The notes beneath the pieces were generated by a model, which saw only the letters and a program-made list of their open reading frames with translations, made no database searches and was not told where the DNA came from. A DNA stretch of 63,641 nucleotides, the filler included, from Octopus bimaculoides (Eukaryota): NCBI RefSeq assembly GCF_001194135.2. It is 5 parts of 4 records of this genome, joined end to end, with 100 filler letters (N's around TTAATTAATTAA, not from the genome) between each part and the next. Parts side by side here need not be neighbours in the genome. Positions count along the whole stretch, not along the records: positions 1 to 18,432 come from NC_069005.1; 4 more parts are not named here. One strand, given 5' to 3'. How positions within the stretch are numbered: the stretch's first letter is position 1; each line of letters starts with the position of its first letter. Of this stretch, positions 1 to 63,641 are shown one piece after another. A program made the translations under genes and the position numbers.

Positions 1-55
<55 letters not shown>

Positions 56-276
56 TATATATACATATATAAACGTTTATGTATTTGTTTTGCAATATTC
101 CTGATGTGAAATCGTGTGTTGAAACAAATATTGTTATACTTGGGGATGGTCATTGTTTTTTTGTTTGCCAATTAAACACACATACTATTTATTTGATTTT
201 CACTTTAGTGAGGAAAGTAGGAGGAAGAGGGGAAGGGTTAGGACTGTTAAGTATGTGGTTAGAAACCTGAAATTAC

Positions 277-378
277 CTGTACCAATACTGAGGGTACGAT
301 ATGGCATCGAGATTGGTTCGCCTTTCCCTGTTAATGGACAAAGGAGCGCACGAGCCTGGATCTCATCAGAACCTGTTC
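277..378 (-). CDS. PHF12: PHF12 exon entering the FHA domain: TGSDEIQARALLCPLTGKGEPISMPYRTLSIGTG; gene continues beyond the left edge
   Basis: ttttcag acceptor (a second in-frame AG lies 6 nt downstream), G|GTAATT donor, 102 nt, phase 1-1. Matches [30 protein letters not shown]. Confidence 0.9.
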
Positions 379-1024
379 CTGAAAACAAACATAAACCAAA
401 ATAATTAGAAGAGAACAAATTAAGTACAATTTTTAAAAATTAGTATTTTCCAGCATACAAGTTGATGTAGAATACAACATAAATGTGTAGTGCAATTATT
501 CACACATTGTCACCATCTTCCTAAAATCTGCTGCACCTCCACATGGAATTTTTGGTCCTCCAAAGCCATTTTGGTATATAACTCAACCTACCTTTTGTGG
601 CTGTAAATTTTGGTCTGAAAAATTTCAACTTGTACGCCAGAAAATACATTTAAAAATGTTTTTTCCTACTAAAACATATTCTTAATATTTCCAAATGTGC
701 TGACATGAATTTTCAAAAAAATAATTAACTAAATGACAAAGGAAAAAAAAAAAAGAACATTGTCTGTAGCAAAGTATATTTGTAAATTTAAACCATGCAA
801 AATCTTGCTGCATACTGAATCTTGGCATTTCTCAGAAAAACTAGTTTCAGAATCCTGTTCCAATCTGATTTGGTATGGTTTCTACAGCTGGATGCCCTTC
901 CTAATACCTAATAGTAAGTAACTATTGGGTTCAAAAACCCTTTTGGATAGAAAGAGTCAAAAGGGATGTGAATATATGTCCACTGGGCAGCCTTTTACTC
1001 TTCCTAACTAATATTTACATGCTA

Positions 1025-1660
1025 TAAGGTGGTGAGTTGGCAGAAGTGTTAGAATACCAGGCAAAATGCTTAACAACATTTCGTCCATCTTCATATTCTG
1101 AGTTCAACTTTGCCTTTCATCCTTTCGGGGTCTATAAATTAAGTACCAGTGAAACACTTGAGTCGATGTAATTGACTAGTTCCTTCCCCCAAAATTTCAG
1201 GCCTTGTGCTTATAGTAGAAAGGATTATTATTATTATTAAGGCGGTGAGCTAGCACACCAGGCAAACTCCATAGTGGCATTTTGTCTTTCTTTACACTCT
1301 GAGTTCAAATTCCACTGTGGTTGACTTTGCCTTTCATCTTTATGGGGTCAATAAATTAAGCACCAGTGAAATATTGGGATCAATGTAATCGACTAGCCCC
1401 CTCCCGCAAAATTTCAGACCTTATGACTCTAGTAGAGAGGATTATTATTATCGTTATTATTAAGGCAGAATCATTAGCAGATCAGGCAAAATGCTTGGCA
1501 GCATTTTGTCCGTCTTTACATTCTGAGTTCAAGTTCTGCCAAGGTTGACTTTGCCTTTCATCCTTTTGAGATCGATAAAATAAGTACCAGTGAAACACTG
1601 GGGTTGATGTAATTGACTAGTTCCCTTCCCCAAAAGTTCAGTACTTTTAGTAGAAAAGAC
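1025..1660 (+). mobile_element. Three head-to-tail copies of an abundant tRNA-derived SINE (family A, TAAGGCGG(T/C)GAGCTGGCAGAA head)
   Basis: Repeated ~200-nt units containing GAGTTCAAATTC (B box-like) and tttcatcctttcggggtc...aagtaccagt, separated by (ATT)n. Confidence 0.85.
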
Positions 1661-1699
1661 TATTACCATTATTATTGTTATTATTATTACTATTATTAC

Positions 1700-2450
1700 C
1701 TTTGCACAGCTTCTAACGCTGGAGATGTACTACGGTGTCAGCTGTTCACTACCAGTGAACTAAGGTAACACCTCTTATTTTTCGAGCACCTTCCGGAGTA
1801 TTCGAACAGTTACAAGCAGTGCTGGTTTCTGCAAGTGCTCCACCCTTATTGCAGCCCCAATTTGTTCCACATACTTCTCAAGATTTTTGCTCACTGTTCC
1901 CAGAGCTCCGACAATTATTGGTACAACTGCTACCTTCTGCATCAACCACAACTGCTTACCTTCCCAAGCTAACCTGACATATCTCTCAACTTTTCTTTCT
2001 TCCTTATCGCATACCTTGTTGTCAGCTGGGCATGCTATATCTATGATCCAGCATAATTTGTTTACTTTCTCAATTAAGACTATGTCCGGCTTCCTATTCT
2101 CTATCTCATGGTTGCACTGAATCATAAAATCCCATTCGATCTTTGCATTTCTATTTTCGACAATGCCTTCAGGTTTGTGGCCTTACCAATTTTTTTCTCT
2201 GTCAAGTCCATACTTGTTGCAAAGTGTCCAATGGGCAAGCTTAGCTATATTGTCATGGCATCTCTTATATTCCTTCTGGGCTAGTAGCATATATTGGTTG
2301 ATAATATGCCATACGGTTTCACCATTTTGTCCACACATTCTGCTGTATTTTATGTAGTTTGTTCTTAGTGCTTGCACTTGGGCAGCAAAGATTAGAGCCT
2401 CTGTTTCTGGTTTTAAATCACTTTTAGTCATCCACAGCCATCTTTTTTCT
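1700..2450 (-). mobile_element. R4/Dong-like non-LTR retrotransposon 3' fragment (CCHC-like region plus restriction-like endonuclease)
   Basis: ETEALIFAAQ..ALRTNY, RMCGQNGETVWHI, RKPDIVLIEK..CWIIDIACP..., VVPIIVGALG. Flanked on both sides by (TAA)n. Confidence 0.85.
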
Positions 2451-2487
2451 CTGTCTGTCTGTCTTATCTTTTTTATTATTATTATTA

Positions 2488-2695
2488 TTAAGGTAGCAAG
2501 TTGGCAGGATTGTTAGCACACCAGGCAAAATGCTTAGTGATATTTCATCTGTCTTTATGTTCTGAGTTCAAATTCTGCCAAGATTAACTTTGCCTTTCAT
2601 CCTATAGGGGTCAATAAAATAAGCAGCCAGTTGAACCCTGGGGTTGATGTCATCAGCTTACCCACCCTCCTTGAACTTGTGCCAAAATTTGGAAG
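2488..2695 (+). mobile_element. SINE family A copy
   Basis: Same head and body as 1025-1660. Confidence 0.8.
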
Positions 2696-2824
2696 CATTA
2701 TTTATGGCTGTATGCACTTCAAGATCCACTGTTCCAGAACAGAATTATTTCATAATCTTCTGAAAGTTTATAAATTTGTAGCGTACTTCTCTCTCTCTCT
2801 CTGTTATATATACATGAGTGCAAA

Positions 2825-3789
2825 TGTAGTGGTTAACAGCTAGCCTTCGGCCGCAATTTTGGACCCTGTTGTGTCCACCACTCTGATTGGTTGGTATTGG
2901 CGTATTTTTGTCTCCTGTTTTACTTCACACCAGGAAGCAACCCAACCAATCGCAGCCTTCAGATAAGGTCGCGTGGGACAGTCTTTCTGAACCCCTGTTT
3001 GAGCTGATAGTATCTTATAAATAGCTAGCTTTTCACTGTCTTGGTTGCCAGTCTGCTTCAGACCTTTTGAGGTCTAGCCACTGACCGTACAGTACTCAGC
3101 CAGTTCCAGCGACGACACGACACAGCTTCATGGAGATCCAACACTGCATTGAACAGCTTACTGCAAACTCCTTTGTCGCCACCACTAACTTCTTAGCGTC
3201 TACACCAACGTCTCTGCGTACACACCACCAACAGCACTCTCACAGGTTCTCTCAACACTGTTTGTGAATTGCTTCACCATGGTTAACAGCAAGAACAACC
3301 TGCGAGACCTCCTGTTACCAAGTAACCGACCGCAGCATCGAAGCTTCAACTTCTCGTGCGACAGTATCTTTTCTCGGCTCTGCTTTGCCACTACAACTTC
3401 TTGATACAGCACCTCAACTACTGTGTACCTTAGATACGAACTGGTATTTCTCATCCTTGTGTCTGGACTTTCTTCTAACGTCCTTATAGACTCTTTTCTA
3501 TGCTCTGTATCTCTTGCACTCACATACACATGTTTGTATACACAAACATCCAGTTTATATGATGGCCTGTCTATTATTGTGTTTATTATATCACACTCAC
3601 ACACACAGACATTACATGTTGACATATCAATAAAACCTTCTCTTAAACCTTCTACCGGTTGTGTCTCTCTTTTCCTTTTTGGCACTTATACTCATTTAAT
3701 CTCTTTTCATGGTTTTTATTTGTATCGACTGTGCGATGCGCTAAAGAAGCCATTCCTCGTCACCATCGCCTGGTCGCACGGTCGTTACA
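2825..3789 (+). mobile_element. Probable solo LTR (~965 bp)
   Basis: TGTA...TACA termini, CCAAT-like motifs, TATAAATA at ~3016, AATAAA at ~3628, and more GC-rich than the flanks. No TSD recognised. Confidence 0.5.
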
Positions 3790-3804
3790 AATTCTTGACA
3801 TAAA

Positions 3805-4135
3805 CAGTGTGTGTGTGTGTGTGAATGTATGTGTGTGTGAGTATTTGAGTGAATGTGTGTGGGTGTGTGTGTTTAAGCGAATGTGTGTATGTGTTGGTGA
3901 ATGTGTGTGTTTTTGAGTGAATGTGCGTGTAGTGGTGGGGGGTTGAAAGAAAGTTTGTGTGAGTGAATGTGTGAATGCATGTGTGTTTGAGTGAAAGTGT
4001 GTGTGTTTCAGTAAATGTATATGTTTGAGTGAATGTGTGTGTGTGACTGTGTGTGTGTGACTGTGTGTGTGTATGCATGCATGCATGTGTTTGTGCATGT
4101 GCATGCATGTGTGTGCGTGTGTGTGTGTGCATGTG
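3805..4135. repeat. Imperfect (GT)n/(GTGA)n microsatellite tract
   Basis: Directly visible. Confidence 0.9.
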
Positions 4136-4147
4136 TATCTTCCATAC

Positions 4148-4258
4148 TTTTCTTTTCCATAACTGATGGTGTTGTCTGTTGTTGTGGTAACAGCTGCTGG
4201 AGTCGTTGCCAAGCAAGAATCTGGACTAATTTCTGGTCAAGTTTACCAAGTTCAACTT
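4148..4258 (-). CDS. PHF12: PHF12 exon: EVELGKLDQKLVQILAWQRLQQLLPQQQTTPSVMEKK
   Basis: ctttcag acceptor, A|GTATGG donor (weaker), 111 nt, phase 1-1. Matches [25 protein letters not shown]. Confidence 0.88.
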
Positions 4259-4849
4259 CTGAAAGTAGAGAAAGAGAAAGGGGAGTGAAAGAGAAGTAGG
4301 TGGGGGGAAGAGAGGAAGAAATAGAATAATAAATAAGAACATTAGAGAGAGATGGGGAGAGAGAAGAGGAAAAAGAAAGAAAATGAAAGAGGAGAAAAAG
4401 ACACAGACAGGCGGATGGAGGAGGGGAGAAAGAGATGGACAAGGAGAGAGGGAGGAAAGAAGGGAGAAAGGAAAGAGAGAGATTGAGAGAAAGATATAGG
4501 AAATCGAAGTCTGTCTTATGCCAATAGGTTCTTTACTTCACTAGACTGTAGTTCATTCCAGTTTTTGAGGTGTATAAGCAACTAAGAGTTAAAAGACTCC
4601 CTCTACACCACTGGATGGAATGTCAGTCCACTACAAGGTTAATCTCCAGTTACAGCTGGCACACATTTCAGCTGTATAAACTGGAAGAATATGAAATAAA
4701 GAATCTCGATCACAGGCAAAAAGTACCACCCGAGCCAAGAATCAAATCCATGACCCATAGAGACTACTAAGTCCTATGTCTTCACGAGAGGAAAGGAAAT
4801 AATATAGAAATAAATGAGAACATAACACTTAAAAGACATCCAGTCCACA

Positions 4850-5110
4850 CTGTAAAGTGCTTGGCATTTGGAAGGGCATCCAGCTGTAAAAACCATGCCA
4901 AAACAGACTTTGCCTGTGTTGGTGCCATATAAAAAGCACTCAGCCCACTCTGTTGAGTGGTTGGTGTTAGGAAGGGCATTCAGCTGTAAAAACCATGCCA
5001 AAACAGACACAGAGGTATGGTGTAGCCTTTTGCCTAGCCAGCTCATATCAAACCATTCAACCCATGCCAGCATGGAAGAAGGATGTTAAACAATGATGAT
5101 GATGATGATA
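4850..5110 (+). mobile_element. RTE-type 3' tail repeat (GGAAGGGCATCCAGCTGTA...CATGCCAGCATGGAA-(GAT)n)
   Basis: Same tail as the RTE at 7200-7880; (GAT)n terminus. Confidence 0.7.
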
Positions 5111-5658
5111 ACAGAGTAATAATTACTGTGATTGCTTTAATGGTCACTTTTCCATACTTACATGCGTCGGACGCAATTTGTTAAAGCAGATAATTTTTAC
5201 ATTATGTACATTATTTACATTTGACGGATATTTGTCCTCATCTCGTTTGTTATTAACACAACGTTTTGGCTGATATATCCTCCAGCCTTCATCAGGTGTC
5301 TTGATCAGCTATACCTGATTTATCAATATCTCCTTGTGTCACAGCTTTGCGATGTTCGTCTATCCTTATTTTGAGGGGGCGACATGTTTCGCCTTTGTAT
5401 AACCTACCACAGCTGCATAGGATGGAGTACATGTATGGAAAAATGGAGACCATCTCCTCTTGTGGGATGAAGTTAAAATAATAGACAGAGAACACTACTG
5501 GAAAATACAAAAACTAAAAGAAGCAGCAAATATGCTAGGACACAACAACCTCCTAAGCAGACCGAGTACAGAGATGAACAGCATATGGGAACCGGTATTG
5601 AGGAAGAATAGGCAAATATTAGATTTATAAGCCCTAAAATTCACTCCATAATTGCCTA

Positions 5659-5733
5659 TGGGCATATGGCGTAACGGTTAAGAGCACGGGCTACTAACCC
5701 CCAAGATTCTGAGTTTGATTTCAGGCAGTGACC
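5659..5733 (+). ncRNA. tRNA-like module (Pol III A/B boxes) inside the Penelope terminal repeat
   Basis: TGGCGTAACGG A box, GAGTTTGATTTC B box (GAGTTCGATTCC in the copy at ~51908), and a GGG-CTACTAA-CCC anticodon-like arm. Confidence 0.7.
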
Positions 5734-5807
5734 TGAATAATAATAAGAAAAAGAAGAACATCGAAAAATACCTTAGGAATGAGAACACAGGTTCAAAATT
5801 TCCCCAA

Positions 5808-5853
5808 GACACCTGATGAAGGCTGGAGGGTATATCAGCCGAAACGTTGTGTT
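5808..5853 (+). ncRNA. Minimal type I hammerhead ribozyme (dimer-type, palindromic stem III)
   Basis: GACAC-CTGATGA-A-GGCTG(loop)CAGCC-GAAACGT-T-GTGTT: stem I GACAC/GTGTT, stem II 5 bp, ACGT palindrome, GUU cleavage triplet. Confidence 0.8.
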
Positions 5854-5967
5854 AACAACAAAGAAGATGAGGATAAATATCTGTCAAATGTAAATAATGT
5901 ACATAATTCCTCATCTCTTAAATATAGAACAGATCATTTTTATTAATGCTTTTTCCTATATATATAT

Positions 5968-6096
5968 CATCATCATCATCATCATCGTTTAACGTCCGCT
6001 TTCCATGCTAGCATGGGTTGGACGATTCGACTGAGGACTGGTGAAACCGGATGGCAACACCAGGCTCCAATCTAATTTGGCAGAGTTTCTACAGCT
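5968..6096 (-). mobile_element. RTE 3' tail fragment
   Basis: Near-identical to 7200-7320; truncated by a gap. Confidence 0.8.
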
Positions 6097-6698
6097 NNNN
6101 NNNNNNNNNNNNNNNNNNNNNNNNNNNNNNNNNNNNNNNNNNNNNNNNNNNNNNNNNNNNNNNNNNNNNNNNNNNNNNNNNNNNNNNNNNNNNNNNNNNN
6201 NNNNNNNNNNNNNNNNNNNNNNNNNNNNNNNNNNNNNNNNNNNNNNNNNNNNNNNNNNNNNNNNNNNNNNNNNNNNNNNNNNNNNNNNNNNNNNNNNNNN
6301 NNNNNNNNNNNNNNNNNNNNNNNNNNNNNNNNTGTGTAATTCTTTTCCAAAAATAAACTGCACTTGATATTCAAGGCTCCGATGGAACTCTAAGGTGTTA
6401 CTCAAACACTAAACTAGGAGTTCACTGCATACTGCATATCATAGCAGAAATAACTGTAAGCTAATGAAGTTTATAAGATAATCGGCTATTCGTTTGTCGT
6501 TTTATTTTCTTATATATGTCCAACCCATGCCAGCATGGAAGGAGGATGTTAAACGATGATGATGATGATATGTACACACAAAATATAAGAAAAAATATAA
6601 CTGAAATTGAATGAGATAAAGCTAAGAAGCTAAAGTTGGTAAAATATACAAAAACTGAAAAACACTCGTAAAAAAACAAAAGAAATATGATGCTTTAC

Positions 6699-6833
6699 CT
6701 CCTTGACCTTCGATGCAATGTTGTAATGTTGTGTTTAGATTGACAATGGCTGGTGAGGAACTCAGAGTATTAGCCACCACTGATTTTGAATGTGAAACAG
6801 GAAGAGATGATGATGTCGGTACAGCTTTCGAAC
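6699..6833 (-). CDS. PHF12: PHF12 exon: GSKAVPTSSSLP...SSPAIVNLNTTLQHCIEGQG
   Basis: ttatttttag acceptor, G|GTAAAG donor, 135 nt, phase 1-1. The end aligns to the recalled AMVDLTNSLRAFMDVNG and joins in frame to the next exon (G-E-VEL). Confidence 0.85.
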
Positions 6834-7199
6834 CTAAAAATAAAACAACAGCAATCAGTAAGGAAAGGAAATATGAAAGGAAAATCATAAATTAGCATAA
6901 ATTTACATATTGAAGACAGTGACAATGAGGACAGCCGAAAATATACACACACACATATATACATACATGTTTTAATGCAAAATGGAAACAAACACCATTC
7001 CTTCATGTGATTGGCTTGAAAAATTGTTAAGATAATTAAGATATTTTCCCGAACATGAAACCAATGGTAACCTTAATACACAAATAAAGAAATTTTATCC
7101 ACCAATGCAGTGTTGAGCACTCATTTTCATTGTTCAACATTGACGTACATACATACATACATATGGAAGGTGGATGTTAAACGATGATGATGAGGATAT

Positions 7200-7880
7200 A
7201 TCATCATCATCGTTTAACGTCCGCTTTCCATGCTAGCATGGGTTGGACGATTTGACTGAGGACTGGTGAAACCGGATGGCAACACCAGGCTCCAGTCTGA
7301 TTTGGCAGAGTTTCTACAGCTGGATGCCCTTCCTAACGCCAACCACTCAGAGAGTGTAGTGGGTGCTTTTACGTGTCACCCGCATGAAAACGGCCACGCT
7401 CGAAATGGTGTCTTTTATGTGCCACCCGCACAAGCCAGTCCAGGGGCACTGGCAACGATCTCGCTCGAAAATCCTACAGGAGCCAATCAGGCGGTACTGG
7501 CAACGGCCACGCTCAAAATGGTGCATCTCATGTGCCACCCGCACAAGAACCAGTCCAGGGGCACTGGCAACGATCTTACTTGGCTTGCCGGGTCTTCTCA
7601 CGCACAGCACATTTCCAAAGGTCTCGGTCCGTAGTCATCGCCTCGGTGAGGCCCAATGTACGAAGGTCTTGCCTCACCACCTCAGCCCAGGTCTTCCTGG
7701 GCCTACCTCTTCCACGGGTTCCCTCAACTGTTAGGGTGTGGCACTTTTTCACGCAGCTATCCTCCTCCATTCTCACCACATGTCCATACCAGCGCAATCG
7801 TCTCTCTTGCACGCCACAACTGATGCTTCTAATGTTCAGCTTTTCTCTCAAGATATATGTATGTAGATATACCATATTTG
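7200..7880 (-). mobile_element. RTE-clade LINE 3' end (ORF C-terminus, internally repeated 3' UTR, (GAT)n tail)
   Basis: RRLRWYGHVVRMEEDSCVKK...GTRGRGRPRKTW..V..DL is the typical RTE C-terminus. Confidence 0.9.
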
Positions 7881-8033
7881 CAGGGTATGTGATGCACTCA
7901 TTTTATTTTTAAACTAGCTTAAAAGCTGCACTCCATGTGAATTTTTAAGCTAGCTCCTGCAGAGGGCTAATTGAGCCTGTGGCCCACAACTAAAAAGAGC
8001 TAGATAGCATGAATATAATACATCTATAATGAT

Positions 8034-10976
8034 CAGTGGTGGGCACAGCTAACCAAAAAGTTAGCTTCATTAACCGCTAATCCGCTAACTAAAAAAGTTA
8101 GCTTTGCAAACGCTAAGCCGCTAAACAGGTAAAAAAATTAGTAGAAGCTAACGCTAACTGATAAATGCTCACTTTTATCATATGAATTTAGTTTCGGTTT
8201 GGGCTTTGAGCTCTAAAACCCCTAAAAACAAACCTACAGAGCTGAAATTTTCATGTTGTAGCTTAGACATAGAACTTTCCAAAAAGGTAAAACATGCCAA
8301 GATCAGATGATGATCAAGGTGTATGCAAATAATTAAATGAACAAATGAAATTAAACATTAGTTTTGCAGTCAATATACACTTTATTTACTGTACAAAAAG
8401 GTATCGTATAGCATAGGCATCATACGAAGATGAGATGATGATGAAGGTGTACTACTCTGGCCGGGCCTTCTCCATCACCTTCACATGATGCTGGATGCCC
8501 TTCATAAGCATCAGCCTCTCAAAATTACCATCTGACAGCATCACTCTCTTGGCCCTCAAAACATCTTTGTCTATACAGAATACGTGCGCAACTGCGGCAT
8601 TGGATGGGATGGCAGTGTTATACTTGGTAGACAGGTTGATCAAGACCTGCTCACCCAAAAAGGCAACTTCAGTTAAGACCTCCAGCCAGATCTTCACCAA
8701 GTTCTGTGCCTTGGATTTCAGTCACCTGTGGCTCCTGCTCTCCCGGAACCGAGTGATGTTGCTGAAGAAATCATCTTCCTTGTCCTCATTGCTGGTGGTG
8801 CTGCTGCCCTTTTCCTTGGTCTCCATTAGGGTTGTCTCTATGATGGTCTGCATGACATTCGTTACTCTGCTAACTTGGCTGTTATTATACTGCTCCAGTA
8901 GGTTGTTGAGGATGACAATAGAGTCATGAGTAGAGTTCCATCTGGTACTGTTGTGGACTACCAGCCTCCTCTTCAATGCACCCAGNNNNNNNNNNNNNNN
9001 NNNNNNNNNNNNNNNNNNNNNNNNNNNNNNNNNNNNNNNNNNNNNNNNNNNNNNNNNNNNNNNNNNNNNNNTGGCTCCTGCTCTCCCGGAACCGAGTGAT
9101 GTTGCTGAAGAAATCATCTTCCTCATGCTCATTGCTGGTAGTGCTGCTGCCCTTCTCGTTGGTCTCCATTAGGGCTGTCTCAATGATGGTCCCCATGGCA
9201 TTCGTTACTCTGCTAACTTGGCTGTTATTATACTGCTCCAGTCAGAACAGGTGAAACTTGGGGTGGAAGGCAGTGTCCAGTTGGCACTCTATGTCTTCTA
9301 GGAGGAGCCCAAACCTTTTTGTGATGCCTGCCAGCATCACATCTACCATAGGACTGCAGTACAGGAGATGTTTGAACTTGGCCTCTTTCAACTTCATGAT
9401 GGTAGCCGCTAAAGTTAGCAGAAGGCTCCCAAGATAGGCCTAGTCCTTCCAGTGGATTTTATCCAAGGCCTTGGCAATATTAGACATCACCTGGGCATAC
9501 TCCATCAGGAAGTTGACATCAAAATCAGTGAAGGTCTGCAGCTTCAGCTGAGTCATCACCCTGGGGACAGACCCCTATTTTTCTCCAGCAGGTTGTTGAG
9601 GACAACAACAGAGTCATAGGTAGGGTTCCATCTGGTTCTGTTGAGGACCATCAGCCTCCACTTCAATGCGTCCAGAATGCTGTCTGCCACCACCATGCTG
9701 TGGCTCTGGAGATTCCACAGCTGGACGTGGCATTCCTGTAGGCCGACTTGAACAAAGCGCTGTCAAGAGCCTTGTCGGCATCCACGCTGGCTACCAAGTT
9801 GAAGGTATGGGCTGTGCACTTCATGTGCACTGGCAGCTTTAGGCCCAGGCCACTGTACTTATCAAGGATAGCATCAACAGAAATGTACTCAACTTCATCC
9901 ACATCCCCAGCTTCAAGATCCACGTCCAGGTCCACACCCTTGACACCCTCTTTGTCCGGATCGGCAGCAGCCTCAGGGATGTCTGGCAAAAGTTCAACTT
10001 CTGTACCAAACTGCATAAATGCCTTAACAAAGATTTTGCCATTGTCCCTCATGGTCCTGGTCACCTTGTTTTGCAGATGGAACTTGTAATGGGTGTCCAC
10101 CATGGCCTGGGCGAGAACATCAAAGGTGTGATGTCTTCTGAGCCGAGAGCAGGCCAGGACGGCATGTTGCCTCATGCGGGTCTTGAAATCCAGCCAGTAT
10201 GCTGTCACCCCTAGGTAGGAGCTGTTGTGGTCCAACCAAAAGTCAGTGGTGGTCCCCACCCAGGGGACATCCTTGAGCAATTTGTAATTAAAAAAGGTTA
10301 AATTGTAAAGCGACATAGGTTGTAAAGTTAAAAACTTAAAATTATATANNNNNNNNNNNNNNNNNNNNNNNNNNNNNNNNNNNNNNNNNNNNNNNNNNNN
10401 NNNNNNNAAGGAAATAATTCACCGTCATTATATATAAACTGACGCAGAGTGTGATCAAGGCCTACTAAAAAACAAAACAAAAAAAAAACTAGCCTCTCAT
10501 CCACATCTCCACACAAGCTGCAATGGTTTTTGTGAGCATGTGGTCTGTACAATTTTTTGAGGGAAGAAGGCAGGACATTTGATTGCAGGAAGAGCCGGCC
10601 TTCATCCTATCATCAAACTCGATGGTATGCACTAGGTGTTTCCTTTTGACATGCGACTTCAGGTTGTAGAGGCTTGCCACTTGTCGCTTGATGGTGGTCT
10701 CCTTAGGCTGGCACGTTACGCACTGGAAGTACAGGATTTTGGCATTTCTCTTATCCCTTGACATAAGGACAAAGTAGTCCTCCATGTGGGGCTATGGGTT
10801 CTTAGACTTCTGGTTCTGAACCTGAGTGACCCCTGCCTCATGCACAGCCACTGCAGACTCCTCAACAAGCCCTTCATCCTCTGAACAAAACTTTCCAAAG
10901 TTAACGAAAATGATAATCTGCTAAATGAAAAGTTAGCTTTACTAATTAGCTGTTAACGGAACAGTGCCAACCACTG
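8034..10976 (-). mobile_element. hAT (Ac-like) DNA transposon, degenerate transposase with BED finger and C-terminal dimerisation domain
   Basis: TIRs CAGTGGT(G/T)GGCAC, near-TSD ATAATGAT/ATCATGAC (6/8), and subterminal GCTAA repeats. Protein motifs: CVTCQPK..LKSHVKRKH, SYLGVTAYWLD, CTAHTFNLVA, RWNSTHDS, KYNTAIPSNAAV...LSDGNFERL. Confidence 0.9.
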
Positions 10977-11709
10977 ATCATGACCATATGCTCCCGTGGT
11001 ATTTGATCAGAGGTTAAGGACGGATGAGAATTAATTCTGTAATGCAATCATTCTATTGTTCCAGTCCCAAAATGAATTCCAGCTGTTGGCCAATTTGTCC
11101 CAAAGTTCTTAGCTTGACGTAGAATTAATGAAGCGAATGTCATTTATCTCCCCCTTGATCTTCGACGTCATCTGACAAATGCCACCAAGATGATGTGAAT
11201 CAGCAAAGCTTTACCTGCTAGAAATAACAACCAAAATGCTTTTAAATCAGATCCTAATCCTGGATGTTCAAGAACCAAATGAAAGGCAGATTTTCAATCC
11301 TGGGATCATCCTGATTCCAAAAAGATATAATATGTCTATGGAGAGCAAAGGTATACTGAGGTACAGGGGTCCCAGACAGATGAACAGAATTTTGCTTTTA
11401 TTATTATAGATAAGTTGAAAAAATTGTCTTGCCTGGCATCCAATGCTGGTGTGCTCCAAGTATCACAGAAGATTGGAAACAAAGGACACCATTTGTATAA
11501 CAGTGATACTCATTTACAACTATCACATGATGTCAAGGAGCCAAATGAAAATAAATCTGCTCGGCACAGTAATTGATACTAATAATAAAATAACGAAATT
11601 AACAGTCTGTTAGTGCAAACTTATGAAAAATTGTTTAGTTTGTCGGTAGTTGAGTGGGAAGGTTATGTCATCTCATTACATTTCCTTCCCAGTATACACG
11701 ACTTGTAAA

Positions 11710-11900
11710 GGTGCATGGCTCAGTGATTAGAGCATTGGGCACACAATCATGAGGTAGTGAGTTCAATTCCTGAGCAGGGCTGTGTTGCATTCTTGAGCAA
11801 GGCACTTTATTTCACATTGCTCCAGTTCACTCAGCTGAAGAAATGAGTTGCGACGTCACCGGTGCCAAGCTGTATCGGGCTTTGTCTTGGCTAACACTGG
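11710..11900 (+). mobile_element. tRNA-derived SINE (family B, 5' part)
   Basis: GGTGCATGGCTCAGTG...GAGTTCAATTCC head, then CTTGAGCAAGGCACTTTATTTCAC body. Confidence 0.7.
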
Positions 11901-12019
11901 TGGCATGGATAGGGAAGGCTGGTATGCATGGGCGACTGCTGGTCTTCCACAAACAAACTTGCCTGGAATTGTGCTTTGGAGGGGAACTTTCTAGTTGTAA
12001 TGCCATGGATATTCATGAT

Positions 12020-12260
12020 CTGGCAGAGTTTCTACAGCTGGATGCCCTTCCTAACGCCAACCACTCCGAGAGTGTAGCGGGTGCTTTTATGTGCCACCGG
12101 CACGAGGGCCAGTCAGGCGGTACTGGCAACGGCCACACTCAAAATGGTGTTTTTTTACGTGCCACCTGCACAGGAGCCAGTCCAGTGGCACTGGCAACAA
12201 CCTCGCTTGAATATTTTTTCGCATGCCACTGGCACAGGTGTTAGTAAGGCGACACGGGTA
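12020..12260 (-). mobile_element. RTE 3' UTR fragment
   Basis: Similar to 7300-7575. Confidence 0.75.
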
Positions 12261-12529
12261 ACAATCACACTTAATGTATATGTGTTTGTCCTCAACACCA
12301 CTTAATCGGTGTTGGTTTCTTTATGTCCCTGTAATTTAACAGTTCAGCAAAAGAAACTGATAGAATAAGTATCCAACTTTAAAAAATAAGAACTGGGGTT
12401 GATTTGTTCAACCGAACCCTTCAAAGCTGTGCTCCAGCATGGTCAGAGACTAATGGCTGAAATGATGAATGAAAAGATGAAATATACAGGTGGGTATATG
12501 TGCAGTGTGCAAATGTTAATTCAACATAC

Positions 12530-13701
12530 CTGAGAGCGGAGCCGAAACTGTGATTACTTTTGTTGCAGCTCCCCCGTTACTTCCAGAAATTGTACTTGGC
12601 ATTTTACCAACCATGGAGCTGGCCAGTTTCACTGACGGCTGCATGGCAAGTCTTTGAATCAACATAGAAGAGTTATTTGCCATCTTGTTGGTGTTATTGC
12701 AGACAATCTTACCTCCCTGGCTGGCACTGGAGACCACTTTGGTCATCAGAGAATTACCAGTCTTGTTACCTGTGGCATTCAGCATCAGATTTTTCATAGT
12801 GGAGGTTGCTTGGCAAGAGGAAGAGACCCCACCTGAGGGTTTCTCTCCTGCAGAAGCAACACTGCTACTGCTGCTGCTACTACTGCTGCTGCTGGGCCAC
12901 AATACTTTTACAATGCCTGGCGTTGTGGAAGAGTCTAAACTACTACTACTACTACTACTACTAACACTACTACTATTACTACTACAACTACTACTACTGT
13001 TGTTGTTGTTGTTGTTGTTGTTGCCAGCACTGGCACTGCTAATGCCCTTGGTCTTCATAACCAAGGCTTCTGGCTTTGTAGAAGTTGATGAGGTCCTACA
13101 GTTGTTCTCTACAATGTCCGTGTCACCATTCAGGGTGGTGGAGAGGTTGTTGTTGTTGAGTAATGAAACTGTTGCCAGTGGAGGTGATGACTTCACATCC
13201 ATGAGCTGGCTATCACCGCTGCAGTAGGGGGGTGCAGCAGCAAGTAAGTCAGGAGACACCAGACACGTGCTGGTGCTGGTGCTGGTGGTGGTGGTGGTGG
13301 TGGTGGTGGTGGTAGTGGATGCAGTGGTGATGCATGTAGGAACAATCAGAGAATGCAAAGAGTTTCTGTCGACTGCGGTGAATGCACTCTGCTGTGCAGT
13401 CAATGCTCCGCTCGTTGTCGCAGGCGTTGTTGTTTCAACTGTCGTCGACGTCGATGGGAGGGGNNNNNNNNNNNNNNNNNNNNNNNNNNNNNNNNNNNNN
13501 NNNNNNNNNNNNNNNNNGAAATGGAAGTGGAAGATGACAATGAAGTAGTAGTAGTAGTAGTGGTAGTAGAAGTAGTAGAAGTAGCAGTAGTAGTAGCGGT
13601 GGTGGTGGTGGTGGTGGTGTTGGTAGCGGTGGTCACCGATAGTTTATCTGTTTCAGTTATGCAGTTGATACCTGCAACGCTATTCACAGCTAGGCTGCTG
13701 C

Positions 13702-13732
<31 letters not shown>

Positions 13733-13903
13733 ACTGTCACCAGAGCCGATGCCTCCCGACATGCACGTTGCTGTGCTCTGATGGCCAGGCTGCACCTTGT
13801 TATTGTCACCGTTCTTTGGTGAGTCATTGTTTTGTCTGTAGAGTTGCTTCTGAGCCAAATACTTAGCTATACTGGTTTGCAAGGAGACAACACTGGCCAA
13901 CCA
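12530..13903 (-). CDS. PHF12: PHF12 giant low-complexity exon (WLASVVSLQTSIAKYLAQKQ followed by poly-N/T/S linker); interrupted by an N gap
   Basis: ctttccag acceptor, G|GTATGT donor, phase 0-1. The start matches [20 protein letters not shown]. The frame is open on both sides of the 54-N gap, but the annotated length is 3n rather than the required 3n+1, so the gap size is inexact. Confidence 0.85.
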
Positions 13904-14889
13904 CTGGAAAGACAAGAGGAAGAAAAACAATAAGAAGTGGTATCCGGTGGTGATAATGATGATGACGATGTTAATGTCAACAACAATGACGATGATGATA
14001 TGATGATGATGATATATGCAGATAATGATGATGAGGGTAGTGATAATAATGGGGTTAAGCTCTGTGAGTGAGTGATTGAAACAAAAGTAAAATTTGAAGA
14101 CATAAAAGCAGAAACCAAATTGGAAACAATTCTATACAATTGCTAACATTTTATATTTTATCTTTTATTTGTTTCAGACACTGGACTGTGGCCATTCTGG
14201 GGCACCATCTTGAAGAACAAATCAACCCCAGTACTTATTTTTCCTCTTTAACCCTTTAGTGTTCACATTATTCTGTCAAAAGTAATTTTTATTTATTCAC
14301 ATTCTTTTGAATTAATCCTGCATCATCTTGTAGCTTTGCAATTCTGATGAGGTAACTGTTAACTTTTAGAATGACATTGTAGAGTTGGTGAGAAAGGCTG
14401 GATCTGACCAGTTTGATCATAAAACAGGTAGAATATTTGGCTCGAATATGGCCTGTTTAAATGTTAAAGGGTTAAGTCAAGTACTTACTCTATCAGACTC
14501 TTTTGCTGAGCCCCTAAGTTAGGGGGAGGGGTGACAAACTGGGAGGCGGGGGCACAAGCGGTGGTGGAGAGGATGACACACACACGAACAGGCTTCCATA
14601 CAGTTTCCATTTTCTAAATTCACTCACAAGGCATTGGTAGGCATAGGGCAATAGCAGAAGACACTTGCCTAAGGTATCATGCACTGGGACTGAACCTGAA
14701 ACCATGTGGTTGCAAAGCGGGCTTCTTAACTACACAACTTTAACTATGCCTTTGATGATAATTTTGATGGTGGTGATGATGACAGTGGTTGTAGCAATGA
14801 CAATGGTGATGATGATGATTGTTGTTATAGTATCGTTGTGGCTGAACCCAGTATCATAATGGTGACAATAATGATGATGCTTGCAATGA

Positions 14890-16060
14890 CTGGTATTATA
14901 TTTTATCCCACACCCCACAGAAGAATGGAAAGCAAAATTAGCCTCACCAGAATTTGAACTCAGGACATAAAATGGAAACAATAATCTTTTCTTTTCCATG
15001 ATAGGCACAAGGTCTGAAATTAGGAGGGAGGAGGCTAGTATTGACTCCCAGTCCTCAACAGGTACTTATTTTATTGACTCCACCAAAAGATAAAAGGCAA
15101 AGTTGACCTTGGCAGAATTTGAACCCAGAAAACCTAGAAGAAATGCTGTTACGCATTCTATCCAGTGTCCTAAGAAGACTGCCAGCTTGCAACTTTGTAA
15201 TAATAATCCTTTCTTATTTTGGTACAAGGACAACAAATTTGAGGAGTGGGAAAGTCAATTACATCAAGCCCCAGTGCTCATCTGGTATTTATTTTACTGA
15301 CCCCAAAAGGATGAAAGGTTAAGTCAACTCTGGCAGAATTTGAACCCAGAATGTAAAGAAATGCTGCTAAGTATTTTGTCTGGCATGCTAATGCTTCTGC
15401 CAGCTTGTCACTATATAATAATAATAATAATAATAATCCTTTCTACAGGCACAAGGCCTGAAATTTTGGGGGAGGACACTAGTCAATTACTTTAACGCCA
15501 GTGTGTAACTGGTATTTATTTCATCTACAATGAAAGGATGGAAGATAAAGTCAACCTTGGTGGAATTTGAGCTCAGAACGTAAGGACGAATGGAATGCAA
15601 CTAAGCATTTTGCCCAGGAGAATAATGATTATAATAATCTTTCCATTATTAGAGGCACAAGACCTGAAATTTTGAGGGAAAGGGAACAATTACATCAACT
15701 CCAGTGTTCAAATCGTACTTATTCTGATGACCACAAAAAGATGAAAGGTAAAGCTGACCTTGGCAGAATATAAACCCAGAATGTAAAGATGCAGAAGAAA
15801 TGCTGCTATGCATTTTGTCCAGCATCCCTAACAACTCTGCCAGCTCATTGCTTAGTAATAACGGTTTCAAATTTTGGCACAAGGCCAACAGTTTCAAGGG
15901 AGTGGTAAGTCAATTACATTGACACCAGTGTTCAACTGGTACTTATTTTATCTACCCCGAAAGGATGAAAGGCAAAGTCAACCTTGACGAAATTAGAACT
16001 TGGAATGTAAAGATGGATGATTTTCCACTAAATATTTTGCTCACCACCTTTGACCACTTA
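14890..16060 (-). mobile_element. Tandem array of ~5-6 diverged SINE family A copies in a PHF12 intron
   Basis: Repeated GGCACAAGG...GGTACTTATTTTAT...GGATGAAAGG...GAATTTGAAC units separated by (TAA)n. Confidence 0.85.
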
Positions 16061-16131
16061 GTAACACCAATGGTAACAATGACAATTAATAGCAAAAGGT
16101 GACAATAACAAACTGTAGAGGGATAACTCAC

Positions 16132-16356
16132 CTCCTCTTGTTCTTCAATAGTTGCTTTCTGCTCAGTTGAACTCCCCGTGGGGTTGGATAGTAGGGAGCC
16201 TGTCTGTAGCTGTGAATTACCGGCAAACAGGCCATTTGTTGAAGCAGAATTGGATTTATTTAACATGGGCTGCATGGAGGCAATCAGTGCTGCCTCAGAT
16301 GCACGTGGAAGCAAAGGAGGTGGATTCATATACAAGTCTTTGATGGCTGAAGGAAT
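16132..16356 (-). CDS. PHF12: PHF12 exon: IPSAIKDLYMNPPPLLPRA...KATIEEQEE
   Basis: tttcag acceptor, GTGAGT donor, 225 nt, phase 0-0. Matches the recalled VPDAIKSQYQFPPPLI...ATQAEQQE. Confidence 0.9.
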
Positions 16357-16553
16357 CTGAAACAAACAAACAACAGAATGGTTCACATGAAATAAGCTGA
16401 GAGGTAATAGGTTCAGGTGTGAATGTGTGGCCAAGAATTTTGCATCTCAACCACTGTATGGTAAGTGCCTTTCAATATAGCTCTGGGTCAACCACAACCT
16501 TGTGAGTAGGTTTGGTAGATGGAAACTGAAAGAAGTTTATTATATAAGAATAA

Positions 16554-16584
<31 letters not shown>

Positions 16585-16689
16585 TGTCTTGATATCACAG
16601 GATAGTTAACAAGGTGATGAAATATGATCTTCGGTTGCTGAGTCTCATGGAGGTAATGACATGTAACTGAGACTTCTGGCAATTTGCTG

Positions 16690-16955
16690 TGCTTGTGAAG
16701 ACATATCAAGCTAAGTGAAATCATTGTTGTGACCAGTGCTGGTGACACGTAAAAGGCATCTGTACTGGTGACATGTAGAAGACACCTGGTAGTCTGTAGA
16801 GTGGTTGGTGTTAGGAAGAGCATCCAGCTATAGAAACCAAGCCAGAACAGACTGGAGCCTGGTGCAGCTCTCTTGCTTACCATCTCCAGTCAAACCATCT
16901 AACCCATGCCAGCATGAAAAAACAGACGTTAAATGATGATGATGATGATGATGAT
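16690..16955 (+). mobile_element. SINE/RTE-tail element ending in (GAT)n
   Basis: GGTTGGTGTTAGGAAGAGCATCCAGCT...CATGCCAGCATG..GACGTTAAATGATGAT. Confidence 0.7.
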
Positions 16956-16983
16956 AAGATAGAAAAGGGAGAGGTGAACTTAC

Positions 16984-17154
16984 AGAAATGGATTTTCGCT
17001 TTGGATGCCGTATTTTTAACCGGAAAGGAGGTGATTGTCTGTGTACTTTTTTCAAGAAGTCAATTTTTACAGCATGCATATTAATATGTCCTGAAAATTT
17101 TGCTCTGAGCTTAATCCGTTCTGAGAGGCTCACTGACTTTAAGAGTTTCTCGTC
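16984..17154 (-). CDS. PHF12: PHF12 orthologue exon (post-PHD2 region): DEKLLKSVSLSERIKLRAKFSGHINMHAVKIDFLKKVHRQSPPFRLKIRHPKRKSIS
   Basis: ttaacag acceptor, GTAAGT donor, 171 nt, phase 0-0. Resembles the recalled human PHF12 segment [36 protein letters not shown]. The upstream PHD exons are not on this scaffold. Confidence 0.88.
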
Positions 17155-18077
17155 CTGTTAAGAGAAAAAAAATAATAAGTAGCTTTTATTGATTTCAAAT
17201 TCTGGTACAAGACTAGCAATTTCTAGGGAAGACGTATAGTCAGTTACATCAACACCAGTGCATAACTGGTACTTATCATATCAACCCCCGAAAGGATGAA
17301 AAGCAAAGTCTCGGCAGAACTTGAACTCAGAATGTAAGGTTGGTCAAAATGCTGCAAAGCTTTTTGCCCAGCACAGTAACAATTCTGCCAGCTCGCCATC
17401 TAATTAGTAGTTAGTATTAGTAATTAGCTTGATCAAGTTTTTCTTAAATGAACAAGAAAAGAAAAGGATTTTTGGTAGATAAAATAGCACCAATGGAACA
17501 AGGGAAATGAGAGACAGACAGTTGGACAGGTAGGAAAAAATTCAAAAGGTAGCAAGTAATATGGCTGAGAAAGAAATCAGGTCTTTTTGCTGTTTTGTTG
17601 TGTTGGGTGTTTTTTTTTTTTAAATCATTTAATCAGAAAGAAGCAATATTTATGATGCATCTGTCAGTCTGTTGGAAATTCTGTAGAATGAAACCTGTAA
17701 AGAAAGTGTAAACAAAGACAGATTTGGTCACTCAACTTGCTAGAAATAGCAGCTAAATCTCCCTTGAATTACATCCTACCATTTAAAAAAAATTGGGGAT
17801 AATGCATTGGATAATTTGTTAATAAATACGTTACATATCAGAATGAAACGGGAGATGATCATAAGTCTGGTTGATTAGGTCAAAGCTGGAGCTAAACACA
17901 AAATGAGAAAAGAAAAATTAGGATGAGTAGAAAGGAAATTCTAGAAGAAAGCAATTCTGGGGACACCTGCAATCCATTCTCTTTATCTTTTGTCTTAGTC
18001 ACTGGACTGCTGCCATGCTGGAGCACTGCCTCGAAGGGTTTTAGTCATACAAATTAACTCTAGTACTTATATATTTA

Positions 18078-18168
18078 CTAGCAGAAATACCCGGCGTTGC
18101 CCGGGTTAAAGAGAATAATGAAATCTAAAAACGCCGTCTAGACTACGCATCATCTTTATATATAGAGA
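18078..18168 (-). mobile_element. Miniature non-autonomous Helitron (91 bp)
   Basis: Minus strand: A|TCTCTATATATAAAG... start, CCCGG-gcaacg-CCGGG hairpin, CTAG|T end, A/T insertion site. Confidence 0.75.
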
Positions 18169-18288
18169 TGTATATACACACACGCACCCAAACACACGTA
18201 TATATATGTATATCAATATAAATATATGAAAGTCAATGAAGTTTCGTAAAAGAAGGTGATCACGTACATACTTTCTTGCTGTTGTGAT

Positions 18289-18432
18289 TATAACACCTCA
18301 TTGTAAACTATGTTCCTTGTTTTCCCTTGTGGAGCATATACAAATAGGTTTTTTGTTGCTGCCCACTCTTGAGCAGCCAACATACAGTTGTCCATGTGAG
18401 AAGCAGGGCTCTTCCAAGAGAAGACCAGCTAC
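18289..18432 (-). mobile_element. Helitron PIF1 helicase C-terminus
   Basis: VAGLLLEEPCFSHGQLYVGCSRVGSNKNLFVYAPQGKTRNIVYNEVL*. Confidence 0.9.
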
Positions 18433-18532
18433 NNNNNNNNNNNNNNNNNNNNNNNNNNNNNNNNNNNNNNNNNNNNTTAATTAATTAANNNNNNNNNNNN
18501 NNNNNNNNNNNNNNNNNNNNNNNNNNNNNNNN
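18433..18532. other. Artificial scaffold-joining spacer N44-TTAATTAATTAA-N44
   Basis: TTAATTAATTAA gives stops in all six frames, and the same 100-nt construct recurs four times. Confidence 0.95.
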
Positions 18533-19340
18533 TAAAATCTAATTGGAGGGATAGTAGTAATTTCAAATTTAGAGGAAGGTAGGTTAAGTAGTGGTGGACA
18601 GCAGGTTAGGGGTAAATCAAGCATGAGGGAAAGAAAAGAAAAAAAAAAGGAAATGGAAGGGCAATACCCTAAGGAGTGGTAAGAATTTGGAAAAAATTTA
18701 AGGTAAGGGAAATAAGGTCAAGGTATTAAAGAAATATATCTATTCTACAGTATAAATAGAATAATACAATGAAACACTAAATTACTAAGTTTGGCCATTA
18801 ATATTATAGTTTTACTCATAAATAATACTACCCCACATTAATTTATATCTTATTTTAACTGAATATGTTTATCTTGTTCTAATTATTATTGTTCCCTATA
18901 GTTTTAAACTTAGTAATAAGCTCCCAGTGGATGTGAAGAGAGCCTCATCTCTATACAGACCCCCACACAGATCGGAGAAATGTTCACTAACTTGTGATAG
19001 AATAAACAGGCCCACCAGATCGGTAACTTAGGCAGAGGAGCACATCATAATATCAAAGTAGTAGATGCTACAATTTCGGGACCGATATTTGTCGTTAAAT
19101 GAGAGGAATGATTTTCGTACCATTTAAAATAATATCAATGTCAGAGTGAGAGAGGAGCGAAAGCTTCCTGGTAAATATTAAGGCTTTATGGGAAAGACAG
19201 AAGTATCGTAGTTGGAAACATCGAACTGAAGGAAGGCAGTATTAGATTTATTAGGAAGGATATGGGACTAGGTGCTGTTCCAGAGGCTAAGTCTAACCTT
19301 ATTTTTTTTACTATGAGGATAATTCTGTCGAAAATACATT
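18533..19340 (+). mobile_element. Highly decayed L1/Tx1-like LINE 3' fragment
   Basis: Stop-riddled translation (LPVDVKRASS...NNINVRVREERKL) loosely resembles Tx1 C-termini; weak. Confidence 0.3.
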
Positions 19341-19400
19341 TACTAACAGGTGTTAGCAAACTTTGTAAAATAAAATAAATGTATATTATCAAATATTTAC

Positions 19401-19451
19401 CAAGTGTTTACTTCTTCTGCTGTGTATTCAACCCGTGGTATTGGTTGGCCA
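19401..19451 (-). CDS. TPH: Hydroxylase exon: (H)GQPIPRVEYTAEEVNT(W)
   Basis: ttactttcag acceptor, TG|GTAAAT donor, 51 nt, phase 2-2. Joins the previous exon in frame (CA|T = His). GQPIPRVEY is a family-diagnostic motif. Confidence 0.9.
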
Positions 19452-19630
19452 CTGAAAGTAAAATGATTTACATTTCACAATTTACCGAAACAAGTAGTAC
19501 CTATCATGACCAAGTCTATGACCAGTAACAAAAATACTGCTGAAATTTAAAGTTTTTACCTTTTACAACCAACATGTTAAAAAATAATAAATTTGTTCTC
19601 TAGAAAAAGTATTGAGTAACCCTTTTGTTT

Positions 19631-20011
19631 GTTGGCACTCCGTCGCTTACGACGTCGAGGGTTCTAGTTGATCCGATCAACGGAACAGCCTGCTTGCGAA
19701 ATTAACGTGCAAGTGGCTGAGCACTCCACAGACACGTGTAACCTTAACGTAGTTCTCGGGGATAATCAGCGTGACACAGTGTGACAAGGTTGACCCTTTG
19801 AATTACAGGCACAACAGAAACAGGAAGTAAAAGTGAGAGAAAGATGTGGTGAAAGAGTACAGTAGGATTCGCCACCATTCCCTGTCGGAGCCTCGTGAAG
19901 CTTTAGGTGTTTTCGCTCAATTAACACTCACAACGCCCGGTCTGGGAATCGAAACCGCGATCCTATGACCGCGAGTCCGCTGCCCTAACCACTGGGCCAT
20001 TGCGCCTCCAC
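19631..20011 (-). mobile_element. Full-length tRNA(Arg-like)-derived SINE
   Basis: GTGGAGGCGCAATGGCCCAGTGGTTAGGGCAGCGGACTCGCGG...GTTTCGATTCCC head. The 3' tail is shared with 25617-25934. Confidence 0.85.
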
Positions 20012-20501
20012 TGAGTAAACCNNNNNNNNNNNNNNNNNNNNNNNNNNNNNNNNNNNNNNNNNNNNNNNNNNNNNNNNNNNNNNNNNNNNNNNNNNNNNNN
20101 NNNNNNNNNNNNNNNNNNNNNNNNNNNNNNNNNNNNNNNNNNNNNNNNNNNNNNNNNNNNNNNNNNNNNNNNNNNNNNNNNNNNNNNNNNNNNNNNNNNN
20201 NNNNNNNNNNNNNNNNNNNNNNNNNNNNNNNNNNNNNNNNNNNNNNNNNNNNNNNNNNNNNNNNNNNNNNNNNNNNNNNNNNNNNNNNNNNNNNNNNNNN
20301 NNNNNNNNNNNNNNNNNNNNNNNNNNNNNNNNNNNNNNNNNNNNNNNNNNNNNNNNNNNNNNNNNNNNNNNNNNNNNNNNNNNNNNNNNNNNNNNNNNNN
20401 NNNNNNNNNNNNNNNNNNNNNNNNNNNNNNNNNNNNNNNNNNNNNNNNNNNNNNNNNNNNNNNNNNNNNNNNNNNNNNNNNNNNNNNNNNNNNNNNNNNN
20501 N

Positions 20502-20546
<45 letters not shown>

Positions 20547-21210
20547 ATATACATATAATATAATATAATATAATATACTTCAGAGCTAGGCGAAATGAAG
20601 CCAGCCCAGAATTGACTTGCAAGAGCGTCAGATGCGTATTTCGTCTATCACATATAGGTATCACTTCCGAAACGAGATCGAATCGGCCAGTTTGAAGTAT
20701 ACAGAGATAATGTACAAACAATACATTGGTTTGCAATGGCTGTAGACAATTCGAAATATTCAATAGGAGCAACTCCAGAGTAAAATCTTAATCTATATGA
20801 CATACTTAACGTACGTGTATCATCTGAAAGCCAGAATGGTCTCCCTCGGGGCTATACCGTTTCGCTTCACTCTGAAGTATAATGTATTTTTAACATATTA
20901 CGTTTATAAAGGGATTTTTCCTAGATGAAAATCTGCAACTGCTGGCTTTTTAATAATATACGTACAGTATGTTATATAGATAAAGATTTTACTCTAGAGC
21001 TGATTCTATTGCAAATTTCGAATATAATATACATACATACATACATACATACGTGTGTGTGTATGCACACAAAAACACGCATATATACAAAACAGCGTGG
21101 CTCGTGAATACATACACACACATGCACACACACACATGCACACACACACACAGGTAGATAGATAGATAGATAGATACATACATACATACATACATACATA
21201 CATACATACA

Positions 21211-21242
<32 letters not shown>

Positions 21243-21587
21243 CATGCACATGTTTAATGAATAAATACTTAGTATCACTGTAAAATTCGTACACGTGTTT
21301 TAAGATACAGTATCTTGGAGACAAAACAAGTTTATTTTAAACATCGAACGTAAATCTATAGTAGGAATTAGAACATAAATTATAATAAATTTGTTTACAC
21401 TCTATAACAGTGTAGTGCATAGCGTATGAAAGATACAGGATTTATAGCGCAGTGGATACATTAAGTTTACCTATTTCAGTGTATATGTTAGTTTTACGTC
21501 AGATAAATCCCAAATTTACGAGGTTTACCAAACATCCCAAACAAAAGACAGAAATATGAAAACAAAAACACGAGCAAAAATACTCAC

Positions 21588-21655
21588 TGTTTATAATTAT
21601 TAGCAATTTCCGCAAATTTTATTCTACGTTGTCTATATACTGGATCCTTGAAGCC
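21588..21655 (-). CDS. TPH: Hydroxylase exon: GFKDPVYRQRRIKFAEIANNYK(H)
   Basis: tttcag acceptor, GTGAGT donor, exactly 68 nt, phase 0-2, the same size and phase as human PAH exon 5. IANNYKH resembles invertebrate TPH. Confidence 0.9.
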
Positions 21656-21934
21656 CTGAAATTTATATAAAATATAGCAATTTAATTGATTTACGTTTCT
21701 TCAATTGTTTCAGTCATTGTATCGCGGTCATGCTGGAGTACCGCCTTGAAGGGTTTAAATCGAATAAGTCAACCTAAATACTTTGTTGTCTTTTAAAGTC
21801 TGACACTTATTCTATCGGTATCATTTGCCGAACCGCTATGTTATGGGGACGTAAACAAACTAACACCAGTTGGCAATCAAGGAGATTGAGGAGAGAACAC
21901 GGACACAAAAAGCAGACACACACACACACATGCA

Positions 21935-21965
<31 letters not shown>

Positions 21966-21975
21966 NNNNNNNNNN

Positions 21976-22011
<36 letters not shown>

Positions 22012-22478
22012 CACACACACACAACGGGCTTCCACACAGATTCCGACGACCACAGTAACTCACAAAGAATTGATCGACACGGAAATATAGTAGAAGACAT
22101 TTGCACAAGGTGCCGTACAGCAGTATGACTGAACCTGAAACCAGGTAGTCGGAAAGCGAGTTTCTTAACCACACTGTCAAGCCTATACCTTGTGAAACTC
22201 TTAAGGAGCAATATAATATATGGTAGGAACACGAACGCAAAACACTTTTACTCTTTCACTGGTTAAAGTCATTGCATTAATATCATATTGGGCACAGCTT
22301 TGAAGGATTCTAGTTAATCATATCTACTACTGAAGTTACATCAGTTCGCACATATATTATCGGTATCTATCAATCGAGTGGGTAAATTTTGCTTTTTCGT
22401 CACAACACTGGTTTTACAACGATTGAACATGGGCCCGAATGCAGACAGAGACACCCATGCATACACGCATATATACAA

Positions 22479-22528
<50 letters not shown>

Positions 22529-23599
22529 GTTAACCGAAGTGTACAGTATTATACATCCATTACGGCCGATCTTACCTATCGGTTTTGCACCAGGGTTTCA
22601 ACGAAATATTAGATAACAGTCCTATTATGTAATCCTACGTTCTTCAGAGATGGCAGTTATGGAATGAAATATGGTGACTATATATATATGTGTGTGTGCG
22701 TGTGTGTGTGCAAAAATTAATATGATTATGTAAATTTAAATGTATATATATATATATNNNNNNNNNNNNNNNNNNNNNNNNNNNNNNNNNNNNNNNNNNN
22801 NNNNNNNNNNNNNNNNNNNNNNNNNNNNNNNNNNNNNNNNNNNNNNNNNNNNNNNNNNNNNNNNNNNNNNNNNNNNNNNNNNNNNNNNNNNNNNNNNNNN
22901 NNNNNNNNNNNNNNNNNNNNNNNNNNNNNNNNNNNNNNNNNNNNNNNNNNNNNNNNNNNNNNNNNNNNNNNNNNNNNNNNNNNNNNNNNNNNNNNNNNNN
23001 NNNNNNNNNNNNNNNNNNNNNNNNNNNNNNNNNNNNNNNNNNNNNNNNNNNNNNNNNNNNNNNNNNNNNNNNNNNNNNNNNNNNNNNNNNNNNNNNNNNN
23101 NNNNNNNNNNNNNNNNNNNNNNNNNNNNNNNNNNNNNNNNNNNNNNNNNNNNNNNNNNNNNNNNNNNNNNNNNNNNNNNNNNNNNNNNNNNNNNNNNNNN
23201 NNNNNNNNNNNNNNNNNNNNNNNNNNNNNNNNNNNNNNNNNNNNNNNNNNNNNNNNNNNNNNNNNNNNNNNNNNNNNNNNNNNNNNNNNNNNNNNNNNNN
23301 NNNNNNNNNNNNNNNNNNNNNNNNNNNNNNNNNNNNNNNNNNNNNNNNNNNNNNNNNNNNNNNNNNNNNNNNNNNNNNNNNNNNNNNNNNNNNNNNNNNN
23401 NNNNNNNNNNNNNNNNNNNNNNNNNNNNNNNNNNNNNNNNNNNNNNNNNNNNNNNNNNNNNNNNNNNNNNNNNNNNNNNNNNNNNNNNNNNNNNNAGGGT
23501 GATTGAAAAGTAACTCCTTATTTTAAAATACTTATAATTTAATTAACTATATCTTTTTTCGTCCATGTTTTTTAATGTATGGGAATTGATTCTATGTTA

Positions 23600-37340: not shown

Positions 37341-37377
37341 TCTTTGACGTTTCGAGCTACGCTCTTCAACAGAAAGA
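37341..37377 (-). ncRNA. Second minimal hammerhead-like motif with variant core (CUGUUGA)
   Basis: TCTTT-CTGTTGA-A-GAGC(gta)GCTC-GAAACGT-C-AAAGA: stem I 5 bp, stem II 4 bp, ACGT palindrome, GUC triplet. Confidence 0.6.
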
Positions 37378-37859
37378 ATACGGGGACAAGGAGAAAAACA
37401 CGGAGAAAAAAAATTGAATAGTGTTCAGTCAACGGTCAATACATACATACATACATACATACATATCTATATCTATCTCTGTGCGTGCGTGTGTGTGTGT
37501 TTGTGTACTACTATTCATCATTTTCAGTGCAAGGACACAATCGATGACTGCAAGAATCTCCGTCAAAATCCTTAACTACCATTTTGGAATAATTTCAGCT
37601 TGTCATACTTCCCATACGATAAGAATTACTGTTATCATCTTAAATTTGTTTCTTTCTTTCTTCTTTACATTCAAAGTTTTAGGGCTAACTTTCACACCTG
37701 AGTACCTAACTCACCAGGGTCAATTTTACCTTTCATCCTTTAGAGTCTATAAAAAAATGAAGTACCAGCCAAGTAGTGGGGTCTTTTGGCATCAACTAAA
37801 CCTCTCCCTTCAAAATTGCTAAACTTGTGCCATGATTAGAAACCATCATCATTATTATT

Positions 37860-38865
37860 ACTATATTACTATGGGTTTTTCTTCTATCAGTTTTGTTTCC
37901 TTTTCTTGCAGAGTTTTTCCGAAACTCACTGTATACATTGATAGGCCATTAAAATAAACATACCAAATTGTTCTGCTTATTTACAGAATCAAATAAAGTT
38001 AGATTATAAAAAAAATTATTTACCTGAATGGTAATCGTTCTCAAAGCGGCAATGCTCTTCTCAATACATGTGATGTACCAGTTAATACAATCTTTTGCAT
38101 TTCCTACAGAGCTGGTAAGCCAGAAATCATTCTCAAATAATTTTCCGTTCCTTTTTTTGATCATTCCTAGAGCCACCTACAATTAGTGGTATTATGACTG
38201 CCTTGAGACACCACATTTTTTTCTATTTCAATAAGCAAATCTTATATTTTCAGAGTTTGTCAAATTCTTTTGTCGAAATATTATGACCACAAGGAATGCT
38301 CATGTCGATCATTTTGGTCTTTTACAATAATATCCGGTTTATTAGCTTTGATCGTTCTGTCAGTATGTACTAGGAAGTGCCAAAGAATCGTTACATTTTC
38401 TTTCAATTACAGCCTCAGGGTAACACTTATTCCACTTGTCAACAGTTTTGATTTTATACATTAACCAGTGTAGATATTGACCAATCATGTCTGGTGCTAA
38501 AACTTTACCTCCAGAGATCAGCTAGTTCACTGTTTCAATTTTATCATTGCAGAATCGGTACTTTGGATCTACTCTATTTTTCATCACATTGGCTTGGTTG
38601 TTCCAGTTCAATAAGCTTTGATTTTGAGCTGCTAAGATGAAGCCTTCACACTCTACCTTTAGCCAGAGCTTTGTAGCCACTGATGGATATGCTTCTGGTC
38701 GATCTCAGCTTGTTTACTACGGGCCAATATTTACCATGCAGAGATTTCCTTAAAAACAGTGAAGCTTCTTACCTCTCTCGTGATTTTCAATGAGTTTTAA
38801 CATCCAGTTGCTAGTTGTTTTAAGATATTTGGCCAATTCAGTTGCAGTGGTTTTGTAAGAAGGTT
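37860..38865 (-). mobile_element. R4/Dong-like LINE 3' fragment
   Basis: HQWLQSSGLKVECEGFILAAQNQSL, RFCNDKIETV, frameshifted VGALGMIKKGTENYLRMISGLPAL.EMQKIVLTGTSHVLRRAL; microsatellite flanks. Confidence 0.82.
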
Positions 38866-38870
38866 TTGTT

Positions 38871-38914
<44 letters not shown>

Positions 38915-38917
38915 TAT

Positions 38918-39365
38918 TAAGGCGGTGAGCTAGCAGAATCGTTAGCACGCCGGGCAAAAAGCTTAACGGCATTTTGTCCGTCCTTACGGTCTGAGTTCAT
39001 ATTCCGCCGCGGTCGACTTTTCCTTTCATTCTTTCGAGGTCGACAAAATAAGTACCAGCTGAGTAGTGGGGTCGATGTAATAGACTTACTCCTCCCCCGA
39101 AATTGCTAACCTTGTACCTATAGTAAATAGGATCATTATTATTATCATTTATTATAGAGCTAGTAGAAGGTGGCGAACTGGAAGACTCGTTAGAACGACA
39201 GACAAAAATGTTTGGCGACATTTCTTTCGACTTTATGCTCTGAGTACGTTGCACCGGCGTTAACTTTGCTTTTCACTTTTCGGGGTTGATAAAATGTGTG
39301 CCAGCTGAGCACTGGGGTTGATGTAATCTCCCACAAAATTCCAGGCCTTGCGCCTAATGTAGAAA
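38918..39365 (+). mobile_element. Two tandem SINE family A copies
   Basis: TAAGGCGGTGAGCTAGCAGAATCGTTAGCACGCCGGGC head and a second, older copy. Confidence 0.85.
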
Positions 39366-39369
39366 GGTT

Positions 39370-39404
<35 letters not shown>

Positions 39405-39420
39405 GTAGTAGTAGTAGTAA

Positions 39421-39473
<53 letters not shown>

Positions 39474-40014
39474 TCGTTATCGCTCATTAGTATATAAAAT
39501 ATAAAATTGTATTTATTTTAATAGCCTTGCAATATTAAGGAAAATGACATGAATATGGTATGAAATAAAACTAAAATATTGATTTATAAAATTCACAAAT
39601 TTAGTAGCTACCCAGAATCCATCAAATTTGTTTTGTATTGAGGATTGCTAACAGTGATGCCAACAGCAGTAACTCTCTCTCTCTCTCTGCTCTCTATAGA
39701 TTTTCTTTTGTTACTACGAGAGTAATAAATCAATTCAAACATTAAGTATCATATATATACTGCTTGATTTTTTTTTATAATAAACTGTATCTATTAATAG
39801 TTTTTAACACTATTGATTTCATTGGTTGGCAAATTTGCAATTTATTCCCTTTTGAATTTTGAAAGAGTATTATTGACGTATGTAGAGTGAAACTTTTCCA
39901 ATAGAGTATCGAAACTAGGTCACAATAAACTTAGTTCCAACTCATGGCACTCACCGCGTTCCTAAAACAAAAATTTGCTCGAAGATAACTTTGAATTACA
40001 AATTAAATATATAC

Positions 40015-40204
40015 CATCTGGTTCTTCAGGACAGGTGGGAAATGCCTTCACATTTCCTACATCATCAGGAATTTGGAGCTGAAGTTTTTCGAGAAGGTCT
40101 TCTATAGCCAGTTTACTGGACTCTACATTGATGAAAATGTCATATTCACTGTCTTCCATCTGCGACCTGCGCGATTCGATGTGTGTGACGTTGACTTTGT
40201 TGTC
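40015..40204 (-). CDS. TPH: Aromatic amino-acid hydroxylase (likely tryptophan hydroxylase) ACT-domain exon: DNKVNVTHIESRRSQMEDSEYDIFINVE...CPEEPDG
   Basis: ctatttag acceptor, G|GTATAT donor, 190 nt, phase 0-1, like vertebrate PAH/TPH exon 3. VNxxHIESRxS...SExxIF and the terminal ..DG are TPH-like. PAH is not fully excluded. Confidence 0.82.
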
Positions 40205-40649
40205 CTAAATAGTGATGGAGAAAGAGCAAACTTTATTAACGCCACAAATTGTTGTTTTCTTTATCAGCATAAATATTTGTCTCTATGTTAGTGTATTTGT
40301 GAATTTGTGCATGAGAGAGAGAGAAGCTGAGAGGGTAAAAGAGATAGAAGAGGGCAAGAGAGAGAGAAAACGATGAAAGTAAACAAGAGATACAAATCGG
40401 GAGGATAGCAAGTGAAAGGAAGAGGGAGAAAAGGATAAAGAAAGGTGTGTAAGAAAGCAATAAGTGGGGAGAGAGATTTCTCTCACACCAAATTACTCTG
40501 ACCGTAGCAGCTTTTCGAACCTTCTTTCTCTTCTTATATAGGACCGTTTGTTTTATGTCAAAGGATACGGGCCGATACAGTTGGGCAGGAATGAATTTAA
40601 AGAACACGATTATGAGAACTTCACTCTCTCCCTCTTCACCTTTATTTAC

Positions 40650-40935
40650 CATCTCTTCCTTGTTTCCACCACAAAGTTCAGTCCTTTTTTGCGGTGTGGG
40701 GGCTTGTGTGGTTCAATGATCCTCAGAGCAATGCCAACGGAACGCAAGCTCCCGGTAAGGCTTCTGATGCTGAATGGCTCAAAGAATAGAGGCCTACCTA
40801 GAAAAAAAGTAAAGTTACAGCAGTGTCGATGACAATTCAAAACCAAACTGGACCTGAGAGAGGAGAGAGGCATAAGAAGATAGCCCAGAGTCGAGAACAA
40901 TGGAGAAATGTCGTTGATGGTCTATGCTTACTAAA
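40650..40935 (+). mobile_element. RTE LINE C-terminal fragment
   Basis: GSKNRGLPRK...WRNVVDGLC-like. Confidence 0.55.
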
Positions 40936-41013
40936 ATATGATGCTCTTTCTCGTTTGCACACGGTTTCCGTACGAAGAGAACATCTGAAAATGGATATAT
41001 GAGCATATGTGTA

Positions 41014-41080
<67 letters not shown>

Positions 41081-41180
41081 NNNNNNNNNNNNNNNNNNNN
41101 NNNNNNNNNNNNNNNNNNNNNNNNTTAATTAATTAANNNNNNNNNNNNNNNNNNNNNNNNNNNNNNNNNNNNNNNNNNNN
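41081..41180. other. Artificial scaffold-joining spacer
   Basis: Same N44-TTAATTAATTAA-N44 construct. Confidence 0.95.
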
Positions 41181-43452
41181 CTTGCGGTGGGGTCTCTTTA
41201 TATAGTTTTATTGAGTGTGTAGGGGTGGAGAGAGAGATATATAGGATAGTAAGAGAGGGTGAGGAATGGAGGGAAAAGTGAGAGAGAGAGAGTGTGTGTG
41301 TTTTTTGTGTTGGTGTGTGTGTCTGTGTGTGCATGTGTGTGTCGATGGGAAAGAGAAAAGAAGAAAATTGGGTTCATAGCTGGTTAGTTCTTTTCAATGA
41401 TACGTTTATTTTTAGCCTTTTAAAGAAATGGCAAAAGCAGGTGTGATTGTTTTGAAGAAGTTGTTTTTCAAAAAGAATCTTTGGTGTCATTGTCTAGTAG
41501 GAGAGTGTGGGTGCGTTTTTGTGTGTGTGTGTGTGTGTATGTATGTGTGCGTGTGTGTCTGTGTGCGTGCGTGTGTGTATGCCTGTGTATTTGAAAGGTG
41601 TGACAGTGGGAAGAGGAGGGAAGAAGAAGATTCTGTTTACAGTTTACAGTTGGTCAGTTCCTGCAGTGACAAGTTTATTCTTGGCCTTAAAAAATATATA
41701 TATANNNNNNNNNNACCTATTAGACAGTATTTTGGGTTTTTTTTCGTTTTAGTGACAGGACACTGCCGTGATCTGTTTACTGTTTTACTATAATGCATGC
41801 AGAAACAGACAAAACAACCATTTATTTTCACTTTTAGACAGCAGGATGGCGGGGAGGGAGAAATTTTGGGTCAGATTTTTCATAAAAAATTTCAAATTAA
41901 AATTTGAATTTGTGTTTATTTTTTCCATATTCTTAATCTCTGTATTTTTCCCACATAGATTGATTGCAAAAAACAAAATAAATAAATTCGAAAAAAGTTT
42001 AAAAAAAAAGAACACATTAATTTCACATGAATTACATTGTCATATTACTGTGGGAAATTACTCTGAAGGAAATCTTTGTAGAAAGGTAAGTAGATTGATT
42101 ACATATTTCTGTCATTATGTTATTGCAGTTTTGTGAGATTTGGCTGTTATTTCTAGCATGTGGATAGCCTGCTTGAAGGTCAAGGCTAGAGAACCGAAAT
42201 TTTGAAAATGCGATTTATGAAAATTTGTTTTCAGAATCGGATCCTCCATAACCAAAAACGTGGAATTCTGTAAAAAACTATCAATAGCTATCCATTTTCC
42301 TGAAAGTTATGACAGAAAAATTGGATCTTGTGAATTTTCCAAAAGTCCCCTCCCCACCCCCGGGTTCATTTGCGCAAATTCTTTTGTCATATTTGTTTTC
42401 TACACAGTTGTTAACACCCAGCAGATTGGTTTTGTTTTTATTAACAGGTGAAGATCTTTATATTAACCCACCAAACTCCAATGACCATCATCATTATAAA
42501 GACTGAAATCATAAAGTACCAAACAAATCCAATCAACTAAACAGGGGTGCCCCTAAAAGCTCTTGCTCTCTCAGCTATTCATAACATCGGTTTCTTTCCT
42601 TTATTGTCATATAGGCTGATTCCTCTTGTAATTCACAGTTGCTATAAGTTGAATTTAAACCATTCCTCACTCTAGGCAATCTGACTTTATAAGCATGTAG
42701 TTAAAATTTTTATAACATAATATTATGATGAAAATGTTTTACTAGCAGACAATATTTTATAAATAAAATCCTGCTTCAGAAATATGTAAATTAATCTGCA
42801 CATACTTTCTACACAAAAAGGTTGACTGTATCAATGAGCTTTGCTCTTATTTGGAGGAGCAGTCAATATGAAACATTCCTGCAAGTTTAAAATATTACTA
42901 CATTTTATTTTTAAATTTTAACCAAATACCAAGTAATTAAATAGTCCTCACTGGAAAAGAAATAAACTGATATCATGGCAGATATTAATTATCCAACTAT
43001 TTGTAAAATAATGTTTTATAAGTGAGCTGACACAATGACAGTTCTCATAAACTATTATTCATTGCATTAGAAAAATATTAGAATGTGATTATAGATTACC
43101 ACATGGCCTCAAAAATAATCATCAATACATCACTAAAGGCATTGTTCAGTAGATTGTTCACTTATAGTGAACAATGACTATTATCCAGTAGAAGCTTCGT
43201 ATTACAAATACTCTTGGGAAAAGTATGAATGCTATAAAATCGTATTTCTTTAACTAATACCATAACTTTATAATCTTATACTAATGTAAATAATCAATAT
43301 ATTATCAATAATTCTGCTAAAATTCTTAAGTATGTTAATAACCATTCTGCTATCAGTTTACCATTGTAGAAGGCATCCATCCCTATTTTCACAAAGACAT
43401 TTTTTGTTTTCCTGCTACTTAGAGTTTACTGACTAAAATCATCATACAAGAC

Positions 43453-45745
43453 CAGAGGTTCTCAAACTTTTATGTGTCAGCCCCCTTACAGTTTTTTCGA
43501 TGAGTTGCACTCCCCTATAAAATGCAGGAGAGTCAACATGGAAAAAATGACATACATTTATGTGGCATAATTTCCAGTCTTTGAAGCACACTGCCCATAG
43601 ACACACAACCCCGAAAACCACAACTTAATCCAGACAATGCTCCATTGGGATACCATAAATACACATGAACATATGGAGAATCAATTGATCAATTTGTTAC
43701 AAAACAAATGAGAAACAAAAACAGTTAAAAAATATCCTGAGCATCCTGTATTAATAACTGTATTAATAACTGCATTTTGGCAGAAAGAAACCATGGGTCA
43801 TACATCAAAACTACAGTGTATATACATACATAACAGTGGTTCTCTAACTTTTGGCATCACCTTCTCCTTTCACCATGCTAGGGACGCTATTTCTCCCCAT
43901 TTTCAGGTCACTCCTCATACTGATTATCCAAGAGGTGCATATCAACCAATTTTCAGCAGAATTATAATAGCATCCAAAAATGTACTGAAGTTTCTGTCAA
44001 TTGGACAGATAGTATGCACGGAAAAAGACACAATTTTAGTAGAAACACCATCTTTTCCTCCCCCTCCTCCTCTGAAGGTTTGCCATCCCTTTTCCTGAAT
44101 CCCTAATACGTAACATGACAAAAAAAATTATATATGAAATTATTTATTCACAAAACGGACCATCTGTCATTTTATTTACAGCAAAGTAACCAGCTCTTCT
44201 GTGTTTAGCTCTGTTTTGGAGAGAGCAACCTTCATTTCTTGTGTTTCATCCAGTTGATTTCATGACATCCAATTGATTTTGTGATTTCCTTTTGAATGCA
44301 AGGAAAGTGGAAAATGCAGTCTGACACTCATAGATATTTGGAAATGGCATCAGTACTTTAAGAGGCATCTTTGCAACATCAAGATATGACTATGCCATTT
44401 CAATCCAAAAGTCAGAACAGTGCATTTTATGGAAAAAAACATTTTGCATCTCAATCATAGATCAAATCACTGAATTGCTCTTGAATTAAATTGTCTCCTG
44501 TTGGTAGATTGCTAACAGAGAGTACAAAGGGGTTCCTGATAAAGCAGAGGTATTTGTCAAAGTCATGAAGATCAGGAAAATAAAGAGAATATTTCTCTGC
44601 CAAGTATTGACACATGTTGTTTCATGAGTTCAATGATATCACCATCGACATGAAGCTCATTTTCATCAATAAACATGTTTAGTTGAGGAAATGATGCAAA
44701 GTTCTTTCTAGTCAACATTGGGTGACAAAGTTCAAGCTTCATTTTGAAGGCAGTTAGTTTTTCATGAGAATGAAGCAGGGTTGTATCTTTCTCTTGCAAT
44801 AAAAGATTCACTGACTTGAATATGACCACCAAAAATGTCAAGCAGATCAGAAAATGCAAATCTGGCTTGGCATCTTGTAAAAAATCATGGGCTTCTTTTT
44901 GTAGAAGGAAGACCCTCTTGATTGTTTTTCCTCTCAAAAGCTATCTCACTTGTGAATGCAAAAGAAGCATTTCAAATTCAGAATCACTTTCTTTGTACAA
45001 ATTGGCAAACCGACAGGAGTTGAGCGCATTTGCTTTGATGAAGTTCCCCACTGTAATCACGTAAGTCAGAACAATTTTTAATTCATCAGGCACAGTTTTT
45101 ACCATTAGTGTTTGTGGATAAATTGTGCAGTGTGTACCAATAGCACCTGAGGATTTTTCTTTCACCAAAGTCTGAAAACTGGAACGGCAACCAAGCATCA
45201 CCAAGGTGCCATTGGTATACACATCAATGACATGCTTCCAGTTGATATCATGTGCCTCAAAAAGTTTGTCCACTTTGTTTAAATATTTCCCTTAGGGTAG
45301 TTTTGGTAGTGAGGGTTTCTGTCAGCTTCATTTCTGAAGAAGTCAGCATCTTTATTTTATTGGACTAGGATGCTTCATTTCAAAGTGCCTCTTTAACTTG
45401 CTGGGCTTTAATGAGGTAGATGCTAAAACCTCAGAGCACAAACACTGTGGTTTCCTTCTCCATGCCGACAGCACATGCAGGACCTACCAATATACCTGCA
45501 TATTTTCTATCGGCCAATCACACTTGTTGTACAACAAGTGTAATGAGCGAATGAGTGTGTAGGAGTGGCATAGGTTTTTGAGGCTAATGACAAAAAAGGA
45601 TGATAGCATGTGAAAAAAATGTAAGTCTTGAAATTTTTAAACTTAACTCACTTGTTTTCATGATACTTCACCGTCCCTTTGCAGTCCTTCTAAAATTGTT
45701 TCACAGTCCCTTAGAGGACCATGGACCCCAGTTTGAGAACCACTG
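43453..45745 (-). mobile_element. hAT Buster/Charlie-type (ZBED5-like) transposon, degenerate transposase
   Basis: TIRs CAG(A/T)GGTTCTCAAAC and a perfect 8-bp TSD TACAAGAC. Motifs: INWKHVIDVYTNG..VMLG, THCTI, NFIKANALNSCRF..L......E..LLLHSQVR, LLHSHEKLTAFKMKLEL. Confidence 0.92.
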
Positions 45746-48164
45746 TACAAGACAATGTGAGTTTGAGAAACCATTAAGATAATGGCACACACTAAGGTTG
45801 TAGTCTACAAATTTTGTGACCTCAATGTACTGCTTTTTGGTAGTGAGACCTGGACCTTCAACTCCAGACAAGTGTGTCATCTCAATATCCTTCACCAATA
45901 TAGCATGAGTTGGATACTGTAACTTAAGTTCACTTCCTGAATCCTGGCTTGTGCACAGGCATCAGAACTCTTCATCTTAATGCAACAATGATGCATCCAC
46001 TGGCTGGGCCATGTTTACTGCTTGTTAGTTAGGAAAATCTCAAAAGATTTGCTGTAGGATTGTCATTTTACTATCAAAAAGCAGTTTGACTCTTCACTGA
46101 ATTTAATTAATATAAATGGATTCAAATTCTAGGGTAGCTTAATCACTCTTAGTTAATCAAAATCAGTCATTAAGATGATGTTAGTTGTTTTCATCATTAC
46201 AGATATAATTTAAATTAAATATAGTTTCTTGATTCATTACATCAAATGTGTTGACTACCCAATTACTACATGTATGATATATATGATATGGTTCTGGAGA
46301 ATATATTACAAGAATGATTCAATGAAAACTCAACTTGCAGGAGAAATTAATCAGAACTAATCAAAAATTCAAAAATTAAGGAGAAAGCATCAGTATCAAG
46401 AAATGGCAAAAGTAATTCATAAATAATAATGATGTACATATTCATTCTTGATACGTTCCAGCAGATGTAAGCATGAATACGTTAATCACTGTTGTATTTC
46501 ATCTTTGGAGAACAATTCCTCTTTTCAGTTGACATGTGTTCATAACACACTTGATTATCTAAATGAACTGAGTGTGATGAAAACATATTGTCTGAAATGT
46601 GAAGTTTTTCTCAGAAGACAAAATGCAACAATGATTAGCATCTTCACATTCAAATCTGCCAGAACATTTTAAGAATGAATATATACATCATTGTTTTGAT
46701 TCTCAGTGTTCTCCATGCACATGGCAATTTATAACAATTTATAAATGCACTTGAATAAGGTTACTGTTATGCAAAGGAAATATATTAACATACCTTATAC
46801 AAAGCAAAAATGCTATAAACTAAAACAAGAAACAATGAAGGAACTCAATGAGTATATAATAGAATGTGTTGATGTACAGGATGATGTAGGAGAAACAAAC
46901 AGAGTGGAATATAAGAGAAATGGTGGAATTAGGACAACACTATAAGATCAAAAGAGATGAAACAATAACAGAAAAGCTATGTATCAAAATAAAATGAAGT
47001 TTACTGTTACTGTTTAATGTGTTTTACTTTTCTAGTGTTTACTGGCACTCTAAAATACAAACTAAAAACCAAATCACTTAAGTTAGTGCTCTATAGGTTT
47101 AAATGCATTTTGTAGCTTGGCAAGTGAGAAGAATTTCTTGACATTTTTATACTGTGTGCTTGCTTTCTTGCTCACTACTTCAATAGCAGCAAAGTACTTT
47201 TGAGATTTGTTTTTCATATCACAAGACAAGTTGGAAATGTTTTTGGCAGGTGTCGATTCACTGATCACATATATCGCAATTACATCAATGTAGTAACTGC
47301 CAATATATTCCAGTATGCCATGTTAAATATAACAGCTCACTTCTTATAAATACTCTTTTTCCATTTGTTTCTCATTGATTATAGAAAGTAGTTTAAATGT
47401 GTTAAATTTAAAGAGAATAGTTAGTTGCATTTAGTTTCAGTGTAACACATTAAGTTAGTACCAATTCCAAACAGATTGACAAGTGGAGTGGCACTGAATG
47501 AGATACAATAATTCAAATATCTATAGAGGAGAGATCATTATCCAAAAAGAAGCACTGCTTAGTTCTGGATTCATATTAAGCAGGTGTGAGATAAATCTTA
47601 GACTTGAAAGAATGACATTCTATAGTAGGTTTTATTTGCCTAATCTACACTCCTAATAGCTAAGTAAAGTGAACTCCATAGAAATGACTTGCCTGTCCAA
47701 ACATACAGCAAATTTTTGGCATTAGATATTTAACTTTCAGATATTTAACTCTTTCCAATTTACACACTATTATACAAATAAATAAGTAGATAAAACATAA
47801 AAGAATACTGTAAGAAGTTTAAAAAAAGTTTTTTCAACAGTTTACATGTTTACATAGTTTCATCAAGTCTGACCAACACAGATATAATTTCTACAATATA
47901 AACGTGGGCCTCTTCAAAATGAATATATCCAGCACTAGTTCCTGAAATTTACTAAATTTCACCAAACCATAGAATAAGTGGTAGACTACTATTTAACAAA
48001 AAATTAATAATAATATTGGTTTCAAATTTTGGCACAAGGTCAGCAATGTTGGGGAGGGGTAAGTCAATTACATTGACCCCAGTGTTCAACTGGTACTTAT
48101 TTTATTGACCCTGAAAGGATGGCAGAGTCGACCCTAAAAGTATATGAACTGAGAACATTAAATG

Positions 48165-49380
48165 AGAAGAAATCCTCTGGCTAAATTTAAGGAAGAGGTG
48201 TGGAACAAAGTTAGAGATATCAAGTTCCACAAACATTCCATAAGGAACTTGCACCTTAGGAAATTACACCAAATAATTAAAGAAATTAACAGCAAACCTG
48301 GAATATTAGTGCACTCAGATACAATAGGGAATGTCTACCACATGGATTATAATGATTACAGCAACCTAATCAAAGAAAATTGTAAAGGACTACAGCAGAG
48401 AATACCTTACTCAATATTAACAAGGCCAACAAACAGATTATGTGAACTTGGTATAGATGACAGAACAGAACCATACAAACCTAGGACACTGAGGATTACT
48501 TTAAAAGACCATGAACCTAACTTTACCACTAAAGCCTTGGTCAGGCTTATTTGCCCTTCCAAGTTAGATATAAGAAGACTAAGTAAACTGACAATCGACA
48601 AGTACATACCCATACTTAGAAATAGGATTAAGCTGGATTTACAGTCAAATTCCTTTGTAGTACCTCTGGTACTACACTGGTTTAGGAACATTAAGGATAA
48701 ATAGAACACACAAAATTCATACAAATAGACATATCCAATTACTACACTTCCATCAATCTCATACTGCTAGGAAAAACTCTCAGATTACAAAGGAGGAAAT
48801 CAATATTATAAAAGAAGTTAGAAAAATGATTATAGAATATGAAGGCAAACTCTAGATGAGGAAAGATAGACCTAATAACTTCGACATAACCATGGGTATG
48901 AGCAGCTCTGTTCAAGTGAGAGATCTAGTGGACATTTACATTTTAAGATGCATAGGTGCAGAGTTTCTGGAACTAGGGAGAAAATGGTATAGGGACGATG
49001 CACTCTTTACTGTACAAAATTGTAACATATGCATATTAGAGAAGTATAGGCAGAAACTCATAAAATTCATTAAGCAACTAGGACTTATGATATTGATAGA
49101 AACTGAGTATAGTAGAGTTTATTTTCTGGATATCACACTCGACTTTAGCACTGGAATACATCACACTTTCCATAAGCAAAATGAAAACCTTAAGTATGTA
49201 AGCAGAGGATTTAATCATCCAAACAGTATCATGAACTCCATACTCAAGGGGATGTCAATTAGAATCTCTAGGTTATCAGCCAATGGGGACATTTTTTAAA
49301 AGACACTGGCGATACATGGCATTAATGGAGGCCAGTTACAGCAGGAAAATCCAACATAGCCTCTGTGGTGGTTCATGAGT
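48165..49380 (+). mobile_element. Penelope-like element RT (non-Penelope/Poseidon type; Neptune/Naiad-like), degenerate
   Basis: ITLKDHEPNF...VRLICPSK, FDITMGMSSSVQVRDLVDIYIL, WYRDDAL, YFLDITL, NHPNSI...I..R.SRLS. Confidence 0.8.
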
Positions 49381-49381
49381 A

Positions 49382-50903
49382 CAGACATGACAGAAGTAAA
49401 TAGATACCATTATAATCATTAAAATTTACTTGAATCTGAAATTATACATTCAAATTATTTATTAATTATTATAATGTATTATTTATTTGTTTATGCACCC
49501 TTTTAAAGCCTAGCCAGGCTCATGGGCCCGGTTTCCCAGTTTCTATGGCATATGTGTTCCTCCCAAGTGGACGGGATGCCAGTCCATCGCAGTGTTACTC
49601 AAGAAACAGGAAGAAAGAGTGAGAGAAAGTTGGGTTGAAAGAGTACAACAGGGGTCACCACCACCCCCTGCCAGAGCCTCGTGGAGCATTTAGTTGTTTT
49701 CACTCAGTAAATACACACAATGCCTGGTCTGATAATCGAAACCGCTATCCTCCGACCATAAGTCCACTGCCCTAACCACTGGGCAATTATTATAATGTAA
49801 ATATCAAATATTTACTAGACATTCCCTTTGCATTCTTCAATGCAAAGACCCTATTAGGCAGGCTACTGATCAGATGACGAATATTCTCTTGAGGAATTTC
49901 TTTCCAAATTTCATGGAGTAATCTCAAAAGATCTGGCTTTGAGGATGCTTTCTTTTTCTATTCATGAAGTATTCTGTCCATTATGCCCCAGAGGTGTTCA
50001 ATAGAGTTCATATCTGGTGACTGGCTTGGCCATGGAGGCTTTTTAATGCCATTCTCTTCCAACCAACCTTGGCTCTTTTTAGCCATGTGACAAGGAACCA
50101 CATCTTCCATAAATAATCTTTAATCATTTCACCACTGGAGAAGTTTGGAAGGAGTCCTTTCTGCAATATGGACATATATTTATCTGAGTTTATGTTTCCC
50201 CCACACTCCACCAGCTCTGATCAACCATGGCTTCAAATTGCTCCTCAGACCATCACAGAATAGCTGCTGTGTTTCATATTGGCTACAATCTTTTCACATC
50301 AAATTCTTGATCACGGAGTCTCCAGACCCACACTCAACCATTGTCAGAAAATACAGCAAATCTGGACTCATCAGAGAATATGACAGTATCCCAAAATGCT
50401 AGTGGCCTTTACACTATCTTACTGGCCCAATCTTTTCTCCAATTGATATTGGATGTTTGAAGAAGTGGCTTCCTTCTTGCTGCTCTGCCATAGTAGCCTA
50501 GTTTGTGGAGATACCTGACAGCTGCTCTTGTTCTGCTATGTCAGAGGCCTTGCAATGAGGATTATCTTCTTAAAACAGTGAAGAGTGCTCTCAGAGGACC
50601 TGGGTGAGGTGATGTGGACTCCTTCCTCTCTCTGGTGAATTGTACAATCATTCTATTAACTGTAGAAAGTGGGATCCCATGGTTTTCTGTGATTTTACAC
50701 TCAGTCCACCTTCAGATTTATCCACAATATAGTCTCTTTAAAATTTGGACAGTTCCAAGGCTTCTTTTGTATGTAGCATGATAAAAGAGCCACATTTAGA
50801 ACATGAAACATAAAAATGCCAATTAACAAAAAATATAAACCTTTTCAAGTTAAACAAAAAAAGGTGTCTTATAGGGTGTCTATTTACTTCTGTCATGTAT
50901 GAG
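49382..50903 (-). mobile_element. Tc1 transposon, degenerate, nested in the PLE and carrying a nested SINE (~49490-49785)
   Basis: TIR core CATGACAGAAGTAAATAGA(T/C)ACC at both ends; WDTVIFSDESRF, GNINSDKYMSILQKGLLP, WPSQSPDMNSIEHLWG-like. Confidence 0.82.
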
Positions 50904-51059
50904 TACATTATGGTAAAGCAGTGGGAGAGTGGAATGCTCCCCATAAATAGCAAATTGCAACCATCAATGGAACACAACAGCAAGGAAATAATTTATGTCT
51001 AGGATTTCAAACTCACCTGGAGACAAACACAAATGATCCTCTGCCTACAAGAACGAGAG

Positions 51060-63641: not shown

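Follow-up and report, generated by a model that had tools for sequence, protein, structure and literature searches.

On comparison with homologous copies, a 74-nt tRNA-derived segment that lies between an endonuclease-like ORF and a minimal hammerhead ribozyme in Octopus bimaculoides is an inherited part of the 3′ UTR of a cephalopod Penelope-like element (PLE) lineage. The stretch of DNA that was analyzed, here called the window, is 63,641 nt long, and positions 5201 to 5932 are occupied by a single dead insertion complex of such an element, composed of a forward 5′-truncated copy and an adjoining inverted partial copy. The segment is best read as the relic of a tRNA or tRNA-SINE head from which the cloverleaf has been lost, and its better-preserved copies keep two internal candidate Pol III promoter boxes at tRNA-like spacing. 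The explanation that we favor, to which we would give slightly less than an even chance of being correct, is that the PLE tail may form a built-in Pol III-driven SINE unit with a dimer-dependent hammerhead. The forward copy comprises, in order, the endonuclease-like C-terminus, the stop codon, a linker, the tRNA-derived segment, an A-rich spacer, the minimal hammerhead, and the tail; the features of the whole complex are as follows.

5201 to 5303, minus strand: inverted copy of the 103-nt terminal block (hammerhead and proximal tail), from repeat search and pairwise alignment.
5304 to 5431, minus strand: inverted N-terminal half of the endonuclease-like domain of the PLE (YSILCSCGRLYKGETCRPLKIRIDEHRKAV...SGIAD), from translation and alignment to copy L007.
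5430 to 5630, plus strand: C-terminal half of the endonuclease-like domain (HVWKNGDHLLLWDEVKIIDRE...ILDL) with stop codon TAA at 5628-5630, from translation and alignment.
5616 to 5659, plus strand: conserved linker block (ATATTAGATTTATAAGCCCTAAAATTCAC...) across the stop codon, lying 5′ of the tRNA-derived segment in every related copy, from alignment.
5660 to 5733, plus strand: tRNA-derived, SINE-head-like segment of 74 nt, from box scan and homologous segments.
5734 to 5804, plus strand: A-rich spacer, in which 5736-5748 form a short (AAT)n-like run.
5805 to 5907, plus strand: terminal block with the minimal type I hammerhead (5809-5852), from motif pattern and fold.
5908 to 5932, plus strand: tail extension (TCCTCATCTCTTAAATATAGAACAG) of 25 nt, present on the plus arm only, from matches in O. 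vulgaris locus L001.

The blocks at 5201-5303 and 5805-5907 form an inverted repeat of 103 nt with 93% identity (repeat search and pairwise alignment), and both hammerhead copies, that of the plus arm and a mutated one on the minus arm, are contained in it. The tRNA-derived segment is not part of this repeat and so lies outside the terminal repeat at the window locus, where the earlier note had placed it inside. On the minus-strand arm, the N-terminal endonuclease half (5431 to 5304) is fused to the inverted hammerhead block (5303 to 5201), whose core is dead because G12 is replaced by A at window position 5267 and GAAA reads AAAA. The inverted N-terminal half was aligned with positions 162-291 of reference copy L007 and the plus-strand C-terminal half with L007 from position 290 onward; the latter begins exactly at the end of the inverted half, with a 2-nt CA overlap. 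The inverted junction thus falls at 5430/5431, and a gap of Ns begins farther along, at 6098. The tail sequence of the plus arm also terminates two O. vulgaris copies (L001 3968-4000, inverted, and L001 5830-5800), and comparable inverted-tail junctions are found in L001 (P0002) and L013 (P0019). A hammerhead together with an adjoining inverted 5′-truncated copy is a textbook PLE feature.

The ORF ends at 5630, as had been claimed; on the plus strand it covers no more than the 67 C-terminal codons of the endonuclease-like domain, the N-terminal half being inverted. Motifs of the GIY-YIG endonucleases can be fitted to the domain by eye (VYSIPCSC..YKGET..R..EH), but Pfam named no GIY-YIG family for it at E ≤ 10. 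A profile search of PDB sequences with this domain gave zero matches, and its AlphaFold2 model was weak (pLDDT 68), with no Foldseek match to the PDB below E = 3. Homologues of the domain with 83% identity are present in Octopus vulgaris and on a metagenome scaffold. The endonuclease-like ORF of related locus L003 is directly preceded on its own strand by a reverse transcriptase (RT) fragment, in which the motifs LSPVLANIYM and RYVDDTF occur and which Pfam assigned to RVT_1 (E = 5e-7, 30.0 bits, cut-off 29.6). The RT ORF is absent from the window because the window copy is 5′-truncated.

The Penelope tail does carry a minimal type I hammerhead, in agreement with the earlier note, and its core at 5809-5852 is intact: ACAC-CUGAUGA-A-GGCUG(G)...(U)CAGCC-GAAA-CGUU/GUGU, with CUGAUGA at 5813-5819, GAAA at 5841-5844, and the cleavage-site triplet GUU, cleavage being predicted after U5848 (slash). 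Helix I consists of ACAC/GUGU plus one G-U pair, A5820 is unpaired, helix II is formed by GGCUGG/UCAGCC, and helix III is replaced by the palindrome ACGU; the minimum-free-energy fold includes helices I and II. The pattern CTGATGA-N(12-30)-CGAAACGT occurred once in the window and in none of 200 shuffles. Across nine copies, 82% of the cells in the hammerhead helices were paired, versus 17-51% when the partners were slid, and the two compensatory pairs seen in these copies were no excess over shuffles. The covariance-model searches that had been proposed returned no Rfam Hammerhead match in the window or related loci, either at the gathering score or at E ≤ 10, which is expected because the motif lacks helix III, and no Rfam tRNA match at E ≤ 10 in the window and related copies. 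One O. bimaculoides "protein" in UniRef (A0A0L8FV75) is an ORF spanning a hammerhead and tail. The 55-aa ORF over the hammerhead and tail has a single database relative and is no proxy for copy number.

The tRNA-like unit described earlier, with its A box, B box, loop CTACTAA, and AAT run, is present in the window. The A box at 5667-5677 (TGGCGTAACGG) has two mismatches to TRGCNNAGTGG and the B box at 5712-5722 (AGTTTGATTTC) has three to GGTTCRANNCC; the boxes are 34 nt apart, and a stem-loop GGG/CTACTAA/CCC is located at 5688-5700. Both boxes are decayed in this copy, which is probably silent. The segment has neither an acceptor stem nor a cloverleaf. ARAGORN identified 0 tRNA genes in the window and L001-L005, and when applied to the extracted segments (seven copies and the near-group consensus) it found none at thresholds lowered to 80% and only inconsistent calls at 70%. 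With ARAGORN and Rfam silent, it is motifs and comparison, and not curated models, that underlie the tRNA and hammerhead labels. The window copy contains no run of T ≥ 4 between head and tail, and as a Pol III signature such depletion is matched by base composition alone, which gives the absence in about half of shuffles. A scan of the surroundings yielded eight A + B pairs with ≤2 mismatches in 160 kb of strands, two of which were the module itself. Alignment to an approximate panel of human tRNAs gave no clear winner for the tRNA of origin, Thr, Arg, Glu, and Gln having similar scores, and a tRNA-Gln link to the Sm-alpha elements of schistosomes was dropped on the same alignment. Other tRNA-type SINE heads were considered as the source, and no close relative was found among those compared.

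The unit of tRNA-derived segment and hammerhead recurs in other genomes. The segment occupies a homologous position, with a homologous 5′ flank, in nine related 3′ UTRs of two PLE subfamilies (homologous segments at L001a, L007, L002-L006, and L014). These come from three or more assemblies, the sources being Octopus vulgaris, a metagenome scaffold, and an ENA assembly, and they uphold the claim that the module is a part of the family repeat and did not arrive by a chance insertion at this one locus. A shared order of ORF stop, ATTARRTTTATAAG block, tRNA-derived segment, spacer, hammerhead, and tail holds in O. vulgaris L001a, in scaffold L007 (which ends 5′ of the hammerhead), and in the distant subfamily of L002-L006 and L014, whose amino acid identity is 59-66%. 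Loci L008, L011, and L012 have 3′ flanks too short for the module comparison and were left out of it. The earlier note had asked whether the boxes are kept across copies, and in the best-preserved relatives they are canonical: perfect A boxes are found in L001a (TGGCGTAGTGG), L007 (TGGCATAGTGG), and L003 (TAGCATAGTGG), and B boxes with one mismatch in L007 (AGTTCAAATCC) and in L003 and L004 (GGTTCAATCCT), such that the A/B mismatches are 0/1 in L007 and L003 and 0/3 in L001a. The two boxes are 33-34 nt apart in near-group copies and 53 nt apart in those of the far group.

Comparison of the near-group and far-group consensus sequences gave identities of 0.73 for the A-box region, 0.60 for the B-box region, 0.73-0.87 for the linker, and 0.6-0.87 for the hammerhead and tail, versus 0.27-0.4 with a 19-nt indel for the inter-box region and 0-0.4 for the spacers, both at chance level. 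The 36 nt upstream of the A box were similar beyond shuffles (13/2000 and 2/2000), and the inter-box similarity between subfamilies was not significant against shuffles. The pattern of conservation seen in these alignments is that expected of a promoter and not of an RNA structure. The spacer site is expanded to long (AAT)n/(AAC)n arrays in copy L001b and is replaced by ∼110 nt of other sequence in the distant subfamily. Copy L001b is an ORF-less head-to-head pair in which both arms start within ∼3 nt of GGGCAT, the predicted tRNA +1; it was the only ORF-less locus found in a body of cephalopod sequence far too small for a census. In a third subfamily (L013, with P0014 assigned by translation), the same hammerhead is preceded by a 3′ UTR of a different, non-tRNA kind. 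Endonuclease identity does not make this subfamily an outgroup, and the module can therefore be dispensed with or exchanged. A scan of JGI metagenomes detected two distant PLEs, at 28% and 44% identity, in neither of which the module was visible, and a scan of viral contigs for further copies found nothing. A 20-mer scan of genome contigs gave one match, in a Phycisphaerae MAG, that was judged to be chance.

A Pol III promoter role for the segment is plausible from these comparisons. According to the favored explanation, TFIIIC would bind the A and B boxes in master copies, and Pol III would initiate close to GGGCAT at 5660, ∼7-10 nt upstream of the A box, and would read through the spacer, hammerhead, and PLE tail to the first T run of the flank. 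The product would be a ∼280-nt RNA bearing the 3′ tail that the PLE reverse transcriptase and endonuclease use, so that the last ∼275 nt of the element would serve as a built-in SINE, whose copying in trans would not require the Pol II transcript of the ORF. Helix III is missing from the hammerhead, and a single transcript should stay uncut, with cleavage needing two units; a hammerhead that cut a single Pol III transcript would sever the head from the tail. Two units joined as a tandem or dimer would allow cleavage into retrozyme-like unit RNAs. We put forward only as a doubtful possibility that an autonomous PLE lineage carries a working Pol III-driven SINE, with tRNA head, minimal hammerhead, and PLE tail, in its own 3′ UTR.

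Several observations count against the promoter reading. The boxes of the window copy have their two and three mismatches, and none of the copies either folds as a tRNA or is matched by the Rfam tRNA model. In any tRNA it is the A and B boxes that are conserved most strongly, and the apparent box conservation could arise partly from replacement by another tRNA-derived sequence. The segment might instead be a neutral passenger: a SINE of tRNA origin, or a tRNA retro-pseudogene, with simple repeats as its tail, that has no function for the element and that entered the 3′ UTR of an ancestral master PLE by insertion or by co-reverse-transcription and has been carried since; we regard this as a real possibility, if on the whole an unlikely one. 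It accords with the near group, in which the segment is followed directly by (AAT)n as in a SINE with a microsatellite tail, with the loss of the cloverleaf, with the sister subfamily that lacks the segment, and with an octopus genome packed with tRNA-derived SINEs, which would therefore make capture easy. However, the A box and B box have been kept about as well as the hammerhead while the spacers are saturated, perfect A boxes persist in three separate decayed copies of both subfamilies, and the module was kept through the 19-nt indel between the boxes. If the sequence is such a passenger, it would still be a useful point for annotation, as units of this type are prone to being miscalled as tRNA-SINEs or genes.

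The same box conservation would be expected of a TFIIIC-binding site that is not productively transcribed, an ETC-like or boundary element that shields the element from silencing or affects the surrounding chromatin. Boundary activity of tRNA genes and B-box sites is established, and nothing in the sequence separates such a site from a promoter. However, conservation is seen in the A box as much as in the B box, whereas ETC-type sites need mainly the B box, and we consider this explanation improbable. The position in the 3′ UTR, the 3-bp stem with its 7-nt loop, and a T-arm-like hairpin could also suggest a tRNA mimic at the RNA level, processed by RNase P or RNase Z in the manner of mascRNA or recognized by the PLE reverse transcriptase. 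The absence of a cloverleaf and of an Rfam tRNA match in the searches described above makes such a mimic quite improbable, as do a 3′ side (CAGTGACC) that is unable to pair with the 5′ side (GGGCATA) and an anticodon-arm region that is the least conserved part. A private chance SINE insertion in the window copy, or chance look-alikes of the A and B boxes, would fit the imperfect boxes of this copy and the many tRNA-derived SINE heads of the surrounding DNA, but this is refuted by the nine other loci with homologous position and 5′ flank and merits almost no weight.

The earlier note knew of no description of the combination. A tRNA head followed by a hammerhead is already known from the schistosome elements Sm-alpha and Sj-alpha, and Pol III promoters within terminal repeats are known from Cassandra, Helenus, and Ajax; what held is that we found no prior report, in PLE papers or the rest of the literature searched, of a tRNA-derived A/B-box module between the ORF stop and the hammerhead of an ORF-bearing PLE, nor any printed copy of the window element sequences. 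The role of the PLE hammerhead has been described as unknown (PMC7761336), and the ribozyme has been viewed as possibly a parasite of PLEs (PMC8557442). Pol III boxes upstream of the hammerhead would offer a concrete route, with transcripts that would be initiated in the 3′ UTR, carry the PLE tail, and be cut only in dimers. If the built-in SINE is real, each insertion longer than ∼275 nt would seed a source of short, dimer-cleavable RNAs that PLE enzymes could copy. It would also connect PLEs physically with SINE-like elements that, as in the Sm-alpha type, have a tRNA head and a hammerhead, show how such SINEs could arise from a PLE tail, and supply a promoter for hammerhead-bearing PLE derivatives, the retrozymes, that are said to have none.

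The window element shares most of its architecture with known PLEs. Its hammerhead matches the min-HHR of PLE terminal repeats (PMC4209133), with a CUGANGA...GAAA core, a helix I of 4-5 bp, and only the palindrome ACGU in place of helix III, implying action as a dimer (PMC8557442). As in PLEs, the hammerhead is near the 3′ end, downstream of the RT/endonuclease ORF, two hammerheads are ∼500 bp apart on opposite strands, and an inverted 5′-truncated copy adjoins the 5′ end (PMC8557442). PLE insertions have a one-sided "tail" of 30-40 bp (PMC8557442), which the 25-nt extension of the plus arm fits. The window hammerhead has a helix II of 6 bp, compared with the 7-8 bp of the Schistosoma consensus. 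The window locus shows no direct (tandem) pseudo-LTR, and the A/B-box segment between ORF stop and hammerhead in the window lineage goes unmentioned in the PLE papers cited.

Schistosome retroposons Sm-alpha and Sj-alpha are SINE-like, have a tRNA-derived Pol III head followed by a hammerhead, and appear to be transcribed by Pol III, the Sm-alpha head being tRNA-Gln-like (PMC2770079, PMC6765202). The octopus unit resembles them in joining a tRNA-derived head to a hammerhead within a short unit, and the cleavage of multimeric or tandem transcripts in Sm-alpha and Sj-alpha is predicted likewise for the window lineage. Sm-alpha, however, stands alone as a non-autonomous, high-copy element, and its hammerhead is canonical, with helix III and loop contacts, whereas the octopus ribozyme is of the minimal PLE type and its head-hammerhead unit is physically continuous with the coding body of what is presumed to be the autonomous partner. 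Metazoan non-LTR retrozymes (PMC7229834) have been proposed to be non-autonomous derivatives of PLEs (bioRxiv 10.64898/2026.07.22.740005) and are described as having no known promoter (PMC7761336). They share with the octopus unit a short ORF-less form, a type I hammerhead, a kinship to PLE terminal regions, and presumed mobilization by PLEs. Retrozymes are tandem repeats of ∼170-400 bp that are expressed as circular RNAs; nhmmer found no tandem copies of the octopus unit in the window or any related locus examined, and, unlike retrozymes, the unit carries a candidate promoter.

Pol III promoters are present in the LTRs of the TRIMp3 elements Cassandra (5S), Helenus (tRNA), and Ajax (5S) (PMC10886601). 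The octopus module is like these in that only the promoter motifs, and not a functional RNA, are conserved, a condition thought in TRIMp3 to stem from SINE insertion (PMC10886601). TRIMp3 are non-autonomous LTR elements that possess a primer-binding site and polypurine tract and are mobilized by Copia or Gypsy, whereas the octopus host is a PLE lineage with RT and endonuclease-like coding sequence and its module is coupled to a ribozyme. SINEs are laid out as a tRNA-type head and the 3′ tail of an autonomous partner (PMC5786205, PMC10886601). In the classical LINE-SINE pair, head and tail are joined only in the SINE, whereas in the octopus lineage the head is inside the autonomous element, and every copy longer than ∼275 nt therefore carries the whole SINE-like unit.

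The window locus (5201-5932) comprises the 5'-truncated forward arm of a Penelope-like element (PLE) and an adjoining inverted arm. The ORF stop, the tRNA-derived segment, its boxes, and the hammerhead were all re-located in the window sequence where the earlier note had placed them, and the forward arm reads as follows.

5628-5630 (+), stop TAA of the ORF, in the frame reading HVWKNGDHLLLWDEVKIIDREHYWKIQKLKEAANMLGHNNLLSRPSTEMNSIWEPVLRKNRQILDL (translation)
5660-5733 (+), tRNA-derived segment, opening with GGGCATA
5667-5677 (+), A box TGGCGTAACGG, two mismatches to TRGCNNAGTGG (box scan)
5688-5700 (+), stem-loop GGG/CTACTAA/CCC
5712-5722 (+), B box AGTTTGATTTC, three mismatches to GGTTCRANNCC (box scan)
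5734-5804 (+), A-rich stretch including a short AAT run
5809-5852 (+), hammerhead ACAC-CUGAUGA-A-GGCUGG...UCAGCC-GAAA-CGUU/GUGU

The A-to-B box distance was 34 nt by box scan. The hammerhead pattern occurred once in the window and in none of 200 shuffles, and helices I and II were both present in the minimum-free-energy fold of 5804-5862. The tail of the forward arm is 25 nucleotides longer than that of the inverted arm (5908-5932), and two O. vulgaris copies end in the same sequence. A 55-aa ORF is open across the hammerhead and tail (5779-5946, +); its sole database relative, the O. bimaculoides 'uncharacterized protein' UniRef A0A0L8FV75 (84% identity), presumably represents a false gene prediction in a further copy of the unit, the stretch from linker to tail.

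A rebuilt 110-aa peptide of the endonuclease-like domain was used as the query and had 23 relatives, the best being an O. vulgaris hypothetical protein and a metagenome ORF (each 83% identity). In one related locus (L003) a reverse transcriptase fragment (Pfam RVT_1, E=5e-7; RYVDD) lies just upstream of the endonuclease-like ORF on the same strand. GIY-YIG-like motifs were recognized in the domain by eye, and Pfam, a PDB profile search, and AlphaFold2/Foldseek gave no confirmation of that assignment. The window hammerhead lacks helix III, pairs 4-5 bp in helix I, and leaves a base unpaired 5' of stem II, all features described for the minimal hammerheads of PLEs (PMC4209133). Across nine hammerhead copies, 82% of helix cells were paired versus 17-51% when the partners were slid; the two compensatory pairs found in these helices were not above shuffles. 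One copy (L006 10727-10782) has the core UUGAAAA (U3...A8), a covariant reported for Cercyon PLEs (PMC4209133), and this variant may be just decay, as helix II of that copy is broken.

The two arms share a 103-nt inverted repeat (5201-5303 versus 5805-5907, 93% identity), and the N-terminal half of the endonuclease-like domain that the forward arm lacks (YSILCSCGRLYKGETCRPLKIRIDEHRKAV...SGIAD) is encoded on the minus strand from this repeat to 5431. When both arms were aligned to the intact copy on metagenome scaffold L007, the inverted arm (5302-5431, -) corresponded to reference 162-291 and the forward arm began at reference 290; the arms are therefore neighboring stretches of a single template that overlap by 2 nt (CA). 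At reference 291 the inverted arm switches directly to the hammerhead block, again with CA at the join (junction 5303/5304), and the central junction (5430/5431) lies within the palindrome TACATGTA. This arrangement could have arisen by inversion of 130 bp in place or, alternatively, by twin priming in which the second cDNA jumped to the template at the exact point where the first had stopped. Published PLEs likewise have a 5'-truncated, inverted copy at their 5' end and a tail on one side only (30-40 bp there, 25 nt here) (PMC8557442), and pairs of minimal hammerheads on opposite strands, 100-700 bp apart, are known from PLEs (PMC4209133). The inverted-arm hammerhead is dead, with G12 changed to A at 5267.

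The PLE complex is flanked on both sides by a SINE with a (CAT)n head, in inverted orientation, at 4774-5109 (-) and 5969-6096 (+). The left copy is separated from the complex by 92 bp and the right copy by 37 bp; the latter runs into an assembly gap (N's from 6098 to about 6340), and the region is palindromic. A different tRNA-derived octopus SINE forms head-to-tail units at 1025-1680 and 2489-2685 (+) and at 14915-16040 and 17238-17421 (-), with periods of about 203-227 bp (repeat families D4, D5, D8-D10, D12, D17); these are tandem arrays, not dispersed single copies. Within 8450-10800 and 12516-13930 (both -), N-gap-broken hAT-transposase-like ORFs were noted by eye (CxAHTFNL motif, BED-like zinc-finger pattern), for which Pfam gave no match, as were long Ser/Thr/Asn-rich ORFs that look like host coding exon.

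The DNA around relatives was fetched and inspected for the tRNA-derived module. It was present in both near loci (about 83% aa identity), O. vulgaris L001a and L007, the latter scaffold stopping short of the hammerhead. In the far group (59-66% aa identity; ENA assembly ERZ21867824) it was present in L002-L005, with only the 3' half in L006 and the 5' half in L014. The order of ORF stop, conserved ATTARRTTTATAAG block, tRNA-derived segment, spacer, hammerhead, and tail was constant in all sufficiently complete copies, and the 36 nt upstream of the A box were alike between near and far groups beyond shuffles (13/2000 and 2/2000). We conclude that the module is a component of the family. A private SINE insertion in the window copy, which the earlier note had named as a possible refutation, is excluded because related loci share the module in position, order, and 5' flank. 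In L013 (2092-2420, ENA ERZ26693861) the stop is separated from a homologous hammerhead and tail by about 245 nt of 3'UTR that is neither related nor tRNA-derived, and protein P0014, which by its read-through translation also has an unrelated 3'UTR, belongs to this sister subfamily (67-68% aa identity). Endonuclease identity does not make this subfamily an outgroup, its value against the far group (0.74) equaling that among far-group members; at least one loss, replacement, or exchange of the module has therefore taken place, which suggests that the ORF-to-hammerhead stretch is modular and exchangeable. Two distant PLEs from JGI metagenomes showed no such module.

No copy yielded a cloverleaf: ARAGORN was empty even at 80% thresholds and made inconsistent calls only at 70%. 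The covariance-model checks proposed in the earlier note were likewise negative, with no Rfam tRNA match at E<=10 and no score for the window hammerhead from the Rfam hammerhead models. The 3' side of the segment is unable to pair with its 5' side, and comparison with tRNA sequences assigned no source tRNA. Between the near and far consensuses, identity was 0.73 in the A-box region and 0.60 in the B-box region, compared with 0.27-0.4 in the inter-box region (including a 19-nt indel), 0-0.4 in the spacers, 0.73-0.87 in the linker, and 0.6-0.87 in the hammerhead and tail; the box scan found perfect A boxes in L001a, L007, and L003 and one-mismatch B boxes in L007, L003, and L004. Boxes kept while the stretch between them drifts freely are what an internal Pol III promoter, not an RNA structure, would predict. 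An ORF-less O. vulgaris copy of the unit (L001b; OX597819.1, L001 5795-6135, -) retains an intact hammerhead, and its (AAT)n site has grown into an (AAT)n/(AAC)n stretch several hundred bp long. Two tRNA-head fragments are paired head to head in this copy, and in this single case the start of each arm falls no more than about 3 nt from GGGCAT, the position at which Pol III would be expected to begin transcribing a tRNA-type head.

Because the boxes are conserved with free drift between them and both L001b arms start at GGGCAT, we tentatively favor module, hammerhead, and tail as a candidate Pol III-driven, SINE-like unit embedded in the PLE. The main rival, that the module is a neutral passenger, we consider rather unlikely. 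Service to TFIIIC only is a minor alternative, as is an RNA-level tRNA mimic, of which box conservation with free inter-box drift is not expected. No run of four or more T occurs within the unit, an absence accounted for by base composition. The earlier interpretation is partly supported: it stands as regards a module inherited by the PLE family with conserved boxes, but not for the local copy, a dead fragment that is probably silent, its boxes having decayed; nor does the module lie inside the terminal repeat of this locus, since the 103-nt inverted repeat excludes the tRNA-derived segment.

A hammerhead in the PLE terminal region is already known. Literature searches, which did not reach Repbase or most subscription papers, turned up no description of a tRNA-derived module in an ORF-bearing PLE (absence of evidence only) and no printed module or unit sequences. 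Animal retrozymes have been proposed to be non-autonomous PLE derivatives in a preprint that mentions no tRNA, Pol III, or promoter (bioRxiv 10.64898/2026.07.22.740005), and a review describes retrozymes as seemingly promoterless (PMC7761336). Small-RNA-gene promoters do occur in the terminal repeats of Cassandra, Helenus, and Ajax (PMC10886601). In Sm-alpha/Sj-alpha, a tRNA-derived head, apparently transcribed by Pol III, is followed by a hammerhead (PMC2770079, PMC6765202), and the octopus PLE unit has this same head-then-hammerhead order.
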